In this document: positions 1-64,000 of the stretch, piece after piece
Position numbering within the stretch: the stretch's first letter is position 1
Layout: the number at the start of each line of letters is the position of its first letter
Assembly: GCA_030324005.1 (NCBI GenBank)
Contig: JARDVH010000106.1
Location: forward strand, 46,903,574-46,967,573
DNA: 64,000 bases
Direction of reading: 5' to 3'
Source: Negaprion brevirostris
Lineage: Eukaryota
Notes under the pieces: model-generated
What the model was told of the DNA's origin: nothing
Database searches by the model: none
What the model saw: the letters and a program-made list of their open reading frames with translations, nothing else
Translations under genes and position numbers: made by a program

Positions 1-182
1 AATGATGGGGTCAGAATTTAACATCATTCCACATGTTTTTCAAGAAGGATAATAAACGATAACCAGCAAAGCAGAGACCCAAGCCCACACTGCACAGATG
101 TTTGACCAACTGCCAATGTGGTCCTCCCTCTTTCCATTTCCAACCCAGATGCTCCTTAAAGGGACCACTGAAGAATACGCAA

Positions 183-670
183 TGAATCCCTGTGGACATT
201 GAGGACCCAAAGATCAAAGCTAAAGGCTCTGCAATCTCATCCTTTGCCTCCCAACATATCTTAGGATGTATCCCATCTGGCCCAGGGGACTTATCCACCC
301 TTAGGTTTTTCAAAATTGCTAATACACCTTCCCTCAGAACATCTACCTCCTCCATCCTATCGGCCTGCATCACACACTCCTCCTCAAAAACATGGCCCCT
401 CTCCTTAGTGAACACTGAAAAAAAGTATTCATTCAACGCCTTACCTATCTCTTCTGACTCCATGCACAAGTTCCCACAACTATCCTTGACTGGCCTTAAC
501 ATCACCCTGGTCATTCTTTTATTTCTCACATGAGTAAAAAGCCTTGGGGTTTTCTTTTACCCGACCCGCCAAGGACTTCTCAAGCCCCCTCCTAGCTCTC
601 CTAAGCCTTTTAACTCATTCCTAGCTACCTTGTAACAGTCAAGCAACCCAACTGAACCTTGTTTGCTGCT
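183..670 (-). mobile_element. CR1-clade LINE ORF2 fragment (pre-RT region)
   Basis: ALNEYFFSVFTKE...LKNLRVDKSPGPDGIHPKICWEAKDEIAEPLALIF contains the typical CR1 KSPGPDGIHP motif. Confidence 0.85.
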
Positions 671-684
671 GATAGACTCACTAA

Positions 685-870
685 AGAAGGAGGGAGGGTG
701 AAGGAGAGAAAGTGGGTGCGAGGGAGGGAAGGTGAGGGTGGCAGAATGAGGGAGAGAAGGTGGCTGAGTGAAAGGGAGTGAGGGTGGCTGAGTGAGTGGG
801 AGGGATTGAGTGAGGTTGGCCAAGTGAGAGAGAGTCAGGGTGGCAGAGTGAGAGTGAGGATGGCTGAAAG
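685..870 (+). repeat. GA/GT-rich degenerate tandem repeat (gagggtggc[t/a]gagtga units)
   Basis: Repeated gagggtggcagaatgag / gagggtggctgagtgag / cagggtggcagagtgag. Confidence 0.7.
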
Positions 871-1054
871 TGTGTGGTTTACTCATGGACAACTAAGACT
901 GTTACATACCATCCGGTTTGTCTTGGAGCATTGGCCCATCCATATAGATGACTGACATCACCTTTACTGTAAATATCCAATTCAGATGCCTAACTGATGT
1001 CTACTATTATTACCCATCCACTTACAGGGCTGGCCATTCTTCTAATATTAATTA

Positions 1055-1345
1055 CAAGTGCAAGCGTGAGGGGTGAGTAAACGTGCATATGTGAGGGGAG
1101 CAATTCTGTGTGCATGCATGTGTGCGTGCAAAAGTGCAAGTATATGTAACAGTATGCAAGTGTGAGAGAGCAAAGGGTGAGTGTGTGTGTACATGAGTGA
1201 GGGGTGTCTCTGTCCACATGTGTAAGAGTTAGTGTGCATGCATGTTAGCAAGATGCGAGTGCATGTTTGGGAGAGGGGTGAGTGGGTCTGTGTTACATGA
1301 GAGAGAACGTGAGTGAGGGGGAGAGACAGTGTGAAGAGCGGGGGT
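1055..1345 (+). repeat. TG/GA-rich low-complexity tract
   Basis: Degenerate (TG)n, tgcatg and gagggg units. Confidence 0.7.
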
Positions 1346-2253
1346 GCTTCCTTTGAATAGACCAATGGAAATTTAAAGTGAAATTAACAGACTAAAGGTT
1401 AACAAGGTGGCAAATTAAACAATTAACAAATCAATAAAGTGAAAAGCCATGGGGGGGGGGGGGGGGGGGGGGGGGGNNNNNNNNNNNNNNNNNNNNNNNN
1501 NNNNNNNNNNNNNNNNNNNNNNNNNNNNNNNNNNNNNNNNNNNNNNNNNNNNNNNNNNNNNNNNNNNNNNNNNNNNNNNNNNNNNNNNNNNNNNNNNNNN
1601 NNNNNNNNNNNNNNNNNNNNNNNNNNNNNNNNNNNNNNNNNNNNNNNNNNNNNNNNNNNNNNNNNNNNNNNNNNNNNNNNNNNNNNNNNNNNNNNNNNNN
1701 NNNNTCTGCTTCACTCGCAGTCTCATGGTTCTCATTGATCCTTGCACCCCACCTCACAGTGGATGAGGCTGAGAGAGAGAGAACAGGACAAACATTCTCA
1801 TCTTTCACACTCTAATGATCATCTTTCTTTACAGTTCTTGTTTTTAATTATCAATTTACCATTTTGACTTTTTCTTGCTCAGCAAATTCCCTTCAGATGT
1901 CAGCTTTTTTCAAAGATTAAAGTTTAGTGTGGTGAGAAAGAAGTTGAATGTGCCCACCCCATGGCACAGGAAAAGGTTCGACACAGCTGCTCTGAGACCA
2001 GAGCTGTTTGAGGACGTCCTGCAAAGCTATCTGCAGTCTCTTTTCAGCCAATGAGGTAGAACTCAATAGGTCAGGCAAAGATACNNNNNNNNNNACCAGG
2101 GGATGCATCAGGGTCAATAGCTGACTACATATCTACTGTTGGTTGGTTTGTTGGATGAGATTAGTGTGGATGAGTGCATTGTGGTAATGTTTATTTCAGC
2201 ATTGCAGCCAAGAGGACTCTGATGTTCCAAAAGGGAGGGACCAGAACATTATA

Positions 2254-2374
2254 GGCGGGAGTTTCTGGTGTCACTCACCCTGAAACCAAAAACTCGTGCC
2301 CGAGGTTAGCGGACCTTTGGTCTGCCCCTCGCCTGCTCTGACTCCTGTGGTGGGCAGGACAGAACATTCAACCC
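2254..2374 (+). mobile_element. ~120-bp GC-rich MITE-like repeat
   Basis: Homologous by eye to the reverse complement of 20738-20856; degenerate inverted termini (ggcgggagtttc / gaacattcaaccc). Confidence 0.55.
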
Positions 2375-3050
2375 AGATGTTTGACTGTTGCACAATTTGG
2401 GCTTGTGTTTGAGTGGAATCGTAGTTGACTGATGTGATCAAGGATCAGCTGGCTGGAAAGGGGAGCTGCTGATGTTTCCTCAAGTTGCTCCCTGTATCCT
2501 TGATGGCAAGGACTGGCCCTCAATGGTTAGGTTGTGGAGGCCATCGCGAATCAGGACACACACTCAGGCTAATGCTGGTGGACTCCCTCTGGGAAATTCA
2601 AGGAATGAAATTATTTCTTCAGAACCCCAGTGGATTGCTCTATGATTTGTCAAGTACCATGGCGCTCGTGTAGAGTGAAGTTACGTGCCAGGTGTCAAGC
2701 AGAGAGTCATGAACTCCTAACAGTCATCTTCTGATTTGATGGGGTGGCTCAAATGCTCTGAGAACAACAGACTGGCACAGACAATTGTGATGGCTGCCAG
2801 GACAGTGGGCTCTCACCTGTATGATGTGCTGCATCGTCACACACAAACTACATATTTCCCAAGTGGTTGTGATGCAGTTCAGGATTTAAATGAGGCAGTT
2901 GGAAAGGCACTTGTGCAGTCAATGCCACCTTGCAACACTGGATATCCACCCCCTCCCCCACATCCCCTTCCTGACAAAACTAAGTGCACACTTCTCTCTG
3001 GTCAGAACGAACACAATGAGCTTCCCTCCTCTGGCAAAAGAAACATTGCT

Positions 3051-3348
3051 GCTTCTCAGCCTTTTGGCTAAGGTCAAGTGTAGTATTGACATGCTTGAAA
3101 TCATGAGGTTAGACTGAGGTTTCATTTGAAGCAAATTTTTAAAACGGCATCTCGGCCTTTTGGCTAAAATGCAAATGAGATCAAGCCTTGGAGGAGCCTT
3201 GCAATGCCTGTTCGAATCAGCTTGGATCATGTAGATCAAGTCCAAGACAGGGAGTGAGAGGCTTGTCTTGTCAGCTTGGATCGGGAATGTCTCACTTGCT
3301 GAAACTTGGAATTGGACTTTGATTGAATTGGATATATAAACAAAAAAA
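3051..3348 (+). mobile_element. U2 snRNA-derived composite retroposon-like element (two U2 5' fragments, unique body, A-rich tail)
   Basis: 3051-3086 matches U2 nt 4-39 at 34/36. 3147-3167 matches U2 nt 4-24 at 20/21, followed by AGATCAAG at 3178-3185. A-rich tail ends at 3348. No Sm site or 3' stem-loops, so it is not a functional U2. Confidence 0.75.
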
Positions 3349-4525
3349 TCTTATCTCTCTGTAGCAGCAGTTAGCACTATATAAAGATCATACCTAATTC
3401 ATCCTAGAAAGAATGCAATGAGATGGTCACCAGATCTAGTCATTTTGAATTAAATTTTAGGAACATTATTTTTGTAAAGTACAGGCAATGCATTAATTCA
3501 TCCTTGCTAAGTGGGAGGTAAAGGTATCTGGAATATTGGAAGTGAATGAGACTTCCTACAGAGAGCTCTTTCCTCCTCCTCCTCCGCACAATACAGCTAG
3601 TCTTTTTTGCTGCTTCTGCTCAATCTCCCCCACTTGCCTCAGTTCAAGAGTGATTGCAATTATAGCACTCAAGACGGAAAGGGGCCTGACCAGAATCCTT
3701 GCAGTCACAACTAAGCCCTTCTCTATGTGCAGCACAACTCCCTAAGCACAGACCACTTGTGTGCATGTACATGTTTGTGTGTGGGTATGTGTCTGTCTGT
3801 GTTCTTGTTGCTGAACATATGCTCAGCTCTGCATATTTAAGAGGAGGCATTGGCTAGAACAGCAAGCTCAAAAATCAGAAGTACTGGCTCTAAGTCAGCT
3901 TTACATGCTGATTGATATCACAATCTGGCTACTCTGTATACGTCTGGTGCACACTCCTTACATCCAAGTCATAACCCTCAACAAAATGACATTGGGCCCA
4001 GGCCATGTGGGAATTGTTATAGACAATACAGGCACCCCCATTTTAATACCAAAAGGGCACTTGGAATATAAACTGTCGGCACAAGGGAGCCCAATTTTGG
4101 AGCCATAATCTTTTTAGCCTTTTTTGGACTGAAAAACTTGAAACATTTCTGGTGGAGACAAAATTACAATTTTAAATTGTACCGTACTTTGCATGATCAG
4201 TGAAACATTCCTGGCAGCATTTGACTGTTGGACAATGAAAAGTGAGCACATTAGTGGTTTGGAAATGTTGATGACTGATCAAGAATAGGCAAGCAATTAT
4301 TTTTCGAGCATCTGCCGAGAAGAGGAAGAGCATTTTTCCAAATGGCTTCTATTCCTCCATCCCCTTCAATTTCAGACCAAAATTACTGGTTAATTATTAG
4401 TCATCAAAATTGATTGCTTTCTTTTCTACAATTGGTGGAACCCTGATAAACTGACAATGTTAATCACATTATGCCCATTTTTTTAGAAATTAAGTGCAAA
4501 ATGCCATTTTTCAGTGCTAATGAGT

Positions 4526-5430
4526 TTTATTGTACATTTAACAGTTATAGATGCGCAGAAGAATCAAAAAAATAATTTTCTTTTAATTGATTGATGCAAT
4601 AACTGAAACTCATGCACAAACGGCTAAAAAATCAGTGGCGCCTTCGGGGAGAGTTTTCATTCAATTCTGCCGATTAATTTATTTTCACTGACATGCCAGT
4701 GACACTGGAGATCTCCTTTTAAGCTGATGTCCATAGGCTGCTGCTTTGATTCGCAGTATTACAGGGTGGGTGAAGAAACAGTCTTTAGACTTGTACACAG
4801 CTGGTGTGGTAGGTAACTTCTGCAGAAGTTGCTTCGGCACTGCTCTCATCAGCAAGTCAGTATTTACGTAACACTGATGGAAGCAGCTTTGTTAATTAAA
4901 TAAAATAACTCGGGTATGTAGCTAAGTGCTTTACACCACTAGTAATTGAGACAAAGTTTGGTACTTAGGCGAAATCTGTTGGCGTGTCCATGTCAGCAAA
5001 AGACCTCCACAGTAACTCTCAGAACTCAAAGGTGTAATCTCACGTTGGGCCTCAGCCTCTTGCAACCTGAAAAACAGCCTTTTAGCTGGGCAATCATAGC
5101 CCAGCAGTTTCAAGACAGTGGGAGAACCGGAAATCTGTGCCAACCAGCAATCTGCCAGCTAGAGGATTCCATCGGATGCAAATAATGTACAACAGTTGCA
5201 AGAGTCATCAACACCATTAAAAAATGTAAACATAATTAATTGTTGCAATACAAGTGCAACCTAATCTCTTAATAGGGAAAAGAAATATTTCTTCAGTAAA
5301 TGTTTAACCAAAGCTTTTACAACAAAGTGCTGAAACACTGACTTTAGCCAATGGAAATCATTTTTTTCCACGACAACGAACATTTTAAACCTTGATGTGA
5401 AATCAAAACATTGTAAAATAGTGGTTTATT
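4526..5430 (-). terminator. Candidate IGSF11 polyadenylation signals (AATAAA at 5430-5425 and 4531-4526)
   Basis: Minus-strand AATAAA hexamers 2.3-3.2 kb past the stop. One is preceded by TGTA and both are followed by T-rich sequence. Other AATAAA occur at ~6795, ~6708 and ~5955, so the true site cannot be assigned. Confidence 0.25.
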
Positions 5431-5538
5431 GTTCTGGNNNNNNNNNNNNNNNNNNNNNNNNNNNNNNNNNNNNNNNNNNNNNNNNNNNNNNNNNNNNNNN
5501 NNNNNNNNNNNNNNNNNNNNNNNNNNNNNNNNNNNNNC

Positions 5539-5571
5539 TGTGAGTCAGCAGTGCTAACCACTGTGTCACCC
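5539..5571 (-). mobile_element. HE1/V-SINE-like head, remainder in gap
   Basis: ctgtgagtcagcagtgctaaccactgtgtcaccc is the reverse complement of the SINE head. Confidence 0.65.
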
Positions 5572-5584
5572 AAAAAGTGCAGCT

Positions 5585-5712
5585 CTCGTTCAGTACTGCA
5601 CCGGGAACGTCAGCCTCGATTCTTGTGCACGAATCTCGCAATAGGATGGGAAACGCGCAACTTATTGATTTGTTGTCAAAACTGCTACTAACTGAGCCAG
5701 GGCTGATACCGT
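5585..5712 (-). mobile_element. Degenerate DeuSINE-like head, CpG-rich, downstream of the IGSF11 stop
   Basis: cagtactgcaccgggaacgtcagcctcgattcttgtgc...gctactaactgagccagggctgatac parallels the heads at 12395-12492 and 59375-59480. Confidence 0.5.
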
Positions 5713-6421
5713 TCAGGTCGGATGCGGCTGTGTGTGCAGCTTTGCGGAATCCATGGTCCAACAACATATAACCGGCAGTAAATATACACAGTGATCTTAA
5801 GCAGATGAGATTCTTCTGCATGTCACTTACAACCTTTCCTGTTAACATCATATATATTGACTGCTGGAAGCCCATATTTGTTGCCTTCACATCAAACACA
5901 AGAGAAGAAGGCACATTTATTATTTTAATCCACCCCAGTACTTATTTTCACTTTATTGGGGTACTGTGGTGTTCTTTTACACATCATTTCTGTAGGATTT
6001 AATTAAATTTTATGGCTTCAGCCAAGAATCCTGGATGTTTTGTGTCTAACTAGGTTCAAGTAAAGTTCGGGTCAGAGATGAATCAGAAGAAAACACAGAG
6101 ATGGTTATCAATTTATATGATCTCATCTTGCTAAATCACCGAGCAGGCAGGTAAACAGCTCAGTCATTTGGAAGAGGCAGCAGTGATGAGTTAGAATCCT
6201 GACAATAACTAATTGCTTTAACAAAGCAATGTTTAAAAATTACAAATTTGAAAAATGTTGCAATTTCCTTAAGATGTAAATGATTAAAGGATAAAACAAA
6301 GTGGCCGCAAGAACGGTGTCTGACCTCATATTTTAATTCCAACTAATCTTCACTTAAATATTTCAGGAAGCATTTTTTAAAAAAGCAATCTATGTGACGT
6401 CGGGCTTCATCTACATGGCCA

Positions 6422-6683
6422 GGGGCGACACAGTGGTTAGCGCTGCTGCTTCACTGCACCAGGGATCCGGGTTCAATTCCCGGCTTGAGTCACTGTCTGT
6501 GTGGAGTTTGCACATTCTCCCTGTATTTGTGTGGGTTTTCTCCAGGTACTCCAGTTTCCTCCCACAGTCCGAAAAGCATGCTGATTAGATGCATTGACCT
6601 GAACAGAGTGTGGCAACTAGGGGAATTTCACAGTAACTTCATTGCAGTGTTAACGTAAGCCTCACCTGTGACTAACAAAAACT
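6422..6683 (+). mobile_element. tRNA-derived HE1/V-SINE-like element, tail type B
   Basis: A-box-like cagtggttagc, B-box ggttcaattcc, V-domain tgtgtggagtttgcacattctccc...tttcctcccacagtcc, and tail cacagtaacttcattgcagtgttaacgtaagcc. Confidence 0.85.
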
Positions 6684-7775
6684 TGTGTCAGTTGTGTTCG
6701 GTACATTTATTTGAATTCTAATCGACTGTTCAAATGTCAGCACTTCTTAACAAAACATTTCTGGAGGCTTTAGGATGTTGCGAGTTTGCAATTTATTGCA
6801 GGATTCTAGCCCAGGATTAGGCAGCTGCTTGTTTTGCCAACATCTGGTCGGTCCTCCTATATCTTACTTCCAGCAGATTGCAGAGCACACCTCAGCATAA
6901 GGCTAAGGCAGATGGGAATTAAGATCCTTTTGTTTTTTTTCTTAAATCATCTCAAGCAGTCTAGTTTTCTCATGATGTCAAATCGGTCTCGCTGCCTGTA
7001 ATTTGCATCACTGTCCTTCTTGTAGAACTGTTTCATAGCTGTGTTTCAGCAAAAACAATGTGTTGCAACGTCTTAGAACATCCATATTGGAGGAGACCAC
7101 AATCATTCCCTTCAGAGAAAAATGCATTGTTCCACAGTCATGGCCCAGCTGACAAAACTACTTTTCCACCAATTCCTGGTCTTTGCAATGCACTTAGAAT
7201 TATTGAACTTCTGGAATTCAGTTGTTAATTTTCCAGAACTAATTCTTACATTTCAACATTGTCCTTCACTCAAATACTTATTCTCTCCCCAGATGTGCTT
7301 ACAAGCATCTGAAGGTTAAGTGAACTGATGGAATCATAATTTTGAGATATTCCTGCTTAAAAGAAAATCTTTAGGTATTCCTGTCTCCGAGGACAGTAAC
7401 TTAATTTCAGACACTTCTTCAGTCCCTCAGAAATTAAGAAGTTATATTCAAATCACTCATCTTTAATCATAAGCAACTGTCTTGTTCCTTTTGGAATAAC
7501 GTGTACTTTTTTTTAAAGAACCTTAGGAAAGCACATCAATATTAGTTGATGACTTTTGAAAAGCAAAATAAGACTTCAGAAATGTTAATTTAAGACAAAA
7601 TGCAACTGCATTTAAATCAAACTCAGGCATGAAATGGCTTCGCTTTTACATAACCCCTCTCACCAATCAGGAAGGGGACCTTGCAAGAAGGTGTTTTTTT
7701 AAACATGAAAAATATCAGTCTGCAATTGAAATTTAGGACAGGAGTATAGTCTTCAGTCTATCAATGAAATGTTAC

Positions 7776-8202
7776 CTATACCAGAGATCCTGCCCTGTTC
7801 TGTGCAGGTATCATGACTGGTATGCCACCCATTCGCTGAAGATTTGAATGACTAACAGCATAGGAGAGTGTGTGCTGTGAAGGAGTCTTACGACTAAGTG
7901 AGCCATTGCATTTTGCTAGGTTTTGTGAAGATGGACTTCTTGTAGCTACAACCATTGCCTTTGGTGTGGCGTGGTGGCTTCCATTTGTGTACAGTGGTCG
8001 GTTCTGTGGTTGACTAGATGTCGTCGTAATTGAGTGGAGCGTGTGTCCGTTGTACCGACTGAATGGATTTGACTCATAGATCGGCTTCTTGTTTTGCCAG
8101 TAGTGGGCATTATATGTGTTTGCTGACGTAAGGGTAACATTTTCAGAGGAACTAGCTGGATGGAAACCTTTGGTAGATGTTGATGGTGGGATGTCATCTT
8201 CC
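7776..8202 (-). CDS. IGSF11: IGSF11 terminal coding exon 7 (cytoplasmic tail with PDZ-binding motif GSLV)
   Basis: Acceptor tcttttcttcag|G GAA GAT GAC. Translates (R)EDDIPPSTSTKGFH...SSSENVTLTSANTYNAHYW...NGSLSRK...LQRMGGIPVMIPAQNRAGSLV, with TAG at 7778-7776. Confidence 0.95.
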
Positions 8203-9949
8203 CTGAAGAAAAGAACATTTTCTTTTAAAACCTCAGAATAATTGTTAGCCATCTACTGATTCTGTTGCATTTTGTTATACCAATAAATATCACAAATAAT
8301 TCATGACATGAATGATGATTTATTCCAGGAGTTAAAGTGCTAAACCTGATCATAGGAAATTAAAATTCAATAAACTAAATAGATTGCACTAATCCTGCAC
8401 TCAAAATAAACACAGGTCAGAGTGCTCCATTTGCATGCAATTTCTCCCTGAGATATTTGTTCTCTATATATTTTGTTTGTACAACATTGAATCAGTGAAT
8501 TACATTAAAACTCTGATATAGCGAAGCCTATTAACCTTCTTTATGGCACGAAGAAATCAGTATCGTATATTCAAAGTATCTTCCAACAAATCTCTCAGTT
8601 CCACTGGAATTCAATCTCGCCCGTGAGAGCAGGAATCTTGCATTTCGTTAATTATTATTGACAACATTGTTCATGTTCATTAGATTAAAATATAATTAAA
8701 ATAAAACCAGTGTGCTTTACAAAGTAAACTGCTGTTCCAAAACTAAAAGCTTTAATGAATTCCACAGTACCTTGATCGTTACGCAAGTGTTCTCAAGAGT
8801 TAGAACAGACCTTGAAGTAAATTATCCCTGTATCTTGTGAGTTGCCTAGCAACTTTGAAATCAAAGTGATTTCAGTACTCCTATCAGTTTGACCTAGTTT
8901 CAAACCCACAAGTAAGTGGTGAAAGCACAACCTTCTGATCATCTGCTTCACTCTCCTCCTTATAGTTAGGTATTTATGAAGTTCATCACGAAGACACCAT
9001 AGCACAGACTAATGGTCGAGTGGATAAAAGCACAGCATGATATAGTATTGAACCTGCCCTCTGCTAAGTACCCAAATCCGTAGCATGATGACTCTGCGGG
9101 GGAATTCTGGAAGAATCAAACACGTCTCTCATCACTCTACATTGATGTTCGAACATATTACACCATCAAACTAGCCTCACACAAAATATCGCACTTGGTC
9201 ACTGAAACCTCACATTTTAAAATCGTCTTTTTAAATGTAATCTTGTATTTAATGCACCTATTACAAACAGACTGCCCAACTAATCAGACGGCCTGTGGAA
9301 AAAAAATCCTAAGGTCCGCAGAGGCCTTGTACATCATCCATTATTCCATAATCCATCAATTCTCAGCACACAATTTTTTCTGGAATCACATAATTAGGAC
9401 ATGATATTTTAGCTTACAAGGAAGACAAATGTAACTGCTATAGCCTTCAGAATGAAAACTACATTTATTCATTTAACTCGATCAATCAAGTATTCTGCAC
9501 AATGAAAATATGCAGTTCCATAATTTTTCTTCCACAGAACTTAATAAGGAACATTTTGGTGAATTCAGCATTGATGTCAATCAGAGTAATGCACATTACA
9601 TTCAGAACTTCCTGTGATCGCTAATCATGGAGCAAGAGAAGAACAGAACAAATTGGATCGATATATGTTGTACAAATAAAAACCTTATGCCCAGCATGTA
9701 TCCGTAGCTCTTCAAATGTCAAGGCTTTACATATTGTGGCTGTGCTCTTGCATGTGCAATAAACCTTTATACCACCACATCCTTCAGAACTACTGATGCT
9801 GAGATATGCCAAATGAATCAAATGTCTGTTTCAAGTTGCATCCAAAACATTTCCTCTTAGCAGGGCAACACATTCATCAGTTTAACTGGGAATACGAGGC
9901 TGAAGTTTGGCAAGTACAGGGTTTCCATAGTACAGGGGATAGTAGATAG

Positions 9950-10570
9950 CATTCCACGCTTCAAAATTATTTCCTGGCAAGACCAGCATTTAGTGCCCAT
10001 CTCAAATTGTCCTTGAGGTGGTGGGTATTTAAACAACTTGTTGTTGGATTGCACTCATCAGGGAAACTGTGGAGTTGTCAGCCTCTTGATTTGTGCCTTG
10101 TAGGTGGTATAAAAACTTTTGGGAACCATAAGGTGGGTCAATTGCCACAAAATACCCAACTTCTGATCAATTCCTGTAGCTGGCTGGACCAGTTAAGTTT
10201 CTTGTCAATGGTGTCCCCCAGGATGACAATGGCAATGCCACTGAATGTCAAGTGTACATTGTTAGACCTTCATGTCATTGTTTGGCACATGAGATACAAA
10301 CGTTACTTCCTCCATATTAACACAAACCAGATGTTGACCACACCTTCAAGCTGGGAAAGACTGCCCCATTAAGAGGAATTGCAAAAAGGATTGGGATACT
10401 ACTAGTCATTAACTCCTATCTCCATTTCTGACCACATGACGGAGGGAAGGTCATTCAAGTTTCAGCTAAAGATGGTTGAGCCTAGGGTCCTACCCCAAGG
10501 AACTTGCTAGTGATACCCTGTAGCTGATTGGCCTCCAATAACTATGGCTTTACGAACTGGTATGATTTTC
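9950..10570 (-). mobile_element. Second LINE family remnant
   Basis: ggctggaccagttaagtttcttgtcaatggt...ggagggaaggtcatt...gatggttgagcctagg parallels 22640-22950. Confidence 0.62.
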
Positions 10571-10611
10571 TGACAGACCAGGTGTGCTACTTCTATTGGA
10601 AAAAGACGCAC

Positions 10612-10718
10612 TTATACCCTGTTGCAAAGGGTGGTGAGTCCCTGGAATTCTCTGCCCGTTGAAGTGGTGGAGGCTACCTCGCTGAATATATTTAAGTCAC
10701 AGGTAGATAGGTTTCTGA
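10612..10718 (+). mobile_element. CR1 LINE 3' ORF2 fragment
   Basis: QRVVSPWNSLPVEVVEATSLNIFKSQVDRFL is the CR1 C-terminal motif; it runs into a gap. Confidence 0.8.
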
Positions 10719-11257
10719 NNNNNNNNNNNNNNNNNNNNNNNNNNNNNNNNNNNNNNNNNNNNNNNNNNNNNNNNNNNNNNNNNNNNNNNNNNNNNNNNAA
10801 ATTCACTGGAAGTTTTAAAAAGGTTGAAATAATACTTGTCCTCTTAAGTTGACATCTACTTCTTTATATCTGAACTGCCGGCCAGGTTCTGTGTATCCCT
10901 CATTAGTTGCCGGTGCACCACCAGCACTGTGCTGTAAGCTAGCATGAATTATTCAGACCCTATAAATTTGGGCACGCACTCGTTTGAGTGCACCGGGCAG
11001 GCTGCCAACTGTTTCCAGAACAGGTTTTGCTCAGTTACAAAAAGCGAAGTTCATGTTAAAGTGAAGATCAATACATAAGTTATACAAAAACCTTTTGCTT
11101 TATTTTTGAAAAAAAGATTCTGGTCTGCCTGAGAAAGGTTTCAAAGAAAATGGAAAGCAACAGGAAATGTCCTTTCAAGCCCTATGGGAGGCATAAATTG
11201 ATCGTCAGGGAGATTACAGTTATTTTAGATCACATCAGGGTGCAAAAGGAAGAGTGA

Positions 11258-11545
11258 AACTTTTTTTATATAGCATTTTTAACGATTTCAGGATACCCAA
11301 AAGTACCTCACAGTCAATTAAATGTTTCTGCTGCGCCGTTACTGTTGTCATGCAGAAACGGTAGCAGCCAATTTGCACTTAGCAAAGGTCCACAAGCAGC
11401 AACGTGATAATACCAGATTACCTGTTCTGACCATTTGAGTTGAGGGATAAATATTAACCAGTGAACTCTTCTTCAAAATAATGTTGTGGATTTCTTACAG
11501 CCACCTAAGAGGGTGGATGAGGCTTAGACTGGACATGTTATATGA
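11258..11545 (-). mobile_element. DeuSINE (SacSINE1-like) remnant
   Basis: Reverse Deu-domain pattern gcagccaatttgcac...ccacaagcagcaacgtgataat...ttgagggataaatatt. Confidence 0.7.
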
Positions 11546-12554
11546 TCAGCTGGCTATGGGTAAACTGGCTTCCTTCTATTCAATCTCCTCAATTGGTCAT
11601 AACAAAGGTTTAAGTTTATTTTTTTCACAAGAATTTGCGTTTTGCAAACCAGCATGTATTTAACTGTTTGTGCAGTGAGCATTAAGGAGCCAATCAAATA
11701 TAGCGTTTTGAATTAAAGGGCAAATTTATTAATCATTAAAGCAGAGAAAAAATAATAAAAACACAGAGCATTTGGCCCTCGTGGAGTCATTCAGACAGAC
11801 ACACATACACACACACGCACGGACACACATGGACATGGACACACACACATCTAAGTCCAATAAACAAAAGTAAAATATAAAACTAAATGTCCTTTAATTG
11901 GCCTTGAGGCATAGATTTTAAACGTGGTGGCTAATTTGGGTTAGCTGGTTTCTTGATGTGGTCACATGCTGAATATGTTGCAATTATTACACGATNNNNN
12001 NNNNNTCACTGGTAGATTTCCAGCAGAGTTGGCTGCTTGAACCAGCTGACAATCATATTCCAAAAGACAAAGGGAGAGAGAGCAAATTTCAACCTCTTTC
12101 TTCTGCTGAAGACTTTCTTGATAACACCTGGGTCAATTACAATCCCTTTCTAATGGCTGGGCAGCCTTGCCTTGCAAATACCTCACCTACTGTGCATTTC
12201 CAAGAGGTTTGGGTATGACTCTCTATGGCAGCCATTGCTTCAATATCCAGTACTTGCAAAATTTCCATTCAGTTAAAAGTTGAGCAAGCAATTTTTCAGA
12301 AAAATAATGGGGCATTGCCTCACGACAAATCACTCATCTGAAAGGGGGCAAATACGACAATGGATCATTCCACAGGTAATGAACGGGATCCATACACAAG
12401 ATTTTGCCCTCAAGTGGTTGAAGTGGAGTTTAAATCCATGGCCTCATGACAGTGAAGCAAAGACATTAGCGACTGAGCCACAGCAGACACCTGATAAATT
12501 CACAGTTCTCAAAGGGTTTACTAATTGCTACCTGATTTTGGATCTGTCCAAAAA

Positions 12555-12870
12555 TCCCCAAGTACAGAGGGAATGCTACATTGTCAGGTTAAATACTTAG
12601 ACTCCATTTGCTATTCAGTTGGAGATAAAGCAAAATCCAATAGAACTGTTCAAATAAAACAGAAGAGTTCTCTTGGTGTAACAGTAAGATTTAGTCAGGC
12701 AACATCACCAAAATGTAGATTATAACTGGTCTTTGCTGCATTGCTGTGACCAGATTAGGTTTAAATTTGCTGCCTGATTTACCTACATCTGTGACTATAC
12801 CTCAAAAGTAATTCATAAGTTCTGAAATGTTTTGAAAGGTGCTGTATAAATGCAAATTCTACCTTGCTTC
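12555..12870 (+). mobile_element. DeuSINE (SacSINE1-like) remnant ending ~20 bp from the exon 6 donor; inverted head fragment at 12395-12492
   Basis: agtacagagggaatgctacattgtcagg...aaatttgctgcc...gtgactatacctcaaaagta...gaaaggtgctgtataaatgcaa. Confidence 0.62.
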
Positions 12871-12888
12871 ATGGTCTGAAGTACTAAC

Positions 12889-13039
12889 CTGATCTCATTG
12901 GGAATCTCTTCCTCTTCATACTTGTTTTTACTCTTCCAGTAGAACAGAATGACAATAATAGAGAAGATGCATAGCAAAAGGGCCAGAATCCCCGTCACCA
13001 CCGCTCCAATGATGATTCCAAAATTCTGGAGTTGTGCTG
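12889..13039 (-). CDS. IGSF11: IGSF11 coding exon 6 (transmembrane + juxtamembrane); tandem acceptor gives a start at 13039 or 13036
   Basis: Acceptor ttttgcttcag|cag| and donor ATCAG|gttagt. Translates (P)[A]QLQNFGIIIGAVVTGILALLLCIFSIIVILFYWKSKNKYEEEEIPNEI(R): a hydrophobic TM followed by the FYWxSKNK..EEEEIPNEIR IGSF11 signature. Confidence 0.95.
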
Positions 13040-13344
13040 CTGAAGCAAAAGAAACCAAGAGAGAATTTTAGCTTCTCTTTCTTCCCTGTAACCAATATTT
13101 AATAAGTATTTCCACTATGTGTGATATTGTCCAGAAAATGTATCATTCTATAATAAGCTGGTGGCCCGCTTCTCATTTCTGATGCTTTCAAACCAGCTGT
13201 TCTGATACTTACTTACTTTCTGAGGAAGCACCAAGCCTCCGGTGGAGATCTTTCTGGTGTGCTTCCTGAAATAGGTATTTTGGGACTTGAACCTGCAAGC
13301 AGCAAACTAATAAAAGCTGATAAATCCTCAGGATCTGATTATCT

Positions 13345-13720
13345 GGGCAGAACAGTGGCACAGTGGTTAGGTAGCACTGCTGCCTCACAGCACCAGGGAC
13401 CAAGGTTTGATTCCAGCCTTGGGTGACTGCCTATGTGGAGTTTGCATGTTCTCCCCGTGTATGCATGGGATTCCTCTGGGTGTTCCAGTTTCCTTCCACA
13501 GTCCAAAGATGAGCAGGTTTAGGTGGACTGGCCATGCTAAATTGCCACTTCAGTGTTCCAAAGTGTGTCAGTTAGAGGATTAATGGGGTAAGTGTGTGGA
13601 TTTATGGGAATAGGGTGGGGGTGGTCCTGGGTAAGGAGCTCTGTCAGAAGGTCACTATGTACTCAATGGGCCAAATGGCCTCCTTCTGCACTGTAGGAAT
13701 TTTATAACATGATTCTATGA
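13345..13720 (+). mobile_element. HE1/V-SINE-like element, tail type A (CR1-like)
   Basis: Full head and V domain; tail ggccaaatggcctccttctgcactgtagg...attctatga. Confidence 0.88.
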
Positions 13721-15400
13721 CCTACAACCCAGGGTATTAAAAGAGCCAGTTATGGAAATAGTGGCTGTCATCATCCAAATTTCAGTAGATTCTAGGACAG
13801 TCCTGGCAGTTTGGAGGATGTCAAATATAACCCCATTATTTAAAGAGGGAGGGATGGAGGAAAGGGGGAATTAGAGACCAGTTAGCCTTACATCAGCAGT
13901 GGGGAAAATTCTAGAGTCTATTGTAAAGGATGAAATAACAGGACAGTTAGAAAATACTAATGGAACTAGACAAAGTTAGCATGGCTTTATGAAAGGGAAA
14001 TCACGTTTGACAAACTTATTGGAGTTTTTTTGAGTACGCAACTAGTAGAATAGGTAAGGGTGAGCCAGTGGATGTGGTGTATTTGTACTTTTATAAAACT
14101 TTTTACAAAGCCCCACATAGGAGGTTAATGTGCAAAAGTGCACGGGACTGGAAGTAATATATTGGCATGGATTGAGAATTGGTGAGCAGATAGGAAAGCA
14201 AGTAGGAATAAATTGGTCTTTTTCAGTGAAATAGGCAATGACTTGTAGGAGCCCACAGGGATCAGTGCTTGGATCCCAGCTTTTCACAATATACATCAAT
14301 GATTTGGATATGGGAACGAAAAGTAATATTTCCCAGGTTTGCTTATGACATGAAACTTGATGGGAAAGTGAGAGGTGAGGAGAATGTTAATAGGCTTTAA
14401 GGTGATTTAGACAATGAGTGAGTGGGCAAATATGTGGCTGATGCAGTATAATGTGGATAAATGTGAAGCTATCCATGTTGGACAGAGAAACAGAATGGCA
14501 GAATATTATTTAAATAATGACAGATTGTACAAAGGGACCTGGTTTTCCCTCTACACGTTACTGAAAGTAAGCCAGATGTTAAGAATATAAATGATATGTT
14601 GGCCTTTATTGTAAGAGGGCTTGAGTACACGAACAAGTGCGTCTTACTGCAGCCGTGCAAGGTCTTGGTGAGGCCACACCTCAAGTATCGTGTGTAGTTC
14701 TGGTCTGATGCATTGGTAACTTTTAATACTTTTTTCTTCCCATTCTGTGACACAGGGTGACATTTTGCCAGAGCGATGACACNNNNNNNNNNNNNNNNNN
14801 NNNNNNNNNNNNNNNNNNNNNNNNNNNNNNNNNNNNNNNNNNNNNNNNNNNNNNNNNNNNNNNNNNNNNNNNNNNNNNNNNNCATGTCCCGTTAGAATGT
14901 TGTAAAATACAATGATCTTCACAGGGTTTGCCATAGAGTTCACCAGACTGATTTCTGGGATGGCAGGATTGTCGTATGAATAAAGACTGGGTCAAAAAAG
15001 CCCGCATTCCCTGGAATTTAGAAGAATGAGGGGGGACCTAATTGAAACACAAAATTCTGACAAGGCTGCACATACTGGATGTAAGAGCATTGCTTCTTCT
15101 GGCTGGAAGGTTTAGAACAAGTCTTAGGACACGGGCTAGGCTCTTTAGGACTGAGATGAAGAGAAACTTCTTTAGTCAGAAGATGATGAACCTGTGGAAT
15201 TCTCTAACAAAGAAGGAGCTGGAAGCCAAGTCACTGAATATATTTAAGGGGTCAGATAGATTCCTAGACTCTAAAGATATCAAAGGTAAGGGGAGAGCAC
15301 AGGAGTTTTGCAATGAGATAAAGAATCAGTCCTGATTATGTTGAGTGGCAAAGCAGGCTCAAAGAACCAAGTCGAAAATAGGAGCAGGAATTGGCTAAGT
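13720..15400 (+). mobile_element. Decayed 5'-truncated CR1 (HER1-like) LINE, RT domain through 3' tail
   Basis: Frameshifted remnants of NYRPVSLTS, QHGFMKGKSCLTNLLEFF, PQGSVLGPQLFTIYINDLD, LVRPHLEYCVQFW and FRTEMKRNFFSQKMMNLWNSL. Interrupted by unrelated sequence and a gap at ~14710-14930. Confidence 0.88.
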
Positions 15401-16057
15401 TTCTATATTTAATATAACATACCACATGTTGGCCTAACAGTGCAATGGCATCTTTATGTTCTATGAACCACTTCACAAAAAACATTTTGGGGTATACTAA
15501 CAAAGTATTTTTATGGTTTAGTTCACTGTATTGTTATGGCTTCTGCAACACCAATCTAAAATTCTGAAGATAGTAATAATCGTACACGTATTGCAGGACT
15601 GTTATCAGAGTGTGGATCTATTCCGCCTGAACTCAGTCAGAAGCATGGCAGGAAAAACATGTGTTTATTCACATAACAGGTCGTCATTGCACCTTTGGCA
15701 TAGTTTAAATAGTAAGAGCGAGAACAACTCCAAGGGTTGTAGCATATGTCACTTGTCTTAAATATGGTAACCTTAAAATTCTGATGAAACTTCTTCAGTC
15801 AGAGGGTTAAAGACTCATTAATGAGTCTTCTACTTTGGACCTGTAAGTCTTCCTTTAAGTGGACAGATTTTTATGCCATGTTTATAATATTAGTGCACAC
15901 AGTTGATCTGGAATGGTTCTGCCAGAATTGGTTTCTGAGACTAACCTTAGACTGCTAGAAAACACTGAAAAAAATGCAGCCATTTCCAGAAATTGGCAAT
16001 TGAACCAGGGTGTATGGCAGTTCACAAGACAGAACATAAATTGCTAAATTCCAGATT

Positions 16058-16440
16058 TGGTACAGTGGTAGGACTCTCGCCATTGATGGGTTATATTTCA
16101 AGACCCAAAGTTCTGATTCCATAATCGCAGCTCACACTGGGGGTGTGCTGTCTGGTTGGAGGTACTGTCCTGTAGGAAAGACATTAAAATGGAGACTTCT
16201 GCCCCTTCAGAAGCATAGCACCTTCAAAAAAAAAAGCAAAAGGGTTCTCCTGAAATCCTAACCAACACTTATCTCTTACCCAACACACAAAACAGATTAC
16301 CTGATTGTTCATCACATGGTTGTTTGTTGGATCTTTGCAGTGCACAACTTGACTATTGATTTTCCTGCATTCAAATAATGACTAGACTTCAAAAGCACCT
16401 ATGGGCTGAAAGGCATTTTGGAGTGTCCTGAAATTGTTAG
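16058..16440 (+). mobile_element. DeuSINE (SacSINE1-like) remnant
   Basis: cagtggtaggactctcgcc head; aaacagattacctgattgttcatcacatggttgtttgttggatctttgcagtgcacaac Deu domain. Confidence 0.65.
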
Positions 16441-16442
16441 TG

Positions 16443-16918
16443 TCTTCATTTCTCATTTCCACTATTCACCTNNNNNNNNNNNNNNNNNNNNNNNNNNNNN
16501 NNNNNNNNNNNNNNNNNNNNNNNNNNNNNNNNNNNNNNNNNNNNNNNNNNNNNNNNNNNNNNNNNNNNNNNTGGATGTTTGGCACATGTTGCTCATTGAA
16601 CAGTCTTTCTGGAAATTTTAATGAGCAACATGTGCCAAACATCCATCTGAGAGAGGTAACCAATAAAAGCCAGTCTTCATTTCTCATTTCCACTATTCAC
16701 CTAGATTTATAACCACACAATGGTTGCCCATAGCTTTTCAGGATTTGGTTTCTCTTCCTATCTATTTAAGAATGCATCTGCAAAGTGGTTACTTCTAGTG
16801 GTTCCACAGCAATACGATTGGAATAAAAATATTCCTTTGTAACATTGCACAGTCTTTCTGGAAATTTTAATGAGCAACATGTGCCAAACATCCATCTGAG
16901 AGAGGTAACCAATAAAAG
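16443..16918. repeat. Local cluster of exact direct and inverted duplications around a 100-N gap
   Basis: 16443-16471 recurs at ~16674-16702; ~16599-16668 recurs at 16849-16918; 16572-16597 is the reverse complement of 16620-16645. Confidence 0.85.
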
Positions 16919-19592
16919 GTGTAAGATTATTATTTGTATAACACTGCAAACACAGTTTGTTGCAGAAAGCTACTGGAATCCCTTCCTCTACCCTCACGAT
17001 ATTAGCATGACATTTCCATTTCTCACATTATCCAGCCTCATAATGTTTCTGTGAGATTGCCTCATTAGTGTCAATTAGTGCCAAAGTATTGGGAGATCTG
17101 TGCTATGGACCTGCATCCCCAGAGAACTGGATTGTGATTGCCTGAACTAATTTCACTTAGGACCATTAACAAGCATGAGCGAGAGGTGACTTTCATCCCA
17201 GCAGTCTTACTAGGATTGTCATATAATATCACGCAGTCCCTTCAACAATGATATTTTTTAAAGATTAGCTCAAATGACAAGCAGAGAATGAATAGTAAGT
17301 GGCAGAGGCATATAACATAGGATTTTTGAAAGGTAAATTTCATAAATATTTTTGACATTCTCATGCGAGTTCTTTACATATTATTACTGCCAGATTCTTA
17401 TCGAACTTGGTAGATACATGTGCTAATTATAGTACCATATATGTATAATTTTAAGCTTTTTTTAAGAAAAGTGGGTTTATAACAGTAGCATCTAGCTTAA
17501 TACAATTCTCACCCTTATTCTGCATTTTTTCAATCGGATTTTATCTCAAAAGTATACCAATAAGATATTTTAAATGAAAAGGTAGCGCCTGTCAAACCAT
17601 TTAAGGAATCGAAGATATTTATTTCTAAGGTAAACATTGCAACTAGCTTCTCTTAATGGCCCAACCACTAGATACTCTTTGCCAGTGTAATTTTTCCCAG
17701 GAACATAGGAAAATTTTAGAGTCAATCCTGAGTTTATGCTAACTTACTTTATCTCAGCTAGAGTAGCATGAGGCGTGCTACAATTGTCCTAAAGTGTGGG
17801 AAGTATATATTAAAAAATTCTCAGCATTCCCACTCATGGTGACTATTCAGTGAACCATACTAGTTAAGTAAGAGTGTGATCAACTGCAATACAGCTTTAA
17901 ATCGTAAAGCATGTCAAAATGTACATAAAGGATAGTCACCAAGGCAATTCTACTGGAAAATACCATTGCCTGTGAAACTGAAACCCAGAATATGAGAGTG
18001 TCTTCATCAGGGAAAGTGAGAAAATTGAAGGGTTGCTATGGTGGGGGCAATGGGAACCCCTGTTTTAATAGACTATCAAAACAAAGTAGATTAGGGGCCA
18101 CCGTGTTCCTTCTATTTTGAAGTATTCCAATGTGCATCACTTACATACCACGCAAGTGTTGTCTGTTTAAGCACATATATAATCATTTTTTGAACAAGTA
18201 TTATTAGGTTTAAACAGTATTTTTGTATTTTATTGTAAACTTTGGCCAATGAGCAGTTTACCCCTTAGCATAGTGGGAAATAGGTTTAAGCAGACAAACT
18301 GCATTCTTTTGGAATAAAGTATAGAATAATGTATTACTCTATACTTCTTTATATTATCAGAGGCAGAATAGGCAGCTATAATGCCAAGGTTTTTTGAAAT
18401 GAATGAATGGATTCAGCTTCTAGCTGTAATGAATAGTTGGAATGTAGCTTCTACTAATAAAGGGGCAAGGAGACTAACAGGGAAGATGATTCCCTTATTG
18501 TTAGGAGTGACCCTAGGACCTACCGGATTTGTGTGGGTGAAGTTACTAGGCAACAGGTTGACCAATGAATTCCTAAATCTATTCGAAGCTAGAAGGCCAA
18601 TGGTCAAAGTAAACGAAGTGTGTTAATGTAATTGGATCATCCAGTTTGAATGAGAGGTGGCACAGGAAGATCAAATCTTCAGAAATGTTATCTGTTATAC
18701 TCATGTGATGTAACGTCACAGAGGCTACAATCCCCAGATCATCTCTGGCCCAATACATGTTGGTTAAACGAAACACCTTTTACTACACATTGTTTTTCAG
18801 TCTTTGTGTTTGCTGTGTTCAACTGCATATAAGATTCCCCAGGAGGTTAGCCCAAGAAATTCCCCCTACTGTTATACATAAGAGGAAGCCAGTTTATGGT
18901 TACAAAAAAAAGTAATAAAACAAACCTCATATTTCTATAAACCCATCATAAATTGTACTTAAACCTCTCTCTGGCCTGCAACTTTCTCAGAAAGATATAT
19001 CAGAAATGGCAGCTTCACTCTTTCCTTTGATTCATAAGGTTGCAGACTCACATTAGGACGTGAGTGCATAGTTTGAGCTGACTCTCCAATGCAATGCTGT
19101 ATTGTCAGAGCAAATAAGCCACTAAACTGAGGTTCTGTCTACTTGCTCAGATAGACGTTTAAGCTGCAACGAGAGGATGGCAGAATAGTTATTACAGGCT
19201 TGAGATGAAATGTAACAACAGCCTTATTCATCTAATGTTTAACATACCCAATTTTCATACTGAATAACCCCAAAAATATTGCCATATAATAGAACATTAT
19301 TGTCAAAGATAATTCTTTTTAAAATTCTGTTGGATTCACAAGGTAGGTATTTTTATGATGAATAGGTTACCTTAAACGTTCTTTCAACAGGCTTAACTCT
19401 GCTTAATCTAGAGTCTGAATTGTTTTCAGTGGCTGGATGGCTGATGTGTGCAACTGCTGTAGATTTCAAAATCCTACTTGCTATTAATGCGTGGTGTAAA
19501 TGCAGGTCAAACAAAATTCTTCACTCAAGAGGTGAAGAAAAATTCACAAAGTGGTATTTTCTGCAAAAAGCCAGTGTTGATGGCGTACTTAC

Positions 19593-19715
19593 GTGCAATA
19601 ACCTGTAGGTCAATGGCACAGGTACTGGATCCAATCGTATTAGATGCTGTACATTGGTACAAACCATTTGTAGCAGTGCTGATATTCCGGAGAATCAACG
19701 TTCCCGGTGTCTGAT
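19593..19715 (-). CDS. IGSF11: IGSF11 coding exon 5 (second half of IgC2), 123 nt
   Basis: Acceptor attctttcag| and donor GCAC|gtaagt. Translates (D)[40 protein letters not shown]. Confidence 0.95.
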
Positions 19716-20737
19716 CTGAAAGAATATATTGAATGATTAGGGGAGTCATAATAATATATCAATTTATAAAAAGTATTTCTGAATAATCCTAAAATATGTC
19801 ACTTCATCGACAAGGCAGTACTGACATTGCTTGAGCTCACAGGCACTTGCTGAAGGTCACATCGGCATTTGATGATTAATATAGTTTGAAGGAAAGCCAT
19901 ATAAAAGTAAAACCCTCAAACTGCTGCAGCAACCCCCACCCGTAGGCTGCCTGGGTCACGATTTAGTTGTTTTTATACAACAAATTATTTTTTAAAAAAA
20001 CAGGAGAAGCTGATAGTAAACAGCAAGAGAAATTATGAGGTCACATTTCAAGTGCAGACCTTTGACTGTAAATTTCTTTGAAATTGTGCACGTTCCATTA
20101 CCACCTTTGCAGTAAAAACGCAGCAAAACTATTACAATGATACCCATGCTTCCAACAGATACAGGTCCAACATGTCAATGCTAGTAAGGTGGAAAGGAAT
20201 ATCCCACCATTTGGTCCTGCAGTGAGTCCCAAAGGTGCAACAATATGCCTGGCAATCCATCAACTTGATGCTCAATGTGTACCAAGTCTTCTGCTCGTGA
20301 GTAGAGGTGCCCAATAAGTTGAATCTTTTTCTAGTTATCCATTGACTCTTTGGTACTTAGGATTTTTGCACTCCTGCACTCTAGATCCTGAGGTTAACAA
20401 CAAAGAATGCAGCTGCAGGGTTGTCTAGTATTCCTCCCCCTCTTTGTCTTCCAGCCAAGCCTTGCCGAGGGACAGACCTGCATCCAGGCCGCATTAACAG
20501 CCTGCTTTGGAAAACTGCAGCACACCTGGACCAGGAAGTGGTCTAATGATCTGCTCCTGTGAATGCCCACGAGTATTTAAGTACATTTTTAGGTGCTAGA
20601 TGAATGCAAGTTGCTGTTGCCTTTAAGGATAGGCGCAACAGACTTGTGGTACACTGGTCCTGTTAGTGGAGGAGCGGGGAGAGCAACAGAACAAGTTGAC
20701 CTCCTACAAGCTGACTGTCCATGACGACTTACACCAA

Positions 20738-20856
20738 ATTCAACTGCTCAGCCCGCCATAGAATCGGAGCGGGTGAGGAGTGGACAACGGAAATGTCCAT
20801 TGACCTTGAATGACATTTTCCAGTCTCAGGTCAAGCGAGGCCATTAATTCCCACCC
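20738..20856 (-). mobile_element. ~120-bp GC-rich MITE-like repeat (same family as 2254-2374)
   Basis: The reverse complement gggtgggaattaatggcctcgcttgacctgagactggaaaat...aggtcaatggacattt...cgctccgattctatggcggg aligns with 2254-2374. Confidence 0.55.
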
Positions 20857-22049
20857 GTATCTTAGTGGTTGGATGCTTTGTGTTTCCGAGAGTTGACATT
20901 GCCTCCACAGGTGATGCACCCCACAGAGTTGTCCCATCACCTACCATGGTTCAGTTTAAGTGCCCTCTGTGGAATAGATGGAAGCCAAAAGTGAGACTGG
21001 TCATTTCTCTACAAATTGGATGCAAGTAAGACAGAGGCAACACTTTAGATATTGTTGGTGGGTCAAGTCTATCATTTTTCTGTGGCTTTGACAGATCTTC
21101 TTTCAGCAAACGAACAAGAGAACCCCTATGAAAATTTATCTCAACCTTCAGACCTCAAGAACCTCATCATGCAAGTGAATTGCTGATATCCTAGCAGCTT
21201 TGAAAGACCCGAGTTTCATGAGAATCTGTCAAACAAAAAACTTTGAGAGAATGGAGAAGAGGCAAGAGCTTACATGAGATTTTGATGATGAACTAATGAA
21301 TACCCCACCACCATCCCACCATCTCCTGAGAAACGCGACTTGAATAAAGAAACAGAAAGGCACATTCCTCAAAAGAATTAACATTGAGTGTACCAGAATA
21401 TGCAACGTAAGGATTGCTATCTTTGGACTGAATGTAAGGATGGGACTGCAGCTGTACACCCAGCAAGAATTCCCAATCTCACCATCTGTTACACACTACA
21501 CATTACAACAGTTGTCTACAGCAGGAGAACAAATTGACCAGCCCAATTATCGCCAGTCAGAGGATGCTCAGGAAAAGGTGGAACATGTGGGCAAAAGAGA
21601 TTTACTCTGTCAGCCATGGACAATTCTCACAAACAAAATCCATAATTCATCTACAATCCTGCTCCTGCAGAATCACTCGTGCACAAGCTTTCAGCATTCA
21701 GTAGCAAGTATTTTTCATTATGTACAATGCATCTTTTTTAAAAAATGAATTTGTATGTGTGACTCCAGTGCTCGCCTTCACTGTCTCTGCATGGTATATG
21801 TCATTCAGAATCTAAATTGCTTCTCTTCAAGAACATACTGTAATGAAGGCAGCAGTGTGGAAGCAGGCAGACCTTCATCACTGTGGCCTTCATATCCCAT
21901 CAGATGTTGGCACCATGCCTAATACTGTGGCTGTGCGTCAACTCTGTCCCCCAAATTGGTAATTCCTCAGCCCAATGACAGCATCGGCTGGATAAATCAA
22001 TGAGCCATTCTCCTCAGATTTACCTGGCTCATTTGGTCCTCTTTCTGTG

Positions 22050-23010
22050 TTCGTTCATTCCATGGTTGTGGGCATGACTGGAAAGGTTAGCATTTATTGT
22101 CTATTTCTAATTGCCCTCAAGAAGGTGGTGATGAGCTGCCTCCTTGAATTACTGCAGGTACACGCACAGTGCCATTATGAAGGGTGCTCTAGGATTCTGA
22201 CTGGGTGATAGTAAAGGATTGGATTATATTCCAAATCAGCATTACGTTCATCTTGGAGTAGAATATTGCGGTTTTCCTGTTGTGGCTGTTGCCCTTCTCC
22301 TTCTAAGTGACAGAGGTTAGTGGTTTGGGAGATGCTATTGAGAAAACCTTGGTGAATTGCTGCACTGCAACTTGTAGATGACATTCACAGCTGTCATTCT
22401 GCACCAACTAGAGGGTGCGAATGTTACGAGGATGGATGGAGCGTCGATCAAACTGGATGCTTTGCTTTGGCTAGTGTAAGCTCCTTGAGTGTTACTGGAG
22501 CTGCACTCACCCAGATAAATGCAGATTACTTCTTCATCCTGACTTGAAGGTGATGGACAAATTTTGGGGAGTCAGGACGTGAGTTACTCTCTGGCTAGAT
22601 GAGCAGGTCAGAGTCTGGGAATTCTGCACAGTACTTATATGGCTGGTCCAGTTCAGTTTCTGATCAATGCTAACGTCCAGGATGTTGACGATGAGGGAAT
22701 TTGATGATGGCACTGCAATTGACTGGGTGGTTTAAAGACACTTCCTTCTTGGAGTTGGTCACGCTCCAGCACTTGTGTGGTGTGAATGCTGCTTATCAGT
22801 ACAAGCTTGGATGTTACGTGTTAGTATGGGCTGCTTCAGTATCTAAGGAATTGTGAATGATACTGAATACTGTGCAATCATCAGAGAACATCCCCATTTC
22901 ATGGTCACTGATGAAGCGGCTGAAGCTTAGGACTCTGCCCTGAGGAACTTAGGCAAAGAAAACCTAGGGCTGAGATTACTGGCCTTCAAAATTCACAAGC
23001 AACTTCCTGC
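22050..23010 (-). mobile_element. Second LINE family remnant (same as 56205-57070)
   Basis: Reverse-complement similarity by eye to 56205-57070 (ctccttgagtgttactggagctgcactcacccag; ggtccagttcagtttctgatcaatg). Confidence 0.72.
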
Positions 23011-24631
23011 CATGCATCAAGTACCGAGCATTCCTTCAGGATGACTAGGGAGCTGTACGAAAGAAAATTATTTGCTACCACTTGAATTCTAACGTCTTAT
23101 TCAGTAGATAGTCACAGCACTGTCATGTGCACCATGGTGACGTCAAGGAATGCGAATCCGTGTGCTATTATCACAAAAGTTAGGACTGCACCTCTACAAC
23201 GTATTCAATTATCTCGCAAAGTTGTGTTTACATCCGCAAAAGACCTGCAGAGCCTTTTGTTTGTTTATCAAATCTCTTCTATAGGTAGGCCTATGAAGTA
23301 CCAATGCATGCTTCACATGACAGAACACTATCTGTAGCAAGCTCTGCAGCCACCTGCTTCCTGTTCCTTTCTTTCGCCTCCTCTTGCCCTTCCATCTCAT
23401 TTGTAGTGTGCAGTTCACCAGGGTTTCTTCCAGAGTTCCATCCTCTAAATGAGCCAAGATTCTTCTACTCTGATTCTATATGCACAAAGTGAGATGTTAT
23501 GAAGGGTCACTGAACCCAACTCTTCAACTTAGGAAAACATATACAGACAGAGAAAAGGAACATATGTTGCAATGGTATTCGATAAGATAAAAATCTAATG
23601 CAGCACACGGTAGTGCTCAAAAGGAAATGAGGATCTTAGCAACTAAGTAGGATAAGAAGAAAAACTAACAAAAGGTGGATACTTGCTGCACATTTTCTTC
23701 CCCCATTCCATCAATGGCTTCTGGTGCAAAGATTTGCAGAAGTAAGGAAGGCATCAGAAGTTCAGATGACCATCTTTAATCCAGGTTTTCTCTTTGAAGT
23801 TATATAGCGCTTTCTCTTGTGTGCACAGGTAAAACAAAAGAGGCTGCATCTCTCTGCAGCCTACATCCCTTCTTGCATTCATCAGAATGCATCATGCATG
23901 TTGGTTCTGATTGCACTGCTGTTGGATCATGCATTTGAGTGTAAAATAAAAACGTTTTCAGTGCCACCTATATGTGCCTAGCAACAAGGAGGACATGGAA
24001 GCATGTGTCAGATAGCTGAAAGGATACTTCAACATGGATAGTCAGATATTGAAGGTAATAATAAACTGTTCCCAGTATTCATATGACAACCCAAAATCTT
24101 ACAATGCAGTTGGCACTCCTGGAACATGCACAGGTTAACACAAGAGCCTGCAGCAGCTCCATTAAGTGTGGTTTATTAGGATTTATTATTAATGCAGTGT
24201 GTAAATATTCTACGGGCCTATGATTTTTGCATTTTGTTTGGATTTTAGTGAATCTTGGGAAAGGGAAGGCCCAGATCCCCAAGAGTTATGAATCCAGCTC
24301 GGCAAAGTAGTTTTCAATGGCTACCCACAAAATAAAATTTGCAGGTTCAGTTTATTGTGCTTCCAGTTCAATCCTAGCCATAGTTAGTATTTTTTTTGCA
24401 AGTCCCCTTTTATACTTACTATGTATAGTTGCACAAGGTCTCATTGTACTTCCAGTACCACAATTTGTTTCAACAATCCATTGGTTTGTATCAAGAAGTT
24501 TTTTTTGACTGGTCGGTATTTTTTTAGAAAGTCTCAGGTTTTTGAAAGTTTTGTCAGATTCCAGGCCTGCATCTTAATGGAAACTAGCATAGCTGGGCGA
24601 GATGACACAGACCCTATAAAACTACAGCCAA

Positions 24632-25114
24632 CAGAATCATAGAATCCCTACAGTACAGAAGGAGACCATTCGGCCCATCGAGCTTGCACTGACAACAATC
24701 CCAGCCATGTCCTATCCCCGTTACCCCACATATTTACCCTGCTAATCCCCCGACACTGAGCAGCAATTTACCACAGGAGCCAATCAACCTAACATGCACA
24801 TCTTTGGACTATGGCTGGAAACCAGAGCACCCAGAGGAAACCCACGCAGATACAGAGAGAATGTGCACTCACCCCAGGCCCGCATTGAACCCGNNNNNNN
24901 NNNNNNNNNNNNNNNNNNNNNNNNNNNNNNNNNNNNNNNNNNNNNNNNNNNNNNNNNNNNNNNNNNNNNNNNNNNNNNNNNNNNNNNNNNNNNGTGGTGT
25001 TGAGATGGCGGCACGGGCTCATTGGGCCGAAGGGCCTGTTTCCCAGGCTGATTTTGTTCTTTATCCCTGGCGCTGTGAGGCAGCAGTGCTAATCACTGTG
25101 CCACCATGCCACCC
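24632..25114 (-). mobile_element. HE1/V-SINE-like element, tail type A (gap inside)
   Basis: Reverse complement of tail (agaatcatagaatccctacagtacagaagg), V domain and head (gcagcagtgctaatcactgtgccacc). Confidence 0.85.
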
Positions 25115-25969
25115 GAACTGAGAAGGGAATTGATCAAGACCATGAATAAGGAGGAGGAAAGCTACAATGTTGGCAGTGGGTGATAGTTTGATTAATTGTG
25201 ATACATCTAAACAAATCTTTGCATATTTGTATGCAAGTATTATTTGGATAGGTTTAACCATAATTAAATGACCATGAAAATGACGAAGCCAAGTCTGATG
25301 GCAAATACTTTTGAACTTTATGTGACCTCTGTCTGTGTCACATTGTCATATCTACTTCGAAGAGGTTTGCAGCACCACATTCTGACATGTTACTTCATTT
25401 TTTTTCACCCAGGAACATATTCCCTCAACCTGCAGAAATGCAGTCTAAAACTGTAAATAAATATTTTAAGAATAAACTCGAAAAACAAAAAGATGAAAGT
25501 ATCAAAAGTATACTCAATAAAATGACTAAACATTGCAAGAGGATGTTTTATCACTGATGGTACTTTTCTGCCATTTTTGACCACTTTTATATTTAGCAAG
25601 TTTATTTTAAACAACGAATACAGACAATGCAATCAGAAACCTCAGAGGAGTATGATGTATCATGAAGCTGAAGGAACATTATTATATAAAGTAATTTACC
25701 CGCAGCGATTCAGTGGGTTTTGTCCTTTTGACCGTGTCTATTAAATGAGCCTTTTTTTTGCTACATCAGGTTTAGCAACTGTTCCAAGTCAGCTCTTTGA
25801 TGAGGCTATCAAGTCTTCATTTGAATAAATTTCAATCTGAAGTAAATCACTAGTAATAGGTGAAAAGAAAAGTTAAAAGGTATTTAATTTTAGGAACGAG
25901 TGCTCATGGCGTTATTATTCTTCACTCCCCCCGCTTCCATCCTGATATCCATAGACGACTTAGTTTCAA

Positions 25970-26570
25970 GTTTCATAAAAACATAGAAAATAGGTGCAGG
26001 AGTAGACTATTCATCCCCTCAATGTCTGCTCCACCATTCAACATGATGGAGGCTGATCCTCTGTCTTAATGCCATCTCTACCGCTCTCCCCATATCCCTC
26101 AAAACCATTAGAGTCTAAAAATCTATTTCTTTCTTAAATATATTCAGTGACTTGACCTCCACAGGCTTCCTTGGTAGAGAATTTTGCTGGTTAACTATCT
26201 TCCTATTGAAGAAGTTTCCCCTCATTTCAGTCCTAAATGGCCTAGCCCATCTCCTGAGACTGTGACCCCCTTGTTCTAGCCTGTCAATCCAGATGAAATA
26301 ACATCTCTGCATCCAGTCTGTCCAGCCTGGTTAGAATTTTATACATTTCAATTCTAAATTCCAGTGAATACAGGCCCAGTCGACCCCAATCTCTCCTCAT
26401 ATGACAACCCTGCCATCCTAGGAATCAGTCTGGTGAACCTTCACTGCACTCTCTCCGTGGCAAGTATATCCTTTCTTCGGTAAGGAGACCTAAACTGCAC
26501 ACAATACTCCAGGCATGATCGTGCCAAGGCCCTGCACAGCTGCAGTAAAACCTCCTATATGCAGGTCCTC
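25970..26570 (-). mobile_element. CR1 LINE 3' end
   Basis: GHSLR..ARPFRTEMRGNFF....N..NSLPRKPVEVKSLNIFKKEID, plus tail atagaaaataggtgcaggagtag. Confidence 0.82.
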
Positions 26571-29424
26571 TTGCAATGAAGCTAATCTGATTGTAAATTT
26601 GTCACTAGAAGCATTCCTCTTGTCTATGGTGTGCCAGTTGCCCCTTATTAATCACCTCTCTGAACCAAGAATGTGGAGATCTCAGCAAATTAGTCCTCAG
26701 GTCAGACTAGCGGCAGAATTTAGTGGTATGGCATGGGTCTTACCCACCAGTAGAAGAATCCCATATTACCTTCCCAAGGTAACCAGGAGCTTACTTAGAC
26801 ATCATAGAGCTTCCCACTGAATTAAAGCCCCCTTCCCCCTATTGGTCAATCAAACGCAGATCTGCAGCACCTACATGTCACCGGGAGCCATGGCCATTGC
26901 AAGCATTGCATAGGGGCCTACCCAGAGAATCAGCAATGGGTCCTCTGGAAGCAGGTAAGTGGGTGGAATGGGCGCTGCAGGTGGAGGAATGGGGGGGTGG
27001 GGGAAAAAGGGTGGTTGACAACAAGAGAGGGGGTGGGCTGTGTCCCCATTCATCACTGATGTAGCCCCCTCCCCCAGAAGACTACAAAAGCATTCCCAAC
27101 CCAGGTTCATAGGGTGCTGGAAAGGTGGCAGGATTTCCACACTATACCTCCCTATCTATCATTGCAAATCTTTTTGCCCCAATCCTGTCTGCAGGGAAGT
27201 TGGGAGGGGGCGGTGCTGGTTTTTACTAACATCCCAGGCATCCAGTTATTTTTTGTTCGTGCATTGAAGTGCGATAAATCCTCAAGTGAAAGAAGTTGAC
27301 AAATGATTATCAGCATCGGAATATCACACATGCAATTATGCAACTTGGGTTTGTCAACAAGCTGATACAGGAATCAAATCACGTCNNNNNNNNNNTGCTA
27401 AGATATTTGAATATGAAATTTCTCACATTAATAATCTTATTAAGGCAAACTTCATTCAGCATTCAACAAAGAAATATTAGTTCAATGCATTAACACGTGA
27501 AACCACTGAATCAGAGGTTTACACTGCAGAAAGAGGTCACTTAGCTATTGCTCTTTTCTAGAGTAATGCAAAACTAATCCAAGTGCCTATTCGCCTTTCC
27601 CATAATCTTGTGTTTCAATATTTATCCAGTTTTTCCTTAACAAATGCAATTCTCGCCTGTGGCAAAGCATGGCATAAAGAACTTACTCCCCGCTTTTCTT
27701 CTCACTCCTGTAACACATGCCTCCAGCTTCTTGTCAGAAGCCTTATGAAACATGGCCTTAAAAAGTCCATATTCTCTTTCTTTACTGGGCTTAACTTCCA
27801 GTGAGTAACTTCATCAAGCATCTACTGCAATTGTTCAAACGTCATTGCCATCATTAACCCTTACATTTCTAGGTGATTACTAATTTTGTACCCATTTCTC
27901 ACATTACATGGTATACTTTCAACCCAACGATTTGTGTCACGAAGATATTATGCTTCCATTAAACCTCGCTGTATGGCACGTGAGGTGCATCATAATCAAA
28001 ATGACAAGTTTATCAAGCCTTTTTCTTCCTAAACTAACAATTTCCTTTAACACTATTTAAATAAAGTCCTTCAAAAATGAAAGGGATCAACATCAGGTTG
28101 CCAAATGGTAAACTGGAATAACCACTAATACAGGAGACCAAATATTCTTTGCAATACTCGGGTTCCAGGCTACCACCACCATGAAAATGTCATAAAATAT
28201 AACCAGGCAAGTGGATAATATAGATTGCAATGTATTAGATTAATATCTCACAATTTCACCAGATTGTCTTCCAGCAGAAATTTCAAACAGTTTAGTGTTT
28301 GTATTTTTGCCTGTGGTTATTTGTTTCCCTCAAGAGATTAAATAAGTTGTTTTGAGTCCATGACATGATGCATTGCAAATAGTGTGCTTAATGTGCCAAA
28401 TGACCTTTCTCTCATTCCCTTCTTGCTAGCGTTTCTATATTCCTCATATTTAGCTTCCACTAATGGTGGCATAATTCTATTGTGTGCCCCGTCTACAGTC
28501 ACAGAATTATTCTGTTTTAATAAAAGTGTTGATTTTTTTTATGTAACATCACCAAACATTGAACACAGGTCTGCCAGAGGTGACAGCATTCATTCAGGAT
28601 ATAAATGTCCTGCTCGCAAACTCGCTTCCATTGCGGAAAGGACCTTAGATTGCAGAAATTCGCTTAATTTGTTATCCTTAGCAGCAAGCATCGAGAGGTC
28701 TGCAGAGGTGAACAGCGATGTCCCATGCCAACGTACAATCTCAATGTTGTAATCTATATCTGTTGCATTATATGATTCCTGCCTAAGAATAGCATCCCGG
28801 TCTATCGCTATTCACTATGATCTCCTGACATTTTACACCAATCTATTTCACTATTCCTTTGATTAATGTTGTCTGATCTTTTCCTTCCCCCAGTCATGAC
28901 TTTCCCATTAATCTCCATCGTTTCTCTTGTTCCCATTTGCAAAAAATTACCGTTCAATGCCACTGCTGCACTGATGCACTACATTTATTTTTATCAATAT
29001 TTCCCGTGTTGTGTTTCAAAAACAAACTTCACAACCGTTAATGAGTTTCTGAGTTTTCTTGTATAAATGAGGCAGCTATTACATGGTAATTATATCAAAG
29101 GCACAGTCTTCATCATCATCACTGTTGATTTAACTGATAAGAGCACTATAAGAAGCCAGAAATAATAAGGTAACGCTAGCTGGAAACGTTGACTTTGAAA
29201 ATCAGCTTCCCTAAATCTATCAGCATTATCCATTTAACAGAAATGGATAATCAGGTAATTATAGATTTTATTTATGATATACGAGCCCAAAAGTGTTCAC
29301 TCAGTACTGGAGAAAACCACAAGACCATCAGCAATTCTTTTTAAAGCTCACAAATTCATAGTAATAAAAAAAACAGAAAGAACTTTCTTAACCAGGTATA
29401 CTGATAACCAAGTATGTACATTAC

Positions 29425-29580
29425 CATGTACTGACATTGGTGGTAGTTTAGTTATTGAGTCCAGTTTTTCCCAGGAATACATCGCAGTGGGGATAGCTTC
29501 TTTGGAGTTGCAAGTCAGCGTGACATCATTTCCAGTGTCAACAACTCCTTGAAGTCCACACAATGGGATAGTGGGTGGCA
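29425..29580 (-). CDS. IGSF11: IGSF11 coding exon 4 (first half of IgC2), 156 nt
   Basis: Acceptor tttctttcag| and donor CATG|gtaatg. Translates (V)PPTIPLCGLQGVVDTGNDVTLTCNSKEAIPTAMYSWEKLDSITKLPPMSVH. Confidence 0.95.
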
Positions 29581-30584
29581 CTGAAAGAAAAGATTGCAAA
29601 ACATCAGCTCTGAAAAGCACAGCGAGAGCATCATTAAAACACATCTACCCCACAAATTAATGAGAGCACAGATGCAAGCAGGCTTCATATCGCCCGGGGA
29701 AATGCTTATATTTATTGCCTCATCATTTCGGTGGGAAAAGCCACAAAGCTCCTGCGTGACCTTTCAGCTCAACAAATGATCAAAGTTACACATTTTTTGC
29801 AGTTGTCAAGTAACAGAAATGTACTCCCGTTACATCAGGTCTGATGTCAGCGACAATACTCAGCACCCCAATTTTTGTACTATTGCATAATGACAAAGTT
29901 CTGTTTGGGTACAATTCGTATTTACCAGGACATTCACCAATTCACAGCAGACTGTGCACTCAGTCAGCTCGTCACTTTGATCTGTGATTTGACTTAATTT
30001 TTAGGATCATTCACGGCATTTTACATTAAATTCTCAAATTAGGAAGATCACAAATGCTCACAGATCTAATTGTGGCAGAAACATTATTCTGCAATAATGC
30101 TGTCCCTCTCAATGAGATGATTGAGTAGGGATCTCATAGCGGGGTTGATGGTAATAACTAGAAAGGATAAATCCAGAATGTTACATTAAATATAACTATG
30201 GCAGAAATCTGGCCCCAATTTGGGGAAGAGACCTGAGGCGGTTGAGGCGTGGAAGTGCACATTGCCAGTTGGTGGGAGTTTGCCAGCACCATCCTGCCTC
30301 TAGATCATTTCCCTGGAGGCTGGATTTGGGTAGAACCCATCTGCAAAGAGCATGCGGGCAACTGAGATGATTGAAAAGTTCATCAATGATCAGAGAGGGG
30401 CTGACTGGAAAATTCCAGTTCGCCTGCAGGCCCTCCACAGCATTGGGGTGGTCTCTCAGTGGCAGACGACAGGTTGGGGCTACAGGCTGACTTTGAAGTC
30501 CCTCTCTCCCTCTAATTCCTCCTCCACAATGGTAGTCTGATAGCTGTGGCTTCAGAATGCAGAGTCCATTCTCTNNNNNNNNNN

Positions 30585-30788
30585 AGAAAGAAATCCCACA
30601 ACACCAGCTTAATGTCCAACAAGTTTATTTGTAGCAAATGCTGCAAGCTTTTGGAACAGGCTGTCCCTTCGTCAGGTGGCTGGGAGTTCTCAGCCATCTG
30701 ACGAAGAGACAGCCTGTTCCGAAAGCTTGCGGCATTTGCTACAAATAAACTTGTTGGACATTAAGCTGGTGTTGTGGGAGTTCTTTCT
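30585..30788. mobile_element. 204-bp palindrome of two inverted Penelope-type terminal repeats with minimal hammerhead motif
   Basis: The 102-nt arms differ at 7 positions with essentially no spacer. The right arm has CTGACGA (30698-30704), a stem, GAAAGCTT (30721-30728) and AATAAA (30744-30749). Confidence 0.8.
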
Positions 30789-31419
30789 GTTTTGAAAGCC
30801 TGCCCACCCTCCTTAATTGAATAGGAAGCACGCCCATTANNNNNNNNNNNNNNNNNNNNTGACACCATTTGGAGGCCTCCTTGACATCAGGGTCCTGACC
30901 CAGAATGGACAATCCTGCCCCACGGGCTGCATTTTGTTGAGAGTGTGCCAATCCTGTTGTCGGGATGAATTCCAGGTCAGGGACCCCAAAGATTAAGTAT
31001 GGGGCATCACGATGGAGCCATGCTATTAACTCTGGCATTCAGTAATATCCAGAATTATCAGGATCCTTCTGCAGGGGAAGCAGCTCTGCTTGAAAGCATT
31101 TGCCCATGGATGTGCTGAATTATGCTAATATGCTCATTTAAAAGGTAACTTTGTAGATTCGTTGCACGAAACACAGTTCCCCTGCTGTGCTCTCGTCTCC
31201 AGTGACAAGGCAAGCCACCAACACAGCAGTGGTCCGGTGTGCCACAGACAAACTGGCATTGCCCTTGGAAAAGGCCATTACAGAATGTATTAAACACCTT
31301 TAATTGGCTTCCCGGAGTTGCCAGGCAGGTTGCCATTTGTGCATACAGCCCGACTCTGGGGAAGCGATCCGAAACAAGGAGGTGATTGTGCAGTTGGAAA
31401 ATGCACTTCAAAATTTTAC

Positions 31420-32250
31420 AGGCCTCCTCTGCACCTCCATCTTTCCAAAGGGCCGAAAAAGCTCCCAATGGCCTACATGCCTTTTTAACAGCCCTCTCAA
31501 TTTGTCCTGCCACCTTCAAAAGATTTGCATGCATACACATCCAGAATCACATCCTCTTTAGCTTACATTGCCTCCCCTCATTCTCCCTAGCAATATTATT
31601 TCACATCTCTCTGCATCGTAAGTCTGTACATTTCAATAGTCTTTGTTCCAAAGTCTCTTCATATCCTCTTCAATGTTGACCACAGTTCCAAGTTCTGTGC
31701 CATCTGAAATGTTTAAATAAAGTTGTGTACATTTAAGTTTAGGTCATTAAGGCGCATCAAGTAGTTCAGTGGTCTGAACATCAACGCCTGGAAGACAGCA
31801 CTGCACATCCCTAAAGCCTTAAAAACTGTTCACTCCTATTTACTTTATGTCCCTTGGCCAATTCACATTCACACAGTTATGCCTCACTAACTTGAATTTT
31901 GCTGACAAATCTATTGTGTGGTATTTTATTAGATGCATTTTGAAAGTCCATCAAGACAGCATCAGCTGCACAGCCACCATCCATCCTCCCCATTATTTCA
32001 TCAAATAATTCAATTCAAATTAGTCAAACATGGTTTCTGCCATAATCTGGCTGTCTTTCAGTTATTAACCCATATTTTGCCAATTAATTGTGTCTTGGAT
32101 TAGTGTCTGAGCACCAATGTTAGGCTGTCTGGCCCAAATTGTCAGGCTTACCATTCTCCCTGTTTTTGGAACAACGCTGTAACATCTGTAATCCTTCATT
32201 CCAAAACCTAAGAGATTGCAAGTTGTGACAGTTTCTGCCCTTCCTTCCCT
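31420..32250 (-). mobile_element. Highly degenerate CR1 LINE RT remnant
   Basis: Plus-strand pieces such as attagtcaaacatggtttc, gatgcattttgaaagtcca and tgtaacatctgtaatccttcattcc resemble reverse-complemented CR1 RT motifs. Confidence 0.5.
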
Positions 32251-33164
32251 CAGCAAAACTGTGGTGATGGAGGACTGCTTTCCTCTGGGTAGATGAGCTA
32301 CACTCAGTCAAAAAGCTGTCCTCATCCCATATCTATTCGGTGATCTTATGATACGAGACATTATATAAAATGCTGGTAAGATTCAGTGGCAGGACATCAA
32401 TACTTTACCAACCTTTATTTTCTATTGCATTGACAAGCTGTCCAATTTGGACACCACAAATCCTTCCCTCAGCATTTAATTGGACACTCAGCTGTCTATC
32501 GACACATTCAGAGATCTAACACTGAATTCATGTGGATGTGCTTCACCGCACCAACAACAGCATTGACAACTTCATACCACACATGGCACGGCAGTGAGGC
32601 AGCACGCATCTGTCGATAGATGAGACAACTTTTAACTAAATAGTAACAGCCACATTCCTACAATAAAATGATCGCATAACACACCATCTTCAATATCTGC
32701 TTCACCTTCTGATGGAACACTTCCAAGCCCCAATCAGAATTGAAAGTATCTGCGAAATGCTGAGATTACTGTTGTACAACTAGCTCATGATTCATGCGTG
32801 TCAGAATGTACTTTAGAGGGCAGCTTGTGGTTTCAGGAATTTAAATTTAACTGTAGAAATTGGGATAAGTGCAATTGGGGCAATCTCAGAGTTTATTACT
32901 CTCAAAAGGTTGGACAGCCACATGACTGATGATCATGTCTTTCTAGCTATTAACCTCATCAAACAGCAGGTGGGCTTACATAGCCAAAAAGCTGGAGAAA
33001 TGCTGAATGCAATGCTTGCAAGAACAAGGGCAGTCCAGAGAGATGTTGCTGTTTTGGGAATTTGAGGGAAATTAGTTTTAAAACATTTAGAAAGTCCTGA
33101 AAGGTTGTAAAATCCAATTACTTAAATCAGATCAAAGAATAAATTTGAAATTTATTGCTCTTTC

Positions 33165-33470
33165 ATGAGATCATTGCTGATCTGCACCTCAATTCCCATT
33201 TTCTTGCCTTTATTCCAAGTACCCGTTGCCCCTACCTAACACAAATCTATTTACCTCAGTCTTGAAAGCTCCACATGCCCAAAGTACCCACTGACTTTCC
33301 GGGGACAGAGGTCCGAATTTAAAGCATCCTTTGTGTAAAAAAAAGGTACTTCCTGATGTCACTTCCAAATGATCACTTCCAAATGATCTACCTCCAGTGT
33401 TAAGATCACTTCCCCTTGTTTTAGATTTCTCCATGGCTCAATTGGGCTGGAAAGGATCTTGTACACGGGA
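33165..33470 (-). mobile_element. CR1 LINE 3' end remnant
   Basis: KSKTRG...AFKTEVNRF-like translation; tail atgagatcattgctgatctgcacctcaattcc. Confidence 0.65.
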
Positions 33471-34314
33471 CTCGATTTCATTCTATTGCCTAGAATTTTG
33501 CATCGAATTATCTTTTGTTTTGAGTAAAGCATGGCAGTCGCAGTACGTATCACAAAGAAATCAAAGGAAAAGAGGTAAATATGTCACAACAGCACCCTCT
33601 AGTGCATTGCTTCATTTCTGCACAAAGACGAGTACATATTAAAAATCTAAAAAAATGCCTAAATTATCTATAGAGTGCAACATTTTCCCAATGGTTCTAT
33701 TATCNNNNNNNNNNNNNNNNNNNNNNNNNNNNNNNNNNNNNNNNNNNNNNNNNNNNNNNNNNNNNNNNNNNNNNNNNNNNNNNNNNNNNNNNNNNNNNNN
33801 NNNNNNNNNNNNNNNNNNNNNNNNNNNNNNNNNNNNNNNNNNNNNNNNNNNNNNNNNNNNNNNNNNNNNNNNNNNNNNNNNNNNNNNNNNNNNNNNNNNN
33901 NNNNNNNNNNNNNNNNNNNNNNNNNNNNNNNNNNNNNNNNNNNNNNNNNNNNNNNNNNAATTAATGGCAATAATCTTTTAATAATTGGTGCAGGAAAATG
34001 ATTTTTCATTTTATTTTTTGAAGGAGACACATTATGGTTTCTAAGCTAAGCCTTTTTTTTAAGATATGCTCTGGTCTGGTGTCTTTCAAACACACTTTGA
34101 ATACTTCACATTCTTTTTCTTTATGTCAAAATGTTCATTGTAGCTTTCTGCATTCAATTTATTTCTCATCCCTTCAAGTCTGCTTTACTTAAAACTTGGT
34201 TAATGACTCTCAGTTCTTCTCAAATTAAGTGCTAGGGAAGGATGCAATCACTCACTATGTGGGAGCAAAGGATCTTCAACTCTCAGCCATGACTTTAAAG
34301 GCCGCTGCCATCTT

Positions 34315-34700
34315 TTTTCTTAGTTATTCTTTCTCAAGAAGTGGGTGTCGCTGGCTAGGCCTGGGTCTATTGCCCAGCTTCTTAAAATGTGTAGTCCAGG
34401 CGGTGTAGGTACACCATTACACTGTTAGGTAGGGAATTCCAGGATTTTAATCCAAAGACAGTTAAGGAGCAGCAATATATTTCCAAGTCGGGAAGGTATG
34501 TGGCTTGGAGAGGAATTTGCAGGTGGTGGTGTTCCTGGGCATCTGCCACCCTTTTCCTTCTAGTTGGAAGAGGCTGCAGATTTGAAGCTTTTTTTTTCAA
34601 AGCAGCCTTGCAGAGTTGTTTCAGTATCTTGAAGAAAGTTGATTCCGTGTGTCAGTGTGGAGTGAGCGAACATTTAAGGCCAGTTCCAAGCACTTTTAAG
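34315..34700 (-). mobile_element. Second LINE family 3' end remnant
   Basis: gtgggtgtcgctggctaggcc...ttaggtagggaattccaggattt...gcaggtggtggtgttcc parallels 22065-22330. Confidence 0.65.
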
Positions 34701-35289
34701 GCAGCTCTTTCCATCATGAGGTCACAAGCTGAAGTTCTGGGGTCACAAGCTCTGCAACAGCAATGTCTGCACTGGAGCTCCGACAATGTTAACAGCTGCG
34801 AGTCCCCTTAAAATCCTTACTTTGGTTTTAAATAGTAGTCAGGGCCTGAAACACCCTGACCTCTGCTGCTGAAAAGGTGGAATCATAAGTATGTGAAGAT
34901 ACACAATGCGCACACACAGGAAATGCTGTGTTAAGTGTTTGATAGCTTCAATTAGGTTTGCCATTCCATTGATCAATGAGCCGGATACAGAACCAAGTGG
35001 GATGGTGATCACTGGAGTTGACCTAATTGATACTGCCATCTCTCTATACAACAGCATATTCCACAATTCTGGTTTGACTCCTCAGAACTCCATGCCATCA
35101 GAGCACAGAAGCCAACACCAGGCAGCCTAGGAATAAGCACCAAAGATTCAACCAGCAATGGCTCCCTGTCAGAAACAATGCCATGAGAGGAGGGCCTGCT
35201 CAGTGCTGAGGGTTTTTTACAGAGCATGACTAGGCAACACAGTCAAACTCACTCAAAGGGTTGAATGACCCTCTTCTGTACTGTACGAT

Positions 35290-35885
35290 TCTGTGGATCC
35301 TAAGGTGCTCAAATGGGATTGGTGGGGCAAGGTGAGAGGCAGAGGGATTCAGACACAAAAATGAGAATTTTTAATTTGTGGTGCTGGTAAACTGACAGTC
35401 ACATTCCTGTGAGCACAAGCATGATGAGTGAACGGGATTAGTGGGAGTTGGGATAAGGGCAGCAGAATTTCATGAAGGATGGCAGATAAGAGATTGGCCA
35501 TCAGAGCATTGAAATAGTTGCGTGTAGAGATAACAAAAGAAAGATGATGATTTCAGCAGAAGATGGGCCAAGACAGATGGAAATGTAGAATATTCTGAAA
35601 GTGGATGTAGGCTTTGTGATGGAGAGGACAATGGGAGTCAGAAATTCAGTTCAGGGTCAAATGGGACACTGGATTCATGAACAGCCTAGTTTAGTCTGAC
35701 ACAATAGCCTGAATGGGATGGTAATGGTGGTTAGACGTCAGGTTTTGCAGCAGGAACCAAAGCAATAATTTTGGTCTTCCTAATATTTATCCAGGACAGG
35801 ATGTTAGATGGGAAATAAGAGAGAATTGGAGGTGAAATAGAAGTGAGTGTTACCACATCATACAAGTAGAACCTGACATTATGAG
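35290..35885 (-). mobile_element. Degenerate L2-like LINE remnant
   Basis: Purine-rich plus strand with L2-type reverse motifs (tcagggtcaaatgggacac, agagataacaaaag...gatttcagcag). Confidence 0.45.
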
Positions 35886-36628
35886 TGAGATTCTCCTAAT
35901 TTGAGACTAAGTGCTATAGCAGGGAGAGAAACATGGTGTTTCCCCACTATGATAGCTTTGGAAAACACACCAAATCTTCAACCCCAATGTTATCATTTAT
36001 GACCCCAAATGTTTTACGCCACATTCCATGGCAGGGCTGGCCTGGATGGCACACTGTCCACCATTGTGTCCAAGTACCAAACTGAAAAGGTGCCCAACAT
36101 CACTGACTCACCATCGAAGAAAGGTGGACCTCCCAGAAAAAAAGACAGATCTCCAGGCCACTCTAACACTGAAGATGAACCACCTCCAGGCCACCTGATC
36201 TGGAAGATTCACCGGCAGGTGCTTTACCAACTCACTGTGGTGCTCCAGGGTCCAGGGTCACCATCCTGAACTCTGAAGGCACCCCCAGCATTGTTCAGAT
36301 GAATCCCAACATCTGTACGCCAAATTGTTCCAAATATATTTCATGACAGCACGTGCTCCCACTGGCATTGCGGAGAACCTGATGTGGGGAAGGGGGGCTT
36401 CACCTGCATCCCACTTAAGGATGCAAATGAAGTCCTCTGGCAGGTTTTCTGACCCACCATAGTGGGCATCAGCAAGAGGTCCTTCTGTAAATTCACACTG
36501 GATAAAACTAGTTTCTGGCCCTCCCACTATCTTCTCCCACCATCAGTGGCAGGTGCTTGGGAGAATTCTGCCTTATGATTTCAAAGTGGGCCTTTACAAA
36601 ACCCGCATATCCTAGGTAACTTTGTTAT

Positions 36629-36925
36629 ATAAGAACATAAGAAATAGGAGGAGTAGGCCATCCAGCCCTTCGAGCCTGCCCCGCCATTCAACAAGATCAT
36701 GGCTGATCTGTCGTGGCTCAGCTCCACACTCCCGCCCTCTCCCCATAACCCTTAATCCCCTCGCCNNNNNNNNNNNNNNNNNNNNNNNNNNNNNNNNNNN
36801 NNNNNNNNNNNNNNNNNNNNNNNNNNNNNNNNNNNNNNNNNNNNNNNNNNNNNNNNNNNNNNNNNCCCCGAGGTCCCTCTGCACCGTCGCCTGCTGCAGT
36901 TTTTCGCCATTTAAGTAATAGTCCT
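36629..36925 (-). mobile_element. Young CR1 LINE 3' end (gap inside)
   Basis: Tail ataagaacataagaaataggaggagtaggccatccagcccttcgagcctgccccgccattcaa, nearly identical to the copies at 41923-41995 and 51120-51203. Confidence 0.82.
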
Positions 36926-37229
36926 TCCTACCATTATTCCTATCTGTAGCACTTGTTCAGGATAAAAGACCAGGAAATGAAAGCACGTGGGTTTTGGGTG
37001 TAACAACAGAACAGCTTTATCAGATAGCTGTTCGCTCCACAGTGGCTGGATCTGGACTGAGTAAAGCCTGCAAAGTAGTCAATGACATCACAGACTGAAC
37101 AAAGGAACTATGCATTGCACAATAACTAACATATAACAATCACATCAAATATTTTTTGAATACTACCCAGTGTTTTTCCTTAGGTTTAACAGTTTACCTC
37201 AGCTTGCTGGATTCAATTTACTTCTCATC

Positions 37230-37530
37230 CCTTTGAGACTGCTTTACTTGTACTTAAAGACTTGGTTAGTGGCTCTCCCTTCTTCTCAAATCAAATATCA
37301 AATTCAATCACATTATGGTCATTATTCCCAAGATGTCCCTTTACTGTCAGATTGATATCTAATTCTGGCTCATAACACATCAGTAAATCCAGTATGGCCA
37401 ATTGCTTTGCCAGATCTAATACACATTGTTCTAGGGAATTGTCCCAAATGCGTTCTAGAAATCCATTGCTTTTATTATTTGAGCTTTTATACTCCACCAG
37501 TCTCTGAAAATTAAAGTGTCCCAATAATCA
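37230..37530 (-). mobile_element. CR1 LINE endonuclease-region fragment
   Basis: FLERIWDNSLEQCV...AILDLLMC.EPEL....VKGHLGNNDHNVIEFDI is the APE-domain C-terminal SDH-like motif. Confidence 0.75.
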
Positions 37531-38522
37531 TTTTTTTCTATACTTCCTTGTTCTCTGTATTTGTGCGGTCCCTCACTGCCACTCTGCTTTCAGGAGGGCC
37601 AGTGATTTTTAACTGTGCGCTACAGGTAGGGTGCAAGTGTGCTGTGGCCGCAGGGTAGATCACAAGTCCCAACTTTATTTTATTTCTCTCTCTGTCAATT
37701 CCTGAAGGCTTGGCTCCAATGACACCACGGCAGCTATAGCTAATGGACTCAACCTCAATTAACACAAACAACAACTCTCAATCAGGTGGAAGGGATGGAC
37801 GTGGTGCAGAGAAAATCCCAGTAGGTCAGAGAAATTTTAAACAATTAGGGATTTAAGGCACTAATCAAACAATTGACACCAAGTGAAATGGCCTCAGATC
37901 AGACTAACAGTTTAACAGGGAAACTGTCTGCATAAAGGTATGTAAGAATGAGATTTGAACAAATATTTATGATTGAACGTGTATTTTGAAAAGTATTAAC
38001 TGTATTTTACAAAAATAATTGTGCACTTCAGCCAAGAGCAGCTGTTGCGGGGGATGATGAGCTAAAGCCTTAGCAGAGAGAATCACATTCTTTGGAACCA
38101 CAAACCTCAGAATGTGCAAGTTCTTATCAGCAAAAGTTGCTAGCATTACGGTTCTCAGGGCTACTTATGAATAGAGATCTTCACATGATCCAGACAAGAA
38201 AGGTCTCTTCTTAGATGTGAGAATGTACATCTGTCTCGTTTGGCCAGCGATAGCAGGAGTGGGTGGGAACCTTAACTTTGACCTTTGTAGCTAAGCATCG
38301 GGAATTACCAGACAACAGAGGAAGAAGCAGCAATAGGGGGAGGAAGCAACCAGATTCTACAGACCAATAAAATCCCACGATGTCAGAAGATAGAACGCAA
38401 TTGGCTAAAGTATGTAGCAAGTGTTATTAATGATCGATTTATATTGAAGATGATTGGTTCACAACTAATGAAAGGTGAGAGAGTTTGATATAAAAAATGT
38501 ATAATTGATCAGTTGATCAACT

Positions 38523-38824
38523 GGGACAGCACAGTAGTTAACACAGCTGCCTCACAGTGCCAGGGACTCAGGTTCAATTACAGCCGTGGGTCACTGTCTA
38601 CGTGGAGTTTGCACATTGCGTGGGTTTCCTCTAGGTGCTCTGGTTTCCTCCCACAGTCCAAAGATGTGCTGATTAGATTGACTGGCCTGCTAAATTGATC
38701 TGACTGTCGGGGGATTAGCAGGGTAAATATCTGTGATTACGTGTTTAAAGCATGGGTGGGATTGAAGACGGTGCAGGCTCAATGAACTGAACGGCTTCCT
38801 TCTGCAGTGTAGGGATTCTATGAT
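38523..38824 (+). mobile_element. HE1/V-SINE-like element, tail type A
   Basis: Head, V domain and tail ending gtagggattctatga. Confidence 0.85.
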
Positions 38825-39098
38825 TTGTGCATTGTAACCTCAGAGTGAGTGGCATTGGAATGCTGAGAGCTTCTCTTGTAGTAAGGCACCAGACTGCCCC
38901 CAATGCTCATTCTCCCATGGTTAAAGATATGTCTTTAAATTGGGACACTGGCTTTCGTGAGTCTTTGTATGGGCTGAAGTTATGGTGATATGTAGCCTCC
39001 ACAGAATCCTGCAACAGAAGGGAAAGGAAGAAGGAAGGGAAAGGAAAAAGGAAGGGAAAGAAAATGGAGCTGAAGAACAGCATATTGCTCCAAGCCGC

Positions 39099-39268
39099 AA
39101 GGTCTTTGTTGGTGACTTGGGAACAGAAGCTGCCAAAGGAGAACTGGAATGAGCTTTCAACGATTGTGGCCCTTTAAGGAATGTGTGGATAGCATGGAAC
39201 CCTCCAGGTTTCACTTCCGTGGAGTTTGAAGACCCCAGAGATGCAGAGGATGCTTTTCGGGAATGGAC
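39099..39268 (+). pseudogene. SRSF7-like (SRSF3/7 family) RRM pseudogene fragment, antisense within IGSF11 intron 3
   Basis: Translates [53 protein letters not shown], versus SRSF7 [54 protein letters not shown]. In-frame TGA at 39150-39152. Confidence 0.88.
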
Positions 39269-39880
39269 ATCAAGATTGACAGAGATTGAGAAATTCTGGG
39301 CTTATTTGGAACGATTGTGGGGTTTTGTTCATCTCTACATACATGTGGGTTACATACATGTTTCACACCTTTTAAAACATTTACTTCCTGAGTCATTCAA
39401 GATTTTCAATCCTACCTGTTAAAACATGAGCTGTGTAACTCTCAGATGTGTATGGAAAGTGGCAGAATCAGAAAATAACATTAAGGGGGCTGAAAGCACT
39501 CAAGGAGTACCAATTTAAAATCATGTCTTGTGCCAGTTAATTTTAGTTCTGATTCACTCGAGCATTTGATGGCACGTACAAAATACCAATTGATAACAGG
39601 GCAAGTTCTGCACAATCACATTTACAGAACATATACAGAGCTAGAATGACCTCCAAACATCCCCTGAACCCCTTAGCTGTATTTTTGGAGGTGCCACTTT
39701 AAAACGTTTCAGGAGAACTTGAATTAATAATCAAATTCACAGGCCTTATCATTTCCCAATTTCATGGATATTAACCTGCACATTTAAGCTAGCAGCATTA
39801 CAGCTTCCTCGCTCTGGAAACGACAAATAACATGGGGCGCTCCAGCATTTTAACAGTGGAAGGAAATTTATTCTTGTGCC

Positions 39881-40230
39881 AAAAGCAAAATACTGCAGAT
39901 ACTGGACATCGGAAATAGAAACAAAAAATGCTGGAAGTACTTAGCAGGCAGACAGCATCTGTGGAGATGGAGAAACAGAGTTAATGTTCCAGGTTGGTGG
40001 CATTTCATCAGGACACAATGAAAGGTCATCAAACTGAAATGTTAGTTCTGTTTCTCTCTATCCTTGCAGTCANNNNNNNNNNNNNNNNNNNNNNNNNNNN
40101 NNNNNNNNNNNNNNNNNNNNNNNNNNNNNNNNNNNNNNNNNNNNNNNNNNNNNNNNNNNNNNNNNNNNNNNNCTGTTTCTCTCTATCCTTGCAGTCATAT
40201 CCAGCATACTCTCTTTCTATTTTTGTTCCA
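39881..40230. mobile_element. Second, older family of inverted Penelope-type terminal repeat (imperfect palindrome, gap inside)
   Basis: gagaaacagagttaatgttccaggttggtggcatttcat pairs with atgaaaggtcatcaaactgaaatgttagttctgtttctc. CTGATGA on the minus strand at 40011-40005. Related fragments at ~49348-49400 and ~62720-62805. Confidence 0.55.
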
Positions 40231-40659
40231 GTTTTTCAGTGGGGATGGGGTTGTGTGATTACCTTGCGCCAAATTGAATTGAGACATACAGGGTATAAAT
40301 TTCATATTGCCTGTTCATATGAATGATTGCAACATGCAGCTTAGGGGGGAACATGTTGCTGACCTGCTAGTTACACTCAGCAGAAGGACATGGTGAGTGG
40401 GGCTAGCAAATAGGAAGGTCTCATTCCCATTTAAGATGCAGATCAAGGGATCATCGTTACACCAGCTCTCAAAGCTGAAGCTGGGATTGCAGATCCCATT
40501 TCAAGAGATGTCGGTCCCTCACTCCACTGAGGTCTAAGTCCTGATCTCCAATTTGAAGAAGCCGTTCAAGTTCAAGGCCTCGATCAAGGTCTTTCTCCAT
40601 CAAAACCACTAACCTTTAGAAAGTTCTCAGACCATCCCAACTACCAGCCCAGACCAGCA

Positions 40660-40760
40660 ATGCACGGGGTTATGGGGATAGGGCCTGGGTAGGATTGCAG
40701 TCGGTACAGACTCAATGGGTTGAATGGCCTCCTTCTGCACAGTAGGATTCTACGATTCTA
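40660..40760 (+). mobile_element. 3' fragment of HE1/V-SINE-like element, tail type A
   Basis: ggggttatggggatagggcctgggtaggatt...ggcctccttctgcacagtaggattctacgattcta. Confidence 0.72.
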
Positions 40761-41274
40761 TTTTAATAAATTCTTGAGAAGGCAGTTGAAACAGAAAGAT
40801 ATTATGAATAATAGAGCAACAGGGCCCTGGCCATCTGACCACTTCATAACTGACCTGGAATTTTTAGCTCCATTTTACATGCATCCATTCCACAGAAAAA
40901 TGTTACTACTGTTCACGTAGCACGACAAAGTTATTAATTGGTCATTGCTAAACAATCTGTACGCTTGTTCTATGGAGCTCCCTCATTAACTGGCAGGGTA
41001 CAGTAAAATACTTGCACTTCTTTGTATTAAATTTGACAGGTTTAGAGATTCTGCTTCACTGAATTGCAGTGTGTCAAGTAATGTCTTGAAGATTAAAGAA
41101 TCATGAATTTTTAAAACTCCCAAACCAGTTAACTATTTTATCTCTTTCACTTTTCCTCCCACTTCCCAATAAAAAAAACCTTAATCCACAGTGTGAAAAG
41201 GTGTAAACAGAATCAAAACAGCTGCTTTAGACAGATCGGAGACTTGTTGGAATTTCTGACATAGCAGATTTGGA

Positions 41275-41995
41275 GCAGAAACCTGGCAGATAGAGTCTGT
41301 TCCAATTTCTTACGTCGCGTGGATAGAGGATTGGCTGTCAATGAGNNNNNNNNNNNNNNNNNNNNNNNNNNNNNNNNNNNNNNNNNNNNNNNNNNNNNNN
41401 NNNNNNNNNNNNNNNNNNNNNNNNNNNNNNNNNNNNNNNNNNNNNNNNNNNNNNNNNNNNNNNNNNNNNNNNNNNNNNNNNNNNNNNNNNNNNNNNNNNN
41501 NNNNNNNNNNNNNNNNNNNNNNNNNNNNNNNNNNNNNNNNNNNNNNNNNNNNNNNNNNNNNNNNNNNNNNNNNNNNNNNNNNNNNNNNNNNNNNNNNNNN
41601 NNNNNNNNNNNNNNNNNNNNNNNNNNNNNNNNNNNNNNNNNNNNNNNNNNNNNNNNNNNNNNNNNNNNNNNNNNNNNNNNNNNNNNNNNNNNNNNNNNNN
41701 NNNNNNNNNNNNNNNNNNNNNNNNNNNNNNNNNNNNNNNNNNNNNNNNNNNNNNNNNNNNNNNNNNNNNNNNNNNNNNNNNNNNNNNNNNNNNNNNNNNN
41801 NNNNNNNNNNNNNNNNNNNNNNNNNNNNNNNNNNNNNNNNNNNNNNNNNNNNNNNNNNNNNNNNNNNNNNNNNNNNNNNNNNNNNNNNNNNNNNNNNNNN
41901 NNNNNNNNNNNNNNNNNNNNNNGATCTTATTGAATGGCGGGGCAGGCTCGAGGGGCTAGATGGCCTACTCCTGCTCCTATTTCTTATGTTCTTAC
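41275..41995 (+). mobile_element. CR1 LINE remnant spanning a 577-N gap
   Basis: The left flank gcgtggatagaggattggctg (AWIEDWL) is RT region; the right flank is the CR1 3' tail ending ctcctatttcttatgttctta. Confidence 0.72.
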
Positions 41996-42359
41996 TTGCA
42001 GCCATCTCTAATTCTGAAGCTGACAAAACTAGGGAGAAGCAAAAAAACTGAGCTGAGGGTTTATGGTGATCAATAGTCACAGAATCATTCACAAGAACAT
42101 AAGCTTTACTCAAAATTGCAATGTTTTAAACTTAAATCTTAATGAAATAGTATTTACATATGTATGCTAACAGAATGTCTGCACGTCCACTCCTTTTGTG
42201 TGTACACTAGCACAATTCTCACACTATTAGATTGTGTTTGAGTGATTGATCTATAGTACCATTGAATCTACATAAGCAAGCTCACGGAAATAAAAACATA
42301 AGCATGTGAAATATTTACAATTTCATGTCTGCTAAAAAATAAAAAGAGGGAAAGGAGGA

Positions 42360-42545
42360 AAAAGATCTTCCATCTAAAATCAGTAGCTTTCATGACTTCA
42401 GGATGTCCAATTTAATATATCCGAGGTAAAACCACTGTTGTTTATTAAGAATACGTGGCAACCAATTTATATTCAGCAAGATAGCACAAACAGCAAAAGA
42501 TAAACGATCAGAGGTTTTTTTTTAAAAATGATGTTGGTTGAGAAA
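42360..42545 (-). mobile_element. DeuSINE (SacSINE1-like) 3' remnant
   Basis: ctttcatgacttcaggatgtcc...gtggcaaccaattt...cagcaagatagcacaaacagcaa...tgatgttggttgag. Confidence 0.6.
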
Positions 42546-44212
42546 ATGGGAATGCTGAATTTATGTTTGGGACCCAGGTGGTAAATATGTAAGAGTATTT
42601 CTCAGGGAACTCTAATCAGTTCCTTCACATTTTAGAGAAATTGTCAATAGCAAATGAAGATCATTGAAAAAAAAATGAATCCATAAATTACAAAGATGTC
42701 TTCTTTCAAACATATTGCCCATCAGTTGTGATTGCATTAGGTTCAAAATAATAATGGTATTTTATCTACTAATGCTAGAGGTAAATTGCACATTAAAATG
42801 GATCTGCAATTACTTCACAATAGGGGAACATGCAAGCATCCATCCAAACCACTAAAGCATCAGAGAGGTTATAGCTGGGTTTTTGGTGTCATCTTCAATT
42901 CATAGATTTTACACCAGTTGTGAATGCATTTTCTGCATATTTGACTTTTGACCCAGAAATATTTGATCATCACTAATATTCAAAGTGAAGGTAGTTAAGA
43001 GAAAGCAGTTGCCATTTTAACCACAGTTCCCATTTTTGTCTCAAGCTGCTGAATTCCTCTCTTAGTGAGATATTACAGTGAAGCAAGATTTCTGCTTATT
43101 TGTTTAGCAAATGCAAATCCCCAAGCAAGGCAACAATTTGTTCAGTTTTTTTTTCTGGGTCAAGGGTCATTTGGCATGCAGAGACAAGATGGGGCCAGTG
43201 TCAAGCTGGAAATTAAACTACTGCTGTACCAGATGGTTAGAGATGAAGGAGAAGGATCCTGGGCAACATTTAAGAGACAAGAGGTCTTTTCTTGGCTCTC
43301 TTTAAACAAACCAGAGCCATTATCACCACCTACAGGTCTTGTGCCCCATTTTACCAGGAAGCCCCACACTGTGATAGTAAGAGGCAACAACAAGAAAACC
43401 CAGCAGGAACATAAGCCTCGTTGCACCCATGAATATTTAAATATAGCAGCAGATAGGAAGAGGTATACTCAAGGACAAGCTATGGGAAGTCTAGCTTGAG
43501 GCAAAAATGCAGCATAGGCATTCTTTCCCAAATTTTGTTCCCTTTCTGCCACTATCCCTCTCAGTTTCTGGCAAGATATTTAATACCTTTCCAAATTATG
43601 TAAACTGTATTCTTTACTTTTGCTCATCATTTTTTATATTTCATAGACACAGGAGTCAACATGTTTCATAACATTCAGCTTTGGTTCCATTATTTGAAAT
43701 ATGATAGCACTTAGATTACAAAATATAAAGTGTGATTCAACAACACCTTGATAAACATTACATTATAAACGCACTATTGAGTGAACTTGATAAACCAATG
43801 TTACACAGCTGAATCTGAACACAATTTTGTACTGTGGATTGATTTAAAGTGAAAATAGGATAGAAAATGGCACTCTTAATTTGACCTATAACCCTTAAAA
43901 GCCAATTTAAAAAATAAACTTTCAAGTTATCTATATAGCTTCAATTTGACCATTGATTCTGCTGTTTAAGGATCTCATAATCTGCAGCGTTTCATCTCTT
44001 CGGAATATTGAACATCCATGTAACAGGGGAGATCAATTGATATCAAGACAAGTCATACTGCAGCGCGAGCAGCTTCAAGGTAACNNNNNNNNNNNNNNNN
44101 NNNNNAATTCTTAGGTTTTCCCCTGAGCACGTCCCCAAATCCATCAACTGCAGCTCTTTTGCTTAGAGCCTCGTTCTCTGCCGCTCTTTTCCCTTAACCT
44201 GGACCTCTCCGT

Positions 44213-44392
44213 GTTCCTCTCTCCTCTGTCAGGCAGGTTGTTCACCAAACACTGGTACGTCCCCGTGTCTGACCGTTGTGTGTTATTAATGAAGATGGAG
44301 GCACTTGTGCTGGGCATGGTGGTGACAAAACCCACACGGGAAGTAAATTGGGTGGCTCCACTAATTACCTGCCCTCCCTGGTACAAAATTAC
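44213..44392 (-). CDS. IGSF11: IGSF11 coding exon 3 (C-terminal half of IgV); recognisable part only, 3' end and donor missing
   Basis: Acceptor ttcttgtgtcgcag|. Translates [60 protein letters not shown], including the DTGTYQC IgV motif. Homology stops at 44213; the expected last ~9 codons and phase-1 GT donor are absent. Confidence 0.9.
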
Positions 44393-46606
44393 CTGCGACA
44401 CAAGAAAATAAAAAGAGGAAAAATAAATACATTTAGCTTAAACTAAAACAGAGCACAGAGTCAGACGTTTATGGCATATAAACAGGCCCTTCGGCCCAAC
44501 TTATCCATACTGTCCTTTTTTTAAAACCCCTAAGCTCATCCCAATTAAATTCAGTAATATTTCATTCTATGGCAAAATTTTATATTTAAACACCATTGAC
44601 CACAGCATCAATGCTGCTATGTAGCAGTATGATTTCACTGAGTTCAGCAACACAAGGGGTCCAATTATGCAGGGCTCCAAAAGAGATGGCAAATTGAGAC
44701 CCCAACATGTCCAACGATGGTTTGCTTGGTCAAAATCTTTATAATAATTTCAGAATTTCACCAATCCAATTAATTGTCAGGGAATGTATACTTCCTGTCA
44801 GGCTGAAAATCCCCAGTAGGAGCTTAACCATTTCAATTGAAATTCTACAATCTTGATGCTTTTTCCCTTTATTACTGGAGCTATAACTGAATTGTATATA
44901 ATGTACAGCACAGATGCGAGTTTTTAAATGGAAAATGGTCATGGCTCATATGCAGGCTGCACACGATATTTACTGTCAAAATCATGATGGTCTCTGACAC
45001 CAAGCTCTATTAACAGTAGGAGTGTGCACACCAGTGATCCCAAACACTCCATAAAACATTTAGAGTATTAAAAACAGACTATACGCGTTTTTAAATGTAG
45101 TACAGTAGCTTAACATATTTTAGTGCAGAAAAGGTGTGAAGGAATTCAGCATACCCTTACACACAGGGGATTTAATTCAGAACAGCCCTGATTACCCACC
45201 CATAAACAGAAAGATATTTTGATTCCTGCCCCTTTTTCACTGTTGCCGTATTTTCCCCGCCAACTCAGTTTTAGAGCAATCCAATCCTCCTTAAATAACC
45301 CAACAGCAAACTTGAGATCAGAAAGTTAGTTTATTTGATACACTCAAAAGGTGAGAAGGGATTTCACAACATAGCCCCCAGCACATTCACACAATAAGTG
45401 AGGCTTGGGGAAGAAAGAGGTTCAGGGCAAAGACCACAAACAAAATAAGAATTGTCATTCACGCGAGTCCAAAATCAAAAGTCCAATGATTTATTCCTTA
45501 ACAGAGATTAACGGCTGAAACTGATGCATTGTGATCCACAACATGGATCACAGTGTCCAGCATTAGGAACATAATTTCCATACCTTAGCATATCATTACC
45601 AGGCCTCCACACTCAGGTCATTCCCTTCCCTGCTCATAAAAAAGTCCATTCACATCAGCATGAGGGCAGAACNNNNNNNNNNNNNNNNNNNNNNNNNNNN
45701 NNNNNNNNNNNNNNNNNNNNNNNNNNNNNNNNNNNNNNNNNNNNNNNNNNNNNNNNNNNNNNNNNNNNNNNNNNNNNNNNNNNNNNNNNNNNNNNNNNNN
45801 NNNNNNNNNNNATTGTATGTTTTTTTTCTTTTCTTGGGAGGGGGTTTTTCCAGGTGAACTAATGTGCACTAGGGTGGCCTTCAGAAATGACATCCCAATC
45901 TTCAAACAACTAAGTCGCTGATGGGACGGGCTCAATCAATCAGCACGACGGAGTGGGACTTAACCCTTGCTATGTCCCAAACTGGAGAAAAACACCTCTT
46001 CAATGCTGCTTTCCCCACCACTTGTCACCCTTTGCCAAATTCAGGGAAAATTCTGCTAATTGTCTATGTAGGCCAGAGTTCAGCCTTCAAAATGTAAAAG
46101 GGTTTTTGCACATTTCCTTGGAATTTGATTTTTGTAGTCACAGAAGGCATAAGCAATCCTTTGGGGTAACAACATCCTTATTGTTTTCTGAAGGATAGTA
46201 ATGCCTTTTGTGTGAGTCATAGCTACTGAGACTTCAGTATAAAGTCTTTAACCATTTTAAAAAATAATAATTTTATGAAGTAGCCAAGATGATATTTATT
46301 TTACCCTTTATGTTTCTTCGGCATAATAACACTTAGAAAAACTTCAAACTCTTCAAATACAAAATAGCTGTTGGATGGATGGGAATTACTGCTGAAAACA
46401 ACAGGATTTCTAGTATGTTTGCAGAGCATAGTGTAGCTGCTTCCCATAACACCAAGACTGAATCATTATATGAGGACCATACGTTTATTAACCCCAGTAA
46501 CATGATTTCAATCCCAATTAATTACCCATACTCTGATCAATATTTCCCTTCACACTTGCCCCAAAATGACAATTTTAAAAATTTATATGTTGTTCAATTA
46601 GAGTAA

Positions 46607-46897
46607 AGGTGCACAGTGATTAGCACTGCTGCCTAACAGTACCAGGGACCCAGGTTCAATTCCCGTCTTGGGTCACTGTGCGGAGTCTGCATGTTCTCCT
46701 CGTGGCTGCATGGTTTCCTCTGGGCACTCGGTTTCCTCCCACAGTCCAAAAGGCATGCTGGTTAGGTGGATTGGCCATGCTAAATTCTCCCTCAGTGTAC
46801 CCAAATTGGCGCTGGAGTGTGGCAGCTAGGAGATATTCACAGTAACTTCATTACAGTGTTGATGTAAGTCTATTTGTGACACTAATAAATAAATAAT
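46607..46897 (+). mobile_element. HE1/V-SINE-like element, tail type B
   Basis: Head and V domain; tail cacagtaacttcattacagtgttgatgtaagtctatttgtgacactaataaataaa. Confidence 0.85.
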
Positions 46898-47274
46898 AAG
46901 GTAGGGCATCCACAATATGGATTCTGCATATTTGCTTAAGGTGTTTTCCTGTCTTTGAATACACCACATAGAGAAGGATGCTGATTCAAAATGGAGATGG
47001 ATACTTAAATTTACTCTGCTATCAAGCTATTAGCCCAGGTCTGCCAGTCTCCAGATCAACAGAGACTGAATGTTGCCCCTCCTACAGGGCACCTCAAATC
47101 CCAAAGCATGATGATTCTGTGGGAACTGCTTGAGAAGTTAATGCTCTCGAATTAAACCCTGTTGAATTACTAGTTCAGCTAGTTGAAAGCGGGATGAACT
47201 GATTCACTTTGAATCATAAACCACAAAATCAACCCTGAACCAAATTTCGTTATGCATTTAAACAGACAGCATTT

Positions 47275-47597
47275 CAGTGGACTTGACAGTCTAGTTGCTA
47301 AAACGTTTCTCCTGGCTGGGAAATCGAAAACATAGGGTCACCATTCAGAATTGGGGTAGGTCATTTCAAACAGAAAGGAGGAGAAATTTCTGCACTCAAA
47401 GAATGCAGAAATTCTTTACTGAATCTTTTGAATTTTCTGTCCCACAGAGCTACGGAAGTTCAGTCAAAATATATTCAAAACCAATGTCAACAGAACCTTT
47501 GGGTACAGTGGGAATTCTAGGATATTACAGGAGGATGAAATTAAGATCAGTTGAATGGCATAAGAGGCTCAAAGAGCCAAATGACTTGGTTCAGTTC
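47275..47597 (+). mobile_element. CR1 LINE 3' end remnant
   Basis: GRSFQTERRRNFCTQR-like translation; tail gaatggcataagaggctcaaagagccaaatgac. Confidence 0.65.
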
Positions 47598-49936
47598 CTG
47601 GGAGGATTCTCCAGGCCCGCTAGCTCCAATCGCAAATCACAATGGCTCAGAGACTTGGGTGGTNNNNNNNNNNGTGTCGGCACAAAAAGATGGGCTTTCG
47701 GCACTAAAAATGGCAGCGCCAATTGGGAAGGTGGGAACCTGATGAATATTTAAATTGGCTAGTTAACAAAGACCTTAATGGGCTTCAAGCCCAATTCAAA
47801 TACATCCCTCTATTCACCTATCTCCCCACTGAGATCTGAAATAGATGAACTTTCATATAAGTCCAGTAACCCCCAGCAACGAGAGGCACCCTGCCCCCAA
47901 CACCACGCAGACATGTTGTTTATCCAACACGATGTGTCACTCAGGTCCCCTTCTCCCTCAGACCCCCACTCAGTCTCCCTTTAGACTGCGTGGCTTGGCA
48001 GTGCCAACCATGCACTTCCCCCGGCACCAACACCCTGGCCTGGTGCCTTGGGCCTCAAGGGGGCTTGAAGATGGAGGTCCACTGGCCATTTACCCCATTG
48101 CTGCTGCCAGACTACAGGGGAAGGGTCTGTCAAGGGTCCTGGGAGTTGGGTAGGCTTGGGCTGGGGGAAAAGGGGTTGATCTCACCACTCGTCACTGGGA
48201 TGGGGGTGTCATGGCTGGACTGCCCCTTCTAATCCTGGCATAATGGCAGATCATGCCTGGCATGGCGATTTCAGGTAGCCCTGTGATTAATATCTGCATT
48301 CCTGCTGTGCAAATTCTGAAGTGGCCAGGTTACTTGAATCTCCATACCCCCATCACCTGACAGTATTTTAAATCATTGCAGCACTCCATTCTGCAGCAGA
48401 GACTTTCCTTTCTTCCTGTCAAAAGTTGCAGATCCTTTGAAATCCTCTGACTGAGAGTGGATGTCAATTTTACCTGGCTAGGGTTCCATTCTTTGAGTGC
48501 TATGCACTGAGCCCTAATGTACGCACACAGCTTTGATTTGAAGTTGCTCAGGCTTCCCAGCGAACTGAAATCATTGAAACCCTCTCCATTGCACTCAAAG
48601 CCTTTTATCAGTAACAAATGCAACACGCACTGCCTCAAGACTCAATTGTCAGCTCAATAGCTTTTTATCATCCTCCAGCCACCTGTGTTTATTTTTATTT
48701 CCCACAGTTGAATGCACCTCAAGCACCCCATTGACCCTGACTGCAATAGTGAGAGTAAGGCCTGATGACAATTTGTGGTATAACTTCCTCTTTGAAGTGT
48801 TTGCAAAAGCACACCAGATGGCCCTTAAAGGGGCCATGCTACCAAAGGAGACCAATTACAGATTAGGTGATCATTTTGCAGAATAGCTCAATTCAGCCCA
48901 TAAGTGTAATCCTAAGTTTCCAATTGCCTGTCATTTTTATTCTCTACCCGCTTCTTGCTCTGACCTTCATTGTTCCAATAAAGTTCAATGGAAGTTGGAT
49001 GAGACACTTTATACCTTCTGGACTCATTGAGTTCAACAATTACAGATCATAACTGGCTCCTATTGGTTTTGGACTGGCATTGCTGGCATGGAACTGCTTT
49101 TGTCATATGCAACTTATCCAGACTTGTATTTGTTTCTNNNNNNNNNNNNNNNNNNNNNNNNNNNNNNNNNNNNNNNNNNNNNNNNNNNNNNNNNNNNNNN
49201 NNNNNNNNNNNNNNNNNNNNNNNNNNNNNNNNNNNNNNNNNNNNNNNNNNNNNNNNNNNNNNNNNNNNNNNNNNNNNNNNNNNNNNNNNNNNNNNNNNNN
49301 NNNNNNNNNNNNNNNNNNNNNNNNNNNNNNNNNNNNNNNNNNNNNNNCCCTCCATAGTTGATATGGGTATTTCCAACATTTTTCTGTTTTTTTTGATTTC
49401 ATTGCCTGTCTCAGTTCCGACTGCACCATTTTTGCAGCTACCCTGACTTCTGATACCACATGGATGCATTGTGCTTTGCCCAATTGCCCGAAATGGAGCA
49501 CCATTTCCACAGAGAATGAGGTCCACCATTTCCACATTGATCCTGCATGAATTTCCACTAAACTCCCATTGGGGCCATCTTTGACTGCTTTTTCCCTGAA
49601 GCAAATATCCAGAGGGGGTAGATCCCATTTCTTGCTTGTCCACATTGAGTGGTTTAGGTTAGCAGTCAATTCCTGGTAAAATATGTTCTAAGTGAAAGTT
49701 ATAGCTTTTAGCTCCTCGCACACAGGTCTTCTCAAAGTGGAAGCAACCCCAGATTAGACTCATGAGATTTACTCGGGAGAACTGTCAATACAAAAATTCT
49801 GAGTAGCTGAATTTAAAAAAAACTTCCTAGATTCTGGCCTTGATGAAGCTCATTAGGTTTCCACGGATCTTGCTGCCAGCTATACTAGATCTTCTATATC
49901 AGCGTCGACTAACTGTAGAATTTAGTGTGAATAATG

Positions 49937-50278
49937 AGCAGCACGGTGGCACAGTGGTTAGTGCTGCTGCCTCACAGCAATAGTTAGAGTAAAGCCTGAT
50001 GACCCAGGTTCAATTCCTGCCTCGGGTGACTGTCTGTGTGGCGTTTGCATATTACTGTGTGGGTTTCCTCCAAGTGCTCCAGTTTCCTCTCAGTTCCAAG
50101 ATGTGTGGATTTTGTTGATTGGCCATGCTAAATTGCCCCTTAGTGTCCCAAGATGTGTAGATCAATGGGGTCAACAGGGTAAGTATGCTGTGGAGTTACG
50201 GGGATCGGGGCTGGGAGAATTGTTGTTGGTGCAGGCTCATTGGGCCAAACGGCCTCCTTCTGCACTGGGGATTCTACG
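49937..50278 (+). mobile_element. HE1/V-SINE-like element, tail type A, with ~20-bp insertion in the head
   Basis: gcagcacggtggcacagtggttagtgctgctgcctcacagc...ggttcaattcc...ggcctccttctgcactggggattcta. Confidence 0.85.
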
Positions 50279-50563
50279 GTTAAAAGCTCTGCTTTGGGGA
50301 GACTCAGCTGAAGGGCTGTTCTGAACTTGAGGAACAAAGTGAAGTAGTAAACTTAAGTTTTAAAAAAAGATAAGACCAGTCACAGCCTGTGTAAGACACT
50401 ATTTCTCTCAGTGCAGTTTTGTGAATTTCCTTTGTGTCAAGAACTTCACCAGCAAGCCATGCACCAGTAAGGATAAACAGAGTGACTTTAACACCAGGGC
50501 TGAAGCACTCAGGCAAGTCTAAACTCATCAATTTAAGGACACAATGTTTTTTAAATAACCAAC

Positions 50564-50727
50564 CTGTTCTGGCTGATTGACATTGGAGAGGGGTGTCACA
50601 GTCCAGATGATGTTGAGTTGATTCAGAGCAGCATTTGTATTGAAGGTGCACGGTAGTTCAGCTGTTTGACCTCTGGCAACCTGTACACTCTTGCTACTCA
50701 TAGTCACTTCTAATGACTCCACCCAAC
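50564..50727 (-). CDS. IGSF11: IGSF11 coding exon 2 (N-terminal half of IgV domain), 164 nt
   Basis: Acceptor ttttcttggcag| and donor CAG|gttggt. Translates (G)[54 protein letters not shown], matching IGSF11 [25 protein letters not shown]...WMVTPLSNANQPEQ. Confidence 0.95.
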
Positions 50728-51119
50728 CTGCCAAGAAAAGGTTAATAATATTGAACGGATGCAAATGCAAACAACTAATGCCATTAAATTGACCGGTGAA
50801 CATTTTAAACTCGAGTATGCTTTTGCTTATGTGATGCAGATGCAATGAGCTGTTCAAATAGTGAGTGCAAGTTGAATTGGAATGTGTGACAAGCCTGTAA
50901 CATGATCAAAGAGATCAGATGATACCGCAGCATGACAATTTGTGGTTTGTGAATTCTATCTCAAGCCCACAACCGTGCCACAGAATAGGACTTGTTATCT
51001 ATTACAGTCTACAAAAAACCAAGATATTTTGTATCAACATAAAGAACTTCTGTAAGCTGGGCTTGCTTCAAAATAGCAGATAGCCTGAAAGAATCAAAGA
51101 TATTTTTACAATCATGCAA

Positions 51120-51203
51120 TAAGAACACAATAAGAAATAGGAGCAGGAGTAGGCCATCTAGCCCTTCGAGCCTGCCCCGCCATTCAATAAGATCATGGCT
51201 GAT
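51120..51203 (-). mobile_element. CR1 LINE 3' tail running into a gap
   Basis: Same tail sequence as the copies at 36629 and 41923. Confidence 0.75.
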
Positions 51204-54200
51204 NNNNNNNNNNNNNNNNNNNNNNNNNNNNNNNNNNNNNNNNNNNNNNNNNNNNNNNNNNNNNNNNNNNNNNNNNNNNNNNNNNNNNNNNNNNNNNNNN
51301 NNNTATTTAAACAGGTTTTTAACAGGTAATTTCTTATCTGTCTCTCTGCTCCTTCACTCGTCTGCTCCAGCAAACAATGCGAGATTCTGCGTAGGTGACA
51401 TGGTTTTCCAATGGATATTTCATGATTAGTAGCTTTACTGAAGGAGGGAAGATGACACATTTGAAAGCTATTGAGATATTATTCAACACCAAGACATTTG
51501 CACATCACAGATCTTTTCCCATCTCAGTGAAGAGCTCTGCATAAGAAATATGTGCTTCAGTAAAGAGGCATTAGGGGAACTGTGCCCAGCCAATACAAGA
51601 CGACCTGGGGCTGCAGCAAGATTAAATTTACACTTGGCACAAAGCTAACTCAGCGAATCAACAGTCCATGTTTCACCCTGGCAGAATTTATATTGTATGG
51701 ACAAATATTGTCAAAACTGTAAATCTCAGACATAGGCTAGGAAATGAGCCCCCAAATGATGATCAACTATCATTCTGTGAACTCCAGGGGAAAGACTGAA
51801 TGAGATAAAATAAATGACTGCGGATTCACAACAAGCCTTTTTCACAGTTTAGGCAAAGTCCAATTTCACCTCCAGCCCTGGACAAGCTTTGTCCATCCAA
51901 GAGGGAGGACTGGTCACCCCTAATTTCTATGTTGCAGACTCATTTCAGGTGGCCAAACATTTTAGGATACCACTGTCCATGTCTATTATTTGTAGTTAGC
52001 TGACTCAATAAGGAGAATTTGAAGAATTTATCTCACTTAGCGTGACAGCAAGGCATAGCATGATAAGGATCAATAGGAAAAGGTATCAACTGAATATCCA
52101 GAATGTTTCTGTCTAGATGCAAATGGTCTTCACAAAATGCTTGATTTTCTGGAAGTTATCATCATTCATTAACCTTCCCTGCGCTGTTCTGGGAAGAGAG
52201 TCAGAGTCAAATAAACAAATGTATTAAAGGTGACAAGGCATAAATCTTAATAGAATGGATAAGGACTCTCTTAATATTTGCAAGTACAGTGGTGAAGGAA
52301 AATCATACAAAGGCACAAGCCTTGACTAGAGTTGACATACAACAGTAAGGATCCTAAAAAAAGTTTCTTATATTACCACAAATAAGGACTGCAGATTCCA
52401 GAGTTGCAGCTGTCCATTGCCTGAAAGATTGGACTCAGAGCCTGTGTGTAGATATGATGGCTCTTGAATACACCAAGTTTCAGGCAATAGCCTATTAGCT
52501 CTCAGACCTGGACTCCAAAACAATAGGTTTCCTTCACCTCAACCAGAAATAGCAAGGTGGTACTGTCCCCAATCATCCAACTTCCTTGTGCTCTCTCTCT
52601 ATAATGGTACCTCCCCCAATAACATTACCTATTTCCCCAAAGGGAGACAATCTGAGCTGGTGTATGAGAATGAAAATGCAAACAACACAATGTGATTGAA
52701 GAGGTACCAGAAGAACATGAAGCAGGATGTAAATCCAGAATCCCCGTGTGGTCTTTCCTGCTGCATCCCAGAAACCACAGTCACAGCATAATTAACGCAT
52801 GGAGGGCATCTATTTAAAATGGGCCCATCACTACCACCTTCCCAGGACTAGTGACCAGTAATAAACATGGCTTGGCAGCAGTTGCCATATACCAAAAATG
52901 AAAGATACACAATTAAAACTGCTGTCTACAGTGCTCCTTTAATCTTGCCCTCGGCCATGGAGACGAGTAAGAGATACAACAACAAGGGTATGGCCTGCTC
53001 CTCTCACAGCCAACAAGGAAGAAACTTGTGTTCTCTTCCCCATGTACCATCTTCATTATTGTTAAAAGATCTCAAGTTAAAAATAGACACAAGATAAGAA
53101 TATTTCAGTCTGGAGGAATAGGGAACAGAAGGGCAGCAAAGCGTACTGTAACAATCCCGCCGAGGCCAGTCTTTCATCACCATCATCCTTTATTTACAAC
53201 ATGCATAAAGTGCCACTCAGCAGCTACAGTGTGCAGATCAACCCCCAAAACCCTATGACTGCCAACATGAGTGGAGTCAGTTGGTTTTAAACCCCCGTTG
53301 CTCCTTCCCTATTGGGCAAGCCTCCACTTGCCTAACAGGGGTGCTTGTACTCTACGAGACCCACGGGGAGAGTGGCTGACAATCTCCTACAGCCATCATA
53401 ACACCTGCCCCAGCACCTTGCTTTATTTGGACATTGCATCCAAGTTGCTCTTGTGAAAAGATTTGAGCAAATGGAGTGAAGGCTAACATTTAAGTGATCT
53501 GTCCCAGATGGCATCAGACAACTAATGGCATTTAAGTGTTGTCATCACCGAAATGATGTCACGGTAGGGATTTTGGGCTGTACGTGCAACTGCTTTACTG
53601 TTCGAAGCAGTGGTTAAACATAACGTCAAGTCCAAGTTAAGGAACTCTTAATCCCATGGTGCAGTGTGAAGGACAATTTGCAGAGTTTACCATTTCAGAG
53701 GATGGACAGTGCCCAGAATGCCAAGGGATGATGAGGCACAGTTTCCAAATTAACAAACTGGTTTATAAAAATACACGAAAAACAGAAAACAACTTTTATA
53801 GAAGTGTACTGGAGGTAATTTTAATTCCGTCACTCAGACAGGAAACTGGCAGGATTAAACTGGCCACCCACTTTATGCCCCACCTGATTTTACTTTACAA
53901 TTAGACAATCCATTGATTTGGTTAAAATTAAGTCCACAACCTTACTGACACAGCCGCATTCAAGCTAAACAATTCAAAATCGTGGTTGGACAAAATTGAT
54001 GACAGCCATTTTAGACTGTAAAATCAGAGATTTGTCTTCTTTAGCTGTCAATTGCCCAGAGCTCCAAAATTAACCTTTAGAAATATAGTTCTTTATTAAT
54101 ACCTAGCTATTTCAACCAACTTGTCTCCTTCCCAGTGTTGCAAAGCTGCAGAAACTTGCATAACCAAAAGGGCTGCATTATTGAGATGTCTATAATGGAT

Positions 54201-54705
54201 CAGCCGTGACTTCCTCCCTCAATGGTTAGTTAATTAAATTGCAACCAGCTTGGTTTCATACTTGCTGATTTAATGTTGAGACAAAAAACTGAAGTTATCA
54301 TTGGAACAACAATTTAAATCTGTACAGGAGCTTCAACCTAATAAAAGGTCTGAAAGGTGCCTCACAGAACCACTTTAAANNNNNNNNNNNNNNNNNNNNN
54401 NNNNNNNNNNNNNNNNNNNNNNNNNNNNNNNNNNNNNNNNNNNNNNNNNNNNNNNNNNNNNNNNNNNNNNNNNNNNNNNAGGACATTGAGTATTAGATCA
54501 AATACTTAGTTGGTTTTAAAGAGCAAAGTGAGGTAAAGATGCAGAGGACTGCAGGGAGGAAATTTCAGAGCTTACAGCCTAAATGGTGGTGTAGCAATTA
54601 AAGTTCCCAATACTTAAGTGGAGGAAATTTGTACTTGTTGAGTACAGGACTTCATATAAGCAGTCAGACAGTTTAACAACAGTGGCAGTTACCTGGAGCT
54701 GGTTA

Positions 54706-55017
54706 CAGAATTACTGAATCCCACACTGCAAAAGGAGGCCATTCAGCCCATCAAGTCTGCACCAACCACAATTCCACCCAGGCCCTATCCCGATGGCCCC
54801 ACGCATTTAACCTAGGTAGTCCCCCTGACACTAAGGGGCAATTTAGCATAGCCAACCCACACATCTTTGGACTGTGGGAGGAAACTGGAGCATCTGCAAG
54901 AAGCCTATGCAGACACAGGGAGAATGTGCAAACTCCACACAGACAGCAATCCAAGCCAGGAATCAAACCCAGATCCCTGGCAGTGTGAGGCAGCAGTGCT
55001 AAGTACTGTGCCACCCA
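54706..55017 (-). mobile_element. HE1/V-SINE-like element, tail type A
   Basis: Reverse complement of the full element, inserted in an L2 remnant. Confidence 0.85.
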
Positions 55018-55019
55018 GT

Positions 55020-55960
55020 CATACATTATCATCAGCATACATTAGGGGCAGCATGTAGATGGGAAAGTGTGGGCCAAGAACAGTGGGACAGGTGCAGTTG
55101 GGGGATGAGAAGTTATTGCTGGGTGATATTCTAGAAATGATTAGATAAGAGTGGATAAGAATAATAAATTAGACACGCGAGAATGGTATCACACAGCAGA
55201 ACAACAATGGGGATGTCTTTGAGGAGGAGAATGTGATCAACTGCATGAAAGTCTACAGCCAAGTTGAGAAAGAGAACGACAAAAATTTTATTTTGTAGAT
55301 GTCATTGGTGACTTTGATAGGAGCAACTAGGGTACTGTGCAGGGGAAGAATGCTGACTGGATGGATTCAAATATGGAATTCCGAAAAAGACACACAAAGA
55401 TTTGGAAAAACAACTACATGTTCAAAAGACTTTGGTGAGGAAAAAGGGAGGTGAGGCAGTAGTTTTTGAGGATGGTGACGGCAGATTTAAAGGAAAGAGA
55501 CATAACACGATCAAGTTGGGTCATCAGTAATTTATTGAGATGAGAGACAAGGGAGCAGGTGGTGAGGCTCAAGGGCAAGTTGAGCTTGGACACGACAGGA
55601 AGGGAAATGGGAGAGGAATGAATAGTGAAACTGGAGTAAGATATTAGTTCAGGGCTGGGACAGAGGTGCAACCTGAGAGGAAGATTAGCTCGGTGGATGA
55701 GTAAAATGGAGGTATGCGGCAGGGCAGCTGATCAGATGGTCTCAATCTTAATGCGAAACAAATCTATGAGCTCTTCATCCTTACCTCAAACAACAAGTAC
55801 AAGGAAAATGAGGAGATTGATTTAAGGAAACTGCAGTGGAGAAAAGAAGTGGTTACCTTTATATTTTAAATGATCCTGGAATGATGAGCTGGTTTAATAG
55901 ACTGAAGCAGGCCAATAGCATTTTGTGTAGTCCAGAGAGTATAACCAGAGAATAATTAAG
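55020..55960 (-). mobile_element. L2-clade LINE RT remnant (continues at ~54300-54700, interrupted by a SINE)
   Basis: Minus strand tgctcctatcaaagtcaccaatgac (ALIKVTND-like) and caacttggctgtagactttcatgcagttgatcac (LDLSAAFDTVDH-like). Confidence 0.62.
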
Positions 55961-56204
55961 AGCATGGCATGGATGCATTAGGATAAGCCCAAAATGTCAC
56001 TGTGTTTTAAATGTCTTTTAAAAGCGACATTGTCTATTTTTGCTGAGACAATGACTATCCTTGACTGACGTGTGGTGTCGAGGAGCCGCAGCAAAATTGA
56101 AGTTAAATGGAAACGGGAAGACAATTCTTCACTGTTGCTATCATAGCACAAAGAAAAATGCCAGGATGTCACTGCACAAGTTCCACAGGGCCCCAATCCC
56201 AAAC

Positions 56205-57070
56205 ATCTTTAACTGTTTCATTAAGTGACATTCCTTCCATCATAAGGTTAGAAGTAGATATTTGCAGTTGATTGCATTATTTCAATATCATTTGCAACTC
56301 CTCAGATACTGAAGTGGTTTATGTCTATTTGGACAATATTCAAGCTTGGCCTTTAGCAGAAAATAATACTTGCACCATACAAGTGCCAGGAAATGACCAA
56401 CTTCAACAAGAGAAAATCCAGTCATCTTCCCTTAACACTCAATTGTATTATCCCCCACTAACATCCTGAGAGTTATCATGGACTTGAAAATGAACTGGGT
56501 GAGCTACATAAATGCTGGATACAAGAGCTGTTAATTTGATTCTCATTTCCCCAAATCCCACCATCTAGGCACAAGTTAGGTATGTGATGGAATACTTTCC
56601 ACTTGCTTGGTTGGGTGCAGCTCCAACAATATTCAAGGAGCTTGACACCATCCAGGACAAAGCTGCCATTTGATTAGCATCCCTTCCATCACCTTGAACC
56701 TTGACTCGCTCCATGACCGAAGGAGAATACCAACAGTGTACACCATCTACAAGATGCACTGCAGTAACTCAGCAAGACTCCTTCAACAGCACCTTCCAAA
56801 TCTATGACCTCTATTACTAGAAGAGCACAGGCAGCAAAAGTAGTGGGAGAACCAATACCAAATTCTCCTATTAGCCACACACCATCCGGACTTGGAATTA
56901 TAACACCATTCGTTCAGTATTTCTAGATCAAAATCCGTGAGCTCTTTTTCAAACAGCACCGAGTGTATCTACACCAGATGGACTGCACTGGTTCTACAAG
57001 GTTGCCCAGCACCACTTTCTCAAGGGCAGAAAGGGATGGGCAACACCTTACCAGTGATATTCAAATCCCA
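56205..57070 (+). mobile_element. Second LINE family (CR1/L2 group), ORF2 C-terminus and 3' UTR
   Basis: Translates AQVRYVMEYFPLAWLGAAPTIFKELDTIQDKAA at ~56568-56670. Confidence 0.75.
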
Positions 57071-59134
57071 TGAAAGGATATGTATATGTATTTTTAAAGT
57101 GTTTATTTTGATGAAACTAAACAGAGGAGATAACTGCTACTGGATATTCGAGGCAAGGAACCTCCCAAATTGTGTCTAATGTCATGGAAAGGAGAAGGGC
57201 AGTGACATTGACAGCCTTCTCTCTCCTCCCAAACACTGCACGTCTTCATTACGATGGTCAAGATATAATCCAGAATCAGTGAATAAAAACAATTAGCCAA
57301 AGAACAGAGTCAATTTTAGAAAAGTAATTTGTTGTACTAAAATTGAATGTACACTTGTGTAACACTGTTGTTCGTGGAAATTACAATAATACAAGGATAC
57401 AATTATTTTGTGTTGATTCACATTGTCATGTAGAGATGAAGAAATCTGATGTGTTCTCAAGATAAGTATTAGGTTGAAGGATTTGTCCTGGGGCGAAGAA
57501 GTCAAGTCACTTATGACAGGATAGAATACATTAAAAGGGAAGACTTGAGTGAACATTTACACTCTGATATCCTTTGCATCAATCAGTGAAGAGCAAATGC
57601 AATATCATCTGGTTTCTAGTAATCAGTGGGAAATGTGATGAATTAATCTGTTTTAGCAAACAAGCCATCGATTACCTCTGTCGTGCAAAACCGAAATGTG
57701 GACTGGTTGATGTTCCTGAAATTGTCTGGTGCTTGCTGATATTTCTTACTTTCCCGACAGGATGAATAGATGCACACTGACATACCTAGAATTCTTAGAG
57801 AAGCAGTGCACAAGTCTCCAGGCAGTTAAAGACCCAGACTGCCTCCTGCAACCCACTGTCTAAGCTGGCACTGATTTGCATGCTGCAGAAAATCACTCTG
57901 GTCCTCAACTTCATTGTATGTGGCTATTTCCAAAATTATAGTCTTTACTCTATATAGTTCCAGTTGGAATGCATCAAGTAGTCCCACATTTTCAATTCAT
58001 TTTGGAATTAATTTGCCTTTGCCAAGTGATTTTTGTCAGTGACTGAGGTTGACAAAGATGTGGAGCATTGTACACTAATGAAGCTTGGAAATCAGCAAAA
58101 GTCACATTTAAAAGAACTTCATACTATTAATCACTGTTTAATTTGGAAATTTTAGCAATTAGCCAATTCAGTTCAATGAAAGTGACTTACCTTCAGCTTG
58201 TAACATATATATCTGGTAACTTTTATATCTGAAACATATCCTCGTTTAACTGAAACTAGCATGGAACAAAGAACTAAAAAATATTGTGCCAGGATAGAAT
58301 CATGATCAAATATTTCCACTTTCCACCCTTGAGTCTCCCTCAAAATATCTGCCTTGGAATTTCAGTTTGGATAAATCAGAAAACTTCCAAAATTATACAC
58401 AATACAATCTGTATTATCCAGCAAGCACAGGTGATGCCAATTAACAAAGAGTTCCATTCACCAATGAAATACAGCACAATACATGTCACATGAACGAATG
58501 TTCAAGTACTTAAGTAAATGACAGCATTAATTCTACTTCTAAGCGTCAACAGTACATGAAAACATAAGTTGATGTATAAAATAATACAGGTATCAATCCC
58601 AAATAATAATAACAGCCTTTGGTTGGTAAAGTCATGATTCATATTAGGAATTGTAATATCTGGAATTCCAGTTGATAAACAATTCCAATTGTTAGAGTGC
58701 CACATAGCACAAAATTTACCATACTGAAAATGAAACAATATTTAGTCAAATGAACACCACAGAGCAGCAAGTATTTAATCAATAATTCAAGTCTGTAACT
58801 ATGGATTTATCATAAACTAACATTTTATTTTAATGCATAATCTCTGTTTGCTGCCAATAGGGAAATAATTAAAAACAACAGATAAAGAGTCAAATGCCTT
58901 AAGCAACTTTGATCAGCTAATTCTCTACACTCCGAAATTCAAACCTCAGGGTAGATCTATATTACATTTGTTTCAGGTATATTTCTTCGGCATTTGTCTT
59001 GTTAAGAGTTGAGAAATATTTCACCCAATTAAAATTATTTTTCAAATTAAAATCAAAAACCTTTTGCGAGCCATTGGCAATCAACAAAAAGGCAAGAACT
59101 ATCATTTCATTTGCTACCTTTTACAAGCTCAGCA

Positions 59135-59212
59135 AGAAATCTCATAACACCAGGGTGAAGTCCAGGTTTATTTGGAATCACAAGTTTTCAGAGCACTGCT
59201 CCTTCATAAGGT
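59135..59212 (-). mobile_element. Single degenerate copy related to the 30585-30788 Penelope-type repeat
   Basis: aagaaatctcataacaccagggtgaagtccaggtttatttgg...gagcactgctccttcataagg aligns by eye with the left arm at 30585-30676. Confidence 0.6.
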
Positions 59213-59214
59213 CA

Positions 59215-59485
59215 GGACACCTCAATCCCTTTCTCAGCTATTGGAGGATAAATGTTGGCCAAGACATCAAGAAAACACTCATGCTTGAATTCACACAGTG
59301 CCCTGGGATCTTCAATGCCCATCTGAGAGACCAGTTGACATCTCAGTTTAAAGTCTGATCCAAAAGGCATCACTTGGTACTGAAATGTCTGTCTAGATAT
59401 GTGCTCAACTCACTGGATGGGGTTTTGAGCCCATGGCATTCTGACTTAAAAATAAGAGTTCTACCAATAATCTGAGACTGGCAAT
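59215..59485 (-). mobile_element. DeuSINE (SacSINE1-like) 5' remnant
   Basis: ggataaatgttggccaagacatc...gggatcttcaatgcccatctgagag...gatatgtgctcaa...ttctgacttaaaaataagagttctacca. Confidence 0.65.
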
Positions 59486-59794
59486 ATAAAATAGTCTGGC
59501 TAAAATGAATTCAAATTTAAAGCAGTTGGGATTTATTCCCATCACCTGTTGTGAGGACAAACATAAGTTCAAATCCAGAAACACCAGGAAGGACCACTGC
59601 ATAAAAATCTACCTGATGTTTATCCTGTTCAGTCCAGGGCTTTCAAAAATAATATTCAAAAAAACACAGGCATGTTGAATGTAATGATGGCTAGCAATAA
59701 ATAATTTCTATCCATTGACCATTAAAAGAAGTATCCTATCCAACCGGAAATGCGGGTACATTATTAGGTAATAAATGATTGGATAAAGGCAACA

Positions 59795-60560
59795 TACAAA
59801 CATATGAAATGGGAACAGAAAACGGACACTCAGCTCCTTGAGCCTGCTCTGCCAGTTAATAAGATCATGGCTGATCTGTTTGTGTTTCACATTCTACCTT
59901 CCCATCAACCCCAGTAACCTTTGATTCCCTTGCCTACCAAGAATCTATCCATCTTCAAGGTATTCAATTTCTCCCACCTCCATCAATTTTTGAGGCAGAG
60001 TTCCAAAGTCACACAACCCTCAGAAAATACTTCTCATCTCCGATCTCAAAGGACACACCTAATTTTAAAACAGTGGCCCCCTAGCCTGGGCTCACCCACA
60101 AGAGGAAACTTCCTTTCAATGTCCACCTTGTCAAGACCATTCGGAATCTTGTACACTTCAATCAAGTCACCCTTTCACTCTTTCATACTCCAGTGGAAAC
60201 AATGCAAGTCTGTCTAATCGTTCCTCAGAAGACAATTCACTCATTCCAGATATCAGTCCAGCAAACCTCCTCTGAACCACATTCACTTCCCTCCTTAACT
60301 AATTAGGCCAACATTACACACACGTATCAATAAGATGCAGTCTCAACAATGCCCTTTATAAGTGAGGTATTTCTACTTACTTTTATACCCAATTCCTTGC
60401 TTTATAAAGGATAGCATTCCATTAGCTTTCGTAGCTATTTGCTGTACCTGCAATATAACTTTTTGTGACCCATTCACTGGAACCCCTAGATCCCTCTGCA
60501 TTTAGAATTCTGCAGACGCTGTCCATTTAGGTAACACTTTGCTTTTTTATTCTTGTCACC
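59795..60560 (-). mobile_element. CR1 LINE 3' portion
   Basis: Tail aataagatcatggctgatctg, then the CR1 reverse-strand pattern (cccacaagaggaaac, tccaccttgtcaagacc, aacccctagatccctctgca). Confidence 0.78.
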
Positions 60561-62011
60561 ATTCTGGCCATTTTGTGTCCAATGAGAGAATTCTACTGTT
60601 GGTGATAGAATTTAGTGCTTTGAAAGTGAGTAACTTCAGTTGTACCGAATTTTTCTTTCAAAATAAAATATTGTACATTTTGTAAAGTCAGAGGAATGTT
60701 TAGAGTTAAAGTTTCAGAAAATAACCTGGAATGTCCACAGTCCATTACCCAACTTTCCTACGCATCTGACAATGCACCCATGATTTGCAGCCTAAATGCT
60801 ATCTAGTTCAAACTAGTACCTCCTCACACTAAAGCTCATAGTAGGAATTTTCAGAAGTTCTTTCCAAATACCTGTGTGTTTGCCTTCTTCTGTTTGAAAT
60901 CTCTACATCAATTCTCGTACGTTAGAAACGGGACACGGCAAAGGCAGTAGTAATGATAAATAATAAGTATAAAGACAGTAACAACAGAGATTCAATTTTC
61001 CTTCACGTCTTTGATCACAACCACTTCATCTACGGAAGATAGATTTTCATTCAGTCCAACATGAGTGAGATGACAGTTATAAAGAACAGGAATTTTCTTA
61101 TTGTTGCCCTCCCAACAAGGTTTACAACTAGTAGAGCGGATCAATAGGATGACAATACTATGGTAACAAGAATAAAACTGCCAAGTATCCTTCATTGTCG
61201 TTAGGAATGGAGTTGAAAAAGTATACTGCAAAATGGCCATCAAGTAATGAAATTTTCAATCATTCTGTGGTATAGGCATCTTATTTGGCAGAAGGGAGAG
61301 CATCCAAGTTTTCCAAATCTTTTACATTAATCATTTTAAATGCAAGCTTTCATACAAGAACATTTTCAGTGATCCCAGCTTTGAATTGGTCAAGACAGAC
61401 CTTTGTTAAACATGGTCTAATAAATGTACCTCTGGTACCCAGCTGTTGACACTGCTCAATGAAGTCATCCTCATGAGCATACCACATCATAATTGCTACC
61501 TTCCCACCTTAAAAGCAGTACTACTTCCACCCACTTCATGTACAAAGCCACCCAGGATTTCTAGCTTTCAGGATTTTCAATCACTTTGACTGATGGAAGA
61601 AAACCTTGTCACTGAAAGATCTGGGAAAAGAATCATCCTAATTCACATTAATTTTTTTCTGCAATGAAGCTTTACGTTCAGAAATCCAACTACATTGCTG
61701 AACTTACAGCTTTCGATGCAGAAAGAAGTCTCCACTCCAACATGTAGTAGCTGATTGCCAATTTTCTTTACCACTGACTTCATTGGAGAGGAATATCAGG
61801 TGGGATACAAAGCAGGAACCTGATCTACAACACGCAATTTCATGCACCCACCAAAATTGCACTTCACCAACTTTTATCCAATCCTATAGATAATCCTAAC
61901 TTCAATAAATAGCCACTGATTTATTGACATTGTGAGTTTAATCATTTAACCTGCTGACCAGTCTAGGAGTATAGCAAAGTGAATGAATCTGCACCAAACC
62001 AAAATTTTAAG

Positions 62012-62294
62012 CTAAAGTTTATTTATTAGTCACAAGTAAGGCTTACATTAACACTGCAATGAAGTTACAGTAAAATTCCCCTAGTCGCCACAGTCCGGTG
62101 CCTGTTCGGGTCAATGCATCTAACCAGCATGCCTTTCAGACTGTGGGAGGAAACCAAAGCACCCAGAGGAAACCCATGCAGACACGGGGAGAACATGTAG
62201 GCTCCACAAAGACAATGACCCAAGCCGGGAATCGAACGCCAGTCCCTGGCGCTGTGAGGCAGCAGTGCTAACCACTGTGCTACCATGCCACCCC
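62012..62294 (-). mobile_element. HE1/V-SINE-like element, tail type B
   Basis: tttatttattagtcacaagtaaggcttacattaacactgcaatgaagttac...gcagcagtgctaaccactgtgc. Confidence 0.87.
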
Positions 62295-64000
62295 TTCTGG
62301 TGACATTTTTCAGGCAACGTTTTGTTACAATTACTTTTACTCGGCATACCAGCCCACTGATCTCTCTCCAGATACAGCACAGGGAAGCTTTTGATATGTG
62401 AGTCCTCTCCCACTGACTTTGCCTAGAGATTTCAGAAGTCTAATGCAAACTTTCAGGGAAGACCAGGAGTTTGGATATCCAAAGCCCCAACCAGCTGCAG
62501 TCCCTCCAATTCACTCCAATCAGAAGGGTCAATTGTGAGCTATCCTTAGATCTGTTCCAAATCTGAAGTTACAATTCTTTGGTGTTTAACAGAAGTATTC
62601 TCAGACAGTCTCAACATCTTGCACTGTTTCATTTTCCATAGAGTCATGTGCTCCAAGTTGGCAGAAAGTTTACTTATGTCGGACCACAGTGAGGCAACCT
62701 AACATCAATATGCAATGCAAGAACAGAAAATGCTGGAAATTCTTAGCAAACTGGCAGTATCTGTGGTGCAAGAAAGAATTTCAGCTCAAGGACCTATCTT
62801 CAGGAGAAGCAAGGTATTGTATAATGTATATTGGCATTATTCTTCTACATAACCACCTCCAGTTTCTGAAAAGTAATCAAGCAAAACTATTCAATTATTC
62901 TTATATATTTTCACTATTCAGTTCTCTTGTGCTTCTCTCCAAAGACATTATTCAAGCTCGGCAAAATTACAGCCTTGATAAACTGAAATATTCATCCTCA
63001 CAGCTTTGATTTCATCTCTATAGTATTTTATCTCAATCACTCAACATAATCAGAGGCTGCTTAAGGCAAAATAGGTTATTTTTGGAAATGCTGTAAAATT
63101 TAATTTAAAACAATGTAGGCCACTACATTTTATAATTCATCTGGAAGTGACTGTGTTTGAGAGACAGCTGTTCATACATGCAGTCCCATTTCAATATTAC
63201 CACCACAGCAATTACTGTATCTCACTGCACCACACCACTTGGATATAAGGGATTGAACCAAATCTATACTGTTTAATCTAATAGGAATAAATTGTCTCTG
63301 ATAAATCTTCGATATTGATGAAATGTGAGAATTCATTACTGCTTGCTTTTCTAAAATAATTTTACTTGGGGGTTTGTAGATTGAAGATGTTTTGTATTGA
63401 GAGATGAGTTGTCTTGGGATTTTCTCAGATTTATCTCAGGATGATTTCTTGAACACCTAATGCTGTCAAACAAAATGCATCTGCTGTAAACAAGTGATAT
63501 AAGAGAGGTATTAATCCACAGATTTTGAAAAATCAATTATACCCCTTAGGAGGTCACATCAATTTTCGCTCTGAACTAACGATTTTCTCAGTTCTTCTCC
63601 TCCACTGCTTCATACTGGACGCAGTTCCATGGTGCCTAATGCAAGGAGCCATTTCCCATGTGTGAACCTCAAGCATGTGCGTCAGCAGTGTCTTTTCCTT
63701 CTCCTTCCATTAATCAAGCTCTGTCAGCACTGAAAGCTAATAAATATTCACTGCTGCTCAGAGCAGATAAGAAAATAGAAACGCCACATCGTGAAGGGTT
63801 ATCCTTCCTTCCATTCACTTTTAAATTAGCTTATTTATATCATTTAAATAAAACATCCTCTTCCTGTGGAAATAGCTTCTATTNNNNNNNNNNNNNNNNN
63901 NNNNNNNNNNNNNNNNNNNNNNNNNNNNNNNNNNNNNNNNNNNNNNNNNNNNNNNNNNNNNNNNNNNNNNNNNNNNNNNNNNNTAGCTTCTATTTCCTTA

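Follow-up and report, generated by a model that had tools for sequence, protein, structure and literature searches.

A U2-headed, SINEU-like retroposon family in the genome of a shark, with source copies probably lodged in U2 snRNA genes

Introduction

The locus at positions 3051-3348 of the window, by which we mean the whole 64,000-nt stretch of Negaprion brevirostris DNA analysed here, begins as U2 snRNA and ends in a run of A, and raises the question of whether it is a truncated U2 pseudogene or a copy of a mobile family and, if the latter, how a sequence with such a head comes to be transcribed. Short retroposons with snRNA-derived heads, SINEU-1, -2 and -3, are reported in crocodilians alone, with Tx1-Mar as partner, in the parts of PMC4494074 drawn on here. 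The transcription of SINEU is left open there, as U1 and U2 are without an internal promoter, and flanking promoters are suggested with R2 cited as a parallel; the same source describes Tx1-11_Crp as beginning with a U2 head. Our literature search found no U2-headed SINE outside crocodilians (Repbase and Dfam lay outside its scope, and a Repbase entry may exist), and the consulted parts of a paper on chimaera and shark SINEs (PMC5499810) mention neither 'snRNA' nor 'SINEU'.

The copy in the window

The features of the copy are as follows.

3051-3086, plus strand: U2 snRNA head, nt 4-39 of U2, ending right after the branch-point recognition sequence
3087-3108, plus strand: body start, imperfectly antisense to the head and predicted to fold back onto it
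3119-3141, plus strand: small hairpin, weakened in the window copy, and T run, the latter aligned by Rfam to the Sm-site region of U2
3147-3170, plus strand: second U2 copy, nt 4-27, a predicted closed hairpin
3169-3176, plus strand: 8-mer resembling the octamer, where the second U2 copy ends, of no special conservation
3178-3228, plus strand: hairpin module 1
3233-3282, plus strand: hairpin module 2, with base and internal loop as in module 1, 53-54 nt further on, and a different top stem
3289-3305, plus strand: short hairpin 3
3306-3348, plus strand: 3′ tail of subfamily 1 type, with short repeats and a 7-nt A run
3349-3355, plus strand: 7-mer directly behind the A run, identical to U2 nt 44-50

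The initial annotation had read the head as U2 nt 4-39 with 34 of 36 bases identical, which holds against the genome's own U2 gene (L031), and positions 3045-3049 may represent U2 nt 1-5 followed by a 3-nt slip. The Rfam U2 model gives the window copy 42 bits, below its cut-off of 46 (E 7.5e-06). The second U2 copy, claimed to span nt 4-24, was found at 3147-3167 and in the family runs to nt 27. Re-reading of the window sequence likewise places the octamer at 3169-3176, the 8-mer repeats at 3178 and 3233, the 12-mer repeats at 3217 and 3271, the stem that pairs 3243-3250 with 3263-3270 and the A run up to 3348 where they had been claimed.

Compared with the family described below, the window copy lacks 9 nt at the body start. 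No clear target-site duplication (TSD) was found at this copy, and its flanks match none of the element loci that were fetched. The 7-mer at 3349-3355 is possibly a decayed remnant of read-through into U2, although it is weak and was spotted post hoc; a U2 match straight after the A run occurs in 1 of 46 unselected copies, at a chance of 0.45% per site and with about 0.2 expected. The body of the window copy is 92.6% identical to the consensus of subfamily 1 and 88.2% to that of subfamily 2, values ordinary for the family, and 3051-3348 is a decayed copy of a retroposon family of about 310 nt.

Further along the window, two minus-strand ORFs at 7776-8252 (158 codons) and 5426-5941 (171 codons) are possible exons of a host gene; a Pfam search of both gave no match.

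A dispersed family with two subfamilies

Searched against the 2.69-Gb gapped assembly, the 262-nt non-U2 body proved multi-copy and not single-copy, as the initial annotation had anticipated. The query returned 2,692 candidates, and among the 40 scored the 39 besides the query itself are near full length and 85-87% identical. An exact 21-mer of the body has 1,020 matches genome-wide, against 0 for the reversed control, and since this 21-mer is intact in 15 of 30 and in 8 of 23 copies picked by other means, we put the family at roughly 2,000-3,000 copies, with a wide error. From 90 loci we obtained 49 complete gap-free copies, the window copy left out, and these fall into two subfamilies of 29 and 20 copies that are told apart by 24 diagnostic columns and whose members have a mean identity of 92% and 94% to their own consensus.

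The element is about 310 nt long, non-coding and A-tailed. Its 5′ ends lie at U2 nt 1-35 with a median of 7 (62 copies) and its terminal A runs measure 4-12 nt with a mode of 8-9. TSDs, counted when at least 8 nt long with one mismatch allowed, are present in 14 of the 55 copies with both ends, compared to 1.6% by chance in a null of swapped flanks. The earlier proposal of a non-autonomous, U2-headed retroposon family rather than a simple truncated pseudogene is sustained by the multi-copy body, the two subfamilies and the TSDs. That this is a real family, spread by retroposition, is in our view virtually certain. No target-site consensus, U2-like or other, was found among 70 element and 27 LINE flanks, nor any repeat common to the insertion points, Mariner included, among 70 element 3′ flanks.

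Two groups of relatives were seen beside these copies. A third tail type, often with 5′ U2 extensions, is found at L253, L254, L256, L274, L282, L283, L308, L309 and L313, copies which fall outside the 49-copy subfamily analysis, and L273, L310 and L321 represent an older family, 70-80% related, with the U2 head, partial hairpin modules and another tail.

A probable partner LINE at the Keno site

Four places came up when the genome was searched for an A run with U2 39-57 behind it. At two of them (L091 and L103) the A-tailed 3′ end of a LINE adjoins U2 nt 38 of a variant U2 repeat, the third (L098) is the element itself at a junction of A run and U2, and the fourth (L096) borders an assembly gap. 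Insertion of this LINE at U2 nt 37/38 is thus seen at L091 and L103, with a third locus, L172, broken at nt 40, and U2 nt 37/38 is the insertion site of Keno (PMC6136364; PMC4640811).

The LINE is dispersed, with 1,299 candidates for its 3′ end and 156 for its endonuclease region, and because U2 nt 38 follows 0 of the 29 dispersed 3′ ends read it is not specific for U2 genes. In Pfam its ORF1 matches two ZCCHC3-type RNA-binding domains (RBD_ZCCHC3_1st and RBD_ZCCHC3_2nd) and zf-CCHC, its ORF2 matches RVT_1 and zf-RVT, and its endonuclease is without a match. We take this domain set, of a ZCCHC3-type plus CCHC ORF1 and the ORF2, to be that of the Tx1 clade, and presume its endonuclease to be of the APE type that goes with it.

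Several loci bring element and LINE together. A U2 head is present in 2 of 5 longer LINE copies (L213 and L214). At L215 one TSD of about 16 bp is present three times, flanking the LINE-element pair on either side and separating its two members; mixed tandem arrays of the two are found at L214 and L157; and the element directly follows a LINE 3′ end in 2 of 65 copies and another element in a further 2 of 65. Element and LINE are both joined to U2 nt 38 onward, are both U2-headed and have one insertion site in common. The U2 head is the only significant sequence that they share, as neither the comparison of element tail and LINE 3′ UTR, which covered one LINE family (p 0.17-0.33), nor that of element body and LINE 5′ UTR (p 0.25-0.86) is significant, and a candidate origin of the octamer and hairpin base from the U2/5′ UTR junction of the LINE was dropped because the resemblance is not significant. 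The initial annotation had suggested that the element was mobilised by, or derived from, a U2-targeting LINE. A link to such a LINE is backed by the junctions at U2 nt 37/38 and the common insertion site at L215, whereas derivation finds no backing in the comparison of 5′ UTR and body, and for this partner LINE the tail comparison does not make the body the end of a LINE. We consider it very probable that the Tx1 LINE is the partner of the element.

Two LINE-like groups (L271, L291, L300, L306, L312 and L292, L293) have fixed heads of U2 1-55 or 1-57 and another 5′ UTR start. All five loci of the first group run into assembly gaps, beyond which L291 has the element tail and L312 the LINE 3′ end, and they may be short LINE derivatives.

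U2 sequence 3′ of the element

When the tail was searched together with the U2 that follows it, 6 of 40 scored loci (query included) passed from the A run into U2 nt 38-43. The six long read-through loci reach U2 nt 109, 114, 188, 229, 230 and 235, where numbering beyond nt 191 denotes the 3′ flank of the gene. Five of them enter the major U2 type and one, L108, the variant type, and since both types are joined to the element the site was hit at least twice. All six belong to subfamily 2, as did the search query. Exact subfamily-2 tails run straight into U2 39-44 in 6 of 546 cases, where 0.2-0.3 are expected (P ~1e-6). The pattern of subfamily-1 tail plus U2 39-52 has 0 matches, so that the subfamily to which the window copy belongs yields no exact case of long read-through. 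From the pattern-match set 50 of 73 loci were read, of which 21 are chance matches without an element; 23 of the 29 element copies in it have a U2 match of just 5-6 nt, in several cases an ordinary TSD, and were excluded from read-through.

At seven further loci (L218, L219, L252, L259, L267, L110 and L283) the A run is followed by 6-17 nt of U2 and then by a second A-rich run, which also closes two of the long loci, L104 and L105. A U2 piece with a second A run is the pattern that 3′ read-through of a source inside a U2 gene would leave. Among the 68 loci with an intact U2 27-44, by hand count, a single one (L275) is a stand-alone short A-tailed U2 copy. The TSD of L110 equals U2 38-47 (10 bp), which fits an element that entered a U2 retrocopy already in place, and L108 and L298 may likewise have arisen by direct insertion. 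By eye, no clear outer TSD was found around the long U2-continuing loci. Changes in the U2 3′ part common to L106 and L107 were considered as proof of a single source and set aside, being too few and found in plain pseudogenes too.

U2 sequence 5′ of the element

The exact sequence of U2 27-44 has 73 matches at 68 loci, which were sorted by hand, 57 being read and 11 assigned by place. They comprise 32 U2 5′ pieces before the element, 3 before its older relative, 14 before the LINE, two of these assigned with less certainty, 14 long loci that are genes, variants or pseudogenes of U2, and 5 short stand-alone pieces. In the 44 measured loci the 5′ pieces end at U2 nt 44-58, that is 7-21 nt past the cut site and within the size range of a TSD. 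A script detected an outer TSD enclosing piece and element in 3 of 16 loci (null 0.8%), and inspection by eye found one in seven (L274, L282, L283, L303, L308, L309 and L313), the two counts arising because the scripted test misplaced the tail end in several loci; U2 straight after the A run is found in 0 of the 16. The outer TSD together with the lack of U2 after the tail indicates that U2 piece and element moved as one event. On the LINE side, an identical junction of U2 55 with the 5′ UTR recurs in five loci and another junction in two. Units of this kind were therefore copied whole, a point in favour of a genomic U2 source.

Two loci extend beyond the start of U2. Before nt 1, L317 (about 42 nt) and L282 (about 7 nt) carry the upstream spacer of the variant U2 repeat, and the blastn alignment for L317 covers 27 nt of spacer together with U2 1-8 (E 1.4e-4). 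As mature U2 RNA cannot supply this spacer, these loci too favour a genomic U2 source.

The best U2 gene of the genome, L031, scores 188 bits, and we infer from this score and its unique upstream region that it is a working gene. The upstream region of the intact U2 gene has 5 matches in the genome. At L172, 84 nt that are 89% identical to the promoter-proximal region are followed by U2 1-40, by 7 of 8 body-start bases and then, across a 5-nt microhomology, by LINE endonuclease sequence. This locus is decayed and offers about 8 diagnostic bases, five of them common to the LINE; judged on its order of parts, it is a decayed U2 gene that likely held the element, and it counts likewise in favour of a genomic U2 source. 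A locus with intact promoter, head, body, A run and U2 3′ part was not found in the gapped assembly. The 5′ start positions were also tried as a test between models and showed no difference (p 0.22).

Predicted fold of the RNA

The subfamily consensus folds far better than its shuffles, with z about -3 to -6 (-6.0 and -4.8). The first ~40 nt of the body are predicted to pair with the head in a duplex of -34 and -27 kcal/mol, a value reached by 0 of 2,000 shuffles and compared to -21 for the best other window, and at least 10 head-body pairs are kept in 42 of 49 other copies. This fold-back is predicted to hide at least four, and up to all six, of the branch-point recognition bases. Paired columns make up 63% of the body but hold just 6-7 of the 20 subfamily differences (Fisher p 0.002 and 0.007), whereas private changes are even across stems and loops (0.70 vs 0.64 and 0.63 vs 0.55 per column). 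The pattern suggests selection on the stems in source copies followed by neutral decay, in a test that leans toward the structures because these were drawn from the same consensus sequences. Compensatory double changes in the stems were not shown, and RNAalifold on the 49 copies returned a weak and implausible long-range fold (-4.5 kcal/mol), so the structure rests on the subfamily folds.

A model for transcription and spread

We propose a model, to which we assign a probability of about 0.7, in which source copies of the element lie inside U2 genes at nt 37/38, the Keno site, and are transcribed with them, and in which a Keno-like Tx1 LINE, mostly without site specificity, has copied the family. 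Transcription of the source copies from the U2 locus, taken as a claim of its own, is likewise probable on the genomic footprints. Insertion into a U2 gene would place the element behind the external U2 promoter, giving an RNA that begins at U2 nt 1. The target duplication of 7-21 bp would have this RNA begin with U2 1 to 44-58 and continue with the element's own head. Priming by the LINE enzyme would mostly take place at the short internal A run, giving rise to ordinary copies, and occasional priming further 3′ would yield copies with U2 3′ sequence. The dispersed copies, that of the window included, would be promoter-less and decaying. In the source lineage, which would have kept the stems, the first ~40 nt of the body are predicted to fold over the U2 head and hide its branch-point recognition sequence.

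Whether the family stands for a class of promoter-less retroposons, with invaded U2 genes as sources, re-seeding by the LINE, an external promoter yielding RNA that opens with genuine U2, an antisense arm under selection in source copies that covers the branch-point pairing bases and so spares splicing, and the same LINE scattering thousands of dead copies, we would put at even odds. If true, this would explain the transcription of SINEU generally, make the snRNA heads a by-product of target choice and mark a second origin in cartilaginous fish. The fossil footprints of transcripts, namely 3′ U2 read-through, upstream spacer, TSD-sized extensions and a promoter-bearing junction, point to a concrete answer to the question of expression. 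Moreover, snRNA-headed SINEs now extend beyond crocodilians and are linked directly to the Keno site, and the element provides a naturally occurring RNA in which the working end of U2 is present and, by prediction, masked.

Alternative explanations

The alternative that survives best, though we think it unlikely, is the SINEU model (PMC4494074) applied to the same family and Tx1 partner. Here the heads and extensions arise by jumping of the reverse transcriptase onto U2 snRNA, unrelated flanking promoters drive transcription, and the loci that continue into U2 result from separate, site-specific insertion into pseudogenes of U2. Template jumping would account for the stacked U2 pieces in L270, L294, L319 and L324, for the U2 pieces joined to a 5′-truncated spacer in L282 and L317 and for the microhomology of 2-4 nt on which most 5′ extension junctions sit, which fits a U2-gene source equally. 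In the literature, U1 extensions on SINEU-2 (ends scattered across 22 nt) are read as template switches, in a case where insertion into a U1 gene is not known (PMC4494074), and internal switching to U5 is reported (PMC4476161). The latter paper, however, finds such switching mostly confined to U6 and U6atac; the extensions of our element stop 7-21 nt beyond the cut site, a distance that matches a TSD in size, and spacer upstream of U2 nt 1 is not obtainable from mature U2 RNA. Insertion into U2 pseudogenes is in turn consistent with the U2-derived TSD of L110 and with the LINE 3′ ends at U2 nt 38 in L091 and L103, but the short A-tailed U2 retrocopies needed as targets are rarer (1 of 68 loci) than the element copies with short U2 and a second A tail (7 loci).

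Far less probable is a LINE origin, with the element as a truncated or internally deleted member, either SIDE-like or a LINE 3′ end, of an unsampled Tx1 family. L291, in which U2 2-58 is followed by LINE 5′ UTR, an assembly gap and the element tail, speaks for this reading, and by eye the hairpin base looks like the opening bases of the LINE 5′ UTR. L291 nonetheless spans a gap, neither resemblance is significant (p 0.17-0.86), body sequence lies inside the LINE in 0 of 30 endonuclease loci and 0 of 5 longer LINE loci, and nearly all copies with a visible 5′ end begin in the U2 head (62 starts, nt 1-35).

Slightly less probable still is a self-sufficient SINE, transcribed from internal Pol III boxes or with the octamer as a captured snRNA enhancer. 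Many active sources would make thousands of copies easier to reach, and the octamer is exact in 35 of 49 copies. A role for the octamer, whose sequence the initial annotation had noted as the Oct-1 element of snRNA distal enhancers, was not borne out, as 24% of the 8-nt windows of the body are kept as well or better, and the octamer sits inside the transcript whereas the distal element of snRNA genes lies about 220 bp upstream (PMC4494074). The element holds three or four internal runs of 4-6 T and no exact A or B box, with one-mismatch hits to loose A/B-box patterns only, which together with its U2 head sets it apart from classical Pol III SINEs; in Rfam it matches U2 alone, with no tRNA, 7SL or 5S head. 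The weakest reading takes the copy at 3051-3348 for a chimeric U2 pseudogene that arose once, or for a functional non-coding RNA gene. It could point to the missing TSD and to the strong predicted structure of the family consensus. The multi-copy body with its thousands of relatives refutes the one-off pseudogene, and the reading as a whole is highly improbable: the window copy is ordinary at 92.6% to its subfamily consensus and has lost 9 nt of the fold-back arm, and private changes are equal on stems and loops.

Relation to known systems

The comparisons below draw on parts of the cited papers (further comparison literature: PMC4758252). The element is SINEU-like by design, and is compared by description, not as a member of SINEU-1, SINEU-2 or SINEU-3. 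It resembles these in its snRNA-derived head, repeated U2 additions, length below 500 nt, A tail and internal T runs; in a tail that is not shared with the one LINE family compared, in tandem copies sandwiching a TSD and in a Tx1 partner with a U2 head; and in being a true family from source copies, here with two subfamilies, and not a sum of chimeras. It differs in lineage and in having no preference for Mariner-N4 or any other repeat (70 flanks). A further difference is that element and LINE are here still found at U2 nt 37/38, with U2 3′ read-through, upstream spacer and an antisense arm over the head.

Keno is a Tx1-clade LINE specific for U2 genes (PMC6136364, PMC4640811). Our partner LINE is like it in its Tx1-type ORF1 and ORF2 and in the A tail at U2 nt 38 of L091 and L103, with L172 broken at nt 40, but is mostly dispersed and, at the 29 dispersed 3′ ends read, never runs up against U2 nt 38; the element itself is non-coding. 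Utopia has the U2 site in common, and some of its families are weakly specific; it possesses a restriction-like endonuclease, whereas the partner LINE has Tx1-type domains (PMC4640811).

The R2 SIDE and R2/R1 SIDE of Drosophila consist of joined 5′ and 3′ LINE ends with a ribozyme, lie in 28S genes and are co-transcribed with them (PMC3414825). Like them, the element is short and non-autonomous and is found where a target-specific LINE inserts in a multicopy RNA gene. Its proposed co-transcription with U2 genes, with which the genomic footprints fit, would be a further parallel. In contrast to SIDEs it has no detectable LINE ends (p 0.17-0.86), uses the 5′ end of the host RNA as its head and occupies thousands of other sites. 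Chimeras of snRNA and L1 also place an snRNA piece before a retroposon within one TSD (PMC4476161, PMC5322556), but these are one-off, whereas here a fixed head/body junction and subfamily variants are inherited by thousands of copies.

Further observations on U2 loci

Tailless snRNA retropseudogenes are described in the same two papers (PMC4476161, PMC5322556), and tailless pre-U2 retrocopies with TSDs occur here too (L039-L041). More broadly, tailless U2 retrocopies with up to ~40 nt of 3′ flank, several with clear TSDs, are found at L035, L039-L042, L044-L046, L050 and L056, and end near the same point as L106, L107 and L109.

The variant U2 is about 84% like the major gene and lies in a tandem unit of ~492 bp, three units of which are 99.7-100% identical (L036-L038 and L177, at G000:C157 ~37.355 Mb; also L060, L091 and L103). 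Its repeat has no likeness to the promoter of the major gene, and hosts LINE and element insertions, one of which is an A run alone (L103).

At L175 (L108) another repeat is inserted exactly at the junction of head and body, and the piece directly before the U2 head resembles what we take to be 5S rRNA. Finally, three U2 genes with high scores, L032, L033 and L034, carry an additional base around nt 30, differ strongly in their 3′ half and likely come from another organism in the assembly, one of them lying inside a large scaffold.
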